Positions 1 to 64,000 of a DNA stretch of 64,000 bases are shown here, in pieces. Below the pieces are notes generated by a model. The model had not been told where the DNA came from, made no database searches, and saw only the letters and a program-made list of their open reading frames with translations. Made by a program: the position numbers and the translations under genes. The DNA is from Adineta vaga (lineage: Eukaryota > Animalia > Rotifera): NCBI GenBank assembly GCA_021613535.1, contig CP075492.1:4154001-4218000 (forward strand). The letters are read 5' to 3'. Within the stretch, counting starts at the first letter, position 1. Every line of letters starts with the position of its first letter.

Positions 1-23
1 ATCATACTTTCTCAAAATTTTAG

Positions 24-297
24 CATATTTAACCTATGAAATCAAAGGTGATACAATTGACTTTCAACACACTTATGTTCCACCGAATTATCGTGGCAAA
101 GGCCTTGCTGAAAAACTCGTTCTAGTAAGATTATCTTCTTGCAAAATACATGTTCTATCATTCGATATTTTCTTGTTTAGAGTGCATTAGATTATGTTGA
201 AAAAGAAAAATCTATTCAAAAGATCACACCATCATGTTCCTATGTTGCTAAATTTTTAACACATGTTCCACAATATGCTCGCTATTTGGCTAAATAA
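24..297 (+). CDS. NATD1/YjdJ-like small GNAT acetyltransferase, 3' part (exons 24-124, 181-297; 5' end outside the window)
   Basis: Spliced translation AYLTYEIKGDTIDFQHTYVPPNYRGKGLAEKLVL/SALDYVEKEKSIQKITPSCSYVAKFL carries the HTxVP..RGxG and PSCSYV family motifs. GT-AG intron 125-180. Confidence 0.8.
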
Positions 298-329
298 ATC
301 ATTCGTTTTCTTCCTTTACTTTATTTTAG

Positions 330-1052
330 ATGACTACTATTCGTTTGAAACTTCCATCGAATTTATATCGTCCATGGAAACCGTTATATCGTCAACGATC
401 GAAAAAACAAAAAGATCCACCTGCACCTTATACACCATTAGAACAACAAATCTACGACCATGCAAAGATTAAATTTGATCAAAGAGTTAATATATTAAAA
501 TCGATATTTGCAAAAGAAAGTCAATCATTATCAACGAAATCTCGATTTGCTCAACTGCAATTGAAAGCAGAAGAACAAGAATTTAAACAATTGATTAATA
601 TGGTCAAGTAAGTTGTTTTCATTCTTAGAATAGTTATTAAGTTCATTTGGATTTTTTGTTCTAGTCAAGAGAATGAACGTTTACTTGCTATGCGTCGTGA
701 AGATGAACGTGTTGCAGTTGAAGAAGAAGAACGAATTCGATCACAAGTTCTTAACATCTTATCTGAAAAACAATTTCGTGAACATTTAAATATCGAAGAC
801 GAAGTGAAACAAATGAAAGCAGAATCTCGTTCATGGATTAATCCAAATGATCTATCACGAGAAATTGAACGAATGCTCAATGAAAAGCATGATTATAATT
901 TTTCAATTGATTTAGCGGGTAAAAGACGAACACAAACAGGAAAAGAAATTCCTGATGATACCAAACCAAAACTAGTTTCTATCTCATCATTTGAATCGGA
1001 ACCAAAGATTGTTGCAAGAAAACCGCCTGGTGCTTCAAAATATGAAGAATAG
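330..1052 (+). CDS. MRPS26: Mitochondrial ribosomal protein S26-like (intron 608-664)
   Basis: Basic N-terminus, long coiled coil, and C-terminal SRSWINPNDLSREIERMLNEKHDYNFSIDLAG resembling the MRPS26 FIT.ENL...IE.AL.....YN.AI...G motif. Confidence 0.7.
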
Positions 1053-1203
1053 AATATGTTTTTCTTTTTCAAATAAAAAACAGTTACTGATTGTTACCGT
1101 TGTTAGGAGAATGTTAGCGAACATTTGTGTTTTTCTTTCAGATAAGTATGAAAGAGAATTTCTCGTTCAACGTCTGGTTGTACTAATCAAATTAAAACAA
1201 GAA

Positions 1204-1485
1204 ATGGAAAGAAAAAGAAAGATTCACCGATGAGAAAATCAAAGAATCGTCGTCAAGTGATGATGATGAACCAATTCGAACACCAGTGCAATTAAAAATC
1301 GAAGTACGATGTTTAAAGATACCGAATATTCGTTCTCATGAGTTTGTATTTTTTCTGTCTAGTTTCTTAATTCAATTATGGTTCGGCAATGGGAATTGGC
1401 AAAGAAGCTGTGTCAATTTATGTTAATGTTCAAGCACCGAAACCAGTCAATGCTTCTTTATCACGCAAATGTACACATCATTAGT
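1204..1485 (+). CDS. ERICH2-like small protein, apparently frameshifted near its start; both ends uncertain
   Basis: SSSDDDEPIRTPVQLKIE/FLNSIMVRQWELAKKLCQF across a GT-AG intron (~1304-1362) resembles ERICH2 APLEL..EFL......Y.LAKKLCQ. The ATG at 1204 is one base out of frame. Confidence 0.4.
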
Positions 1486-2059
1486 GATAACATAAAAACA
1501 AATAATATTCTCGTCCATTTTAATATAATTTTGTTTGTTTTTCTAAACATATTTTTTTCAATTCAAAATAGATCTCAATCGAATATTTTACACTCCATAA
1601 ACTATAGCTCACATTCTATTCCTATTTATATAACTACTTTGATAAGAAAAACCATAAAAATTCTGCTGGAAATTTATGAAAGAATACTGGATAAATATGT
1701 AACATTAAAACCTGCTTCTTCTGCTTTAAAAAGGTTGAGAAAGAAAGTTCATTCAACTTCTCCGAGTAACGAACAAAATCAAACTTTCTATAAATCTTCA
1801 ATTATAATGATGACATCTTATATTATAAAAAACATGGTTTTATTTATCTTTTTCATTAGATAGAGAAATGATGTCAAGTAAGTCTTTAGAGAGAGATCTA
1901 CGAGATGAAATAATATTAATAAATATAGATATGAAATTTCTTTCTAAACAAAAAGTGTGGCTACTTTCTCTTCTTCACAGTATACATATAAATTGATGAA
2001 CTAAATTTTTCGTCTTGTTGAAATCAATCACGCAGTTTAGGAAGTATTCTTTAAGTTTA

Positions 2060-3540
2060 TTGGAGGCGTGAATAAAAAAAGATCATTAGATAGTACTGAA
2101 GCCAAATAACAATGTTCTACAAATCAAAAAGATGCTGTTTTTGATATACAACTCCTAATTGGTCAAAAATTCGATGATCCCATCGTACAAGCTAGGATGA
2201 AATATTCATCCTTTAAAGTTATTAATCACAATAATAGATTAAATATTGAAGTTGAATTCAAAAATGAAATAGAACGGTTCACATCCGAAGAAATAAGAGC
2301 AAAAATAAAGGATATTGCTGAAACTTATTTTGTTCAAAGATTTCTGATGCTTTTACCACTGTTCCAGCATTTTTTAATCTCGATGGAGGAATGTTGAATG
2401 TATCAATATTCAAAATCGATAATGGAATATCTGAAATGCTAAGTACAGTAACTCAATTACATATAATTGGTGAAGATTTTCATAATCGAATGATTACATA
2501 TTTTGTCAATGAATTTCGTATAAAAAATAACATCGATTTATCAAAAAATATACATGCACTTCGTCGTTTACATAAGGCTTGTGAACGTGTCAAAGTAAAT
2601 GATTGTAGTGAAAATTTCAATAGCATATTTTATCAACTTCTTTTGATGCTTATATAGAAATTCATTCTATTCATGATGAAATCGATTTTTATTCTAAAAT
2701 AACTCGTACTCAATTTGAAGAACTCAATGAGGATTTATTTAGTTCAATGATTGAACCTATTGAGCAGGTTCTAAACGATACTAAACATATACCGAAAAGT
2801 CAAGAACTACTACAAGATTACTTCAATGAAAAATAATTTAGTCATACAATAAGTCCAGACGAAATTGTTATCTATGGTGCTACTATAGAAACAGCTGTTA
2901 TTTTCGGATACCGATCAGAACAACTAGATGAAATACTGACTATTGACATAACAACATCCACAGTGGTGAGTTTAGTTAAAAACTATACTTTTCACTGTGT
3001 TATATTGCACAATTATGAGTATAGTATAAGCTAAACATTTGTTGCTTTATAAAGTATACGGAAACCTCCGATGGTATTAGAACACCAGTAATCAAACGTA
3101 ACACTGCGGTTCCAAATCGTTCAGGTCAAACTAATATTGAAATTAAATTTTTTCAAGGTGAACAGACGAAAGCACAAGATAATCATTATCTGGGACGTTT
3201 TAAAATCCCTATTTTCCCAAGACTTGATGGTATATCAATATTCGATATAAGCTTTTGTATATTGACGAAAACGGAATTGTAAGTGTCAGTGCTGCAGATA
3301 AATATTTTTCAAGGGATTATCAGATTGCAAGAGAGATTTATAAAGAATGTTTATCAAGAGATAAAATTGAAGTTGTAGCTAAAGATGTTGAAAATCATAA
3401 GCGAGAAGATAAATTACGACGTGATCAAATCCGAACATTAGTTGCAATTGAATCAATTGGTTACAATATCAAAACAAGAATCTATGAAAAAACATTAGTA
3501 AATAAAATACAAGAATACAAGAACTTGAAGAGAAATTAAA
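2060..3540 (+). pseudogene. Degenerate HSP70 pseudogene
   Basis: Colinear HSP70 fragments (VFDIQLLIGQKFDDPIVQ, GEDFHNRM..FV.EF, ALRRLHKACER, IDFYSKITRTQFEELNEDLF, IDENGIVSVSA). Premature TAA at 2107-2109 where HSP70 has AKNQ, plus deletions and frameshifts. Confidence 0.8.
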
Positions 3541-3908
3541 GAAACTGGAAGATATAATGTGATGTTATGTTGTGTTGTCAAGACAGTTAGTAAAACGTTT
3601 CACTGGAATAATCGAGATATAAATTCATTCTTTTTTTATTTGTCAATCATTGATCAAATAGATTTTATTCTAAGTATACAGTTTACAGTTTAGAAATGAG
3701 ACTAACTAACGAAAAAAGAATTAGACCTTGTACTTTTGCGTTCTTAAGTATGAAAGTACGTTGCTTACGGTCTAAAAATATTGATCGTACGAAGGAAAAA
3801 TGAAGAGAGAAAAAGAAAAACGTGTTTCACATGGTAGGAGACGACGACAATAAGACAATAAATATTATGAAAAAAACAAAAATCAATTTTATGTAGGTAA
3901 AACAAATA

Positions 3909-5067
3909 ATGATAGCAAGTAGAATCCTGAAAAAATTTATTTTCTTCGTTGTGATTGCAGCTGTTGCTGTCCCATTACGATATGGCTCAACAAATCCTAA
4001 ATATGTTTTACTACGGTTAATACATTCGGCACTAACATTAAAAAATTGCTTTGTTGCTGATCAAAATCGACCAACACTCAGTCCAGCTTATCGTGCTTTT
4101 GAAGAAATATTAAAGTCCACTAAAGAACCGCCTCATGATCCATTAGCAGATACATTGACAACGATTCAACAACAACGTGCAAGTTTTCCATTTGTTGATA
4201 TAATTCCTAAACCGGGTCAATGTCAAATTACAAAGGAAATATTTATACATGGTGGACACAACGTAGATGCGTATTGGGTTGATCATCGTCAGAAACATTC
4301 ACAGAAAAGATCCGATAAAATCATACTCTATTTTCATGGCGGAAGCTATACATTAGGAGATATTCATTGTAAGTTATTCTATATCGTTACAGATATAAGT
4401 GATACATTCCGACATTTTGATAGCTTATAGTGGATCTGAATGTCATTATTCTAAACTATTCAATATGACTATTCTTCATTTGGAATATCGTCTTATTCCT
4501 GAGCACCCTGTGCCTTCTGCTGTTGAAGATGCAGTAGCTATCTATCGTGCACTTCTTGCTCAGGGCATTGAACCATCTCAAATCTTTATTATGGGTGATT
4601 CAGCTGGAGGTGGGCTCGCTCTCTTAACAATTCAGTATTTGATTACTCATCAATTGTCTGTTCCACATGGTGTTGTTGTCCTAGCACCATGGACTGATCT
4701 TTCATTATCTGGTGAAAGTTATACACGAAATCGTCATACGGATGCTATGTTCAATTCAGACCGCACAAAATGGGAAGTTAAAGTGGTCGTGGATACTTAT
4801 GCATCGAAATTACCACCAAACGATCCAATATTTAGTCCACTTTTTGGTTCATTCAAAGGATTTCCACCAATGTATGTGAATGTTGGTACAGCTGACACAC
4901 TAGAAGATGATGCAAGAGGAGTCGTCAAAAAAGCACAAGAAGCAGGCGTTAGTGTTACATTCGAAGCAGGTTTACATCTGATGCATGTTTATCCAGCATT
5001 CTTTGATTACTTTCCTGAAGCACGTCAGACTCTTGATAATATAAACAAATGGATTCATTCAATTTAA
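3909..5067 (+). CDS. Alpha/beta hydrolase, HSL (Abhydrolase_3) family esterase with N-terminal hydrophobic anchor (intron 4369-4423)
   Basis: YFHGGSY oxyanion motif, LEYRL.PEHP.P, GDSAGG nucleophile elbow, downstream Asp and His (LMHVY). Confidence 0.9.
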
Positions 5068-5923
5068 TCACTGGTTATACGAAACCCAACGATATTATAA
5101 TATTCCTAAAACTAAATTCATCTAACTATATTGTGTTATCTTTTCGAAAATATACTTTCCCACATATAGTTTCTTAAAAATCGTATGAATCGTACACATT
5201 CATAATTATCTATATTCGATTATAAAAGAAAAAAATTGACAATTTATTTCGTCAAACATTATTCAAGTAGAATAACAAACGATGAAACAACGTCTTGATT
5301 TCTTGTGATAATAGTAAATCTGTTTTTCTATTTCTATCTTAGATTATGGAAATAGTATGATCATACCGTTTTTGATTTGCTGACAAAAGTATCGATTACA
5401 AACGAAAGCTTTTTTTAGTCATCTTTTTCTTAGATAGAAACAAAGATATAATTCATAGGAAAATTTGTTTATAAGATGAAATTCTAATAATTATCAATCA
5501 GAATTACAAAGGCATCGTCATTCGTTTCATATATGATTAAGAAAATGTTATTTCTTCTACAGTTACTGTTTTCTTTCGATATTTCAAACAAGTATGAAAT
5601 TACCTTTTTTTTCTCCTTTTTCTGCTCAAACAGGTGACGTCATATCTTGCGTAAGTCTTATGTAAATCTCAAGAACTAGCAAAGTTAAGCAGAACATTAA
5701 TTAAATCCGCCATACTTTTCTTTTCGAACTTATAAATTCTCCACGCAACTGCTTTCGTTGTTAGATTATGTTTTGTGAGACATTACTCGGTAAACATTAT
5801 TTTTATTTTCGCTTGTCTTTCTTTTTTAAATAATGAAAGAGAACGATTATTGTCTATTCTTCTGACTTGTGAATACCTCTGAAAAATTTCTGTTAACAAT
5901 TTTATTCTAGATAGCTACTGATT

Positions 5924-8072
5924 ATGGCTAACACAGACGTTTTACCAGCGATACCAACTTCATTCATTTATGAAGCTTTGGTCGAACAAGTTCAAGCGAT
6001 ACAAAATCAAGCGATAGAATTTGAAAATATTCTTGCTGAACGATGGCAAAATAATAAAGATATGCGAAAAGAAGTCAAATGTCATTCATACACTTTTATC
6101 GATCCATATGGAAATGAAATGATCGAAGAACATATGGATCACGAAGCAACGAATAGTATCGTTCGAAAATTGAAGAAAAATTATGTACCAAAATATTTGA
6201 AAAATTGGATTCAAATTGGTATATTGAATGCAAATGGTTTATCTGCTCTCAATGATGGTGATCTGAAATCAACAGTATCAAATTATGTTGATGATTGTCA
6301 ATTTGTTGCCTTTGGAGAAATTAAAGTTTGGCTTGGACGTTATGACACTCTCTCACCACAGAAAATCGATGTTAAAGTTCGTCTAACAGATAATTTAGAA
6401 AAAATCCTATTTCGAATTAAAGAACAACATCAATTTACCAATATTGAATTACGATTAGGTGATATAGGTCAAACAGCTGTGCCAACTATAGAAAATTGGA
6501 ATGCTGGTGCAGCACTCAAATCAGAAGACACAATTTTATCTCGTCGAGTATATCAAGATAACTATATTATCATGGCTAAAATCATACAAGAAGCCAATGT
6601 AATTATCTTGTATATTTTTGAAAAAAAATTTCTTCTTCTTTGTATTAATCTAATCGTAGGCATCGAATTCAGATACTGCTTTTGATTTGTTTATTCAAAC
6701 TCTAACTGGGAAACAAGTTCAACTAATTGTTAGTCCTACAACAGATATAACGATGGTAAAAGAATTGATACAAACAAGGGAAGGTATTCCTCCAGATCAA
6801 CAACGTTTCATATATGCTGGCAAACAATTGGAGGATGATAGAAAATTATCAGACTATCATATTCCAAATGGAGCGGTCATTCATCTTGTGCTTCGTTTAC
6901 GAGGTGGAATGTATCATTTTACCAGTGGTCGACAAGATTTCAGTCAACTACCTAATGGATGTGGTAATGCTATTCAAAATGTTCTTACATTTGAAACGAA
7001 AGATATTGATGATATTCATCAATTATCATCGACTGATTTGCAAGAATTTGTCATGCAAGCAAATCTTCTACTAACATCTTTACATCGCAAAACGAAAGAG
7101 ATTTATATAGCACGTAATCTTCCAGATTTGAAAGCTATGATCTTACCAACACCTGTCGATGATGCAGAAGACAGTGAAGGTGAAGATGATGATGATGAGA
7201 ATACTTCTAATGATCAATGACTATTATTATCACAAAAACAACTTCGAGTCTATCGATTATTAGAACGTCACATCCTCAAAGATCTACTCATCAAAGAAGA
7301 ACAACTAAGACTCTCTCCACAAACACAACAACTATTATCATCCATTCAAGATCGAACCGATATTGATTGGATGGACGTCATTGCTGATCTACAAACCAAT
7401 TTGATCAAAGAAGCTATTGGTCAAGATGCAAATGATCAAGAAATTCAACATGGTTTAAATATTTTGAGAAGTGCTCATCAAATCTATTCAAATGATGATG
7501 AATTTCATGATCTTTCTCTCTATGTTCGACATAATCGTGCACGACAAGGTCATCTCGAAGTTGGTGATCCATCACCTGATGTTCAACTACTGAATATGGA
7601 TCAACAATTTGTATCATTATTATCTCATTGTCATTCTCCTCATCGACCATTGTTAATCATTGCTGGCTCATATACATGACCTCCATTTCGTGGTGCTGTA
7701 CCACAACTTCATCAACTCATGGATATGTACAAAGATCGTGTTGATATGGTGACTGTCTATATCGAAGAAGCACATGCATCAGATGAATGGCCAATTGGCA
7801 GTCGAATCTGTTATGTTCAACCGAAAAGTGATGCTGATCGATTGAAGATTGCTACAGATTTCATCAAAGCAACCGATTATCGAATACCAATGTTGATCGA
7901 TCCAGTATCACTTGGTAATCCATTTAGTAAAGAATATAATCCATGGCCAATTCGATTTTATGTAGTGGATGGAATGAAACGATTGAGTTATATAGGTGCA
8001 CCGATTGAAGGATCATATCCATTGGAATTAATCAGAAATGCATTGGATGAAGCGATTCAACAATGTCAATAG
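5924..8072 (+). CDS. Ubiquitin-domain / iodothyronine-deiodinase-like selenoprotein fusion, copy A (exons 5924-6598, 6660-8072; in-frame TGA at 7218-7220 and 7677-7679; 695 aa if both are read through)
   Basis: After the phase-0 intron 6599-6659, ORFs 6687, 7371 and 7719 share one frame and are separated only by single TGA codons. Ubiquitin domain ends HLVLRLRGG. Deiodinase motifs [14 protein letters not shown] and [17 protein letters not shown] in the 3' UTR. Confidence 0.85.
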
Positions 8073-8135
8073 AGGGTGATTGTGTGATAGATATCGATGA
8101 TGATGATGATAAAATTGTGATACGTAAAACAATTA

Positions 8136-8186
8136 ATGATATTTTTCGTTGAAAGTATATAGCTAATATACAGACGATAAATTGAT
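8136..8186 (+). promoter_or_regulatory. Type II SECIS element, copy A
   Basis: AUGAU-AUUUUUCGUU-G-AAA-GUAUAU-AGCUA-AUAUAC-A-GACGAUAAAU-UGAU: UGAN/NGAN core, 10-bp helix II, unpaired AAA and apical mini-stem, about 65 nt after the stop codon. Confidence 0.9.
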
Positions 8187-9285
8187 CCAGCTCGTGTTTG
8201 CTTGTTACAATGTTATACATCATCGTTTTCGTTTTACTTTATTTAAGAATTATGAATAAAATTTATTTTCCTTTCCTATTTGAAAAGATCAAAATAATAA
8301 ACATATAGTACATGTGTAAAATTTCAAAATGTGATTCAGTTTGTGTCATTCGCACTAATTTAGTACAATAGGTAACTTGAAAAACAGTTATTGAAGTCAA
8401 TAATTTAATGCCGTAAAAATAATTATGGTTAGTTTAATCTTAAAAGTCTACTACTACAGTGATTTCATAATTCATATATTCCAAATACTCACATTGAGAA
8501 GCAAATTTCCAACGAAACAAGTAAACTTGTTTTTCTTCTTTTCATCACTTCTTCTGTATGTTATTCTACCAGCTACCTTAAAAAAACAAGCGATGTTTAA
8601 AATGTGCAGAATAGATTTGTACACATCGCAACTGAGTTTTAACTATTCGAAAAGAAAAAGAAGAACGAAAGAATCCATCGACATATAAAATGTTGTGTCT
8701 ACTCTGTAATGAAACAAAATAACAAAAAAACACTGAAAGTAAGTAATGTTTAATTTTTTTTTCTTTTGCTGCAGAACTTTTAATAGACTATTCCTCCAGA
8801 CAAGCGATTCCTTTCGCGGAAAGATGTAAATGATCTGAGCAATCGACTAAAATGTGTAGGAAACTGACTTCATTGAAGTTTGAAATATACAGACATATGA
8901 AGAACCTTCTCCAATTTATGATAATTAGGATGGAACCAGTTCATCCTTACCTTGCACATCAGCAGAGATGATCTTGAAAACATGATTTTTATATTTACTC
9001 GGTCTTGACATCACATACCTTTAAAAGACTTCTGAAAAAATTTGTGGGATTGACCGCACTCTTTTCTTTGCAAAAATGCAACTGATCGTGCATTTTGAGA
9101 TAGTTTATAAATTTTCTGATATCGAGGAGAAACAGGCGGATCTACCATTTTCCCGAATTTTACACAGTTTTCTCTTTTTCATTGATTCATGTTGATGAGT
9201 AAATCTATCGCTTTCTAAAATGACCCCTCTCTTTTGTAGAAGATCTATTCTACTTTATACATTCGAAAAACTTTTGAACACGAAC

Positions 9286-11183
9286 ATGGCAACAGGTGGA
9301 AGTATTAATGTACAGCAACGTGTGCGCGTATCAGATATAGCTAAGGAGCCACAAAAAATGCTTATGCCAATACGTGGCTATGAGAAAATGCCGTTAGTAT
9401 CGTTGGAAGAAGCGGTAGCACCGCTTGTTTCTATATTACCTGAAGTTCAAGACTACGTCTATGTAGCGAAACAACGATGTGAGGACGAACCGGCTGATGG
9501 TTTAACAAAAGATGAATCAGCATCAATCATGTTGTATTCTATGGAATGGGAACCACACGAAGAATGTTTGTATTTTAGTTTAAATGCAACTCTTCGTGCT
9601 GAGGATCGACGAAAACTGAAACCATGGTTCTTGTATTTGAAGTTGGTCCTCACAGCATTGGAGAAATTACCCTCGAAGCAACGGGTTATTTTTCGTGGAG
9701 TAAATATAGATTTAAGCAACATGTACACAAAAGGAAAAACATTTATTTGGTGGGGATTTTCTTCATGCACAACATCACTAGAAGTGCTCGAAAATGAACA
9801 ATTTCTGGCTAAAGCTGGTGAAAGAACATTGTTTACTATTCATTGCGATAGTGGAAAAGATATTAGCCGTCACTCTTATTACGCATCAGAAAAAGAGATC
9901 CTTTTGCTCGCTGCTCGACAATTTACTGTAGAATCTTGTCTTCGACCAGCACCTGGACTTCATATGGTTCAAATCCAAGAAACTCGATCACCAATTACTC
10001 TTTTACCGCAGGCTACTAATGAAGCTGATAAAATTAAGCTACCATCAAGTAAGAGAAAAGTATTTTTATTATTTGATACCTTCAATACCGTGAAAAAAAT
10101 AGTATTTAGAGAAAATTCTAGACAGATTTGAAGAGATATTGTAAAGTCCTTTGTGTTAGAATTGTAAAAAATAGGTCTTATTTGAATTATTTTTAATTAC
10201 TATTGATAGGTTCAGAAGTTAACAAAATACAAGCACCAGTTCATTTTGCAGGTCCATCAAAGCCGACGAACGAAACCAAATATACAAAACCGAGTATGTT
10301 AGAATTGAAATACTAATAATAATACTAACATTTGATGAATAATTTTCATAATTATGTTTATCTAAACGAATCGCATTACATTGAGTATTCTAAGAGAAAT
10401 ATAAAAGACGTACCATGAAAATGACATAAATGATTTTCAACAAAGAGTTTATGTGATTTCGGTTATTCCCTATTCTCTAGTAATAATTAACTGACTTCTT
10501 CACTAGTTTCAGTACATAGAAGGAATAAATCTGCAACATACTATCATGTGAATATTTAAATAGATTATACTATCTACTTCATATATTTCTTTTTGAAAAA
10601 CATATTATTTAATCACTTTCGGACTATATGGAAAGGACGTCTGGCAAGAAAGCAACGAAATGTAAAGACATATTTTTAGATTTTCGTTGACGTAATTTCA
10701 TACATACATTTAATAAAAATGATTCAATGATTTAATTTTCAATGACTAAGTAAACATTAAGACTACTCTTTGTAACCTTATTAATAGGGCTCGATAATGT
10801 GCTACATGGTATCAAGGTCGTTATTTTACTATCCGTTGTGAAACTTAAACCATCTAGATATATTATGTACTGTAGCAATTAAACTAAAAATAGATTAGAA
10901 TATTGCATTGCTGCGAACGAAAGTTTACTACTTACATAATTCAGTAATTCTTCCACAGAATCACTTAAGATACCTACTGATCCCCAGTCGAACTGCACTG
11001 ATGCATGTCAAATAGACTATATTAGAGACAAAAAATATTTTAATAAATTTTTAATTATTTTATATTTGTACTTTCTATTTAGAAAAACAAGAATTTGCTG
11101 AACCTAATGCCTTTAAAAAGCTCCGTAAAAATCGTTTATATTACATTGGATCATTTTCCATCAAAGCAGCCTGTGTCATCTAA
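9286..11183 (+). CDS. Mono-ADP-ribosyltransferase, R-S-E (ARTC) class; exon 9286-10048 firm, downstream exons 10210-10293 and 11083-11183 tentative
   Basis: VIFRGV (Arg), WWGFSSCT (S-x-S/T) and SEKEILL (E-x-E) catalytic motifs. Phase-compatible GT-AG junctions continue the frame. Confidence 0.8.
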
Positions 11184-13014
11184 ATAGGGTGGGAAAATAT
11201 AAATGAAAAAGAGTTTTGTTCTGAATATTCGTTTATATCAAGATACTGTATAACTAATTACTACATTACTCTCTTTTGCAAAACCTGAAATAAGTCAACA
11301 TATGTTAACGGCCGTTTTGACTATTCAATTTACATATCAACAGTACTTGATTCAATCGTACTCCAATTCATTCTAGAGAAAACAACATAAACGATTGTCA
11401 CCATCATTCTGCATATTCAACTATGACAAAAGTATAAACGTTCAATCAGATCATATGACTTCTTTTGAAATGAATAGGAATTTTGGCTAAAATATTTGTG
11501 CCACTTGCGGAAAATGTCGTTGTACTTATTCATTTTTCATATGATCTTCAACATATATTTGTACTGCAAATTTTAATTTGTTAGGAAATACATATGTAGA
11601 TACATCATTGACTGGTATATGAGAGTTCATATTTTGAACGACCAATAGAAGTAAGTTGAAGTAAATTTATTTTTTTTGAAGAGTGTGTCAAATTAGAATA
11701 GAATTTCTATTTCGCACATTCAATTACTATATAAACACTGAGCCGTTTTCAAGTCACACTTCACATCATATGATCAATAGCATATACGAATAAAGCTCAC
11801 TGGTGATTACATGTATTCATTTAAGTTATCATATCCATTAAATATATAATTTCATATATAGCCTATTGTATCAACATGTACGTGAATATATGATTAAGAA
11901 AACTTGGGAATGGATGATAACTATTTGTATATCATACTATCAGCATCTATCCTTTGCAGTCCAAGCTATGTCTCATCGATATACAAATAGATGAATGCGA
12001 TATCCGTAGTGAAACCAATTCTTTGTCAATGCAATGTTTGCACATATTAATTACTCACTAAGATTTATCGTAAATAAATGGAGAATATGAATCAGATGAT
12101 GTGACGAATAGGGAGTTTTCCTTCATGATATCACCACTCGAAGTATATTTTGTCTCAGCTTTGTCTATCATATCTACAGTATTGTTGGACAGAAATATTG
12201 GTCTGGCGATAATTCGAACCGTTACATAATTTCACCAATCTTGTCATATGCCACTAGCGAATGAATCAAAAGTTTCGTTTATCTGTACGACAAATAATAG
12301 AATAAGATGATTGGTACATAAACATTAATAAAACATGCAGTTATTCCAATCTGTAACTACCTGCAACCTTTATCTTTACAATAAGCACGAAAATTGAACA
12401 AAATGATGCTAATGTCAATTCATTATTCATATAACTGTCGGCCACCATTAATGACTCGTTGCAACTATTCTCACATCAATAGGATATATGAACCTAGCGA
12501 TGATCAGCAACATTCTGATATCACCTACTTCTCATCTGCATATATTCCAGTTTGATGCTCTATCTTAATAACACTAATATCCACACGAATTTATAAACTT
12601 TATTACTAGTCGTTTACTATCTGCTCTACCACTCACACCCTCAATTTTCGATTCGTAATCGACATTCAGCAAATAAATGAACCGACACCTTCTAAATGCT
12701 TCAAATGTCAAAAACATTCATTATATACATGACACTGTCTCACACAGAATCATTTCGCATAAATAATATCGCACATGTGAACTTACCGAAAAGAACTTTC
12801 GTGCATCCCATTCATATTACCACTGATTACACTTTTATGAGAATCTTTTACTCTTTGTCATAAGCACTCTATATTGTTCAACACATTGTTGCTATCGTAC
12901 GTACATTTACTACGTCTTCCGACGTGATCTTTATATCTTCTAAACTTTCTCTCACTCTTTCATCCATACAGCTACAACACAGTGGTGCAACATGTTCAAG
13001 CCACTCGCTACTTG

Positions 13015-16000
13015 TGTGATGCCGGATGAGATGAGTGAGAATGAAGATTGGATTCAAAGTGAGCAAAAGAGATGAAGAATAGTATCTTAAGTAATGTTCA
13101 TGAGTGATGTGATATTGGATGAGATGAGTGTGAATGAAGATTGGATTCAAAATGAGCAAAAGAGATGAAGAATAGTGTCATGAGTAATGTTCATGGGTGA
13201 TGTGATATTGGACGAGATGAGTGAGAATGAAGATTGGATTCAAAGTGAGCAAAAGAGATGAAGAATAGTATCTTAAGTAATGTTCATGAGTGATGTGATA
13301 TTGGATGAGATGAGTGTGAATGAAGATTGGATTCAAAATGAGCAAAAGAGATGAAGAATAGTGTCATGAGTAATGTTCATGGGTGATGTGATATTGGACG
13401 AGATGAGTGAGAATGAAGATTGGATTCAAAGTGAGCAAAAGAGATGAAGAATAGTATCTTAAGTAATGTTCATGAGTGATGTGATATTGGACGAGATGAG
13501 TGAGAATGAAGATTGGATTCAAAGTGAGCAAAAGAGATGAAGAATAGTATCTTAAGTAATGTTCATGAGTGATGTGATATTGGACGAGATGAGTGAGAAT
13601 GAAGATTGGATTCAAAGTGAGCAAAAGAGATGAAGAATAGTATCTTAAGTAATGTTCATGAGTGATGTGATATTGGATGAGATGAGTGAGAATGAAGATT
13701 GGATTCAAAGTGAGCAAAAGAGATGAAGAGCAGTGTGGTGGGTAATGTTCATGAGTGATGTGATATTGGATGAGATGAGTGAGAATGAAGATTGGATTCA
13801 AAGTGAGCAAAAGAGATGAAGAGCAGTGTTTTGAGTAATGTTCATGAGTGATGTGATATTGGATGAGATGAGTGAGAATGAAGATTGGATTCAAAGTGAG
13901 CAAAAGAGATGAAGAGCAGTGTGGTGGGTAATGTTCATGAGTGATGTGATATTGGATGAGATGAGTGAGAATGAAGATTGGATTCAAAGTGAGCAAAAGA
14001 GATGAAGAGCAGTGTTTTGAGTAATGTTCATGAGTGATGTGATATTGGATGAGATGAGTGAGAATGAAGATTGGATTCAAAGTGAGCAAAAGAGATGAAG
14101 AGCAGTGTTTTGAGTAATGTTCATGAGTGATGTGATATTGGATGAGATGAGTGAGAATGAAGATTGGATTCAAAGTGAGCAAAAGAGATGAAGAGCAGTG
14201 TGGTGGGTAATGTTCATGAGTGATGTGATATTGGATGAGATGAGTGAGAATGAAGATTGGATTCAAAGTGAGCAAAAGAGATGAAGAGCAGTGTTTTGAG
14301 TAATGTTCATGAGTGATGTGATATTGGATGAGATGAGTGAGAATGAAGATTGGATTCAAAGTGAGCAAAAGAGATGAAGAGCAGTATGGTGGGTAATGTT
14401 CATGAGTGATGTGATATTGGATGAGATGAGTGAGAATGAAGATTGGATTCAAAGTGAGCAAAAGAGATGAAGAGCAGTGTGATGAGTAATGTTCATGAGT
14501 GATGTGATATTGGATGAGATGAGTGAGAATGAAGATTGGATTCAAAGTGAGCAAAAGAGATGAAGAATAGTGTCATGAGTAATGTTCATGAGTGATGTGA
14601 TATTGGATGAGATGAGTGAGAATGAAGATTGGATTCAAAGTGAGCAAAAGAGATGAAGAATAGTATCTTAAGTAATGTTCATGAGTGATGTGACATTGGA
14701 TGAGATGAGTGAGAATGAAGATTGGATTCAAAGTGAGCAAAAGAGATGAAGAATAGTATCTTAAGTAATGTTCATGAGTGATGTGATATTGGACGAGATG
14801 AGTGAGAATGAAGATTGGATTCAAAGTGAGCAAAAGAGATGAAGAATAGTATCTTAAGTAATGTTCATGAGTGATGTGATATTGGATGAGATGAGTGAGA
14901 ATGAAGATTGGATTCAAAGTGAGCAAAAGAGATGAAGAGCAGTGTGGTGAGTAATGTTCATGAGTGATGTGATATTGGATGAGATGAGTGAGAATGAAGA
15001 TTGGATTCAAAGTGAGCAAAAGAGATGAAGAGCAGTGTTTTGAGTAATGTTCATGAGTGATGTGATATTGGATGAGATGAGTGAGAATGAAGATTGGATT
15101 CAAAGTGAGCAAAAGAGATGAAGAGCAGTGTTTTGAGTAATGTTCATGAGTGATGTGATATTGGATGAGATGAGTGAGAATGAAGATTGGATTCAAAGTG
15201 AGCAAAAGAGATGAAGAGCAGTGTGGTGGGTAATGTTCATGAGTGATGTGATATTGGATGAGATGAGTGAGAATGAAGATTGGATTCAAAGTGAGCAAAA
15301 GAGATGAAGAGCAGTGTTTTGAGTAATGTTCATGAGTGATGTGATATTGGATGAGATGAGTGAGAATGAAGATTGGATTCAAAGTGAGCAAAAGAGATGA
15401 AGAGCAGTATGGTGGGTAATGTTCATGAGTGATGTGATATTGGATGAGATGAGTGAGAATGAAGATTGGATTCAAAGTGAGCAAAAGAGATGAAGAGCAG
15501 TGTGATGAGTAATGTTCATGAGTGATGTGATATTGGATGAGATGAGTGAGAATGAAGATTGGATTCAAAGTGAGCAAAAGAGATGAAGAATAGTATCTTA
15601 AGTAATGTTCATGAGTGATGTGACATTGGATGAGATGAGTGAGAATGAAGATTGGATTCAAAGTGAGCAAAAGAGATGAAGAATAGTATCTTAAGTAATG
15701 TTCATGAGTGATGTGACATTGGATGAGATGAGTGAGAATGAAGATTGGATTCAAAGTGAGCAAAAGAGATGAAGAGCAGTGTGATGAGTAATGTTCATGA
15801 GTGATGTGATATTGGACGAGATGAGTGAGAATGAAGATTGGATTCAAAGTGAGCAAAAGAGATGAAGAGCAGTGTTTTGAGTAATGTTCATGAGTGATGT
15901 GATATTGGATGAGATGAGTGAGAATGAAGATTGGATTCAAAGTGAGCAAAAGAGATGAAGAGCAGTATGGTGGGTAATGTTCATGAGTGATGTGATATTG

Positions 16001-17612
16001 GATGAGATGAGTGAGAATGAAGATTGGATTCAAAGTGAGCAAAAGAGATGAAGAGCAGTGTGATGAGTAATGTTCATGAGTGATGTGATATTGGATGAGA
16101 TGAGTGAGAATGAAGATTGGATTCAAAGTGAGCAAAAGAGATGAAGAATAGTATCTTAAGTAATGTTCATGAGTGATGTGACATTGGATGAGATGAGTGA
16201 GAATGAAGATTGGATTCAAAGTGAGCAAAAGAGATGAAGAATAGTATCTTAAGTAATGTTCATGAGTGATGTGACATTGGATGAGATGAGTGAGAATGAA
16301 GATTGGATTCAAAGTGAGCAAAAGAGATGAAGAGCAGTGTGATGAGTAATGTTCATGAGTGATGTGATATTGGATGAGATGAGTGAGAATGAAGATTGGA
16401 TTCAAAGTGAGCAAAAGAGATGAAGAATAGTATCTTAAGTAATGTTCATGAGTGATGTGATATTGGATGAGATGAGTGAGAATGAAGATTGGATTCAAAG
16501 TGAGCAAAAGAGATGAAGAGCAGTGTGGTGGGTAATGTTCATGAGTGATGTGATATTGGATGAGATGAGTGAGAATGAAGATTGGATTCAAAGTGAGCAA
16601 AAGAGATGAAGAGCAGTGTTTTGAGTAATGTTCATGAGTGATGTGATATTGGATGAGATGAGTGAGAATGAAGATTGGATTCAAAGTGAGCAAAAGAGAT
16701 GAAGAGCAGTATGGTGGGTAATGTTCATGAGTGATGTGATATTGGATGAGATGAGTGAGAATGAAGATTGGATTCAAAGTGAGCAAAAGAGATGAAGAGC
16801 AGTGTTTTGAGTAATGTTCATGAGTGATGTGATATTGGATGAGATGAGTGAGAATGAAGATTGGATTCAAAGTGAGCAAAAGAGATGAAGAGCAGTGTGA
16901 TGAGTAATGTTCATGAGTGATGTGATATTGGATGAGATGAGTGAGAATGAAGATTGGATTCAAAGTGAGCAAAAGAGATGAAGAATAGTGTCATGAGTAA
17001 TGTTCATGAGTGATGTGATATTGGATGAGATGAGTGAGAATGAAGATTGGATTCAAAGTGAGCAAAAGAGATGAAGAATAGTATCTTAAGTAATGTTCAT
17101 GAGTGATGTGACATTGGATGAGATGAGTGAGAATGAAGATTGGATTCAAAGTGAGCAAAAGAGATGAAGAATAGTATCTTAAGTAATGTTCATGAGTGAT
17201 GTGACATTGGATGAGATGAGTGAGAATGAAGATTGGATTCAAAGTGAGCAAAAGAGATGAAGAATAGTATCTTAAGTAATGTTCATGAGTGATGTGACAT
17301 TGGATGAGATGAGTGAGAATGAAGATTGGATTCAAAGTGAGCAAAAGAGATGAAGAGCAGTGTGATGAGTAATGTTCATGAGTGATGTGATATTGGACGA
17401 GATGAGTGTGATTGAAGATTGGATTCAAAGTGAGCAAAAGAGATGAAGAGCAGTGTTTTGAGTAATGTTCATGAGTGATGTGATATTGGACGAGATGAGT
17501 GAGAATGAAGATTGGATTCAAAGTGAGCAAAAGAGATGAAGAGCAGTGTGGTGGGTAATGTTCATGAGTGATGTGATATTGGATGAGATGAGTGAGAATG
17601 AAGATTGGATTC
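13015..17612. repeat. 93-bp-unit minisatellite, about 49-50 copies, ~80-bp constant part plus ~13-bp variable cassette
   Basis: Unit GTAATGTTCATGAGTGATGTGATATTGGATGAGATGAGTGAGAATGAAGATTGGATTCAAAGTGAGCAAAAGAGATGAAGA followed by one of about 7 cassettes. Gives a 31-aa period in the minus-strand ORFs. Confidence 0.97.
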
Positions 17613-18773
17613 GAAAGGGATGTAGAATAGTTTATGTGTGTTTTGTGTGTGTGAAGACAATAGTGTTGATTGTTAAAGTGACTGAAATAAAGGTTTATAT
17701 GGTGAAAGTTGAATCTTCAGTAATCACTTATGTGTTAAGTTATTCGTGCAACGAATTAAAGTTTTTTCAACTATCGTTTTTTAGGTACTTTGAAGGATAA
17801 AAAACGTTTTTTTTGTATTATTGAAGGTTGACTTCTGTTGAGCTAGATTGTAAGATAATGAATGAGTACTGGTGAATTGAAAGATGGCACGTTTTAGAGG
17901 GGAATGGCGTGATCGTATGTCGGAAAGTCATTTGGTATTAATTCTTAGAGGTTTCAATCGACAAACTCCACGGGGAATATATATTAGTCATACGGTCGAA
18001 TGGTACTGCACTTTTAATGTAGAAATCGTTACTTCCAGGAAAGAAAGACATCAACTTGTAAAACGGCTAAGAAAATTATGCCAATTTCAATTGAAACTGT
18101 CTTGTACTATATTGTTTCGAAAGAATAAGGACACAGAAGTAGCAAGTTCCTTCAAATGAAACAAAAATGCAACAGATCATATAGAAGTTTATGCTACGTA
18201 TTGAGCAATAGTTAATACAGAAAAGTGACTCATGAACATTTGTAGAGAATCAAGTTACGAGAGAAGTTAGTTTTGTCTGAAAAGGTTGACTGAGTAATAA
18301 TTAGTTGTAACAAGTCCAAGGTTGTGGGTACAAACCATTTTTATTTCTTTGAATTATGAAACAAGTACTGTGACGATAATCTTTTCGAAAAAAAATCGCA
18401 TAAAACTGTCGAATTCACCGTTTTGCACAATATAGAAGACTGCAGTGTATTCTGCACGTATATGAATGAATAAAAAGTATGATAAAATACATGGTGACCG
18501 GTGACATCTATAACAAATGTGGATATTTTGTGGAATCTGAATTAATTTTGAATAAAAAAATCCAATTTGAAAATAAAAAATAAAGTTGTGAAAGTATAGA
18601 AAATTATTTGAATAAATTGATGTTGTCATTGTTATTAAATGATTCATCTCATGACGGAACAGATGGTTCACTCTCATTTCCTTGTTCTCTGTTATTCTTT
18701 TCTCACTCAACATGGCAGATAATTAATTGTTTTTTTCTCATACATTTGTTGTTGGTAAATAATATCCCCGAAA

Positions 18774-20139
18774 ATGTCGAATCAACCAGCTACGGAAAAC
18801 GATCAAGAAGAACAAAAAAGCAAAAAACCAGCTGGTAATTTTTCACATTTGTATCTTACATTCTCTGATTCCCTCTATTTTTAGATACAGCATTTAAACA
18901 ACAACGTTTACCAGCATGGCAACCTATAATAACAGCAGATACAGCATTACCTGTGTTTTTAATCATTGGTTTACTTTTCATTCCAATTGGTATTGTCTTG
19001 GTGGTGACATCAGAACGCGTATGAAAGAGTTGTTCAAATAACTGTATTCATAGATTTTTTCTTCTTCAAGGTACTCGAATATGATCTCGATTACACAGAT
19101 ACAAATTGTATAAGTACAACTGGAGGAAATGTTACATGTGCTGATATATTACAAAGAAGCAACTATACGGGTGCTAAGTGTACTTGTACTATACCAATTA
19201 AATTAGATAAACCCTTTACAGTTAGTACTTCTTCTATCTTTTGAATCAAATAAATTTGCTTTTTAGGGAAAAGTTTATTTCTATTATGGTTTAATAAATT
19301 ATTATCAAAATCATCGTCGTTATGTTAAATCTCGTGATGATAATCAATTACTTGGTAGTACAGATGCAGTTAATAATGATTGTCAACCATTTCAAAAATC
19401 ACCGAACGGTTCCGATTATACACCATGTGGAGCAATTGCAAATTCGAAATTTAATGGTATGTTCTTTTCATTTCTACATTCAGACAACTTTTCTTTTCTT
19501 TTTAATTAGATTCATTAACACTGTCATTCAATGGTAGTCAAAATGTTCCATTTCTAAGTACTGATATCGCCTGGACAACTGACAAGGCTGTTAAATTTCA
19601 AAATCCACCTAATGCTTCTAATTGTAACTATGAAAAAATTTCTTTTGCTTCTTAGTCAGTCGATCTATCTTATTTGAATAGATTTTAAAACACACCCATC
19701 GCCACCAAATTGGAATTATACTGCATGGGATTTAGGTGGAAATGATCAGAATAATAAAGGTTATCAAAATGAAGATTTTATTGTTTGGATGCGTACAGCT
19801 GCCATGCCAACATTTCGTAAATTGTACCGAAAACTAGATACAACTAATTCGAGCGCATTTCAAAATGGTTTACCACAAGGAAATTATACTTTAACTGTTG
19901 AATATAGTAATGATGATATCTGTTAAATTGAAAAAGAAACCAATAGAATTGTTTTGTACTTTCTTTTTAAAGATTATCCAGTGACAAGTTTTTCGGGAAG
20001 AAAACAATTTATTATCAGTACAACATCATGGATGGGAGGAAAAAATCCATTTCTTGGTTGGGCTTATATTGTTGTTGGAATCGTTTGTATGATTGCCTTC
20101 GTGGTCTTTTTTATTCTCCATAAAACATGGAAAATGTAA
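18774..20139 (+). CDS. TMEM30A: CDC50/TMEM30 P4-ATPase flippase beta subunit (multi-exon)
   Basis: [70 protein letters not shown]. Confidence 0.95.
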
Positions 20140-20946
20140 GTTATACTGAAAAGTCTCTCAAACAAATAATTGGATTTCATCGACGTATATTTGATTAGAA
20201 ATAATATTCTCTCTACATATAAACTTATTACTGTGCAAAGAAAAGAATAATTCTTATCATTTTCATTTTATCGTTTCTGTCGTTGTACTTTGCTCTATCA
20301 AAATCATGTGCTTTTTTTTGGATATTATTCATCTATTGGTATACCCTGTGCTCGAGTGCAAAAAAAGTCAGATCTAATTTTTGATATGAAAATATTAATT
20401 AACATACTCATAGTCATTCTTCAACATAGTGTGTATTGATGTCACTAGGGAAATTTTTCTTCTATTAAGTATTATTAACATTAAACTCACAAATCGATTT
20501 GAATTCATTTCTAGGAAGAAATAAAGTAATTGTAAGACGTGTCGAGTGAGTTTAATAGAGATAGAAAGCTGATAAAAAATATATTCGCTCGAAGGCAGTT
20601 GATCTTACATTTTGTTTTATATGATCAGCTTCGTTTTGCTCTACTTGGTTGTGTTTTTTCTTCTTCTTCTTCTTATCTTATCCTATTTTTCTCGTTTAGA
20701 CAAAATCGACCACCGACATAAATCTCTCTCTCGAAGAAGAAGAAGAAGAAGAAGAAGACGAGAATATACTCAGAATGATATCGGTGTATTGATTGGAATC
20801 ATTATTCATTCGTTGTTGTTGTTGCTATTATTTGTGCTTTTTGTTTATCGTATACATATATTCATTTGAATGAGAAAAAAAACCTACGCTTCTAATCACG
20901 CTTTTTGGAAATAAAATGCAATATTTGTTCGTTTTCAGATTGTATT

Positions 20947-23900
20947 ATGTCACAAATATCAGATGTTATGTCAACGGAGGAAACAACATTAAAGTAAGTA
21001 AAATAAAGGCAATATTATCTTTTATTTGCAAGAAATAGAACCAGTATCGTACGATGTTTAGTCATAAAAAGAAAGAAAAAAGAATTTTTTTTCACACGTT
21101 TTATTTATTTATTTTTTTTCATACTATAGTGAAATGTCATCAAATAAGAAAAGAAATCTTCATCGTCGAATGATTTCTTTACCTTCCTTTGAGACTATTC
21201 TGGCTAAGAGTAAATTATTACTTAGGTAGATTTGCTGCTCCTAAGTTAATTAAATCCAATTAAGAAAAAGAAAAAGCGTAATTATAAAACCATGTCTTTA
21301 TTTTCTAGTACTTCATCACTAGAAGTTTCACCTATACCAGAAAGTCCAAGTGATGAATCAAATCCTGTAACATTATTATCTTCAACATTATTGCCTCTCG
21401 ATACTCAACGATCCAATTCTTTTCCATCCGATGCTATCGATACCAATAATGGTACATATTCCGATAGTCATACTCCAATCGAACCACTTCCATGTAGTGA
21501 ATCTGTTAGTCAAACATTAGTTGTTGTAACATCACCATCATTTAATTCTGATCTTGCATCTGAACAAAATGATTCCATTGATCAATTATATTCTTCATCA
21601 TTGTCATATCTTCAAACAAAACAACGTCGAATCGATCATCGAAGAAATAAAAGTGAACCTGTAAAAAGTCCAAGTACTGAAGATCTATCTTCGACAAATG
21701 TCAACAATAACGATTCATCAACTAATAATACTCCAAGTGAAATTCGAAAGAAATCTAATGTTGCAACAACACCATCATCATTATCATCATCATCACGAAA
21801 GAAGAAAGCTTGGTACAATGTAAGTATGGTTCGTTGTTTATGATCCATTTGATTGGCTATTGAAATCGTACGATAGTTTGAGCTTTCTATTGATTGCTGC
21901 TTTTATGTAATTCGTAATACAATGTGTTTTTTTGTATTTCAACGCTTCAATGAGTCAGTCATCATACGAAGTGGTGAATCGATCATGATAACTTCTTTCT
22001 TTCTTTCTTTCTTTTTCGTATAAATGCTCTTTCAAAAAGAAAGAGAAAGAAAGAAGAGAACGAAGTAAATGATGAGTAGAAGACTCGTTTAAAAATAAAA
22101 GAGCCTCGAGAGAAGAGAAATCGACGAACGAGTAGTAAAAAAACGCAATATGTCCAGAAAAATGTCAGTATAAACATCGTTCTATTCATGATTGTTTTCT
22201 TCTTTCGTTATCTACATTCAATAAAAGTCAACTTTTAATGGATACCATTCGTTTATTTCTACGTTCGAATAGTTTAAGACTTTCAAAGAGAAAGACAAAT
22301 ACTTCACCTAAATTCTCTCCAACAGAATTCACACAAGATGAACCAAATGATTCACTTGATAACGAAGATAATCAAAGTTCTTCAAGTGATAAAATAAAAT
22401 CATTGGTTACAAATTCCGCATCAAGTTCTGGTCTTTCAAAGCTTCCAATGTTTTCATTAGATTCCGAAACATGGTCGGGATTATCGACACATTCATCTGA
22501 TCATGCTAAAAGTTCAATCATTGCAGCTAGTGCTTCTGATTCCATGTCAAATGCTCTTTCATTTACGAATAGTCATTCATCAAAACGACGTCGATCTTCG
22601 CATGGTAATGACATTCGACATCGTTCATGGATTAATGAACAAAATATGCATACTATATCTTCGTTATCATCGCCACCTTTTCGACGAACAAAATCTCATC
22701 GACCTTCCGAGAGAATAAGAAGACATTCAATCAAATTAAAACATTCACAAATGCATAGTGAAGTAAATAATCAAATAGACATACACATATTATAAACTAA
22801 CAGCATCAATCAATTCTTTCTTCTATTGCTTTAAGACTTAAATATAGATTAAATTTAACATTAAAGGATGCTTTGCGTGTTATAGCTTGAATTTTTATTC
22901 GGAGAATTTTTTTTTAGAATAAAGAATTTTGATTTCTCATTTAGCCTTTTCAAACAACTTATCGTCAACGAAATGAAGAATTTCGTAAACTTTTCAAAGA
23001 TGTACCTGATAGTGAACGATTGATCGTTGGTGAGTGATGAGATTTCTCGATATGATTTCTGTACATATGTTCTTTTTTTATCTTCTAGATTATTCATGTG
23101 CTTGGCAAAAAGATATACTAGTACAAGGTCGAGTATATTTATCCCAAAATTATATATGTTTCTATGCAAATATCCTCAATTGGAAATCACATTTATGTTT
23201 AAAATTCGATGATATTAATGGTATAACGCGTGAAAAAACCGCAAAAGTTATTTCAAATGCTATTGAAATCAAAACAAATAAAGGCGAAAAATATTTCTTT
23301 GCAAGCTTTGTAACACGTGATAAAACCTATGCAATTATGCACCGAATATGGCAAGCCGTATCTGATAGTCAAGTAACTTATCTTCTTTTAGTTTTGCGAT
23401 GAAGTTTTCCAGACTCATCTTTCACTTCTTTTTTCTTAGCCACTTTCCACTCAGCAATTATGGACAATGATTCATGAAAGTTACGGTGATGATCTCGATA
23501 TGACAACAGATGAAGATGATAATTATCATAAATCAACATTAAATTCTCCATCAGATAAACCTTCATCAAAATCACCATCACAATCTCTGGATAAATATGA
23601 TGTAAGTATTGATTTATTTTTCTTATCTGAAAATCTTTTTCGAGACACATGTCTTTGACGATAAAATTTAGTTATCGAATATTGTATTGGTAAGTTTATT
23701 CACTTGAATTCGTGATGTGTAGTCTGAAGCAAAGTTTTAATTCATTAAATAAAGACGAAACTTTTGTTCTTTGATGTTGTTAGTCAAAATAATGGCTATC
23801 AGTATGAAGAATATCCCCGCACATATGTTGTTCTTTTTTTCTGTTCACATTGATAACTAATGAGAACAAAAACGTTCTGTTGAAATTAATAAATATGTTT

Positions 23901-26045
23901 CTTTAGCGTTTAAATCCAAGTTCAATTTTTCCAAATTCTTTTCCACAAGAAGATGATCAATCAAGTGTTTCATCACGTGGTGAACATGCATCCGATGATG
24001 AAGGAATAATTCCCATTGGAGAAGAAGCACGAACAAGTACATTGATGCGTCGACCTCAATCGAATTCCATCGAACTAAGTATCGATTCAACGCCTGGTTT
24101 GTTATTAGAAATTCAACAAAATTTTGTAGAAATACTTTTATTAATCTTTTTAGAAGTCTGTTATTTAACGCAATGTGCTTGTCAGACACATTTAGCAACT
24201 CAAATAATCAATCGAACCTATCCTATGTCGGTTGAACATCTTTTTGATTGTATCTTTGGTGATAATAATTTTCTTGTTGCTTATCGAGCATCACGTCGTA
24301 TCAAAGGTTTGTTGATTCATTTGAATTTTTCTCACTTATTTTCTTTTATTTTCCATAGATTTTCAAGCGAGTGAATGGAAAATGAATGATGAAACAGGAA
24401 AACGCGAACGATTATGTACTTTTAAAGTAACTGTTTCTGCTGTGTTTGGATCGACAACAATTTGTTCAAATGAACGACAAGTATGAAGAAGATTATAAAC
24501 AAGACTTTGTTTTTCAGCTATTCTATTCATAGATTATTGATTGTGAACAATCAAAATCACATTATATTCTTGATACAGAAGTACGAAATGAAGGAATCAA
24601 ATATGCTGATTCATTCTTTGTTGCATCTCGTTATTGCTTGATACAAATTGGTCCCAATAAATCACATTTAAAAGTAACATGTGAAGTTAGATACGTCAAA
24701 AGTTTAATGGCAATTATCAAAAGTGAGTTATATATGCGTGTCTGTGTTGTTGTTTTTGTTTTTTTCCGCACAAAGTTTTCCAATTGGAAGTTATTTTAAC
24801 GAGGATCACGCCATCATCGAGGAAGAGTCATCGACAACTACCTACACTCATTTTCTTTTTTTTCTTTCCTTCTCTTGTTGTTAGCGAAGAAAATAGACTG
24901 TTTTTTTTCTTTCTTCGTCTCGTTCTGTGTTACTCAGACTATCGTGTGTTGATGGTGTCATATTTGAGGAGTGGTCGTTCTATATAAAAAGAAAACGAAT
25001 GAATCGATCAAAATTTCACATTATTTCTAAGAATGAAGAAACTGAAAATCAAAAAAAGTATTTCTCGCTTTATAAAATGTCATATTTTATGTGCTCGTTC
25101 AGCGTTCATCGAAAAAAATGCCATGGCTGCTCTTCAAGACTCATTCACTGATCTAAGTATGTCAAATGTTTCTATTCATTGATATTTTATTTTAATTATT
25201 TTGACATTTAGTGAAACGTATTGATCAAGAATCTTCCACAAAAACTCGAGCTCTTAGTATTAGTAATAACAATGAAACACAAAATGTTACTGAATCACCC
25301 TCATTACCTGTAAGGAGGTTGCCACGTCAACAACATCAAGCTAATGAATTGTTATCTTCTGTTAATGACCTTTCCATAAATTCTCAAGAAGATAACGAAG
25401 AAGAAGAATCAATTCGCCAAGATCAAAAAAGTATATTTATTCGTGCATATAAAATCAAATTGATCTGATGATAATGAAATTTATTTTTAGGTTTAGATTC
25501 TACCGTCACAAATTCGTTCTTATCATCTCGGAATAGTTTTTTCATCCCATTCTGTTTTATCACGTAAATATTGACTTAGAAGAAAGATTTTCTTTTACTA
25601 TGGAAACAAAACAATGACGTTGTTTGATTTTTATTTTCTAGAATGTTACTTTTGTTAATTGTGAATATATTTTTATGTATAAAATTAAATCAAATCGATC
25701 AAATGACAGACCGTCTTGTACGAAATTATCCTTCATGGTTAAATCAATACTCGTAAGATAATATTGACTCTAGTCCTCTTTTAAATCAATTTATACATTC
25801 ACTTTTTTTTTGTCTGTCAATTTAGACATCGACATGAAGATAATCAATGGCCATCTTTATTGAAAAAACAAGAAGAATATTATCAAATGCAATTAAATCA
25901 TCTACATTCTGTCCTAACAGCAACGCACCATGCTCTAAAAAATGTTTGTAATAAGATTTTAATAAGAATAAGAATCTATTTTTGATTTGAATAGGTCACA
26001 GACACGTTGCATCAGTTATCGAAATTAAGCAGTAGATCGAGATGA
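20947..26045 (+). CDS. GRAMD1: GRAMD1/Aster-like sterol transfer protein (GRAM + VASt + C-terminal TM), multi-exon
   Basis: WYN/PFQTTYRQRNEEFRKLFK, DYSCAWQKDILVQGRVYLSQNYICFYANI, REKTAKVISNAI, VASt motif YADSFFVASRYCL, terminal hydrophobic segment. Confidence 0.9.
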
Positions 26046-26327
26046 AATGCACCAATTGTTTATTGTAGTTGAAATTTGGTGCTTTGTTAACCGGTGTATC
26101 ACTTTTATTTTTTATTTGTAAATTTTATTTATTCAATAGAACAATTTGTGATTTTGTTCTTTTAACCAAATATTGATCAAATGGCAAAGAGAAACTGTTC
26201 TTTTGTTTTTTTGTTAATAATAATACAAAGAGTTTAAATACGTATCATATGAATTGTATTTAAAATAAATTAAAAAAAGGACTCAGATTTTAATATTCGC
26301 TTTTTCTCTTTCTCTCTTTTGTTGGAG

Positions 26328-26807
26328 ATGGGTCGAAAGTATTATTGTGATTATTGTGATAGAAGAATTCCACCTGGTTTAACTCATCGAAAGAATCATA
26401 ATCGAACAATTCAACATATAAATAATAAACGAACGTATTATTTTCAATTTAAAGGTTGAGAAAATGATTGATAGTTTGAAATTTTAATTTGAAATAAATG
26501 TTTTCATTTAGATTTAACAGAGATTTTATTAGAGGAACGATCAAAGAGAATTTGTAATAAATGGAATCAGACTGGTTCGTGTCCGTTTGGTGAGAATTGT
26601 AAGTATTCGCATCGATCAAATTATAAACTTATACAATTGATCGAACAAGCACAACAAAGTAGTTTTTGATTGTTTTTGTTACTAAAAATACTTTTTTTGT
26701 CTTCATGAAAAATAGATTCAACGAATCCATCAAATTTCGATGTGCAACGATGGATAGGAAAGAAATTACCAAATGGAATTCATTTGCCTGAATCTCTTGC
26801 TTCATGA
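26328..26807 (+). CDS. ZMAT5: Zinc finger matrin-type 5 (U11/U12-20K)-like, 3 exons
   Basis: MGRKYYCDYCDR...HRKNH matrin finger followed by a CCCH finger (CNKWNQTGSCPFGENCKYSH). Confidence 0.85.
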
Positions 26808-27665
26808 TTATTAAATATATATCAAGATAATAATCAATAACTTTCGAAATATCATTAGAATAAAATATATATTAATATTGTGGGTGTAGACCATCTGATA
26901 CCCTATAATCAGTATAGCGCATATGACTCTAGATGTCGATGATTGCTGAATGTGATCTGTATGTTATTACAAAGATATAATAAAGTCGTTCCTAATTTTA
27001 CTATAGAGAACAATTAGAAATGATAAATCTTGAGGGTGTGGGTATGATCGTAAACTCATTTTGATATAATTTTGATTCGTTCACCTTAACATATGTAATA
27101 AATTCATACCTATTAACAAAAGATAAAACAGTTGATTTCATCTCGTTTTCTTTTTTGTACATCGATGAGTAAGGACATTTTCAAAACTACGCATTTCAAT
27201 TTGAATTAATTAAACTTTGGAAATCAAATCTTCACAAACAAACGAAGATAATGTCGATGACATCGTTATAATACTTTCTATTAATCTAAAAGAAATCTTC
27301 CATTTTATCATTGACTCTTTATAATTTATTCGAGAATAATCGCTTGTGCATGTCTTGTGTGAGCGAATAAATTTTATAAACAAAACGATACCTCATGCTA
27401 ATCTCCTATATGTTAGTCTAAGTGAACAAACACTTTTCTAGTTGTGATTTAGAAGACTCTTTGATCAGTTTATTAGAATAATATGTAAAGAGAAACTTTG
27501 TCAATTATTAACTACAATAGCTCGATCAATAATATTGTTTTATTTTAATTGATCAATGACAAGTAATATAAAAAACAAAATTATAAAACAAGAGAACACA
27601 AATGAGTAAAATTTGTATGTGAAAGGGAATACTTGATATAATTGTGATATGAAAGAATATTATAC

Positions 27666-27714
27666 ATCAGTTTTTTGTCTGTACATTCTATATACTTTCA
27701 ACAAAAAACATCAT
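27666..27714 (-). promoter_or_regulatory. Type II SECIS element, copy B
   Basis: Minus strand AUGAU-GUUUUUUGUU-G-AAA-GUAUAU-AGA-AUGUAC-A-GACAAAAAAC-UGAU. Same fold as copy A with compensatory changes. Confidence 0.9.
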
Positions 27715-27745
27715 TTTACTTCTTTACATATCACAATCACTCTCT

Positions 27746-29893
27746 TTATTCACATTGCTGAATCGCCTCATCCAATGCATTTTTGATTAATTCTAATGGA
27801 TATGATCCTTGAATTGGTGTAGCTATATAACTCAATCGTTTCATTCGATCAACAACATAAAATCGAATTGGCCATGGATTATATTCTTTACTAAATGGAT
27901 TACCAAGTGATACTGGATCGATCAACATTGGTATTCGATAATCGGTTGCTTTGATGAAATCTGTAGCAATCTTCAATCGATCAGTATCACATTTGGGTTG
28001 AACATAACATATTCGACTACCGATTGGCCATTCATCAGATGCATGTGCTTCTTCGATATAGACAGTCACCATATCAACACGATCTTTGTACATATCCATG
28101 AGTTGATGAAGTTGTGGTACAGCACCACGAAATGGAGGTCATGTATATGAGCCAGCAATGATTAACAATGGTCGATGAGGAGAATGACAATGTGATAATA
28201 ATGATACAAATTGTTGATCCATATTCAGTAGTTGCACATCAGGTGATGGATCACCAACTTCGAGATGACCTTGTCGTGCACGATTATGTCGAACATAGAG
28301 AGAAAGATCATGAAATTCATCATCATTTGAATAGATTTGATGAGCACTTCTCAAAATATTTAAACCATGTTGAATTTCTTGATCAGTTGCATCTTGACCA
28401 ATAGCTTCTTTGATTAGATTTGTTTGAAGATCAGCAATAATATCCATCCAATCAATATCAGTTCGATCTTGAATAGATGCAAGAAGTTGTTGTATTTGTG
28501 GAGATAACCGTAATTGTTCTTCTTTGATAAGTAAATTTTTGAGGATGTCACGTTCTAATAATCGATAGACTCGAAGTTGTTTTTGTGTTGATAAAAGTCA
28601 TTGACCATTAGAAGTATTCTCATCATCATCATCTTCACCTTCGCTGTCTTCTGCATCATCGACAGGGGTTGGTAAGATCATAGCTTTCAAATTTGGAATA
28701 TCATTAGGAATATAAAATGCAGCGATTTCATTATATAAAGTTGAAAGAATAGTTTGTCCTTGCACAATAGTATCTTGTAATTCGAATGGTGATAATTGTT
28801 GACTACTATTTTTACAATTCAATTGAAATGCAAGTACTTTTTTAACAGCATCAACACTGGTAGCAGGAAACTCTCGAAAATCTTGTCGACCACTGGTAAA
28901 ATGATACATTCCGCCTCGTAATCGTAATACTAAATGTATTGTGCTTTCTTTTTTTATATTGTAGTCACCAAGAGTTCTGCCATCTTCTAATTGCGTTCCA
29001 TTGAATATTATACGTTGTTGATCAACACAAATACCTTCCACTTCTTCAATTAATTCTTTCACGCTTGGTACCTCCATTTGGCGGTTTACTTCAATGGTAA
29101 TTGTTTTTCCAGTGAGAGTTTTCACAAATAACTGGTAGCTCTCGTGAACATGAGGATCAGTCTATATAAAAGAAGCGAAATAAAATTAGATTAGATTATT
29201 AAGATATAAATCTTAGGTTACTTTTTTATTGTAAACTTTTGCCAATAGAACACAATTTTGTAGATAAACCTGACTTGACATGACTGTATCTTCACATTTT
29301 AATAATGTGCCTTCAGTCCAGTTTGTTGCATTTGGTGTTGCATTTTGTTCGATAGTCGATGATTTCAGCTGAATATCGGTAAACCGTCTTTGTTCTTTTA
29401 TCCTCTGTTGAATCTTTTCCATATTATCTGTTAATAATATATTAATAGTAATTTTTCGTGACAAAAATGATTCATGAGTTCCAATCCATACAGTTACTTC
29501 ACCATATGAAACAAATTGCTGGTTCGTTGTGTAGTTGGAAACAGATGATTTTAAATCACCTTCGTTCAATGGTACAATACTATTTTCATTTAAAATACCG
29601 ATCCGTATCCATGGTTGTAAATATTTCGGAACATAGTCTTTTTTATATTTTTTGATTATTTTCGTGATTGGTTCATGATCCATGTATTTATTCTTCATCA
29701 GATTTCCATATGGATCAATAAATGTTAATAAACGTGATTTTAATTCATTTTGTAGTCTTTTATCTGTTTGCCATTGATTATTAAGACGAGTTTCCATTTC
29801 AAGCATTTCATTTTGAATTGTTTGAACTTGAGAAACTAAATCTTCATAAATAAACGATGTTGCTGTCGGTATAACAACGGCAGCAGTCGCCAT
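27746..29893 (-). CDS. Ubiquitin-domain / deiodinase-like selenoprotein fusion, copy B (exons 29893-29222, 29161-27746; in-frame TGA at 28600-28598 and 28141-28139; 695 aa)
   Basis: Same architecture, intron position and UGA codon numbers (412, 565) as copy A, with its own SECIS. Confidence 0.85.
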
Positions 29894-30693
29894 GATTCGT
29901 ATTTCTTACTAATGACTTATCTGAAAATGAAATATTTATCAATGATGATCACTAACTAAAAATACTACTTAAATAATAATTCATTCTTTGTTGTTTTTCT
30001 GATTTCTGCCGTATGACTCACATAGTATCTATATATCGCAGTACAGTTTTTTCCCAGTGAGAGAATAGAGACATTTGAAGGAAAATCGTAACATTACCTT
30101 TCTTCACCAATGAAAAATACAACTGATGATATATGTTGAAATGCGTTATTACTCAAGTGCTTTTCTTATTTAATATTTTTATGTGCGGAAAAAGTTCATT
30201 ACATGTACCACGCGTAATTACATCGTCAATGCAGACAACAGAATAAAGAAACTATATTTATAAAAGCGCATAAGTAATAAACGTGTTTGGAAGTGATTCA
30301 TGTTCTTCACCTGATACTCCATACTTCTATCAAAGAATTACGAAAGACTATTCCGTTGTTTATTTCAATTTTTCTTTCGAAATGAAATCAGATGGCGCGC
30401 GTAATAAATCTTTAATAAATTCTTAATTTGAACATTCTATTGATAATTAACTGGTATGAATAAATAGTTGAATTGAAAATATTTTCTACGGACAACTTTA
30501 AATTGGAAAAATTTTTTCGAACATTCAACCTTCTCCTTCTATCTGATCTTCAATTTTTGAGATATAAACTGATATCTCAAAAGAATCAACCTTGAATTGA
30601 TATATATATATACATATGAAGGTTAAAACAAAGAGTAATTTTTCTTTTTAGTTTATCAGTTAATATGCATATAACAAAACAATTATTAGATGT

Positions 30694-31029
30694 TTATTTT
30701 TTTTCTTTTTGTTGTTGAATCTTATTCAATAATAATTCGATCTGTTCGCCCATGATAGGTTGACCACGACGTGTTTTCTTTACGAGTTTTTTCGAACGAT
30801 TTTGTTTGTTGATTTTATATTGAGCCATAGCAGTGTTTACTGCTTGTTTATGTTCTTCTTTTACCTTTGAAGAAAAAAAAGAAATTCATTCAAGTGCTAT
30901 GGAAAACAAATGACCAATTACTTTTTTATCTAATTCTTTTTCTTGTTTTCGTTGAATATGTGCATCACGAATCTTTTGATTATGTGATTTTCTTTCGAAT
31001 GGTTTAGAATTTGTGGTGTTCTTCTTCAT
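30694..31029 (-). CDS. CCDC59: CCDC59/TAP26 (Fyv7-like) small basic protein, 2 exons
   Basis: C-terminal KKLVKKTRRGQPIMGEQIELLLNKIQ matches the KT.KGQP.M...ME.LL.KI signature. Confidence 0.75.
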
Positions 31030-31207
31030 TTTTCTAGAAAAACAAGCCGAATCATTAGATAATAATCCTAATATTAATTTCTTTATTAAGTTATGTTCGG
31101 TTGTATATTATTTACTACACGAATGGTCTCTCATTGAATTGATCTAGAGGTATTACAAAAAAAGAACGAAAGGAAAAACAAACAGATGAAGAGAGACTAT
31201 TTGAAAT

Positions 31208-31610
31208 GATGAAGTTCATTTCGATTTTGACAAGATCGACCGAGTTGACGATGAAGCAAGTAATAACTGATTTGTACTAAATAAAGAAACACCAACTCCA
31301 ATGATGGACATAAGAACAGCAGCACTGAATGAAAAACGATCTTTTTTCATTGTTGAATTGGCTAAATCATATCTCTAAAATGACCGAAAAATTTTTAGAG
31401 ATAAAAATTTGATGGAAATAAACTGACCGAAAATAATTTTGAACCATTCTTGGCAGCTGCTCCTAATACCATCGTTACCTACAGTGAACGAAGAGTACAA
31501 AAAGAAAGAAAAGAAAAAAAACATCATAATTGAAATCTATTGGTTAATTTACGTAATCAACCGAATAAGTCTTTATATATAGATGGAGTTGTATACAGTA
31601 TCTATCTCGG
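31208..31610 (-). CDS. Small uncharacterised membrane protein; start unresolved
   Basis: Phase-compatible exons VTMVLGAAAKNGSKLFS / RYDLANSTMKKDRFSFSAAVLMSIIGVGVSLFST...SK* with GT-AG introns. Confidence 0.35.
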
Positions 31611-32252
31611 AATATTTTTATGTTTTCTAGAGATGATTCTTCTTACACAAATCATCTTGTGCTATAATCCTTGACTATGAACATAGTGGCAATTTTATCG
31701 ATGAAAAATAATTTACATTTCAAGCAAATAGTATGAGGTACGTAGTCTCAACGATACCTATTTTCATCAGCATATAAAACAAAACAAAACCAAGCTGGAC
31801 ATTTTCCTGGCTTTTATTTTCATGTGTAGTCTCATCAGACCAAACGATGCGGTCCCTGTTACGGTGACTATGGTTAGATGGTGAACTCGTTCAATTCCAA
31901 CGCCGTATGTAGATTCATTGATTATGAATTCAATTGACTGAATGAACAAGGAAATGTATTGTCATTGTATATACTGAAGTTAATATAGTTTTAGCAATAA
32001 GGAGAACTCTGTACTGTAATAGAAGTCGATTATTTTCTTCATATGTAATCAACTTAGTTAGTTTTATGTCTAGATGGAGTTCGATGAAATTTTATATAGT
32101 TTGTTTATGTTAGGTACAATTTCATTGGTATCGAATTAAAAAAAAAGTTTTTATGTTTAAATAATACATTGATATGATTGGTCCACAGAGACAGTCCATA
32201 TTTTATCCAGCGAATCAATATTAATTTTCGTATCATTATTTTTGTTTTCAAC

Positions 32253-34086
32253 ATGACCGACAAGTTTTCGATTAATCATCCGTATCAAAAACGAGCATTT
32301 ATTTCAAAACTAAACCCTGAATCACCTCCATTTCAACCTTCTTCTTTCTATCAGCATATACAAGAAGTATCACAACCAAAACCGACGTTAGAAAATTATA
32401 ACAATCATCTGCATATTCAATCTGTTACAAACGGATTTCACGACAATCATAATTATTCGTCTACAATAATTCATCCAGCAGAATCAACTGAACATCAAGT
32501 ATCACATCCACATTATATTGAAGAAACGATGCCTAATGGTCGACAGTCAACCAGATCAACTCATTTTGAACCAGTGAATGTTTCTTGGTCGGATGATCTG
32601 TTTGAAACAACTACGAATACTCATAATGACGAAGTATTGAATCATGAAGAGAAGTAAGTAATCTCCAAGTTTTTGACTATCATCAGATATTAATTCTTTT
32701 TTTTTAGAGCACAACGTGAACTGGATGAGGAAGAAATTCCTCCAGCTGAATTATCTCTTGATGAATCTTCAACACATATCGAAACTACTACGTCTTATAA
32801 TGAACCTGAATCTAACATAGATGAGACTCGTCCATTAACCGAACTTGAATCACCCTATGAACAGCACACAGTAAATGAATTGTCAACTTCATTACCTGAT
32901 GTTGTTGCTGAAACACTTGAGCAAAATGAATCTGATGATGTTCTTGGAAACAAATCTCTACTCAAACAAGTACGAACAACGAAAAACAAAACATTGATTA
33001 AAACAATATTTCATTTTTCTATCCTTTTAGACAATCACTCCTGGTACACTCGATACTCGTCCATTTCGTGATACTCTCGCCACAGTTTCCTACAAATTAT
33101 ATTTAGTTGATAATTTAACAGAAGATTCTCGTTTAATCGAAACAATAACTAATGAAAGCTTCATTATTGGTGAATATGATATTTTACCAGCTATTGATAT
33201 TGTTATTCAATTAATGGATCGTAGTGAACATGCATTAATTGATTCCGATGTTCGACATTGTTATGGTGAAAATGGTTGTGAAGAAAAACAAATTCCACCC
33301 ATAACATCAACGAATTCATATCGAATGAAAATTGACTTAGAACTTGTTGATTGGACGGATGCACCAGATATTCCAACATTATCAGTGAATGAAAGACTTA
33401 ATTGGAGTGATAAGAAACGTCAACGAGGAAACTTTTGTTATCGTCGTAAAGATTATTCATCAGCTCTTCATTGTTATCGTAATGCATTGAAATACTTAGA
33501 TGTCAATAAAAATCCATTAATGGAAGAAGAAGAAAATCAATCTTCGAACTTAACAGAACGATATATTCAAGTACAAAACAATCTTGCACAAGTTTATTTA
33601 TTCAATAATCAATATGAACAATGCTTGGAAGCAGTAGATGCTGTTCTAAAACATGATTCACAAAATATCAAAGCATTATTTCGACAAGGAAAAGCTCTAG
33701 TTGAATTAGGAAACTATGATCAAGCACTTCGACCATTGAAATTATTATTACAAAGTTCAAGTAAAGATGTTGAGAAAGACAAAGTAACAGAAATGTTGAA
33801 TATTTGTGAAACAAAATTAGCAAAATATAAAAAAAATGAAAAAGAAATTTATCAAAAAATGTTTCAATCAAAAACAGCTACAACAACAGTTGAAGAAAAA
33901 AAGTTACCAACAAAACCTGTTCAAAAGGTTTGAATTTGTCTGCGTTTTTCAAAAGAAATTATATGATTCTTTATTTTCTAGGTTGAAACCAAAACAAATA
34001 ATAATACTAATTGGTTGACATATGTTGCAATGGGTAGTGCAGTTGTAGCTGCTATGGGTCTTGCTGCAATTATTAAATATCGATAA
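32253..34086 (+). CDS. FKBP8: FKBP8/FKBP38-like immunophilin (acidic N-terminus, FKBP-like domain, TPRs, C-terminal tail anchor)
   Basis: DVLGNKSLLK, YGENG...IPP, KRQRGNFCY, NNLAQ, NIKALFRQGKAL, EKEIYQKMF, terminal WLTYVAMGSAVVAAMGLAAIIKYR. Confidence 0.85.
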
Positions 34087-34390
34087 ATATTTCGATAACG
34101 TTTCTTTTTCTCTGTGTTGCCCGATATTATGTGTCTTTCAATGTTCGCTTGAATCTTTCTTTCTCTTTGTTTTTCATATCAAATACATCTAACAATAAAC
34201 ATTCAACTGTTGTTTCAATGAGAATCATACGTACAAATGATATATTTTGGAAGACTCTAATTTTCCAATAAAATGATACCTAATAGAAACAATAATTCGT
34301 CGACATATTGTTCACAGAATCAATAATAAACATCACTGAAATCTTTTGTTTTCTGTTCTCTTCTCTCATATGACTGAACTAAGTGGTCCA

Positions 34391-34860
34391 ACGGAACAAC
34401 CAGCAGCATGATCAATGATATTTTTTCATCCAAGTAAAACTTTTGTTTTGAAAAAATATTCTTACGAAATCTAATTCTTCATTTAGTTTATCTTCGTTCA
34501 ACATCTGAAAAATGGTATAAATATTATCCATGGGATTCAAATTGGAAAAAACTTTCGATTGGTTTAAGTCTTTCAATTGGATATTATATTTATCTATTCT
34601 TTTTATCAATATCAACAGTATTGAGAAAGTTTTCGCAGTTTTATTTCATTATTTGCATTACTTCTTTCACTATTCGTTAAATGTAATGGTTTACAATTAT
34701 TAAAACTTCTACCAACGAAAATCCATTCTACTGCAAACTTCCCAACCTGCATACGAATTGTTCATAAAAATGTTTTATCTCTTACTTCCTCAGTAATTTT
34801 ACGTGATCTACTTGCTATTCTTATCGTAACGGTTTTTCTTTTCTCTTCATGCCTTTTTCT
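34391..34860 (+). pseudogene. Decayed partial duplicate of the 5' end of the neighbouring antiporter gene
   Basis: Aligns by eye to about 35790-36300, including the first intron. ATG>ACG at 34391, TGG>TGA at 34409-34411, deletions. Confidence 0.85.
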
Positions 34861-35789
34861 AAACTATTTGTTTATGTTGATCATGTATGAAGATGGAGAA
34901 AAACAATCAAACATCTCACGAATAACGATAGATCAAGAAAAAAACGTTCATCGTTAAATAAAGCCAAGAAAAAGAAGCAACAATAACAAAATATCCTATA
35001 TTCGTTCTTCTATTAAACGTTATATTTTTCTCGTAATTGATCGTAAATAATTTTACTAATACTTCCATATTGATTGATATGATCAGATACTTCTTTAGTG
35101 AAATCAATAGTTTTGTTTTGATTGTTCTTCATCCTAAAATAAAAAAGAAGGGTTTGACTTTTGAAATTGATAGATGGCTATTTTTGTCATAAACGGGATT
35201 GAGAAAAAAAACTTCTTACAGGGATTTTTTCTGCTATATCACATATGCAACAGCTATATTGTGAATGGCAAAAGATCTATATATATATCATATTTTTCAT
35301 TGACCTCGTCCGTCATTGAAAACAAATATGTGAAAAATAAAGTTTACATACAGGAATGTTGATAAACATATTTTCATTAGTTTCATTTTCATTCAAACAA
35401 TTCATCGTATTAAGCATTTCCTCCGATTTGATTTGATTTAGTCCTAAAAAAACTTAGCCTAGTCAACAGATAACTTTCTAAAGTTCCTTATTCACTACAA
35501 CGTGTGGAACATGGCATTCGACCAGCTTTAGATTGTGACATGTAACATGATGGCAACAGTTAACCTGAGAAACTATTGTAGCGATGCGGATCTGTGTAAT
35601 ATTAATTAATAGGCACTGGAAGACATTGTTCGAGTTGATTTCCTTTGTGAATTGAAGATGGAGTGAAAGATCGAATGGAATAAAAATATAGACTATCAGA
35701 AAATAATCCTCTACGAAGTCATAAACAAAATTCTTGTTTACAGGATCAGCGATAAACATCGCTGCCATCGACATTCTTTTCTCGATACA

Positions 35790-37410
35790 ATGGAACAACC
35801 AGCGACTTGGTCTATGATTTTTTTTCTCATACTTCTTCTTATCATTATATTCTTTCCATTTTTTCATCCAAGTAATTCATTTTCGAACTAACTTCCTTAC
35901 GGAATCTAATTCTTCATTTAGTTTATCTTCGTTCAACATCTGAAAAATGGCATAACTATTATCCATGGGATTCGAATTGGAAAAAACTTTTGATTGGTTT
36001 AAGTCTTTCAATTGGATATTATATTTATTTATTCACTTTATCATCTTCCATAGCATGGAAAATGTTTTCATTTAGTTTTCATAGTTTTATTTCATTATTT
36101 GCATTACTTTTTTCACTATTTGTTTCATGTACTGGTTTACCATTACTAAAACTTCCTTCAACGAAAATTCATTCGTCTACAAAACTATTAACTCTAATTT
36201 GTATTGTTGGTAAAAATGTTCTTTTTCTAGCTTTTTCAACAATTTTATGTAATTTAATTGGTACACTTGCTGCAAGTGTTCTTCTTTTTCCTTCATTTCT
36301 TTCTCAAAATTCATCTCGATTAAATCATTTAAATAATCAACGGTTTCTAATTATCTTCTTCATAATAATAATCGGAAATTGTGCTGGAGTATTAAGTCCA
36401 TTAGGTGATCCTCCATTATATATGGGTTATACCAATGGTGTTGAATTTAAATTTACATTTATATATCTTTATAAGATATTTTTAGTTGCTAATGTATATA
36501 TTTTAATTATATTTGCATTTATTGATTTGTTTAATGCATGGATTTATCGAAGAGAACAAAAACATCATAAGAATCGAACATATGAATTAACATCTTCTGG
36601 TGAAAAATTTGATGAACGTTATGATCTTTCATCTGCAGTGCGGATTCAATGGAATGGAATTTATCATGGAGTTTTTTTGGTGTTAATTATCGGTACTGTA
36701 CTACTGAAAGGTTTTAATATTCCATTGAAATGGCCAGAATATGTTCAAGAAATCATTTTATTTATCATTGCAATTGTATGTATTTGTTTTGATGTTGTTT
36801 GGACAAAACAAACATTAAAACAATGGTGGAAGAGCAATTATTCGACACGTATTGAACCTGTTGCAGAAGTGATTGTAATTTTTGTTGGATTATTTTTTAC
36901 TATGTCAGCACCAATAACAATTTTATCGAATTTAAATCTTCAATTCGGACCAAAAGTATGTGATTTGTTTCGTTGAAAATGAATTAAACTTATTCTCTTT
37001 AGTTATTATTTCTATTATCGGGAATCTTTGCTGCACTTCTTGATAATGCTCCAGTTTATATCAGTTTTGCTGCAAGTGCTGCTGCACGACATAATATTAC
37101 TGTTGATACGACTGATTTTCTTGCTACTTTCTTTGCTGAACATGAAACTGATGCAATCATTACCATTCGTGCCATATCCGCCGGATCAGTTCTAATGGGA
37201 GCATGTACTTTACTTGGAAATGCACCGAATATGATTATTGCATTAATGGCAACTCGATATACGTATCGATTAGAAAATTCAATGAATAAATCCGAAGATG
37301 AAGACATTCCGATTTATCGTTTGGAAAATGTTGGATTTATTCGATTTATGATAACATCTTGTTTAATATTAACACCGATTTTTGTTGTAATAGATTTATT
37401 TATGTTGTAA
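35790..37410 (+). CDS. Ion-transporter superfamily permease (CitMHS_2 / putative Na+/H+ antiporter type), 3 exons
   Basis: Multi-TM protein with GNCAGVLSPLGDPPLYMGY, EV...F.G.F.TM, LLDNAP.Y..F and AISAGSVLMGACTLLGNAPNM motifs typical of this mainly prokaryotic family. Confidence 0.8.
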
Positions 37411-38396
37411 TTATAAGAGCGACATAGTCGTCATTATTAGAATAGTATTAATAGTGTGAATACATTCAATTTATCATAAAAGTAAATTCTTCCGCATATG
37501 AAATTTAACGGATACTATGAATAGATTATACGAGGGTTTCGTTGACGTACTATCATTTATTTTTGACAGATTGAACAAAAAGTAAACTTGACGTCAATAG
37601 TAAGGCGATAATTGACAAATTATATTGAGTTCATGTGTTTGCGTAGGATGATGAATGATTATTCAATTTTCAACGGAAGATCTTCTCATAGTAAAAAGTA
37701 GGCAAACTAATAATTGTTGATGTTAATAATAAACATTATCATATTTCATGATTTTTCAAGCTTAGCTATATTTTTCTCGTAGAAAAATCATATAATGAAC
37801 ATATTTACAAACTGTATATGATACTTTTTTTTAATATTTGTTTGAAAAATATTTATTCCGTTATTCAACTCTAACGTAATTCTAGTCTCTATTTGCTTGA
37901 AAGAAAACCTCAATTTGACGTTTGATAATACACTACAAATGATTTGTTGAATTCTAAAATCATGTGTTTTTGTTGAAACTTTCTTATCCTTCGTTTTTTT
38001 TTCATGTATAGCATCTAACTTACAATCCTCAAAGAAGTATTTTCTCTTTCAAGTGCATAATCTCTATTCATTAAAATCTAATAACTATGAAGATTATATA
38101 TTCCTTGAATACTTGAATAGATGCTGTTTTTATCAATGCTACTTAGTAAAAAAAAGGTCATGTTCGTAATGAGTTATTTTTATCTCTTGTATAGTAAACC
38201 TGATGATAGTTTCGAAACAAAGTAGATAATCATATTTACATTAAAATTTTTATCTCGTAAAGTTCAAAAAAAGCATACATGTTTACAACTAATTTTAAAC
38301 AAAAAGAAAAAAAAAGAACTGTTATTTTTATGTTCAATGTCATATCGGAATAAATATGTATTCATCATGGTAGTTAACGTGAAGCAATCTGTTGTT

Positions 38397-39398
38397 TTAC
38401 TTGTCTAATCCAGCCTAGAAAAAAGAAAATTAATATTGACAAGATCTTGTTTTTCTTTCCTAGAAAAATTCTTACTGGATAAACAAATGATGTTAAGGTT
38501 CGACAACGATTCTGACAACAGACTTGACATTTATATAATCCCATATGATCTTCGAAATTTGCATCTTTCAATATTAAATCCGTTTGTTCATTAAAAGTAT
38601 TTAATGGTTCATCTTCAGGATCAAACCATCGTACTGTACATGTATCTTTTTCATAACCACCAACACGACACATCAGTGATGTTTGACTTCGTGGTTCGAA
38701 TAGAGTTTGATATGTATGAACTAGAGAGAAAAGAAAAGATATAGAAAATATCTTACCAGAACAAATATTCTTACCAGTAATCAATGCATCTTCAGAAAAT
38801 TTCGTTGGAATAGAATTCATATCTATAAAATGAATGAACAATAGTAAAGAAATAGAATGAACTAAAGAACTTACTATTCATTTTGACACGAATATCAAAA
38901 TCATGTTGAGCTGTAATATCATCATGGATAGCCACACATTGATAGATACCATTCATATCAAAATGAGTTTGGTCAATTTCAATTGTGGAGACAATTGTTG
39001 AAACAAGAAATGAATTTTCAATCTTATCATCTTCTTCTTCCAGAATAGACTAAAACGAATGAATGAAATTAAATGAATTTTAGAGAAATTCGTTGAATTA
39101 CTTTAGAAAGAAATGATTGAATTAATGTTCCATTATGAAACCAGAATACATTAAGTTTATCAAAATTTGATAAAAATGCACAAGTTAGACGAAATTGTGA
39201 ACCTTCATTAATATTCAATTGATTTGCTGAACTTAATTCTGGTACAAAAGTAACCGCTTTCTGTTGTCGTAATTTATCCAATAATAACGATGATGAACAA
39301 CTGATAATCGTGATTGTTAGAAGATACTAAGCAAAACAATATATTCAAGTAATGAAAAACTTAGACAGTATATTTACAAGTGTGAATGTATTAGCCAT
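38397..39398 (-). CDS. Secreted two-Ig-domain protein (IMP-L2/ZIG-like)
   Basis: Signal peptide, Ig1 (LTC...VFWFHNG...GIYQC), Ig2 (LMC...VRWFD...MGLYKC), C-terminal SFVYP, no TM. Confidence 0.7.
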
Positions 39399-42310
39399 AT
39401 AGGTTTATTTGACTCGTTGAAGGATAAAAATACAAGTTATAATTAACTGAAGTAAGATAAAGCGTCGTGTCGAAATAGTTTTGGTCGTTACGCTTCTTGA
39501 GCCTTTATATACCTGTTTCTTTTCTCTCTTTTCTCTTTTTATCTTTATCTCGTTAACCAATTGAATGCAAGGAGAACGGTGATTTCCTTAAAACTTGTTA
39601 ACAGAAGAGAAAGTCAGACAGGAAAAGCCTCGTTTGTTGAATAAAAAAAACGTGTTTCTTGTTAGATAATATACGTAATTTTATGATTTTATAGAAAAAT
39701 CTTGACATGTAAATAATTCGGAAGAAGATAAGGTCAAAACTAATTAAAAAAGAACAAGTTTATTTGAGCTCTTAGAGTAATGGTAGTTTTCTTTATATAA
39801 CTAAATGACAAAGACGTACGATGAAAGAATGTATCATCATTATTAATAAAGATTACAAAAAACTTTGTGAAGCAGACATTCCCTGTAGTAATATAATGTT
39901 TACGTCTGGATGAGTCTTTCAACAAAAGTGATAATTTGAGATCTAAAATAACTATTATGAGACAAAATATTATTTCTTCATTTTCTTAACCTGAAATTTA
40001 TCATCAAATATAACTATGAAAAGATTTTTATATTGAAAGATAATACATGCTCAAATAAATGACCAATTATTAGATATTCTAGTAGGAAAGAATATCGATT
40101 TCAACATGCATATAATCGAGTAGATACACTGGAATGACGACGAAAAATAACCGAAGTTCATACAGTTCAACACAAATTGATGTATTTCATAGTCTATCGT
40201 TATTAAACTTAAACAATGAATATTAATATCGTTTGTACTTTAAAACTTCAGATTATTTTTGGTTATAAATGTGCTTTATCCATAAGATTCTTTCCGTACC
40301 ACATCAGATATTCATTTTTATGACTTGCCTCTAAAATGAAACGTTTCATCAAAGTAATTTTTTCATTATTAATATCTAACAGTGTATAATAAACAATTCG
40401 ATGTTTTACGGAGAATATGTTTCGCACCACTTGTTAATATATATACAAGTTAGTGAAGCGTGCATAGTTATGATGGTTTAAAAATGTCTTTGACATATCA
40501 AATATGATTGTCGATCTTCTTTTATACGAAGTTTTATTTCTGAACAATTTATTGAAGTTGAGAAAATGTACGTTTGTTGTGCAGATTTTTTCGCATGAAA
40601 TATTTATAAAAAAAAATCAAGCAATATAGAAAGATATTCTACAACGGTAACATACAAATGTTCCATTACAAATTTAATCACAGTACTATCAATTCAGTGA
40701 ATACTATACTTATATTGGTTATTGTCAGCAATGATAATAGTAATAAGAAAAATAGACAATCTATTTCAGTTATTATCAAGTATTGACATTCGAATATCTG
40801 AGTCAATCTTTGACATTACTCTGTAGTCTGCCAACATGAATTCTGTTATATTCAACTAACTACTTTTGTAATAATTTCTCATTCAGAAACCGACATTTTC
40901 TGTTCAGAAACATCATATCGAACAACTTATACCCAAAAATCTTATCTATTACCTTGATTTATATACCCAGAAATCGAGGTCACTGTAACCTATTTCCTTC
41001 TAGGGACAATTATTCTCCCTCTCTCTCTTTCTCACTGTCGAAAAGTATATTTTCAGACCGATTCAATCACAAAAGAAGAATTTAACAAGAAAAATTTTTC
41101 TACCGGAACAATGACATTCAATCAATGTTTTAGAATTGCTTTTATGATTTTACCACATATATATCTTCTCTTATAAAATATCGCCATTTTTCAAACTTCA
41201 AAAATCAAATCTTGTTTCTTCCGAACATTTGCAAGTAAAACGAGTACGTTTTTGACTATATTCATCTTTGAAAAACGTTTCATAGATAAGTAGATCTTTA
41301 CTTAATAGAACAGTTCATCATGCGATATAATCAATAGGAAACTAATTAGTTCCATACTCGTTTTCCTTTCATTCACGAACAAGGGTGTGGTAATAGTAGA
41401 ATATATGATTAATATATTATTTCTACACTACATGTCAATTATAGTCATTAGATTATCGAAGGAAATGTTTCTATAGTTAATGAAGACTATTTATAGATAA
41501 TTAGTATTCTATCATGCAAAGTTACGGAACAGATAAAATAATTGTTCGAATTTATTCAAGAAAAATTTTTAATTTTCTCCTAGAATACGTTGCATGATAT
41601 TTTAGTTTTCAATGTCTATTTTATTAAATTATAATCTCCAGAATTCATTACTAGGTAATTTTGTTACATATGAGCATATTCATCGTTGATACAACGTTCA
41701 TTCAATAGACTATATTTTATCGTCGAAGAAAATCTATTTATTAATTATTAGAAGGAATATGATCTAGTTCATTGAAATCTTATTTCAAGTTTCATAGAAT
41801 TACTATTCTTTTCTGAGAAAATCTACACCGAATGTTCTTTGATAATTAATTTAGACTTGCTTTTATTTCTTATTTTATTGATCGATAATAACAAGCCGAA
41901 TGTGTTTTCTTATATTTTTTTCACATGGTCGATTTTGAATAGGTAGATATACTTCTTATTCTAAGGTTCAAAATGAAAGAAACGTAAGAACATATAGAAG
42001 AGAAAGTAATTGTCAACATCCGTTTCTTGTCTATAATGAAATGGTGTTCTAGCGGGTATAGTTTTTCAATATATATATATATAACTGAAGAAAAAAGAAG
42101 CAATGAACGTCGAACGATGTGAAGCGATAAAAGAAGAAAAGGCAAAGAAGAGAAGCGAAAAGAAGAAAGGAAAAATGTCAGTTCTCTTCATTTCTTTTTT
42201 TTACTGATGTTATATTTCAGAGTAATTCTATTACTACTAATTATATTTTGGCATTACTCACTGAACACGGCAAACAATTGTATACTAGATGTGAGTCATT
42301 CTTGATATCA

Positions 42311-44348
42311 ATGCAACAAGCACAAGGATCGAATTTTCATAATCCTCGATTAAGTACAAGTTCATATTCGTCTCTCTCAGCAACAACAAATACTGTTCTT
42401 AATGGTCTTTTACCTTCTCATCGATTATCACAAACATCGGCTGGTGCAACCATATCTGCCGTTAATCAATTACAAAAAACGAATAATCGATTAAAACGAA
42501 TTAAAAGACTTAAACGTGCAAGTTTAATTCTTCTTCTAACTCTTATTCTAGCTTTCTTTCTTCTAACTACGATTGAATTTACCACGAAACTTGTTCAAAT
42601 TCAATCGAAAGAACATATCTTGAGTTATTTCAATTTCACTTTCTCGAATAATAATAATAATAATGCAAACAATTCGGACGAAGACCATATTCATTCTCCT
42701 ATTCGTGCATACTTCACATGTGTTTGGATTTTCAATAGTTTTCTACTTATTTGTTGTTTCATACTACACTCAATCAGCATTCGGCGTCATTCAAGTCGTG
42801 CTAGAACAGCTGCTGTCTTTCTCAGGTAGAAAAAAAAACTGATATTTCAGTGGACTAAAAAAATTTTAATTATCTAAATGTATATTTTAAAGGAGAAGAA
42901 ATATCCGTTATTAATTGAAGAAAGACATGAATAGAAAATTGTTTTCTTCCTAGTTCATGCATCCACATTGTAAATAAGAAGAAGAAGAAGAAAAAGAACC
43001 CACATACTTTTATGAATAGACCACCTCACAATGTTTGTTTCAAGGTCAGAGATAGAATATAAAAGAAATGCACAAAGGGGAAAAGTTTTCTTTTATTTAT
43101 TTACTTATTTTTTTATTTGTCATTAAATATAATTGATGTTGATGTTACTCATCAATGACATGAAGTTGACATATTTATTTTGTTTATTTAGAGAATTCGG
43201 TCAAATATTTGACAGTAGAAAATCTTCAACGAATAATACATTAGTTGATTGTTTAGTAAAAACTTGTTTATTATGTTCTCTCTGGTATTTATCATCCTAT
43301 TTAATCTTTCGTTCAATGTCGATTCTTATTTCAATGGAAATTATCATTATTTATTCAATCACAATAACAGCACGGCAATTTCTTGGATGGATATTTTTAC
43401 ATGAACAATTTGTTGGAAATAAGGTGAGTAAAATATGATTTCATTCGTTTCAATTCTTACGTTTTCAAATAGATTATTGCGTATACACTTAGTTTATCGA
43501 CATTACTTCTACTTGCACATGCAAATGGATTTCGTTTAAATACATTTTTATTCGGTCTTTCAATGGTAACATGTGGTGTTGTATTGAAAACAATATTTGA
43601 TGTAAATATTCATAGAGATTTTGAGAGAAAAGAAAGATTAAGTTCGATGCGCTATTTTTTTTGTAAAAATAGATTCTTGTCAATGGATTTATTCAAGATT
43701 TAACAAGTACTAAACTACGAATTGTAATGATTAATGTATTTTTCTGTGGAACATTTATTCTCTGGCCAATTTTATTACTTCTACATTTGATTGGAATCGA
43801 ACGATTTGATTTTAAATATATGCATTGGATATTAATCATTTTAACAATGATCTCTGCATTAAGTAAGAATTACAAAAAAAAATAGAAAGCTTCACATTCA
43901 AAATAAACGATTTCTTTTAGTATTCAATATATTAACAATTCTTATTCCATTCAAATATAGTTCAATAGCTAATGTTGCTTGTTTACTCTTTGTTATACCT
44001 GCCACGGCAGGTAAATATATTCTTTCTTAATCATTAATTGTTTATTTTTTTAATCATTTAGTTCTTGATCGATATTTATTGAATTCAAAATATCCACCAT
44101 TAGTTATTTCAGCTGTTGTATGTTCATTTGTTGGTATACTTTTATCGATGATACCGAAACAATGGTTTCAAACAAAGGATAAAACGAAAATGAAACAAGC
44201 ATTTGGATTACTTCATAAAGATTCTACTGCAACTGCTAATACAATAGTTGGAGTTGGAACATTTGGCGGAGGATCATCAGCATTGGATGAAATACGTGCT
44301 CAACGTCGCATTCGAAATGCCCTTTTATATAATGAGATGAAAACGTGA
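42311..44348 (+). CDS. SLC35F3/F4-like DMT-superfamily transporter (multi-exon)
   Basis: About 10 hydrophobic segments, FLGWIFLHEQFVGNK (EamA-like W.FL.E.F...K), EFGQIF. Confidence 0.6.
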
Positions 44349-45391
44349 TAGAATTTGATTACGATCTTGGATTACACTTGTCATTAGTCTATTTTGGTAA
44401 ATGAAAAATGAACTGTTAGATCGAGTGAGATGCAATGTGATATGCTAGATCAAATAAATATATATATATATATATATATTTATTTTTGTAAACGAAGGTG
44501 AAATTCAAGGTTAAAAACAATAATAAGAACGTTTAAATCGATTGCTGATTATTCAAACGGAATAAAAATGATTTCAACCGATAGAAAAGAAAAATATTTC
44601 ATGGTTTTCTATATACTGAATGAAGGGAAAAGTCAATAGACGAGTTTCTTTCTTTTCCTTTGACAACATATATGATTTATTATTTCTTGTCATAGCTGGC
44701 AACGAGAACAAATAGAAAAGAATACTTAGTATACAGAAGATTGTGACGTTCATAGAATCGAACTGTCTATTATCTACAAGAAAAAAAGATGTCAACAAAT
44801 CAAAATTTCAATCGTTTGTCTACTCACAATCTATTAAATATTGTTTGTATTTGTAAGTTCTCTAATTAGTCTTCTGTTTGCACTTCATTGTTGTTTGCAT
44901 TGATAAACATAGTTTCATGTTACTGACGTACGTACGTGTACGAGACATAGGATGAAGGTGAAGGAGTAAAAGCAAATGGGAAACAAGTATTAAAAGAAAG
45001 TACCTATGTTTCATCGAAAAGAATTACTTATAAAAAGAACAAACTTTTGCCGATATAAAAGCTCATTTTGATATTATATAAAGTTTTTAAAATGATGATT
45101 GAATACTTATTTTAATTCGAGTTCATTTTCTTTCTGCACCTCTCCTTTTGTTGCGTATACTTTATAAATAGATCAAGAACAATATATAACAAAATGTAGA
45201 TATTTGTCCGCAATAACCTATCAATTTCGAATTTCTATATTTGATACACGCAAGAGGCGTATGAAGTAAGAATAAAGTTAATGATGCGAAAACAAGAAGA
45301 AGATTATTATATGCGTATGCACTAATACACAATAAGTATAATCACTTATCATATTAACGTATCGAACGTTTAGTTCATTTCTCTACTCGAT

Positions 45392-46211
45392 ATGTTTCCA
45401 TCTAATGATCTGCCAAAGATTGTCAATAAGAATAGTGTTGTATCTGGTGATGTTCAACAAAAAAATAACAAACGTAAGGAATAAATTCTAGTTACGTGAT
45501 TTTATTCATAATTTCACGATATTCTTTTTAGATAGATTATCAATACCAGTACGTCATGTGCAATTTAAAACATTATTTTGTATGTTTTTTATCGTATTTG
45601 TTATTACACTTGCTGTTTTCATTGGGTTAATAAGATAAAATTTGATTGGAAAAATTATTTCTTCTTTTTGTTGTAGTTTAATATCAGTTTTTCTACCAAA
45701 AGCATCGGATAATATTCCTGTTATCTCAACAGTGGAAACATTCACATTAACTCATCGTTTCTCATTAACTTTAGAAACTGTCAATGCTTTGTTTCTGAAT
45801 AATAATTCTCTAATAGCCAATTATTATCTTAACGGTATCCAAAAGAATATTTTCAAAGCTTGTGTATATAAATAAAACAGATATCAATTTTGCTATTAAT
45901 ATGATATTTGTCATTTCATAGTTACAAATACGATTACACGAAGATGATCGAACAAAACAAATGATCATTCTTTCCATTGACAATGCACATGTTCAATATT
46001 CAGTGAAAAATCAAACGGTAAATCGATATATAAGAATTTAAACTACAATAAATTGTTGATAGTATTTTTTGTAGAAACTAATTTTAAGAAGAAAACGTCG
46101 ACAACTATCATCTCAAATTGATCAAGTCGATATTACATTTTCCGTACAATGTAATCCATCTATATCAAAACTCGATTGTCAACAATACATAGAATCTGTT
46201 CTGGAAAATGG
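45392..46211 (+). CDS. Type II membrane protein exons (TM + RRKRR furin-like site), possibly the 5' part of the MgtC gene
   Basis: Five exons joined by phase-compatible GT-AG introns. The last ends in a phase-2 donor (AAT GG|gtatgt). Confidence 0.55.
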
Positions 46212-46266
46212 GTATGTTTTTCTATGGACGCTAAAAAGATACTGTCAATAACTTTTCTTTATATAG

Positions 46267-46894
46267 AGAATCATTGACGTGTACATCAGTTGATGAAATG
46301 ATGGTTGAAACAAGTTCGACAACTTTAACGACCGTTGCAGATAAAAGACTGACAAAGATTCAACATTGGAGACAAGTTGGTCAAATTTTTCTCGCGTTTG
46401 GATTGACATCATTAGTGGGTCTTGAAAGACAATTACGAGGTAAAAATGCAGGTCTTCGTACTCATTCAATGGTTGGAACAACATCTGCATTGATATTACA
46501 AGTGAGTAAATATGGTTTTACTGATGTTATTCATGAAGGAATGGTTGTTCTCGATCCATCTCGAATTGCTGCACAGATTATCTCCGGAATAAGTTTTCTT
46601 GGTGCTGGTTTAATTATTACACGTCAAAGAGCAATTCGTGGTTTAACCACCGCTGCTTCTGTATGGTCAGCAGCTGCTATTGGTATGGCTGCAGGTAGTG
46701 GACTTTGGGTAATATCATTAGCTGTTACTGGCCTTCATTTTATTATTCTACTTGGATTTTTACCAACTGAAAAACGACTTCCAGTTTTTGATAAAAATTC
46801 TCCTTTTTATCTCAAACCTCATGAACCTAAGGACACTGGTGATGATGATGATGATGATGATGACGATGAAGATAACGATAATCAATCCGTGTAA
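46267..46894 (+). CDS. MgtC/SapB family membrane domain with acidic tail
   Basis: GLERQ...AGLRTH, DPSRIAAQIISGISFLGAG, GLTTAASVW.AAAIG.AAG.G. Confidence 0.92.
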
Positions 46895-47497
46895 ATTATA
46901 CTGATATAACTTGTATTACAATTTTGTCATTTTTTTCTCTTTCATTGAAAATAGAGATTTGCATACAATCGAAAACAAACTGAATATATATCGATATAAA
47001 TAATCATTTTCAACTACTTTCGTTTGATAAAATAAAATGTGAAACAAGTAGTATATATAGGTTATTTCATGCTACACAAAAAAAGTCATCCTTGTTTTAC
47101 CATGAAAGCAATTAAAAATTATCTATCCTAAAGTAATGTAACGAAACATATCTAATTTAATCAAACTATAGAAGCGAATCGTAACTAAGACACGATATAA
47201 CGATAGTTACATCAGATTGGATTATTTCAATCAGAATCAAATCATTGGTACTAGTAATAAAGAATATTATTCAAACTTTCTTTCTTCTTAAAAGAAAAGC
47301 AAGAGAAATCAATGTAGTTTTATAATTCAATAGATGGAGTAAGAACAGTTTATTTTGAAAATCGTTTTATCCTATTGGTTATTCCATAGAATATCTTCGG
47401 AGGCGTGTTCTTTCCTTATTATTTTCGTCGATGAAAGTGTTCTGATTCAAATAGTGTATGTGTGTATTTGTCCCGAAATATTTCCCAATATAAAACA

Positions 47498-48209
47498 ATG
47501 GTTCATTGTTCGTGGTGTAAACAAGAAAATCTCCGTAATGATTTTACTTATTGTAAATTAGAAGATGATGAAAAACATCATCTATGTTCATCATGTCATT
47601 TATCAGGTCATGCATGTCAATCTTCATGTCCATCATGTTGGCATGATTTTGCACAATTATTAATTTTACGAGATTGTTTATGTGCTGGCTGTATTAAACC
47701 ATTGGACAATAAGAAAATCTTTGATGCCGAAGGTCATCCGTTATGTTCTCAATGTCAAAATTGCATTCTTTGTTCATTTCGTGAACAAACAGAACAAGAA
47801 TTTTTTACACTACCATATCGTGAACATGAACCTCGAATACAAAATATTCTTTATCTAATGCAAATGTGCGTACAACGTGTAGAAATTGAACGTGAACCGT
47901 GTTCAATTTGTATCGAACCATTATATAGTAATGATCTCAATCCCGTGAAAACTCTTGATCAATGTCAACATCGATTTCATTCAAAATGTATAGAAAAATG
48001 GTTTAAAGAAAAACCATGTTGTCCTTGCTGTCGACATGTTTATCAAGATCATGATGAACCACGTAAATATTTTCATGAATTAATCGATTTTATATTTGGT
48101 TTTTGAAAATTATTTAGGATATAAACGAACACGTCGAGATCATTTTTTTGTCTTTCCTTCACATCATTTCAATCGTTTTGAATCGAATACATTGATGGAC
48201 ACTTATTAA
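47498..48209 (+). CDS. Cys-rich domain + RING-H2 finger protein
   Basis: CSICIE...CQHRFHSKCIEKWF....CPCCR. Intron ~48063-48118. Confidence 0.75.
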
Positions 48210-48401
48210 TTATGCTTATACATATATATTATTTTTTTTTCTTTTGGTATTTTCTGTGATATTTCGCTATTTTCTCCTTTTATTGTATATAACCTATTTA
48301 GTGTTATATTGCTTTCCTATTTTTCTTTCACATTTTTGGTTTTGTTCGAAATCTATCAAAGATTCATATATAATTATCAAACATATTAATGTGTTTTTCA
48401 G

Positions 48402-49721
48402 ATGGCGACTGCCTTCTTATCCAACAAATCAAACTTGTTTATGGTGTTCACAACCACTAATTGGATTTCAACAAACACAAGATTGTGCAAAACATACTAT
48501 TTGTGATAAATGTACATTTAAAAATTGTTTATGCCAATCACGATGTCCCTGTTGTTGGTATGATAATGGAACATCGTACGTATCAAAATATAATATATGT
48601 CCCGGTAAGTGAAATTGTTTGATGAATATTCATAAATATAATCAGTCATTTTAGCTTGTGGTAATCAATTCGTTCCAAGTGATAATTCGCCTCTTTGTTA
48701 TCATCAGCATAAACATTGTTTACAATGTTCACCTGGAAATTGTAACTTATGTAAATTGGTTCAATTACGTTCTATGGTTAATAATAGTAATTTTGAAAAT
48801 CTACCAGCAGATTGGCATCCGATTTTGCATGCATGTCATTCGATTGAACAGAAGTTTGAAGAACTTCAGCAAATGGACTCATATAATCCCAATGCATCAC
48901 TTCAGAGACAACAAACGGCAGAAATGGGTACTATGAATAATTCAGCGACAACAGCAAGTAATTTTTTTTCTTAGTAAAAATAAAACGGTAGAATTATTAT
49001 TATTACCTAGATTCAACTACGACAAATAATATTTGTGTCATATGCCTAGAAAATTTAGATGCAACAAGTGTGACGTTGCCTACATGTCAACATCATTTTC
49101 ATCAAGTTTGTATCGAACAATGGTTTCAATCGAGTGGAAAACAGTCATGTCCAACTTGTGGACATCTTTATGGAATAAGTAAAGGTATGTTATATCGCCT
49201 CAAATACTATCTAGGTAATCTCTTTATCTTTTTATTCAGGTCCTCAACCTGCTCTTGGTGAAATGAGAATTAATTATTTATCAACACCTTTACCTGGATT
49301 TACCAATGAACAATATGCTGTTAATGAAGGAGCAACAATTGAAATAACTTATACAATACCGTCTGGTATTCAAGGTCCTTTAAATCCTTTTCCTGGTCAA
49401 CCCTTTACCGGAACAAATCGCAAAGCTTATCTACCAAACAATCAAGAAGGAAAATATATATTACAATTACTACGACGAGCGTTTGATGATCAACATGTAT
49501 TTGCCATTGGCAAATCAGTAACAACAGGAGCTGATAATGTTGTCGTATGGAATGATATTCATCATAAAACAAGTATTAGTGGAGGACCGGAAAAGTATAG
49601 AATCTTCTATGGAAAATAATAGAGAAGATGATCCTTTGTTTTTAATTTTAGTTTTGGTTATCCTGATCTGACATATCTCTTACGTGTTCGTCAAGAATTA
49701 GCAGATAAAGGTTACAAATAA
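48402..49721 (+). CDS. Deltex-family (DTX3/DTX3L-like) E3 ligase: Cys-rich domain + RING-H2 + Deltex C-terminal domain
   Basis: GPQP..G.M, TIEITY.IPSGIQG, RKAYLPNN.EG, IGKSVTTG..NVVVWNDIHHKT, FGYPD.TYL.RV..EL. 5' end has a frame problem. Confidence 0.88.
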
Positions 49722-49843
49722 TAATGAAAAAATTCTTTTCTTATTTTGATGAAATTCTACTTTAACCTGATGATTTAATTGATACTTATTTCTTCTGATA
49801 TTATTTTGTTTTTCAGATAAAAGATTTACGAAAAATCCTAACC

Positions 49844-50854
49844 ATGGCTGCATCCTACTGGAAAAGTTCACAATTCGATCAATGGTTATTTGATCGCCAA
49901 GAATTAATGTCCTTTCGCCTTCGTGATATTGCATCATGGCCAACAACAAATAGTTCATCATCTCCAATTACTGAAGATGATTATTTAAAAATTTTGATCT
50001 TCTATTCCAATATCATTCAACATATTGGTGAACAATATAAAGTTCGTCAACAAGTTATTGCCACAGCTATTGTTTATATGAAACGATTTTATGCAAGATA
50101 TCCTTTGAAAAGTATTGATCCATGGTTACTTTGTCCAACTTGTTTATTTCTTGCTGCTAAAGTTGAAGAATTTTCTACATTGAATCATCAACGAGTTATC
50201 AATGCTGCAACAATAACTTTTAAGAAATATGTACATCTACTTAGTAAGTTTCTTTCTATAACATTTACCAAATGAAATCACTTGTTTAATTAAGGTACAC
50301 CCGGTGAATATCCATATGTTATAAAACATATTCTTGAATGTGAATTTTATTTACTTGAAATAATGGATTGTTGTTTAATTATCTATCATCCATATCGTTC
50401 ATTAGATATGTATACACGTGAATTTCAAATTGATTCTCCATTATTTGATGCTGCTTGGCGTATTATAAATGATTCGTTAAAGACAGATGCACCTCTTCTT
50501 TATCCTCCTTATGAAATCGCTCTCGCTTGTCTTTTACTTGCTGCAACTTATCGTGATAAAATAGCCATGTTAAAACAGTATATGATTGAAGCTCAAATTG
50601 ATATTGAAAGAATTTATGAAGTTGTGAAATTATTACTTAAACATTACGAATTAATGACAACTTATGATGCTGATTTACCAAATCATGATGGTAAACAAAT
50701 TAAAGAACTTTTAATGAAAGTACCTAAACCAAAATCAGCATCATCAGTATCATCACGTCCATCGTCTCAACCAAGTGAACAACAATTACAAATGAACATG
50801 CAACAACAAAATGGTCATGGTCTACAACAAAGTAATAATAATGGAAACATTTAA
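49844..50854 (+). CDS. CCNC: Cyclin C (intron ~50245-50294)
   Basis: MAASYWKSSQ, RQQVIATAIVYMKRFY, CLFLAAKVEE, ILECEFYLLE.MDCCLIIYHPYR. Confidence 0.95.
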
Positions 50855-51247
50855 GTTCAGATATGGTTGTTTTTTGTTTTTATTTAAATATGAATTTATT
50901 TTTCTCTTGTTTTGTTTTCTTTCAAATAAAACTTCATTTTTCACATATCAGAGAAATACTGAACATCATCATATATTGATTCATATATTCGATTGTATTA
51001 TGTATAGATTAAAAGGTTACTATTTGCTTCTAATGTTAACATAACGATCTCAGATTGAACCAGATGATGGTATGTAGGTCTTGGGTATCGAAAATGAGAG
51101 ATTGAAGAATGCTTTATCATTTTTACTTTATAAATGTTTGTCTTCAATTTCTGTGTACGGTTTATTATACTTATTAGATTCTATTTGAATTCGAACAGAA
51201 GTTATTTTTTACGAACCAAAGGCTCTTTCTTTTCTAGATAAATAACA

Positions 51248-51931
51248 ATGGCTAACGAAACTCTTCCGTCTTCATCTATTATAATTCGTTCATTTCAACC
51301 ATCTGATCTGCCTCATTGTCAAGAAATATTTGCTGCAGCGCATCGAGAGTACAATAATCCATGGGAATATATTCACGAGACTTTGCAGAAGGACATGGCT
51401 GATATAGAAAAGAATTATTTACAAATTCCAAATGGACATTATTGGGTGGCTGTATCGACAGAAGACAATCGTATCGTTGGTCAAGTGGCTCTTCAACCAT
51501 TGAAACTTGGTGATCCATCATTCTATAAAGAAGCACCTGAAGATGAACGTGATCAAACTTGTGAACTACTTCGAATGGCAACCACTGCTGATGTTCAAAG
51601 AAAAGGTGTAGGAAATAAATTACTTTCTACTTTGTTGAATTTTGCTCGTGAAAAAGGATATCATCGATTACATTTGACTACGTTAACCAGTATGCACAAA
51701 GCATGTGGATTTTATGAAAAAAATGGTTTTATTAAGGGTCGAGTTGAGAAAATCCCGATGAATCGTAACCAGGAGAATAAAATAGATATTGAAGAACTTT
51801 CGCGTAAGCCCGCAGGATATACTATTTTCGAAGTAAACTCACTAATACCAGAAGAAGATCAACAAATGATGAAATTGTCACCAAGTGTATCAAATGTTGT
51901 ATATATTCAACATTTTTCCAGAATGCTTTAA
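51248..51931 (+). CDS. GNAT family N-acetyltransferase (NAT8/camello-like), single exon
   Basis: DMADIEKNY...G.YWVA, CELLRM...QRKGVG..L, LTT.....A..FYEK.GF. Confidence 0.85.
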   Translation: MANETLPSSSIIIRSFQPSDLPHCQEIFAAAHREYNNPWEYIHETLQKDMADIEKNYLQIPNGHYWVAVSTEDNRIVGQVALQPLKLGDPSFYKEAPEDERDQTCELLRMATTADVQRKGVGNKLLSTLLNFAREKGYHRLHLTTLTSMHKACGFYEKNGFIKGRVEKIPMNRNQENKIDIEELSRKPAGYTIFEVNSLIPEEDQQMMKLSPSVSNVVYIQHFSRML

Positions 51932-52076
51932 ATGAATACTGAATGGTTTAAATTATTTACAGTTGAAAATCTTTCACAAATTTGAATGATTAAATGATTC
52001 TAGTTTTAATATGAAATGATTGAAAAACAGTTTTGTGATTTTATTTTGCTTTTTTCAAATAAATTAAATAATGATG

Positions 52077-53986
52077 TTATTCGATTGGTAGACGATTAGA
52101 TTGTTTTATAATTGGATTTATTTGTCGAGATTTCTTTCCATCTATTTTGATTTTCGCAACAGAGTTGGAACTCTTTGATTGTAATACGCTGGAATTATTT
52201 GGTATGTATATCGTGTTGTCTTTTTTAGAGAATATTGAATAAGAATCAGTCCTGTATGTAATCACTTGCGACCTTGTTCCAGGCAATTCTGTAAAGTTTT
52301 TAACTCTCTGAATGATGACATTCTGTTCAGAGCAGTTTCGGTGAAATATCGGAATAGCATTGCGCTTTTTGATTTTCTTGTTCGAAACACAATTCAAATC
52401 TATACATCGATCGATATGATAAAATTCCACAGATTCTTTTTGTTTACATCCAAGAACACGACCAGCAAACAAACTAAAAACTTAAACTAATAGAATGAAG
52501 AAGAAACGTATTTGAAAACAAACCACAGCTTATAATGGTAAAAACAACAACATAATGTTATTACTGCAAGAAGAACTAAACCGATAAGTATTCCAGTTAA
52601 TATCCAAGTACCAGTTTGATCTAGAATTGAAGTTGTCAGTAAAATATAAGAGGAATGATAACAAACCTTTGAGTTTTGTTTTGGTTGTTGTTATACTACA
52701 GTTTTCACCGGGACAAGAGCAAAGTTCATTTTGTGATACATAAAATTTGAAACAATACTGTGCTGATTGTGCATTTTCACTAAATATTAAAAAATTGAAT
52801 TCTTTTATAATCTTTTTTTATGTACCTATCGAAAGCCATTGCACACATGAGTTGATAACCAAGCTGTGCGATTGTTGGTGTCCATGTCAAAGTTTTGTAA
52901 TAGATTGTCGAGTTTTCTTTAGTAATATTACTGGCAATCATACCCGCAAATGACAATGTTGAAATATCTACAATGGTCACATTTGGACCGCAATTATTTT
53001 GAGCTTTCAATTGTGATATCAATGTTTGTCCAACACGTATAGGCATACATGATTGTTCAAGAGGTAAGCCAATAATTTCAGGTAAGGCAGAGCAAGATGA
53101 TGCACTAATCACATAAACTAAAAATTGAACAGGTACAGAACTAAGTGCAGTGGTACTTGATGAATTGATAAAGTCTTCAACCTATTTTCAAAACGAAAGA
53201 TTAATTAATTAAGAAAACAAACATGATCAAACAAACCGTTATTGCAACAGCATACCAATCACTAAGATTTCGTCCAGTTATAATGATTGTACAATTAGGA
53301 TAAATCATACTATGAGGTGGTAATGAATTCGGTGGACATACATCACGACATTCATTGATACCATTCGATTTGTTTGCCCATCGGCAACGAATAAAATCAC
53401 TGTCAGCATCAGCTACAGGAATGACAATACGAATAGTTTTATTATAAGGAATATTGATGGGTGACATGACCGTAGCAACAGGCGCACTATTAAAATATCC
53501 TGTATCAGATCTTGGTTTGACAATAATACGTGTACCAATTGCCCAACCAGCATTTGTATCTGTTGCTAATGGACGCCATGAATAATCTCTAAATGCTGCT
53601 GCAAAATCATCATTTATATCTAAATATACTGTATCTAAACGTTGTCCCATTGTAATTCCAGCTGCTACTGAAAAGTCTGTACAACGAGGAATGACACTGA
53701 TATTTGGATATCCAATTGCACCAGTAGCACAATTATATATACACTCAAGTACTCGAGCTGAAAGTGATGCATAAGATGGAACATATGAATTACTGGCAAT
53801 TGTTGCTTGAGTGCATGGGACGAGGGTATAAGCCCATGAATATGTTTGAGTAATAACAATAGCAACTGGAGATCCTGTTGCTGTTTTATTCAACGGACGC
53901 CACGAGATCGTACCACCAAGAAAATGATTTCCATGAACAATTGTTCCTAAACCAAAACATAATGTGATCACATAAATAACGATCAT
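52077..53986 (-). CDS. Signal-peptide, single-pass membrane protein with beta-rich ectodomain (uncharacterised)
   Basis: Signal peptide then HFLGGTISWRP and NSAPVATVMSP...IPVADADSD.IRCRWA. TM exon near 52530-52610, basic cytoplasmic tail. Confidence 0.7.
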
Positions 53987-54439
53987 TATCAATGATGAAA
54001 TCTTCGAATGAATATAAATCGATCACTGAAAGAGTTGCTATATGTTTTTAACTAACTTACTTATATGGGTGCAAGACAAACTCAGATGCTATAAGACAAG
54101 TAGACACTCAATATTATATTCCAAATTTATTCAAAACATTTTTTATCAAAAAGACATAAAAATTTATTTTATTTTGAAATAAAGCGAATTTTCGTGCATA
54201 CAAATCAGTCGAATGCTGTTTTAAATGTCACAGTCAGTATTTGATTTGCACTATTTTCAGAAAAGAACAAATTGACATAAACAAAAAATAAACTCTCAGA
54301 ATAAAATCAGATTTGTTCATGGAAAGTAATCATATCAAATGTTGATTTGGTGCGGTGACATAAGGTAAAACCTGACCATTGATCAGCGAGACTGTCCAAC
54401 TCAAAATTAATATTTTGACAAACTTTAATCAAATGCTTA

Positions 54440-54640
54440 TCCCATGTCAAACAATACGAGCCGTTTCCGGTAGGAAAACACTGGGATATGGAGGTAGTAT
54501 TCCAATTCGAAGTTTTTCGGTCTTTTTTCGATGATTCCCGACCGGTTTCTGTCGGAAACTGATCGGAATCCACGGGAACAAAATCGAACAAATTTCCAGT
54601 TGAATGCTGCCACGCCTGTGTGTCCAAACTTGACTGAGAA
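54440..54640. repeat. Possible short interspersed or non-autonomous element remnant
   Basis: About 200-bp island with higher GC than its flanks, CCGG/CGGAA-rich, bounded by imperfect inverted ends CCCATGTCAA...TTGACTGAG. Only one copy in the window. Confidence 0.35.
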
Positions 54641-56033
54641 ATTTGGATTTCCTATCGTCGATTCCACTAAGAATAAGACATCGACGAATGGTTGATTATA
54701 AGTAATAGCTCTTGATCAATGCTTGTTTTGTCGAAGACTTTAAAATCATGAGTATTCATAAGTGTGACTACAAGAAAAGAGTCTTTGCGTTATGACAACA
54801 ACTCGTTTCATATTCACATACTTTGTGTTGAAGATTGAGCCATAGGTATTTAGATTTCAAGATACACTTGAAGAAAACAATTAAGATTAAATGAACCTTT
54901 TCTTTTCTTCCGTATATATGATTTCCATCGCCGTCACTGATTCGAACAATGATTTTTTTTGTGATATTTGCTCACTGAACGTCAGGCTTATAAGGTAGGT
55001 ATATAGATGGTGTTCATTATTAGAGAAGTGATCTACAGTGCTTTCATCTTGTACAAATAACTTGTATCAACCGCTAGAATCTACAAAAATCAGTTTGAAT
55101 TTCTTATTGTCTGCTCATCTTATAACACCCGCTAATGTTACACAAAAAGAAATTTTCTTCATTTATAATAGAATTTTAGGCGATCACCTATGAATATATG
55201 TGAATTTGGATTCTTTTTTAGCGCTAAACATTAATTAATTCGACGGAAAGTCATTTCTCATCTTCAAACACAAGGCACAATCAAGAGATTGTTCCTCTAT
55301 GCTGCTGAATTTTGCTCGATAGAAAGAATATCCTTGATTGGATTTGACTCCCGTGACGAATATCATACTTGAAGAAAGAAAAGGTGATGAACTATTCATA
55401 TGTCGTTAACCATATGCAATAACTTATCGGATAATAGAAGATCTCAAGACAAATTTTCCATTAGATTATCTTCTATCGAATAGTATATTATCTGAAACAC
55501 GATAATGATCAAGAAAACAAATTAAAGTATTTGGTACATTAATGTATCTTTGATATCTCAACGTCAATTTCTCTTTAGAACTATTCTCTCCGTTCTCTTC
55601 GCAATAGCATTCATCAACTTTTGACAATGGACAAATCTATTGGAGAGAAAAATGACGTGAAATCTATTTTATGTTAAATAGCGCATTTGATTTATCTTAA
55701 AACTGCTCTTCGATGTATGAAAAGCTGAATATGTATAAGTTCTACTTTTGAAACTGAAGAATTCAGATGACAATAATTTATTGATGACAAATTAAATATA
55801 GTACAATTAATCATTATCAATAAGAAACGAAACTGGCATAAATACAAAATTGATAATGACGGAAAAAGAACAACGACGATAAGCAAAAAACTGATAATTT
55901 GACAAAAAAGAAAACAAGAGAACATTCTCAAGAAGAAAAATGACATGCGATTAAGAGAAGGCATTGCACACAACTATCATTTAAGTTGTAAATCTACAAA
56001 GAAAGAAAGAAAGAAAAACGACATCGATTTTGC

Positions 56034-58205
56034 TTATTTAGATAGTATAGACATAGTTCTTTGCGATTGTTTATCAGATGTTAAATTTGAATTTGTTGCC
56101 ATTTGTTTTTTATCTGTTAATGTCACAACATTACTTGCTTTTTCTGTTAATGGTGTTCGTTTAGTTGTCTTTCTATTTTGTCCATCACCATTACCGCCAC
56201 TTCTGTTACTTTCATTGGATGAAAGTCCAGTTGGTGATCCTAATGATTCATCGAGTGATTTCATTAATTTACTTGTATTTGATCCTTTTAATTTTTTAAT
56301 ATGCCAAACATGCATATGTCGATCGAGACTACCACTAGCGAGAAGAAACTCCATAGAATTTCCACATTGAGCAAGAGCTGTACATTGAACAGCACGTGTA
56401 TGTGCACGTCGTTGAACATGAAGTTTATCTCCATTGATTGCTGAATAAAGACGAATATCACGATTATCCAATGGAATAGCAAGAATATCGTGTGATAATG
56501 ATATACGATTGCACGGTGAAACACATTCAAGTGAAATTAATGGTGAACAACTTGTTGAACGTGAATCCCATATATGAACAAATCCATCATCGGATGATGA
56601 AACAAGACGATCATTACCAAGAAATAAAGCAGAATTAACAGCTTTTGTATGACCATTAAATATTTGAACTGAATGACTAAGAGTTCGACAATCCCATAAA
56701 CGAAATGTTCCATCACCTAATAAAAAAAAACAATAAAATAAAACATATAAAAATCGAACTATTAATAGAGATAATGACCTTGTCTTACATTGTTTCTCAT
56801 AAATATTTACTTATCACTACAATCATTGTTTCCATTCTTAGATGGCATATAATCAAACAAATGTAAACAAAATATTTTGTATCTATCATGCATTAAATAT
56901 TTACCCTTTTGCCTTATGTATTATATTTTCTCTGCTTGAATTCATCACAGGAAACATTTGTTTGTATCTTCAGGATATCAATCTAGATTCGACCTAATTT
57001 TTTTCCGGCATTCCTTTTTATTTAACATAGGAAGTCCATTAAAAAAAGGCACTTTCTACATAGTCCAGTACACTTGTTTCTTGATGAAAATCTGTTTTTT
57101 CACAAGCTTAGCTTAGTATTATATAAATAGCTCTTTTGTTTTCGTATCTTAATCTCAATTTCAAAATAATCTCATATCTAAGATTAGTGATGAAAGAAAC
57201 TATGCATTCAAACTTTTGTTTTAAAGACATAGTATAAACTTACGTGAGGAAGTAATAACAAGTGGTTTTGTTTGATGGCAAGAGACATAAGTTAATTCTC
57301 CATCATGTCCATAAAGTGTTCGTAGTGATGTTCCCGTTTCAATCTATTTATATTGTTTATATATAGAAGAATGAATGAATGAAAGACTTCTTTAATTGAC
57401 AAACCTGCCAAAGTGTTGCACTTCTATCCCATGAAGCAGAGACAATTTGATCACGTTGAAGCCAATCTGCACACGATAAAACATCATCACAGCGTAATGT
57501 TGACAATGGACTCCGAATTGTTTGTGTAATCACTTCATTGTCTTCATCATCATCGTCTTTATTATCATCGAGATTATATTTCCAAACATGAACTTCATGA
57601 TCTCCACTTGCTGTTGCAACTAGATCATGATCAAAAGATCCAAATCGGCATGAATTAACACTTCCACGATGACCTTGATATTGTAAAAGAGGACGTCCTG
57701 TTTTTCTCGACCAAATAACAGATGTTTTATCAGCTGAAGCTGAACCAAAAAAACGATCATCTGAACCACCAATCTAATTATTAAATATGATAATAAAGGC
57801 AGAATAATAAACAAAATAGCGAACCTGAACATCCCAAATAACATCTCGATGTTGATCTGTTGATGAAAAAATTAAATCATCTGATGGATTTCCTGTTCGT
57901 AGTACGACTCGATTTTTAATCATTGGAAATATATTTGCTGCACGAAGTTTACTCGTTGTGGTTACATGTGGTTGATTTTGATGATTTAATCCACCATAGC
58001 GTTCTAATTCTTTCCGTAATGCAACATTCTCTAATAAAACAGCTTCAAATTCTTTTTCCACTTGACGTAATAATTGACGAAGGCGAACTTTTGATGCAGA
58101 TGGATTTTCCAATGAAGATAAACAAAGATTTGTTACACCAAGTAATGGATCAACATTACTGGTTTCAATTGATGTATTTAATGGATCTGAAGTTTCACCA
58201 AGCAT
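56034..58205 (-). CDS. WDR37: WD repeat protein 37
   Basis: LRQVEKEFEAVLLENVALRKE coiled coil, HRDVIWDV, GSASADKT, YQGHRGSVN, SASWDRSA, IAIPLDNRDIRLY. Confidence 0.9.
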
Positions 58206-61200
58206 TGTTGCACATCTGAAACGAATCATTCGAATGATATGATCATATTTCTTGTTAACACATACTTCTGACGAATAGTAGCTAGTTTTTGTCGTGGATC
58301 TGACATTATAATACAAAATGAATTAGATTTATTTGTTTAATAAAGAATTTCTTTTTTTCAACCATTATATCGAAAAGAATAACACCCGGAACAAAGAACA
58401 GGCAGGAAACCTTGACAAGAATATGACGAGAAAAAACTGTCTATTGATGATTGAATCGTTCGTCAACTCGGTCGTGTCTGGATCAATGAGCGGCACTTTT
58501 CGATGTCATGGGAGAACAAGAGAAAGAAGGAGAGATATTTCGTCCAAATTATCTATCTGTCTCTCTTCTTATCAATGTTAGTAATAACGAGTGTTATTTT
58601 TACGTTCGAACAGCTTTTATTGTTCGTAGATGTTTTTCTCTTTAGAGAAAAACGACAGACTTGACAGGACGATACTTTACAGAGGAAAATATCTTTTCTT
58701 ACAGGCATAGATAAGATGCACAAACACAGGCATATTTCCTTTATTCGACAGGAAGAGAAAATGAGGAGGAAAACAGTTTCATCTGCCCTTTCATTAGTTT
58801 CATATTCCGAGTAGTAAGAAATGTTCTATAATAATGCTGATTAATTATTTATGATAATAATAATAAACAGATTCATTTAGATCTTAAATACGACTTTTTA
58901 TATCACAAAAACATCATCGAATCTTAACTATGATAGATGTAACGAAAAAGAGAAGCTAATCAATTCTATTTTATACATGCAATTCAAGTAGGAGAGAAAA
59001 AAGAGCAATACTATAGATAAGCTCAAAATGAATATCTATTTATCAATAATAGATTTTTTTCAATGAGTATCATTGAAAAGCAACAAAAAAAATGGAAAGA
59101 AAGAAGGAAAAATGAGACGAGTCAATTAAATGAAGATCATCGAGGGTGGTGAACATAATTGTCGAATCAGATATCTTCTTAAAATGTGTATTGAAAATGA
59201 CAGACTAATGTGTGGCGACAACTATAGTCTATCTTATCTATGACAAATGTTTTCTCTTCAGAAGATGTCAAAAATAATGATAAATTATTATAGAATCAAT
59301 GACCTTTAAAGTTGATAGCTTATGGTATTTAGTCTATTAATCAAATCGAACAATTTTTTTTTGTCAAAGTTTTCCTACATGAATAATAACACTTAAAAAA
59401 ATGGATGTTTTTCAATGTCCATAATTCGACATTTTCAGATTATATGAAAAGGAGATCAATATGTTTAATATCATGAATGAACATCAGAATGTATATTACC
59501 GTAGTAATCTTGATACACATGGTTGAGATATTTTATGATTAAGATCGAAATTAATCGGTCAATATAAACTATAATTTCACGCGAATGAAAATTTTATTGT
59601 ATATATTCAAGACATGTCTATGCTGTAAAATTAAATTATAAATCTTCGAAATCATCTAGTTCCTAATAAAATAACATTTGCAAATATGTTCTTGAAAATT
59701 TGTCGTTCATATTAATCAAGTCATTTTTCTAACTTCACAAACAATCAAAATCCTAAACGATAACGTTTGCATTGCATGAGATGTAGAAACGGAAATGAAT
59801 AGTAACGAAAGACAAACATATATTGAAGGACTATTGCATGGCTCAAGCAGGAAATAGCTAAAGGTTAAATTCACTCAATTGAACCAACAATCGAAATAAT
59901 TCCTAAAACTTCTGCATCAATCTAGATTTTCAATTTATTTTATAAATAAAATTATCATAAACTTTTCGAAAGAAATTTATATACGAGATTTAATATTCAT
60001 CAAAATTAAGTTTGCTTATTTTAATCTATTCTTAAAGCAAAAAAAACTCTCTTCTACATGATTGATTTCCATGTTTCTCTAAAATTCTTTTGAAAAATGA
60101 CAAAAGATTAATTTATTCCATAATCATGTTGACGAACATGAATTTTTTTTGTGTCAAATTGACATGTCGAATGAGGTTTTAATTTGTAATTAGATTGTTA
60201 TTTAAACGTCTATATGCATCAACTTGAAATGACGTTGTACTGTTCATTACGGTGTCAACTGTACAAAAGTGGTCGGATAATGATTTTGAAAAAACTTCTT
60301 TCATTCTACATGTAAGTAGAAATGTCTCAAATTTTTTTTCTTCTTCAGTCAATGTCGGTCAAAAAAAAACTCATTTTTTTCTTCTTCTTCTTTTCTCACA
60401 CACGTTCGTTACTCGGCCAGTTCAACTCCGCACTCACTTTACATATACTTTTGACTTATTCTCTCGTCTTTTTTCTCTCTTTCTCCTGTTCAAATGGACA
60501 CGCAATTTAAAGTCGAATAAGAGCGATAGAGAGGAAAAAAAATGAACGCATACAATGCATATATCACAACATCAGCTTCATATGTAATACAGGTACATCA
60601 TTATTTCGTATTTCTTTTTACTTCTCTCCTCAGAAATATTGTGGATTAATCTCAGTCATTTTTCTGTGTATTTGTAGACATTGATTTTCTTTTTGTTAAA
60701 GATGAAAAGATATGTTAATAGTAGATAGGTCATCTAATGAATGCGTTTCGTTTGTAGAATGATCATCAATATTGAGAGAAGGATTTGTCTCTTGTACAGG
60801 AAGAAAATTCATTGAGATGAGTTCAGTTTATCAAATGAGAATACGAGAAGTATATGACTCGATGTTTTATTAGCTTATTTCAATGAGTTTATGATATAAA
60901 TGTAAGTATCGTTTTGAAAAATGGATAAATGATGGTGATCAATTATATCAATGAATATTGATAGAAGTTAAAGTAATGTAAGTCAATATCGAAATAAACT
61001 CTTTGTAATGTTGTAAAATATTGTTTTACATTAAAATCTGGCGACAGTTGTACTCATTTCTTTTTACAAGAGTATTATTACAAACATCAGATTGAACAAG
61101 TTATTTAATGGAATGTTATTATAAGAAAGAAAGAGAAACTCAAAGAACATAACTTTATTTATTCAATTCAAAGATACGTTTCCCAAGCGATACATTTATG

Positions 61201-62675
61201 TTCTTGTTCATGTCATTCTTTTCAGTGAACTCATCGTCTCACTTGGTGGTATTCCCAGCAGATGTATATATACACATGGAAGACCTTCCGACCTTCATTC
61301 TTTTTCGCAGACTCATTAGAATTACTATTCTTTTTCTTTCTTCTCATTTTTTTTCTTTTTTCGGCACACGTACCACTTATATCTTCAAGGTTTTTTACTC
61401 TCGGTACCAGTACACAGATGCTCTATAAAAAGCTATTAGAGTGGGTCACCCAATTATTATCTTTTCCTACACATAACGCTAAGAAAAAAAAATGCTCAAG
61501 TAAGAAAAAGAAGAAGAAGAAGAAAAAAAAGATTACATCATGAGAGACCTTGTATTCACGCCTACATGAGTTTCTATGTATTTCAATTCGAACTAATTTA
61601 ATTCCCGATTTTTTTTCTCAGGAAAAAATGTGTTTAAGAAATAACTTGTTTAACACGATTCTCGTTTTCTTTTTTTCTCCATTGAATATATTATATAAAA
61701 CAATACGCCTTATCAGATTGTTTCATTCATAGGTATGTGTACTGGAGATTAAAAAATCGACATGTATATGTAGATGAGGAGAGTAAAAGAGAAAACAAAT
61801 GATATTGAGAGAAGAAACTGTGTACATGTGTGAGATATCATTCGTTATCTTATTATTTGTTTGAGAATTAAATCAAGAGATGAATATTTTCGCATTCACT
61901 TTCATATGAACATTGACATCAACTTAATCATTTTTATCGTTTTTTTGCTTAAGACGATGAAGTTATTTGGTATGACCATCACACATTCGTTCATTTTTCT
62001 TATTTGCTTTACGTTTTCTTTTTCGTCTTCTAGACAGACTATCGGTCATTTTCTTTCTCTTTCTCTCTCTATCTCTCTCCCCGTTCATATCCATCTATCG
62101 TTAACGTCATAGACATTCGTCGTTGTTATTGTGATGTTCATCATCTATGCACCTTCGAAAACGAAAGAATAGGACAACGAACATCTTATCTTTCGTTGTC
62201 CAATATTGAGGTTAACAAATAGAACTTTCTTTCATAGACGACTCATCCGTTTTCTTTTTCTGTTTGCTACTGTTGCTTAAATTGAGAATGATGCAATAGT
62301 TATAACTAACAGGTGCCTCTTTTGTTTGATTCTTTGAATATTTCTTTCTTTTTTTTTTCAAGAATATCGTTCAATGATGGACATGAGTTTGCTTTGTTTT
62401 TATTGCCCCAGACGGACAACGCGACTGACCGATTGTATATCGTTTCTTTCTTCTCACCTTCGCCCAAGAGCTACATTGAACCGATTGATAAAGAGTGAAA
62501 GTAAATAAATCGACTAGAGTATAGAATCATATTACGACAAAGCGTGTTCGTGATTGTAATCAATTTCTTTAACGAAAAAATCTCTTTCTAGACAGCAGTT
62601 AAATATGTAAGTTGAGATTGAGATAAAGTATGAGTTTATCTTTACTTTCAGATGGTTAAGTAGAAAATTTTTCTG

Positions 62676-64000
62676 ATGGAAAGTGAAATTCTTCAAACAA
62701 ATACAATGCAACATCAACAAGATGAAAAAGATGATAGTGGAATTGAACAAGACAATAGTTTTATTTATATACGAATTGCTATCGAAGATTTAAATTTACA
62801 AAAAGTACTTAAATTTAATCTTGATGATACTGTTTGGAGTGCAAAACAAAAAGTTTTACAAGTTCTTGTTCGAGTAAGAAGCAATATGATATGTTCGGTT
62901 TGATTTATATTTGATTATTTTGTAGGAATTAATCGATGGATTAAATTTTGGATTATACCTACCGCCGAGTAATGGTCGAGCGGGAAAATTTCTTGATGAA
63001 TCTCGTTGTTTAAGAGAATATCCATTAAGTGGATCTGTTAGTTATCTTGAAGTAAGGAATATCTTTGAAAGAGAACCAAAAAATAAAGACGAAGATTTAT
63101 TTGTTTTAGTTTAAATATAAACGACGAGTTTATAAAGCAATTCATCTTGTACAGAAAAATTTGAATTCAAAAGTAAGTCGTCGAATGATTTGAATGAAAG
63201 ATTTTGAATTGATGAGATATGATAAATTTAGATTAGTACAAAGAAATTTATCGAATGTGTCAAAACAAATCAAGTTTCAAAAGTGTCGAGATATTTAGAA
63301 AAAGGATTTGATCCAAATTTTCATCTTTCTAATGATGGTAAGTTCATGAAGTTTACATAGTAGAAGACTTTCAAGAAGACAACGATGAACTATTTATATA
63401 TAATTATAATAAAAAAAAAGAATCATTTCGAAGTCAGGGTTAAACGAATCGATATAACTAACTTCACTTCCACTTCTCTATCTTATATAAGAGTTCATAA
63501 TGACATGCACTTGATAAACAATACGATGAGAGGTTTGAATAAGTACATACTTCTCAAGTTTTGCCTCATATCAATCAACACTGCCTAGAGACATTTGGAT
63601 TTTTCAAAAGAAATAGTTCGCTGATAAGCAACGTGTTTGTTAATTTAGAAACTGCATTATCATGTGCATGTGTTGATTTACTCGAACCTCGATCAATGAT
63701 AATGACCTTGGTCAATGGTGGTGCTCATCTCGACTTTCGAACGCGTAATGGTGGTTTAACACCACTACATAAATCAGCTATACATTATCGAAAAGAATCG
63801 ATTGTCGTAAGTTGTATTGTTTATTTTTGTCAATCCATAGAAATTTTCTTTTTTCTTATTCAAACTAGACACTTCTTGAGCTTGGTGCTTCACCCAATGT
63901 TTATGATGAGAAAGGTTTAACTCCACTCTATCATACAGTTTTAAATAAACAATCGGAATCCATTAATGATTCAGCATATTGTTGTCAATTATTATTGCAA
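62676..64000 (+). CDS. SHANK: SHANK/ProSAP, 5' part (N-terminal SPN/FERM-like domain and ankyrin repeats); runs off the window
   Basis: NFGLYLPPSNGRAGKFLDESRCLREYP, YLEFKYKRRVYK, GFDPNFH, LVNGGAHLDFR..GLTPLH. Confidence 0.92.

Follow-up and report, generated by a model that had tools for sequence, protein, structure and literature searches.

The vertebrate iodothyronine deiodinases DIO1–3 (Pfam PF00837; crystal structures 4tr3 for Dio3 and 9h48 for Dio2) combine a thioredoxin fold with the motif S-x-T-U-P-P-F, in which selenocysteine (Sec, U) is encoded by UGA, a YI-x-EAH-x-SD-x-W segment, and a SECIS element in the 3'UTR. Multi-copy and often clustered genes for Sec-containing deiodinases have been documented in invertebrates; rotifers and ubiquitin fusions are absent from the survey that reported this (PMC3473315). 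Here we describe a gene of the bdelloid rotifer Adineta vaga, situated at positions 5924–8186 on the + strand of a 64 kb window of contig CP075492.1, the window being the whole stretch of DNA analysed. The predicted protein shares the fold, the UGA-coded motif, the second segment, and the 3'UTR SECIS with DIO1–3. In contrast to the vertebrate enzymes, it has no N-terminal membrane anchor, but instead a long helical linker and ubiquitin-like (Ubl) domains, and a Tyr replaces the Cys/Ala at position −2 of the motif. We know of no thyroid hormone system in bdelloids. Our reading, to which we give a probability of about 0.68, is that a single mRNA is made from the gene and that its product is a soluble selenoprotein of 695 residues, polyprotein-like in layout, with two recoded UGAs.

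The initial annotation knew of no described fusion of ubiquitin and deiodinase. This architecture is already present in databases, in polyubiquitin-ZZ-deiodinase proteins of Glomeromycota that carry the name 'Iodothyronine deiodinase-domain-containing protein'; no paper discussing these proteins was found. Members occur in Rhizophagus irregularis (726 aa; UniRef A0A916ECT8 / POG81204.1), Ambispora, Cetraspora, and Acaulospora, and the ubiquitin-deiodinase fusion is therefore not unique to bdelloids. The fungal proteins share with A. vaga the order of several Ub/Ubl repeats, a last ubiquitin ending in LRLRGG, M-[LF]-Q-E-TSGR, a helical linker (EE..RR[FL]S ... DWMDV), and the deiodinase domain, and identity over the linker and the N-terminal half of the domain is 39–42%. 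They differ in having Cys for Sec (GGSYTCPL[YF]), no UGA in the linker, an extra ZZ zinc finger, and two to six canonical ubiquitin repeats. The helical-linker subtype is also found in transcriptomes of Klebsormidium, Gefionella, and Arcella. Searches of the literature for deiodinases of bdelloids or rotifers, for fusions of ubiquitin to a deiodinase, and for fungal proteins with a deiodinase domain returned nothing relevant.

In the polyubiquitin, UBA52, and RPS27A precursors, a canonical ubiquitin with an intact LRLRGG tail leads straight into the first Met of its partner, and deubiquitinases cut at this junction. The A. vaga frame has the same feature, with LVLRLRGG directly abutting the partner Met. 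The ubiquitin, however, is not at the N terminus of the precursor but lies behind 234 residues that make up a helix and the two Ubl domains; what follows it is an enzyme, and cleavage is predicted.

The mRNAs of human DIO2 and of SELENOP each have more than one UGA in frame, and SECIS elements in the 3'UTR serve them. The second UGA of human DIO2, near the C terminus, is said to be read as Sec or as a stop, a finding credited to Salvatore et al. in 1999. In SELENOP, an extra UGA can be read as Sec or as stop, which gives isoforms depending on selenium supply (PMC5727441), and the first UGA acts as a bottleneck. The extra UGA of the A. vaga gene is placed differently, upstream of the catalytic domain and in a linker at a domain boundary, and neither a Sec-rich domain nor a tail at the C terminus is involved. 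The papers searched describe no further, non-catalytic UGA ahead of a deiodinase domain.

By codon count on the DNA, 695 codons and a TAG stop form one frame once a 61-nt intron is removed, and the only in-frame stops are the TGAs at codons 412 and 565 (UGA412 and UGA565; Table 1), which bears out the frame first proposed for this locus. RNA contigs of two runs (X1 and X3) skip the intron exactly, with 6598 joined to 6660, and one 677-nt contig joins 6189–6598 to 6660–6926. The X1 contigs overlap or adjoin from 6189 to 8128, and about 8330 is reached in other runs. No single RNA contig spans both the ubiquitin part and the deiodinase part, because the paralogs are near-identical and the assemblies are fragmented. 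RNA depth along the gene was left out as evidence, since two near-identical paralogs add up in the 3' half and the parts of a gene cannot be ranked by contig depth. Contigs of the copy-1 type and of the copy-2 type each cross UGA412, where no joint, edit, or loose end is seen in RNA contigs. A hidden intron that would remove UGA412 (GT at 7180, AG at 7247–7248; a frame-preserving 69 nt) was rejected, as RNA contigs cross 7157–7780 and 7120–7322 without a joint. RNA editing of the TGAs was likewise rejected; there are no variant letters at 7218–7220 or 7677–7679 in four RNA runs.

Table 1. Features of the A. vaga gene and of its inverted paralog (window positions)
Feature	Position	Strand	Basis
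Exon 1, 225 codons: N-terminal helix and two degenerate ubiquitin-like (beta-grasp) domains	5924..6598	+	ORF; AF2 model; Foldseek
GT..AG intron, 61 nt	6599..6659	+	Skipped exactly in RNA contigs of runs X1, X3
Exon 2	6660..8072	+	ORFs; TAG stop 8070-8072
Canonical ubiquitin domain ending LVLRLRGG, residues about 235-308	6687..6908	+	Pfam PF00240, E 1.6e-23, full-length profile
GG/M junction, candidate deubiquitinase cleavage site; downstream starts MYHFTSGR	6903..6911	+	Read from sequence
Region of 103 codons: [11 protein letters not shown] motif, helical stretch, acidic low-complexity linker	6909..7217	+	Conserved in orthologs
UGA1 (codon 412), putative non-catalytic recoded stop in acidic linker, context CAA-UGA-CUA	7218..7220	+	Homologue alignment; unspliced, unedited in RNA contigs
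Helical linker (QLRVYRLLE...EEQLRLS...DIDWMD) and N-terminal half of thioredoxin-fold domain up to GSYT	7221..7676	+	Coding-type variation, homologues
UGA2 (codon 565), putative catalytic selenocysteine in GSYT-U-PPF	7677..7679	+	TGA in every intact bdelloid homologue examined
C-terminal half of deiodinase-like domain ([11 protein letters not shown]...) and TAG 8070-8072	7680..8072	+	Pfam PF00837, E 1.1e-12
Type-2 SECIS of copy 1 (AUGA ... AAA ... UGAU)	8130..8194	+	Own covariance model, 56.9 bits, E 2.4e-9
Inverted paralog, same layout: exon 1 29222-29893, intron 29162-29221 (60-nt), exon 2 27746-29161	27746..29893	-	ORFs, codon count
SECIS of paralog	27658..27720	-	Own covariance model, 74.9 bits, E 3.7e-13

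From its N terminus, the frame encodes a helix, two degenerate Ubl domains, and a canonical ubiquitin (LRLRGG). Next come the conserved MYHFTSGR motif and a short region, then the acidic and the helical linker, and last the thioredoxin-fold domain of the deiodinase family. The residues after UGA565 match PF00837 with 48.2 bits against a cut-off of 27, at profile positions 115–234. The piece before UGA565 alone gives no PF00837 match at E ≤ 0.1, and it aligns to Dio2/Dio3 via a natural read-through homologue. For the region 7221–7676 there are 563 homologues at E ≤ 1e-3, and 113 of the best 149 family representatives end exactly at the Sec codon. The A. vaga protein was searched in pieces, and its fold was taken from a proxy, the natural homologue P0002, which is 79% identical over the C-terminal piece. 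The AF2 model of P0002 (pLDDT 75, pTM 0.77) has 9h48 and 4tr3 as its top two PDB matches (E about 1e-11, TM 0.69–0.75), and a close natural homologue matches both in sequence (E about 1e-10). The GSYT-TGA-PPF and [11 protein letters not shown] motifs, both of which had been named in the initial annotation and were found in the sequence, align to GSATCPPF and YIDEAHPSDGW of 9h48 and to their equivalents in 4tr3. UGA565 is aligned with the Cys that replaces Sec in the 9h48 and 4tr3 crystal constructs and with Cys in four Glomeromycota proteins. By sequence, the C-terminal part is a member of the deiodinase family, and UGA565 would be its catalytic selenocysteine.

No transmembrane anchor was found, the maximum 19-residue Kyte-Doolittle mean in any piece being 0.84, and on this ground the protein is judged to be soluble. 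The proposal of a soluble, deiodinase-like selenoenzyme behind a ubiquitin domain gains support from Pfam, the fold of the homologue, the SECIS, the Sec machinery, and hydropathy. We expect chemistry of the deiodinase or peroxiredoxin type, with selenolate attack on a halogenated or oxidised substrate.

SECIS elements were searched for with our own covariance model, built from orthologs outside A. vaga only. In the 64 kb window it recognised two 3'UTR sites alone, those of the gene and of its paralog, and the next unrelated match scored 18.8 bits. The copy-1 element lies inside RNA contigs reaching about 8330, and the paralog element folds into helix 1, an internal loop, a 10-bp helix 2, and an apical mini-stem. 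Twelve homologous 3'UTRs, from Adineta, Rotaria, and Didymodactylos, preserve the element. Its alignment contains 15 pairs that are 97% paired, compared with 41–62% when the partners are slid, and compensatory changes occur at 5 pairs. Rfam SECIS_1 gave 23.2 bits (E 0.08; gathering score 35) for the paralog element and did not report that of copy 1, and Rfam at gathering thresholds found no match over the window. An Rfam E-value scan of nine ortholog loci also reported no SECIS, though the element is plainly there. Because these nine were missed, the SECIS_1 model and its filters are insensitive to the AU-rich elements found here, and our own model was used in its place. The genome contains a tRNA-Sec with anticodon TCA (66.7 bits, contig C2), which had been proposed as a check on the selenoprotein reading, and in addition SepSecS (contig C5) and SelD (contigs C6 and C3). 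The comparative evidence indicates that UGA565 is decoded as the catalytic Sec via the type-2 SECIS together with tRNA-Sec, SepSecS, and SelD.

Exon 1 has no Pfam match. Its AF2 model, based on an alignment of eight ortholog sequences, has a pLDDT of 72, and the top Foldseek matches are linear di-ubiquitin, ISG15, the OASL di-Ubl, and USP7 Ubl pairs (E 3.5e-7 to 1e-5). An ESM Atlas feature search gave weak leads only (score ≤ 0.86), some of them to USP7/USP Ubl families, and the identity of exon 1 was settled by the fold search, in which this exon models as a tandem di-Ubl. The ubiquitin domain that follows keeps I44, K48, H68, and V70 as well as the LRLRGG tail. The sequence RGG-M-[YFL]-[HQ]-x-TSGR is common to bdelloids, Glomeromycota, and the Sec-type homologue P0132, and RGG-M is retained in most bdelloid and all Glomeromycota homologues. 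No Pfam family was found at E ≤ 0.001 in the region 6909–7217. Deubiquitinases would be expected to cut after GG308, freeing a Ubl-Ubl-Ub moiety and an enzyme that starts with Met-Tyr.

The two TGAs, the frame, and a SECIS in the 3'UTR are also seen in Adineta ricciae, A. steineri, Rotaria magnacalcarata, R. sordida, R. socialis, and Didymodactylos carnosus. Conservation of the UGAs in orthologs had been named as a test that could overturn the proposal, and both TGAs were found at the same codons in three genera, whereas the terminal stops alternate between TAA and TAG. One R. socialis copy looks decayed when its DNA is checked: the Sec codon is replaced by TGG, and a stop interrupts the MYHF motif. 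A Trp stands at the Sec position in the database proteins P0002, P0007, and P0185; the DNA check, of the R. socialis case only, showed a real TGG, and the other Trp-bearing database proteins may result from TGA translated under another code. On contig C2 of A. vaga, a 37%-identical paralog has the same helical linker joined to upstream exons without any UGA, and fungal proteins likewise join the helical linker to an upstream part without UGA. At least seven further DIO-like loci are present in the same genome.

The inverted paralog in the window has the same length (695) and the same UGA positions, as had been pointed out, with codon 412 at 28598–28600, codon 565 at 28139–28141, and TAA as codon 696. 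Its transcripts show up as variant letters and loose ends in the RNA contigs. The two A. vaga copies are 85–99% identical over 7124–8023 and only 59–67% identical elsewhere, the pattern of a gene-conversion tract that covers both UGAs. The agreement between the copies stems from this conversion and is weak as evidence, so that independent support for the UGAs comes from the other species and not from the paralog.

At codon 412, in the disordered acidic linker, TGA followed by C is present in 10 of the 12 bdelloid homologues, from three genera, and TAA or TAG never occurs; the other two have CGA (Arg) and AGC (Ser). The 50 codons that follow show codon-position variation of 39:18:63 and contain no frame-0 stop in any of the 12 sequences, and in A. 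vaga there is no AUG before codon +51. Since this stretch evolves as coding sequence and contains no AUG, UGA412 is, as judged from the alignment, translated through. Sec aligned with Cys is found for codon 565 only; the replacements at 412 are Arg and Ser, not Cys, and therefore no redox role is indicated there. No RNA structure was found 3' of UGA412 (RNAalifold consensus over 96 nt, −0.39 kcal/mol; single-sequence z +0.1 to +2.2), which leaves the mRNA with no conserved recoding element but the SECIS. In eukaryotes, a SECIS in the 3'UTR serves every in-frame UGA that lies far enough upstream of it, and UGA412 is situated about 910 nt from the element. Insertion of Sec at 412 by the same SECIS is the likeliest route, with near-cognate readthrough as a live rival.

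For this rival, the catalytic Sec565 stands, and UGA412 is passed by SECIS-independent insertion of Trp, Arg, or Cys, driven by the conserved leaky context, with Sec there absent or rare. The base at +4 is C in all 10 TGA-bearing homologues, and CAA is at −1 in 9 of them. Four have UGA-CUA (UGA-CUA-G in A. ricciae) and five have UGA-CAA-UCA, which conforms to CAR-YYA; UGA-CUA(G) and CAR-YYA are recognised high-readthrough, SECIS-independent contexts (PMC4359377). In 9 of the 10 homologues, UGA412 thus matches the context of programmed readthrough genes (AQP4 and LDHB of the UGA-CUA-G type; viral and yeast genes of the CAR-YYA type). The CGA (Arg) codon in one homologue and the lack of a Cys replacement or a redox motif around the site are also in keeping with it. 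CGA is a codon to which a near-cognate-readthrough position might drift. However, the known readthrough genes gain only a short extension at the C terminus, past the usual end of the ORF, whereas in A. vaga 283 further codons follow, with an enzyme domain, a Sec codon, and a SECIS on the mRNA. Basal readthrough in such contexts is about 0.6–2.3% in the mammalian cells tested (PMC4359377), which would make the enzyme a very minor product, and there is no stimulatory stem-loop downstream. Some Sec insertion is expected by default at this distance from the SECIS. The weak termination context favours Sec insertion as well, and so it does not discriminate between the routes. We regard passage of UGA412 by near-cognate readthrough as unlikely, at about one chance in five in our estimation, and Sec insertion by the shared SECIS as the preferred route.

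Much less probable is that UGA412 is a genuine stop in practice, the main product being a 411-residue Ubl-Ubl-Ub-X, with the deiodinase part rare or made, e.g., from an internal transcript. Gene callers end the gene at UGA412, and RNA word depth is higher over 7115–8100 than over 6000–6900, although the former interval sums both paralogs and the depth cannot rank the gene parts. Against a stop, the 50 codons after UGA412 are under coding constraint without an AUG to start from, neither TAA nor TAG ever takes the place of TGA, the +4 base is in all cases the weakest one, and two homologues have sense codons at 412. There is no contig start, loose end, or trans-splice site between 7221 and 7371, and every species retains an intact Sec codon, domain, and SECIS downstream. 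That the frame is an artefact of decaying pseudogene copies or assembly error, with the TGAs as nonsense mutations, is barely credible: one R. socialis copy does look decayed, but both TGAs are at the same codons in three genera, purifying selection covers the whole frame, the SECIS covaries, the gene is expressed and spliced, and frameshifts or varied stops in most orthologs were not seen.

If the SECIS inserts Sec at UGA412 as well as at UGA565, insertion at UGA412 would compete with termination, and the mRNA would have two outputs: the 411-residue Ubl-Ubl-Ub-X when termination wins, e.g. when selenium is scarce, and otherwise the full enzyme. Termination at UGA412 would avoid a half-folded enzyme cut off at UGA565. 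In all GG-bearing homologues, the residues after GG are MY, MF, or ML, and a start of Met plus a bulky hydrophobic residue belongs to the Met-hydrophobic class of N-degron. A speculative extension, which we consider improbable as a whole, is that UGA412 is a conserved selenium-gated decision point at the domain boundary, where the enzyme half is made only if the Sec machinery passes two UGAs, and that it is linked to an N-degron (MY/MF/ML) tying the lifetime of the enzyme to ubiquitin signalling. A coupled design of this kind fits two observations: both homologues without UGA412 are also without the GG site, and relatives in the family carry F-box or ZZ domains. Were it true, every translation would yield a Ubl-Ubl-ubiquitin moiety, freed by a deubiquitinase cut at GG/M.

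Across all bdelloids sequenced, and in the majority of this pan-eukaryotic family, annotators split or truncate the gene at UGA, and for this reason selenoproteomes and domain-architecture catalogues miss it. The fragments in the bdelloids are of about 410, about 120, and 117 aa, in line with the splitting by gene callers that had been foreseen. Bdelloids and arbuscular mycorrhizal fungi share a module order of ubiquitin repeats, GG/M-x-x-x-TSGR, helical linker, and deiodinase-like domain, and other relatives in the family carry F-box, SAM, and ZZ domains. Together these points suggest a link between this enzyme family and ubiquitin signalling, and the module order offers a concrete handle on the function of the non-vertebrate relatives of deiodinases. 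Throughout the bdelloid radiation, a second UGA has been retained in a linker without catalytic role, within a textbook leaky context, and on a SECIS-bearing mRNA. UGA412 would provide a natural system in which Sec insertion, near-cognate readthrough, and termination can be measured at one codon, and in which an upstream UGA can be tested as a selenium checkpoint.

Copy 1, the plus-strand gene at 5924–8072, is a real, expressed and mis-annotated selenoprotein gene. The ORF listing and direct reading both give four consecutive ORFs, and without a 61-nt GT..AG intron (6599–6659) the segment 5924–6598 is in frame with 6660–8072. This gives a 695-codon frame that ends in TAG and whose sole interruptions are TGA at codons 412 (7218–7220) and 565 (7677–7679), exactly as the initial annotation had described. 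The inverted paralog at 27746–29893, copy 2, likewise has the length given there, its codons 412 and 565 both being TGA and codon 696 TAA. Comparative evidence shows that the gene forms a single frame. Among named proteins, those of Adineta ricciae come closest (89% identity).

Contigs from four public RNA runs were aligned over 5600–8600. A 677-nt contig found in two runs connects 6598 to 6660, which proves splicing and shows that a single RNA carries both exon 1 and the ubiquitin domain. Overlapping or adjacent contigs extend from ~6000 to ~8330, with both TGAs and the SECIS inside, and none of the four runs has a joint, a variant letter or a loose end at 7218–7220. Contigs with copy 2 letters span both TGAs gap-free (e.g. 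7157–7780), and one run (X1) covers 7222 with sequence of the copy 1 type. No single contig in the four runs spans both the ubiquitin and the enzyme part, because the assemblies are interrupted at the point from which the paralogs are identical; the simplest reading is one transcript for the whole gene, with RNA contigs in pieces. Just downstream, a contig of another run (X6; 8302–8543) skips 54 nt at 8439–8492 (CT..AC), an intron of a minus-strand gene.

Searches and fold models used separate pieces of the gene, which were joined for codon counts only. Pfam places ubiquitin in 6660–7217 (E 1.6e-23) and T4_deiodinase in 7680–8069 (E 1.1e-12; profile positions 115–234), the latter beginning directly after the Sec position. 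Exon 1 has no Pfam match. Its predicted fold (alignment of eight orthologs, pLDDT 72) is a helix with two beta-grasp units, and the best PDB matches of the model are linear di-ubiquitin, ISG15, the OASL di-Ubl and USP7 Ubl pairs. The ubiquitin has the canonical tail LVLRLRGG, directly adjoined by the next segment. As a proxy for the enzyme fold, we used the natural homologue P0002, which is 79% identical over the C-terminal piece and has W at the Sec position. Dio2 (9h48) and Dio3 (4tr3) match it by sequence at ~1e-10, with GSYT-x-PPF on GSATCPPF, and are the two best PDB matches of its fold model (TM 0.69–0.75). No piece of the copy 1 protein contains a transmembrane-like stretch. The proposal of a soluble, deiodinase-like domain behind a ubiquitin domain is thus borne out.

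At the level of sequence, comparative evidence shows codon 565 to be the catalytic Sec codon. TGA is present there in every intact bdelloid homologue fetched (A. ricciae, A. steineri, R. magnacalcarata, R. sordida, Rotaria sp., D. carnosus and two environmental contigs), and Glomeromycota homologues have Cys. In a library of 1.84 billion proteins, 113 of the 149 best family representatives end exactly at the Sec position. A Rotaria socialis copy (L032:596–2028) has TGG (Trp) at this position and a stop inside the MYHF motif, which begins the segment after ubiquitin; UGA412 and the SECIS are still there, and the copy is probably decaying. W at the Sec position also occurs in the database proteins P0002, P0007 and P0185, as read from protein records alone.

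The Rfam SECIS_1 model gave copy 2 only 23 bits, below its gathering score, and had no match for copy 1. Every homologous 3'UTR contains an element of AUGA, a 10-bp helix, AAA, a 5-bp mini-stem and UGAU. Across 12 sequences, 97% of cells pair, versus 41–62% with partners slid, and five pairs show compensatory changes (e.g. G-C/A-U 7:5 and U-A/C-G 7:5). A covariance model trained without A. vaga sequences found exactly two sites in the 64-kb window, one per copy, and its third-ranked match reached only 18.8 bits. By this comparative evidence the SECIS elements look functional. The Sec machinery, named as a check in the initial annotation, is represented in the genome (100.8 Mb, six contigs searched) by tRNA-Sec(TCA), SepSecS and SelD.

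Conservation in orthologs, also to be looked at, extends to codon 412, 3' of an acidic low-complexity stretch. Of the 12 bdelloid homologues compared, 10, belonging to three genera, have TGA there and none has TAA or TAG; the other two, environmental and bdelloid-like, have CGA (Arg) and AGC (Ser). All TGA bearers have C as the following base, and in nine of them CAA comes before the TGA. The true terminal stops are TAA or TAG and variable. Over the 50 codons 3' of UGA412, variation among the 12 sequences is 39:18:63 by codon position, and only frame 0 is free of stops. In A. vaga the first AUG does not come before codon +51, and the stretch QLRVYRLLE (+8 to +15) is conserved. In a paralog on contig C2 (37% identity) and in fungal proteins, the helical linker is fused to coding sequence on its 5' side with no UGA. 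The coding-type variation, the late AUG and the UGA-free fusions argue that the region is translated from upstream with UGA412 recoded, and the comparative evidence shows, as far as sequence can, that ribosomes pass it.

The nucleotides encoding LRVYRLLE (7242–7265 and orthologous positions) are nearly invariant, synonymous sites included, and the two Arg residues are both encoded by CGA, in a genome that is AT-rich. No RNA structure accounting for this was found. The two homologues with CGA or AGC at codon 412 (L030:255–989 and L031:733–1497) have also lost the ubiquitin-tail GG (LIVRDE-M and LRLQSE-I), and RGG-M is retained in 10/10 homologues with UGA412. This suggests that UGA412 and the ubiquitin GG are linked, in a small sample that is possibly one lineage.

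A eukaryotic SECIS acts on any in-frame UGA lying far enough upstream. No conserved RNA structure was found 3' of UGA412, and the SECIS ~910 nt downstream is its sole conserved recoding element, so Sec insertion is favoured at this codon. Near-cognate, SECIS-independent readthrough is a serious rival, since the contexts UGA-CUA(G) and CAA-UGA-CAA-UCA found here are classical motifs of such readthrough (PMC4359377) and the replacing residues are Arg and Ser, not Cys. Both processes may be at work. In the proposed mechanism, Sec insertion at UGA412 would compete with termination, the first yielding the full enzyme and the second a 411-residue Ubl-Ubl-Ub-X product. Deubiquitinases would also cut at GG308/M309.

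The two copies share 59–67% nucleotide identity in the Ubl and ubiquitin half, 85–99% in the linker and enzyme half (7124–8023 versus 27795–28690, minus strand) and 50–67% in the 3'UTR. A. ricciae has two convergent copies ~13 kb apart with identical 3' coding halves, and their N-terminal halves pair one with A. vaga copy 1 and the other with copy 2. This pattern indicates ongoing gene conversion that homogenises the linker and enzyme part, and the paralog is therefore not independent evidence for the UGAs. Additional tandem copies of the entire gene adjoin several fetched ones: the A. steineri and R. sordida loci each have two Sec sites and two SECIS, L030:1986–2213 is a new N-terminal exon ~340 nt past the SECIS, and L024:1–742 belongs to a third copy in A. 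ricciae, which an assembly gap interrupts. Besides copies 1 and 2, the A. vaga genome contains at least seven deiodinase-like loci. The one on contig C2 shares the helical linker of copy 1, and its TGA stands in SGSYS-TGA-PPL; no ubiquitin precedes its upstream exon, which reads MGMAHVTSGRTNF, and TSGR is therefore a motif of the enzyme module rather than of ubiquitin.

Features of the two copies and related loci (C2–C5, contigs of the A. vaga genome)
Feature	Location	Strand	Detail
SECIS, copy 2	27658–27720	-	covariance model 74.9 bits
SECIS, copy 1	8130–8194	+	covariance model 56.9 bits
Paralog intron	29162–29221	-	60 nt
Tandem copy adjoining fetched gene	L035		A. steineri
Tandem copy adjoining fetched gene	L036		R. 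sordida
Tandem copy adjoining fetched gene	L030		
Tandem copy adjoining fetched gene	L024		A. ricciae
Deiodinase-like locus L021	C2:6411874–6412629	-	
Deiodinase-like locus	C4:5684467		
Deiodinase-like locus	C5:8496407–8496925		
Deiodinase-like locus	C3:18462237		
Deiodinase-like locus	C3:17728476		
Deiodinase-like locus	C3:13840366		
Deiodinase-like locus	C3:16295834		

With the linker-plus-domain piece as query, 563 relatives were found; among those with names are transcripts of Klebsormidium, Gefionella and Arcella, each of which is cut at the Sec codon. Four proteins of Glomeromycota consist of two to six ubiquitin repeats, LRLRGG-M-[LF]-QETSGR, a ZZ finger, a helical linker and a deiodinase domain. 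They share the linker with copy 1, whereas the ZZ finger and the Cys-type domain are their own, and they are annotated as 'Iodothyronine deiodinase-domain-containing protein' or 'Ubiquitin C'. Of the further relatives, some have ubiquitin together with a Sec-type domain, and others have a SAM domain or an F-box. The ubiquitin-deiodinase fusion is thus an existing but undiscussed architecture. The initial annotation knew of no described fusion; this holds for the literature searched, which yielded no paper on such a fusion or on bdelloid deiodinases, but not for the databases, where the Glomeromycota proteins have the same architecture. A survey of metazoan selenoproteomes reports many clustered DI selenoproteins in invertebrates and is silent on rotifers and on ubiquitin (PMC3473315). 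In two metagenomic or transcriptomic members (P0173 and P0098), whose chains stop at the Sec codon, an F-box or SAM domain replaces ubiquitin, a second hint that the helical-linker deiodinase-like family is tied to ubiquitin-ligase biology. The architecture is more ordinary than initially thought, and the conserved upstream UGA gives the gene added interest.

Follow-up and report, generated by a model that had tools for sequence, protein, structure and literature searches.

The ubiquitin-deiodinase gene described here, which lies in a 64,000-nt stretch of Adineta vaga DNA (in the following referred to as the window), carries an in-frame TGA at 7218–7220, and comparison with its relatives suggests, at a probability of about 0.78, that this codon is a conserved programmed leaky stop giving a short product of 411 aa and a rarer long fusion. 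The same arrangement was found in 15 further independent sequences, which is far beyond chance. The stop is conserved, the sequence behind it has coding character, sense codons replace it in some copies, its context is favorable and, according to assembled contigs, it is present in the mature mRNA; the combination of conserved stop, coding extension, sense replacements and matching contexts corresponds to the comparative signature of programmed readthrough. Many efficient UGA readthrough sites feature a conserved 3′ RNA structure, and the absence of such a structure from the RNAalifold analysis of 135 nt around the stop in nine sequences was counted against this reading. That readthrough actually takes place, as well as its efficiency and the residue inserted, we infer from these comparisons.

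Most ribosomes would stop at TGA 7218–7220 and release a protein composed of the N-terminal domain, the ubiquitin-like domain, the MYHFTSGR segment and the acidic tail (225 aa from exon 1 and 186 aa from exon 2). In a minority of ribosomes, a near-cognate tRNA could insert an amino acid at this position, favored by the A-rich preceding codon and the following C, CAA-YYA or CUA. These ribosomes would continue in frame over 152 further codons to the catalytic UGA, where selenocysteine (Sec) would be inserted via the 3′ SECIS, and would finally translate the remainder of the deiodinase-like domain. Two products would in this way arise from a single mRNA: a short ubiquitin-like protein and, in a lower, set proportion, a longer form in which this protein is fused to a selenoenzyme. 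The enzyme part of the fusion may be released by cleavage after LRLRGG.

The genome comprises 6 contigs (100.8 Mb); the window has a G+C content of 31%, and short introns occur. Searches were made with separate pieces of the gene (exon 1; the part of exon 2 before the TGA; 7221–7676; 7680–8069), and bdelloid rotifer assemblies were found to hold its nearest relatives. A Pfam search of the 225-aa N-terminal domain gave no family. The domain behind it combines the Pfam match with the terminal LRLRGG typical of the ubiquitin family (LRLRGG-M at 6891–6911, GG/M boundary at 6908/6909), and the downstream part shows PF00837, the GSxT-U/C-PP motif and a SECIS, i.e., all hallmarks of a deiodinase-like selenoprotein (Table 1).

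TABLE 1. Features of the gene (copy A) and of its inverted copy B; positions are counted from the first letter of the window.
Feature	Position	Strand	Evidence or remarks
Exon 1, copy A: 225-aa N-terminal domain	5924–6598	+	Open reading frame; conserved in paralogues and orthologues
Intron, 61 nt, GT..AG	6599–6659	+	Skipped by X1 RNA contig (record 1), i.e., spliced
Ubiquitin-like domain, C-terminal LRLRGG	6687–6908	+	Pfam PF00240, E = 1.6e-23
Post-ubiquitin segment: 11-residue motif (MYHFTSGR segment), ~80 aa, acidic tail (7158–7217)	6909–7217	+	
Proposed leaky stop TGA, context caa TGA cta tta	7218–7220	+	End position of the short paralogues
Proposed readthrough extension, first part, up to GSYT	7221–7676	+	Open frame, purifying selection, homologues
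Catalytic Sec-TGA in GSYT-U-PPFRG	7677–7679	+	Conserved in copy B, L029, L030, L044 and L050
C-terminal deiodinase-like part with final TAG (8070–8072)	7680–8072	+	Pfam PF00837, E = 1.1e-12 (on 7680–8069)
SECIS, form 2: AUGA, 10-bp helix II, GAAAG, mini-stem, UGAU	8136–8186	+	Pattern and covariation
Copy B, inverted paralogue, same layout	27666–29893	−	ATG 29893–29891; proposed leaky TGA 28600–28598
Copy B, continued		−	Sec-TGA 28141–28139; TAA 27748–27746; SECIS 27666–27714

The first part of the extension consists of a variable linker of six codons, the conserved stretch QLRVYRLLE, a helical region and the start of a thioredoxin fold, and its alignment to the paralogue on C2 begins at residue 14. 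The catalytic Sec is replaced by Cys in the distant homologues P0109 and P0135. The SECIS at 8136–8186 is real: in six homologous elements, 93.7% of the cells are paired, with compensatory changes at five pairs, versus 44–55% in slid controls. An Rfam search at gathering and permissive thresholds gave no SECIS match. The genome also contains a tRNA-Sec gene (66.7 bits), and both components serve the catalytic UGA at 7677 in any case.

Identity between copies A and B is about 62% as far as 7122 and about 95% over 7123–8082 (copy B 27746–28695, minus strand). This jump, located 95 nt upstream of the proposed leaky stop, suggests that the 3′ part underwent gene conversion. Within the 95% tract, region 7263–7370 is more diverged (pS 0.42 versus about 0.12 in the flanks), and the overall pattern resembles mosaic gene conversion between two inverted paralogues separated by 20 kb. 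A fragment about 19 kb before the window (L028:3090–3311; G000:C3:4134589–4134810), which is probably the relic of a third copy, covers the last ~20 codons and the SECIS at ~70% identity; the AUGA and GAAAG motifs are preserved, but helix II is disrupted in part and UGAU reads GGAU. Among the neighboring ORFs, the first pair (3909–5067) contains HGGS and GDSAGG motifs reminiscent of alpha/beta-hydrolase esterases, and a 303-aa ORF (9220–10131) may resemble ADP-ribosyltransferase-like proteins.

Five paralogues in the genome share the N-terminal domain, the ubiquitin-like domain, the MYHFTSGR segment and the acidic tail. Each of them stops with TAA exactly at the homologous position and continues into an AT-rich UTR without any enzyme; among these family members, a TGA-C with a deiodinase-like frame behind it is found in A and B only. 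The five TAA-ending paralogues indicate that the short form is a working unit, and they bear out the original prediction that termination gives a 411-aa ubiquitin-like protein.

The 11-residue motif following the ubiquitin-like domain is common to the N-termini of the deiodinase-like paralogues on C2 and C5, where it appears as H-x-TSGR-xx-F, and to distant continuous ubiquitin-deiodinase fusions. The C2 paralogue (L013; G000:C2:6410737–6414129, minus strand) is a stand-alone deiodinase-like selenoprotein that starts with MGMAHVTSGR, is devoid of a ubiquitin-like domain and has a 57-nt intron about five codons past the point homologous to the proposed leaky stop. The C5 paralogue (L014; G000:C5:8494907–8498068), likewise a stand-alone deiodinase-like selenoprotein, has an N-terminus of its own with the same TSGR motif, and at least six more deiodinase-like loci are present elsewhere in the genome. 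In the distant homologues P0065, P0109 and P0135, ubiquitin, LRLRGG-M-x-x-x-TSGR, a linker or ZZ finger and the deiodinase domain form one continuous ORF (for P0109 and P0135, the domains ubiquitin, ZZ and T4_deiodinase were assigned). Consequently, the fusion looks ancestral, and the bdelloid stop appears to interrupt it.

LRLRGG, compared over 6891–6935 of the window, is retained in the five TAA paralogues and in all other stop-bearing copies, and is lost in both orthologues with a sense codon at the site (L029, LIVRDE; L030, RLQSE) and in one TGA orthologue (L036, RRLTAA). Cleavage after GG may be linked to the two-product design, the correlation being imperfect: a strict coupling of GG loss to stop loss, which fits L029 and L030, was rejected as it fails for L036.

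The codon at the site was compared in 17 copies, i.e., the two copies of the window and 15 independent orthologous sequences from bdelloid assemblies and metagenomes (Table 2). The search with 7221–7676 as query gave 563 homologues at E ≤ 0.001, the majority of which stop at the Sec codon; the DNA of the closest homologues was retrieved, and more sequences were added by a pattern scan of metagenome contigs. A copy from Rotaria sp. ‘Silwood-2’ (L033/L034; PMC7943196 for the species name) was left out as decayed, with a frameshift upstream and an extra TAA; being located in a frameshifted copy, this TAA was dropped as a problem for readthrough.

TABLE 2. Sequence at the site in the 17 copies.
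Copy	Sequence
A	caa TGA cta tta
B	caa TGA ctt tta
L031, L035	caa TGA caa tcc
L032	caa TGA caa aca
L036	cag TGA caa tta
L040	cac TGA ccc tta
L043, L050	gaa TGA caa tca
L047	caa TGA cta tca
L038	caa TAG caa tta
L044	gaa TAG caa tta
L046	caa TAG caa cta
L045	gaa TAA caa tta
L048	caa TAA caa tta
L029	gaa CGA caa cta
L030	gat AGC caa tca

A stop is present in 15 of the 17 copies (TGA in ten, TAG in three, TAA in two), and CGA and AGC occur once each. The base after the stop is C in all 15 cases, and AA stands just before it in 13. Readthrough contexts have been classified as type I (UAG-CAR-YYA) and type II (UGA-CUA) (PMC3159437). The full CAA-UUA or CAA-CUA, i.e., the tobamovirus-type CAA-YUA, follows in five of five TAG or TAA copies; UGA-CUA is found in copy A and L047, and the sequences after TGA are not uniform, with CAA-UCC, CAA-ACA, CCC-UUA and CUU-UUA among those found, which was counted against the readthrough reading. 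The tighter stops TAA and TAG are always combined with the full context, and UGA tolerates looser ones. The TGA-CTA of copy A and the TGA-CTT of copy B (minus strand) had been named correctly in the original prediction.

Several of these orthologues are well preserved on both sides of the site. In L029 (CGA) and L030 (AGC), an uninterrupted ORF connects the ubiquitin-like domain with the Sec codon; L044 and L050 show no defect as far as the Sec-TGA; in L048 (TAA), the gene is intact before the stop and 79 codons are conserved after it; and L036 and L038 show the whole architecture including the SECIS. The L038 contig contains three identical tandem units and a fourth, decayed one that also has TAG. 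In the tandem array with the TAG-bearing orthologue (L039; ENA ERZ25067825 contig, 14026 nt), each of the four ~3.47-kb units consists of a PA_decarbox gene and a ubiquitin-deiodinase gene; the three identical units may partly be a product of contig assembly. In the tree of the region, TGA is found in the most divergent sequence, the outgroup, and across most clades; the two TAA sequences are sisters, CGA is nested among TGA sequences and AGC is sister to a TGA sequence. Given its presence in the most divergent sequence and most clades, TGA is probably ancestral, with several switches away from it.

This variety of codons bears on a selenium-specific explanation, put forward in the original prediction, by which the first UGA would be read mainly as Sec via the same 3′ SECIS and synthesis of the long form gated by Sec-tRNA or selenium supply. 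A eukaryotic SECIS can serve upstream in-frame UGAs wherever they are placed, e.g., in selenoprotein P; the real SECIS lies ~915 nt downstream of the first UGA, the tRNA-Sec gene is present, and TGA is the commonest and probably ancestral codon at the site. However, TAG or TAA in five intact orthologues is unreadable as Sec, and the sense replacements are Arg and Ser and in none of the 17 copies Cys (TGT or TGC). Moreover, the site is located between the acidic tail and the variable six-residue linker, outside any redox or catalytic motif, and its conserved flanks fit generic readthrough contexts. Asking whether orthologues always have TGA, any stop or Cys had been suggested as a check, and since the outcome is any stop, the conserved mechanism would be generic readthrough rather than Sec insertion. 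Reading of the first UGA mainly as Sec is consequently improbable and the selenium-specific part of the prediction unsupported: TGA 7218–7220 is not a Sec codon by the usual criteria, some Sec insertion in TGA-bearing species being possible, if not required. A combined action, in which the SECIS also acts on the first UGA, with 7218 mostly a stop or decoded by near-cognate tRNA and 7677 as Sec, so that the ratio of short to long product responds to selenium, is a tentative option of limited likelihood.

For programmed readthrough, the frame past the stop has to be translated, and the comparison of sequences supports this. All 50 codons of 7221–7370 are open and in frame without ATG, the first in-frame ATG being at 7371. 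Between copies A and B, 10 synonymous and 6 non-synonymous differences were counted in 7263–7370, corresponding to a pN/pS of 0.17 in frame versus 0.40 and 4.6 in the other frames; in 7221–7262, the pair differs at 3 positions only and is uninformative. The ten codons ending at AG 7262–7263, the acceptor of a proposed intron, gave a pN/pS of 0.26 in frame versus 0.68 and 2.66 among orthologues, four of these codons being fixed by the search pattern in the seven metagenome sequences used, and A and L040 differ over the same ten codons by 7 synonymous changes and 1 non-synonymous change. The six codons directly past the stop vary and are followed by the conserved QLRVYRLLE, whose codons change among ctt/tta/cta/ttg/ctg, cga/aga/cgt and gtc/gta/gtg/gtt. 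The extension has a single in-frame 3-nt indel, stops occur in the decayed copy only, and no conserved ATG between the stop and QLRVYRLLE was found among the orthologues. In summary, the frame past the proposed leaky stop is under purifying selection and probably translated. On this side of the stop, the original prediction held well: the TGA follows the acidic tail and precedes 50 in-frame codons without ATG, the differences between the copies are largely synonymous, translation of the stretch is borne out by the orthologues, and the proposal that recoding adds a deiodinase-like selenoenzyme is likewise supported by comparison.

The alternative that a cryptic in-frame intron (7180–7263, or another donor combined with AG 7262–7263) removes the stop could be weighed with transcripts. 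GT 7180–7181 and AG 7262–7263 do bound an in-frame 84-nt stretch, as had been predicted, the AG lies inside a conserved tta-tta-gaa, and NCBI models of other bdelloids (P0015, P0001, P0028 and P0113) skip the stop by an intron ending at the homologous AG. Assembled contigs of four public runs were placed on 5700–8500; such contigs drop rare isoforms, and RNA content is demonstrated for X1 only, by its spliced contig, the library kind of the other runs being assumed. The sole joint among the contigs in this region is 6598/6660 in X1, which corresponds to the true intron 6599–6659 and serves as positive control for splicing. X5 record 12 spans 7157–7780 straight through, with 29 differences and none at 7218–7220; X6 record 16 (7120–7322) runs unbroken over the TGA, X8 record 25 (7232–7396) is unbroken and without joint, and X1 has the same depth over 7204–7297 as in the flanks. 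The stop is present in the mature mRNA, and transcripts are continuous and unspliced over 7218–7220; a minor spliced form is possible. At window 7222–7228, the X5 and X6 contigs read TGA caa cta tca, a third variant that has the full CAA-YYA directly after the stop and differs from cta tta tta in copy A and ctt tta tca in copy B.

With no joint removing the stop in the four runs and the depth over 7180–7263 equal to the flanks, protein-level selection in the 3′ part of the supposed intron, no AG at that phase in L030, L038 and L040, and no conservation of donor positions, such an intron is very unlikely and was rejected as main route. In view of the RNA and conservation data, the stop-skipping introns of the NCBI models look like predictor artifacts. 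These four models each use a different donor, and the deiodinase part is a separate gene or omitted; the assemblies of L031, L032, L033 and L035 are GCA_905332035.1, GCA_905332175.1, GCA_905330535.1 and GCA_905332015.1. An in-frame intron of greater length, with GTAATG at 6964 as donor and AG 7263 as acceptor and thereby mimicking the intron position of the C2 paralogue, was also considered and dropped, neither a joint nor a loose end being found for it among the contigs.

Readthrough would also be dispensable if the TGA were an ordinary terminator and the deiodinase-like part arose from an internal transcript, trans-splicing or reinitiation at Met 7371 or a non-AUG codon. Bdelloids use trans-splicing and operons, a product from Met 7371 would have 233 residues, a plausible deiodinase size, and the depth in X6 rises ~13-fold downstream of ~7392, which we read as 3′ bias and which could also reflect a shorter transcript. 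Nevertheless, this explanation is highly improbable: region 7233–7370 is under purifying selection and homologous to coding sequence of paralogues and distant homologues, yet has no preceding ATG, and the Met of WMD is conserved and lies inside the domain. Furthermore, two orthologues and the distant relatives have a continuous single protein, and no spliced-leader-like loose ends were found among the contigs in 7221–7400. A decaying gene, with the stop as nonsense mutation spread between the copies by gene conversion, would fit the ~95% identical tract 7123–8082 and the truly decayed Rotaria copy with its frameshift and extra TAA, but its probability is negligible in the face of a stop that recurs in at least 13 further sequences, the most divergent among them, a downstream pN/pS of 0.07–0.2 and the expression of both copies seen in contigs.

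Viruses and insects provide well-known examples of programmed readthrough. The rotifer sequences carry the same hexanucleotides as the tobamovirus replicase (type I, UAG-CAA-UUA) and alphavirus nsP3/nsP4 (type II, UGA-CUA), and share with these viral leaky stops the CAA-YYA or CUA after and the A-rich sequence before the stop, as well as a long fusion at low ratio with an additional enzymatic domain. In contrast to the viral cases, the rotifer gene is cellular, its lineages between them use all three stop codons, a 3′ structure was not found and the extension itself needs a second recoding event, the insertion of Sec. Comparative genomics has revealed cellular readthrough genes such as kelch, headcase and hundreds more in Drosophila. 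With these, the rotifer gene has in common the conserved stop, the protein-like sequence downstream, some sense replacement and the preference for UGA-C; it differs in phylum, in an extension that comprises a whole selenoenzyme domain and in its apparently ancestral state as a continuous fusion ORF. Readthrough genes found by comparative genomics are also treated in PMC13278127.

In selenium biology, we regard SPS1-UGA of Hymenoptera, a conserved in-frame UGA with non-Sec readthrough and with Arg in its place in other insects (PMC4561486), as the nearest cellular precedent on the basis of this comparison. The rotifer site would likewise be a conserved in-frame UGA that is decoded by a non-Sec route and replaceable by Arg, in a gene family tied to selenium biology. 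SPS1-UGA is, however, a former catalytic Sec site with a conserved local stem-loop and without SECIS (PMC4561486), whereas the rotifer UGA is located in a linker, the SECIS of its mRNA still functions for another UGA, and replacement by TAG or TAA is allowed. The combination of more than one in-frame UGA and a 3′ SECIS on one mRNA, with the first UGA as bottleneck, is reminiscent of selenoprotein P. In such multi-UGA mRNAs, every UGA encodes Sec and alternates with Cys in orthologues, whereas the first rotifer site alternates with TAG, TAA, Arg and Ser. Finally, ubiquitin-fusion precursors are known from ubiquitin-ribosomal protein fusions. Like in these, LRLRGG is directly followed by Met and another protein, ubiquitin-less relatives starting with MGM.H.TSGR; the ubiquitin-like domain of the rotifer gene is, in contrast, internal, behind a 225-aa N-terminal domain, its cleavage is putative and GG is lost in three lineages.

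A full-text literature search gave no description of a ubiquitin-deiodinase fusion or of readthrough in rotifers, and no description of a cellular mRNA that needs both stop-codon readthrough and Sec insertion for its full product. Current bdelloid gene models truncate the gene or invent an intron that skips the stop, and both the fusion and the selenoprotein are mis-annotated as a result. Since one site is occupied by TGA, TAG, TAA, Arg or Ser, and the tighter stops coincide exactly with tobamovirus-like contexts, the members of the family form a natural series in which the effect of context and stop identity on readthrough can be measured in an animal. The gene also allows the action of a SECIS on an upstream non-catalytic UGA to be tested; if the SECIS did serve the first UGA, this would be a natural system for studying how ribosomes distinguish between a UGA served by a SECIS and a terminator within one and the same message.

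Follow-up and report, generated by a model that had tools for sequence, protein, structure and literature searches.

Two convergent deiodinase-like genes and the hairpins behind them

The window, the whole stretch of 64,000 nucleotides of the bdelloid rotifer Adineta vaga that was analysed, contains two deiodinase-like genes in convergent orientation, designated copy A and copy B, and each of them is followed by a compact hairpin in its 3′ UTR. The features of the two genes are listed below, with positions numbered along the window.

7218–7220, plus strand: in-frame TGA lying 153 codons upstream of the Sec codon of copy A; it ends a ubiquitin-like gene
7371–8072, plus strand: copy A deiodinase-like coding sequence, from the first ATG to TAG, 233 codons, without introns
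7677–7679, plus strand: catalytic Sec codon (TGA) of copy A, within GSYT-U-PPF
8127–8199, plus strand: predicted copy A SECIS with putative helix I, from a constrained fold; helix I pairs 8127–8131 with 8195–8199
8136–8186, plus strand: predicted copy A SECIS core; AUGA 8136–8139, helix II 8141–8150/8173–8182, AAA 8152–8154, apical stem 8155–8160/8166–8171, UGAU 8183–8186
8255–8301, plus strand: two AATAAA signals, at 8255 and 8296, downstream of the copy A hairpin
27539–27544, minus strand: AATAAA, about 120 nt 3′ of the copy B hairpin
27652–27725, minus strand: predicted copy B SECIS with helix I; helix I pairs 27725–27720 with 27657–27652
27714–27666, minus strand: predicted copy B SECIS core, with the same layout as in copy A
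27746–28447, minus strand: copy B deiodinase-like coding sequence, from ATG to TAA, intronless, convergent to copy A
28139–28141, minus strand: catalytic Sec codon (TGA) of copy B, GSYT-TGA-PPF as in copy A
28598–28600, minus strand: upstream TGA of copy B, homologous to 7218–7220 of copy A

The translation of copy A is open throughout 7371–8072, with one in-frame TGA as its sole interruption. This TGA takes the place of Sec in an S-x-T-U-P-P-F active-site motif that is present in both copies, and it recurs in six more paralogs and in all orthologs. In the protein searches the pieces on each side of the TGA were queried separately and exons were never joined. The piece of copy A that follows the TGA matched the Pfam family T4_deiodinase (PF00837) with 48.2 bits (cut-off 27, E = 1.1e-12), and the N-terminal piece that precedes it had no Pfam match when queried alone. 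The coding sequences of the two copies are 95.7% identical at the DNA level, their codon differences comprise 18 synonymous and 10 non-synonymous changes, and none of the family-invariant residues is changed in either copy. The pair shares with the known deiodinase family, including its invertebrate genes, the thioredoxin-fold domain, the G-S-x-T-U-P-P-F Sec motif and a single SECIS in the 3′ UTR. It differs from known deiodinases in that the rotifer set is expanded, with at least eight TGA-bearing genes seen, in that both genes lack introns and continue the frame of a ubiquitin-like gene from which a conserved TGA separates them, and in that public rotifer annotations truncate the gene at the Sec codon.

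Self-BLAST of the window delineated a 2.1-kb inverted duplication (5949–8084 versus 29868–27732) with 77% identity. Beyond the end of the duplication (8084/27732), the sole re-alignment of the two copies is an island at 8135–8186 versus 27715–27666, with 84.6% identity, which coincides with the hairpins. The intervening sequences, 50 nt long in copy A and 16 nt in copy B, are unalignable, and no alignment between the copies was found downstream of the hairpins. The first-pass annotation had described the two 3′ UTRs as otherwise diverged and different in spacing, a description borne out by this comparison, the hairpin beginning 63 nt after the stop codon in copy A and 31 nt after it in copy B. 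Other repeats of the window include a tandem array with a 93-bp period (13015–17620, about 50 copies, 94–96% identity) and a direct repeat of about 450 bp (34420–34863 and 35858–36309, 78% identity).

Both hairpins present the same order of elements: AUGAU, a 10-bp helix II, an unpaired G, AAA, a 6-bp apical stem, an unpaired A, the return strand of helix II and UGAU. The boundaries (8136–8186 and 27666–27714) and the motifs AUGAU...AAA...UGAU that had been assigned to them from the letters alone are exact in both copies. The AAA lies 12 nt from AUGA, in a bulge beneath the extra apical stem, and the UGA at 7677 of copy A lies 459 nt 5′ of the hairpin. The apical loop measures 5 nt in copy A and 3 nt in copy B, for cores of 51 and 49 nt, respectively. 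Folding of short pieces returned the SECIS structure in both copies (z = −3.2 for the copy B core, z = −1.5 for copy A), and the unconstrained minimum free energy (MFE) fold of copy B is the SECIS fold. When 14-nt flanks were added and the quartet was held open, a helix I of 6 bp formed in copy B and one of 5 bp in copy A. The former (AAAGAA/UUCUUU) is common to most orthologs; the latter (AAACA/UGUUU) is weak, is not common to the orthologs and could be due to chance.

The hairpins of copies A and B differ by six substitutions, one of which is a transversion, and by a 2-nt indel in the loop. All six substitutions fall in paired columns, where pairing is kept or improved, and none falls in AUGA, AAA or UGAU. 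From copy A to copy B, the basal pair of helix II changes from A-U to G-C, a C-G pair becomes U-A, a U.U mismatch becomes U-A, and in the apical stem U-A becomes U.G, exactly the compensatory changes and the apical G.U pair that the first-pass annotation had reported. When six substitutions were placed at random, equal pairing was obtained in 0.4% of the trials, and the motifs were also spared in 0.03%; this test is suggestive rather than decisive, being post hoc, because the structure was derived from the very sequences tested.

Contigs assembled from sequencing runs overlap both 3′ UTRs; that the runs are RNA is only a guess, and the contigs cannot prove 3′ ends. In two of the runs a contig skips from 6598 to 6660 with GT..AG ends, a sign of spliced RNA in those two. 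The copy A hairpin is spanned by a contig from one of these two runs (8099–8314) and by another (8099–8329) from a run of a different study, in which no spliced contig was found; both end shortly past the second AATAAA (8296). A contig of the copy B type departs from the copy A reference at 8084 and follows the copy B UTR into the first bases of the hairpin. Polyadenylation upstream of the hairpin had been named at the outset as an observation that would speak against a SECIS; for copy A it is not supported, because RNA-type contigs span the hairpin. No variant was found within 8136–8186 in the three runs that cover the copy A hairpin. A separate low-depth contig (8302–8543) contains a CT..AC joint from 8438 to 8493; such a joint would correspond to a minus-strand intron and thus suggests a convergent transcript that ends near the 3′ end of copy A.

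Conservation and covariation among bdelloid orthologs and paralogs

A protein search with the C-terminal piece returned bdelloid rotifers only (Adineta ricciae, A. steineri, several Rotaria and Didymodactylos carnosus), the closest proteins being those of A. ricciae, and nearly all of the matched bdelloid proteins are 117-aa entries that start at the first Met past the Sec codon. We fetched eight ortholog loci from five other bdelloid taxa (one from A. ricciae, two from A. steineri, four from Rotaria and one from Didymodactylos). In the public models of these genes (L016–L030), the upstream model terminates exactly at the Sec TGA and a 117-aa ‘iodothyronine deiodinase’ begins at the next Met. 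The public records of A. ricciae, A. steineri, Rotaria and Didymodactylos therefore split the gene at its Sec codon. The convergent gene pair is likewise found on one contig in A. ricciae. The orthologs outside A. vaga and A. ricciae contain introns at places where the genes of those two species lack them.

A covariance model, R1, was trained on seven elements of the A. vaga genome. It yielded one match at each of the eight ortholog loci, none of which was in the training set, always on the coding strand, 31–69 nt past the stop codon and with 25.9–48 bits. The score of copy A itself is 54.3 bits, copy A being a training member and the lowest-scoring of them. RNAalifold, applied to a plain MAFFT alignment of 10 orthologs, recovered helix II and the apical stem de novo. 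AUGAU, AAAG and UGAU are invariant in all 10 sequences, and 97.3% of the cells are in standard pairs (98% for helix II) versus 40–55% when the partners are slid by 1–3 columns. Double changes occur in five pairs, with a covariation score that none of 500 shuffles reached. At the base of helix II, five orthologs have A-U and the other five G-C. At position 7 of this helix, seven orthologs have C-G, two have U-A and one has U.G, the last looking like an intermediate; at the second apical pair, U-A is found in six sequences and C-G in the remaining four. What is counted here are sequences and not events: the split between A-U and G-C mostly follows the genus, and copy A represents one independent switch.

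Five further paralogs of the A. vaga genome carry a TGA in GS-x-[TS]-U-PPF, and each has an AUGA..AA(A)..UGA/GGA hairpin on the correct strand, approximately 160–185 nt behind the last protein match. These hairpins have the same architecture as those of copies A and B, with unrelated helix sequences and with a helix I of 7–9 bp that also displays covariation. In the 15 elements taken together, 20 of the 22 pairs show double changes, and the covariation score is 0.54 versus 0.22 for shuffled alignments (0/500 reach it) and 0.10–0.21 for slid ones. The 15-element alignment (A3) was made by fitting the sequences to the model, and in part of it the orthologs are shifted out of register; its figure of 80% paired cells is an underestimate, because the MAFFT alignment A1 had set copies A and B one helix II column off and this shift was partly inherited. 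The register problem was met with an anchor-based table and with the separate ortholog alignment.

Elsewhere in the window, a loose ATGA..AA..GA hairpin pattern turns up approximately 0.12 times per kb of single strand. Since such a pattern is by itself not rare, the case is carried by position and conservation. For a zone of 100 nt, this background corresponds to an expectation of approximately 0.012 per gene, and a SECIS-like hairpin was found on the right strand behind 7/7 of the A. vaga Sec-deiodinase genes tested and at 8/8 ortholog loci. With such a background, a hairpin in the right 100 nt behind gene after gene is not due to chance. Another paralog, L004 (G000:C2:6410374–6413733, minus strand), is an intronless deiodinase-like gene with a TGA in GSYS-U-PPL; neither the pattern scan nor R1 revealed a convincing hairpin behind it, and a marginal AUGA..AAA..GA candidate begins 24 nt past its stop codon. 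We also searched the whole genome (100.8 Mb in six pieces, 31% GC) with R1. Among 150 candidates scored out of about 150,000, only the seven training elements were found at E ≤ 0.1, which indicates that the model is specific; the absence of other SECIS elements from the genome does not follow from this result.

Nature and function of the hairpins

SECIS_1 (RF00031) is the top Rfam family at both hairpins, with AUGA, AAA and UGAU at the correct positions of the model. Its score is 18.7 bits for copy A (aligned at 8128–8198, in a 96-nt scan), 23.2 bits for copy B (27656–27722) and 27.2 bits for the best paralog, L006, values that lie below the gathering score of 35 bits, which is a database threshold and not a biological property. 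The Rfam comparison proposed in the first-pass annotation thus returned the expected family and motif alignment at a score under that threshold. A gathering scan of the whole window gave no match, and in scans by E-value SECIS_1 was missed in a 401-nt piece around copy A, owing to the filters, and at copy B when nine loci were searched together. The low scores are probably due to the AT-rich helices (22–29% GC); because such elements score under the Rfam threshold, default scans miss them.

The rotifer hairpins share with eukaryotic SECIS elements of form 2 (type II) their position in the 3′ UTR, the AUGA/(U)GA quartet, the 10-bp helix II, the AAA in a bulge below the apical stem, and a putative helix I under the internal loop. 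They depart from RF00031 by their high AT content and scores of 18.7–27.2 bits, by their compact core (49–51 nt) and by their location very near the stop codon (31–69 nt), and copy A further departs from it by its U.U mismatch and its poorly supported helix I. The genome also encodes components of the Sec machinery. A tRNA-Sec with anticodon TCA was found (66.7 bits versus an Rfam cut-off of 47), together with a SepSecS homolog (300 bits) and two SelD/SPS loci. The SelB model TIGR00475, which is bacterial, did not single out eEFSec among the GTPases.

Taken together, these results make it very probable that both hairpins function as SECIS elements of the eukaryotic type II, located in the 3′ UTRs of two convergent, locally duplicated genes for selenoproteins of the bdelloid deiodinase family. 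This reading rests on the anatomy of the hairpins, their conservation and covariation, the Sec machinery genes and the presence of the hairpin inside RNA-type contigs; SBP2 binding and Sec insertion are inferred from the known behaviour of eukaryotic SECIS elements. The earlier proposal of SECIS elements under structural selection is now backed by the eight ortholog loci, the de novo fold, the covariation, the five paralogs and the Sec machinery. The description of the two-copy comparison as direct evidence of selection was an overstatement for two sequences alone, and it is the wider set of orthologs and paralogs that supports it. In the proposed mechanism, the AUGA and UGAU strands would form a tandem sheared G.A kink-turn core bound by SBP2, and the 10-bp helix II would keep the unpaired AAA at its canonical spacing. 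The SECIS complex would then bring eEFSec with Sec-tRNA(UCA) to the ribosome, where the TGA (at 7677 in copy A, at 28141 in copy B) would be decoded as selenocysteine in GSYT-U-PPF and not as a stop.

Several alternatives to this interpretation were considered. It is very unlikely that the two hairpins resemble each other because gene conversion has acted between the inverted copies, rather than because the RNA structure has been under selection. Identity between the copies does leap from 60–70% (5949–7100) to 87–99% (7100–8072), and the confinement of this jump to the deiodinase part (7100–8072 versus 28720–27746) suggests conversion or homogenisation of that part; moreover, the two A. ricciae copies (L016 and L017) have identical 117-aa C-terminal pieces and identical hairpins. 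However, identity collapses at the stop codon, and conversion does not account for the hairpin, because the latter lies outside the tract, separated from it by the unalignable spacer (50 nt in copy A, 16 nt in copy B), and its identity between the copies (84.6%) falls short of that of the coding sequence (95.7%). Conversion would not produce differences of a compensatory nature either, and it leaves unexplained the conservation and covariation across genera and among non-orthologous paralogs, by which this alternative is largely refuted. Even less credible is the possibility that the hairpin is some other conserved 3′ UTR element, or a chance hairpin in AT-rich DNA, and that the TGA is a true stop codon or a leaky one independent of the hairpin. 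The Rfam scores under the threshold and the frequency of the loose pattern in AT-rich DNA are compatible with this possibility, but SECIS_1 is the best Rfam family at both sites with its motifs correctly placed, the counts of 7/7 genes in the same genome and 8/8 ortholog loci far exceed the background expectation per gene, and the TGA lies exactly at the Sec position of deiodinases.

Less remote, but still improbable, is the alternative that only copy B has a fully working SECIS and that copy A is weakened and drifting, yielding little full-length selenoprotein. In its hairpin and flanks, copy B is similar to A. ricciae and to the remaining orthologs, and copy A is the odd one. It is the only one of the 10 orthologs with a U.U mismatch in helix II and with a core of 51 instead of 49 nt, its flanks are devoid of the AAAGAA/UUCUUU helix I of most orthologs, and its scores are the lowest both with Rfam and among the training members of R1. 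In addition, its unconstrained MFE fold in a long context differs from the SECIS fold, with an unremarkable z-score, and a G8196T difference in the contig of one run falls in its putative helix I, at the sole G-C pair of that helix. On the contrary, all core motifs of copy A are intact, as are 15 of its 16 pairs, and the base pair of helix II was switched to A-U on both sides without being broken. Its coding sequence is also intact, with unchanged invariant residues and more synonymous than non-synonymous differences, and its hairpin-bearing UTR is found in RNA-type contigs, without variants in the core in the three runs. Single mismatches in helix II are, furthermore, frequent among working SECIS elements. 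We favour the interpretation that both copies carry a working element.

The elements described here are new, their kind is already known, and the family to which the genes belong is already known as selenoproteins. In the literature searched, the papers retrieved dealt with fish feed and retroelements, and none treated selenoproteins of bdelloids or the SECIS elements of these animals. The practical use of the result lies in gene annotation. Our results indicate that bdelloids retain a working-looking Sec system and an expanded family of deiodinase-like selenoproteins, and the 15-sequence alignment with its model provides a means of finding such SECIS elements in rotifers. The understanding of how SECIS elements work is unchanged by these findings.

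The conserved in-frame TGA upstream of the deiodinase domain

The SECIS is also the cis element needed for judging a second, conserved UGA farther upstream. The frame of the copy A deiodinase runs on upstream of its first ATG to the TGA at 7218–7220, without any ATG between this TGA and 7371. The TGA is followed by C at all nine ortholog loci analysed and in 11 of 11 bdelloid genes from four genera, and the 50 codons that follow it, which contain no ATG, show conservation at the protein level (tblastn E values from 1e-13 to 1e-28). An RNA-type contig (7157–7780) covers the upstream TGA together with the coding sequence past the catalytic TGA.

On these observations the codon is a leaky stop, or else it is a second Sec codon under the same SECIS. 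A SECIS located in the 3′ UTR can in principle serve any in-frame UGA upstream of it, and Sec at the upstream TGA is for this reason a possible alternative. UGA followed by C is, on the other hand, the leakiest of stop contexts, and ordinary readthrough is for that reason an equally good explanation. Accordingly, we regard only as a tentative possibility that the non-catalytic UGA at 7218–7220 and 28598–28600 is also served by the 3′ UTR SECIS and read as Sec. Should this be the case, selenium supply would decide between a stop after the ubiquitin-like protein and a ubiquitin-like–deiodinase fusion with two Sec residues. Such an arrangement would resemble that of selenoprotein P and its multi-UGA mRNAs, in that one distal SECIS would serve two UGAs, and would differ from it in that the rotifer mRNA has two UGAs only, the first of which lies at a linker and not at a redox site.

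The upstream gene itself (5924–7220, plus strand) is spliced. A 61-nt GT..AG intron (6599–6659), observed in RNA-type contigs, separates an N-terminal part that is unannotated from a ubiquitin-family domain that ends with LRLRGG and is followed by an acidic tail.
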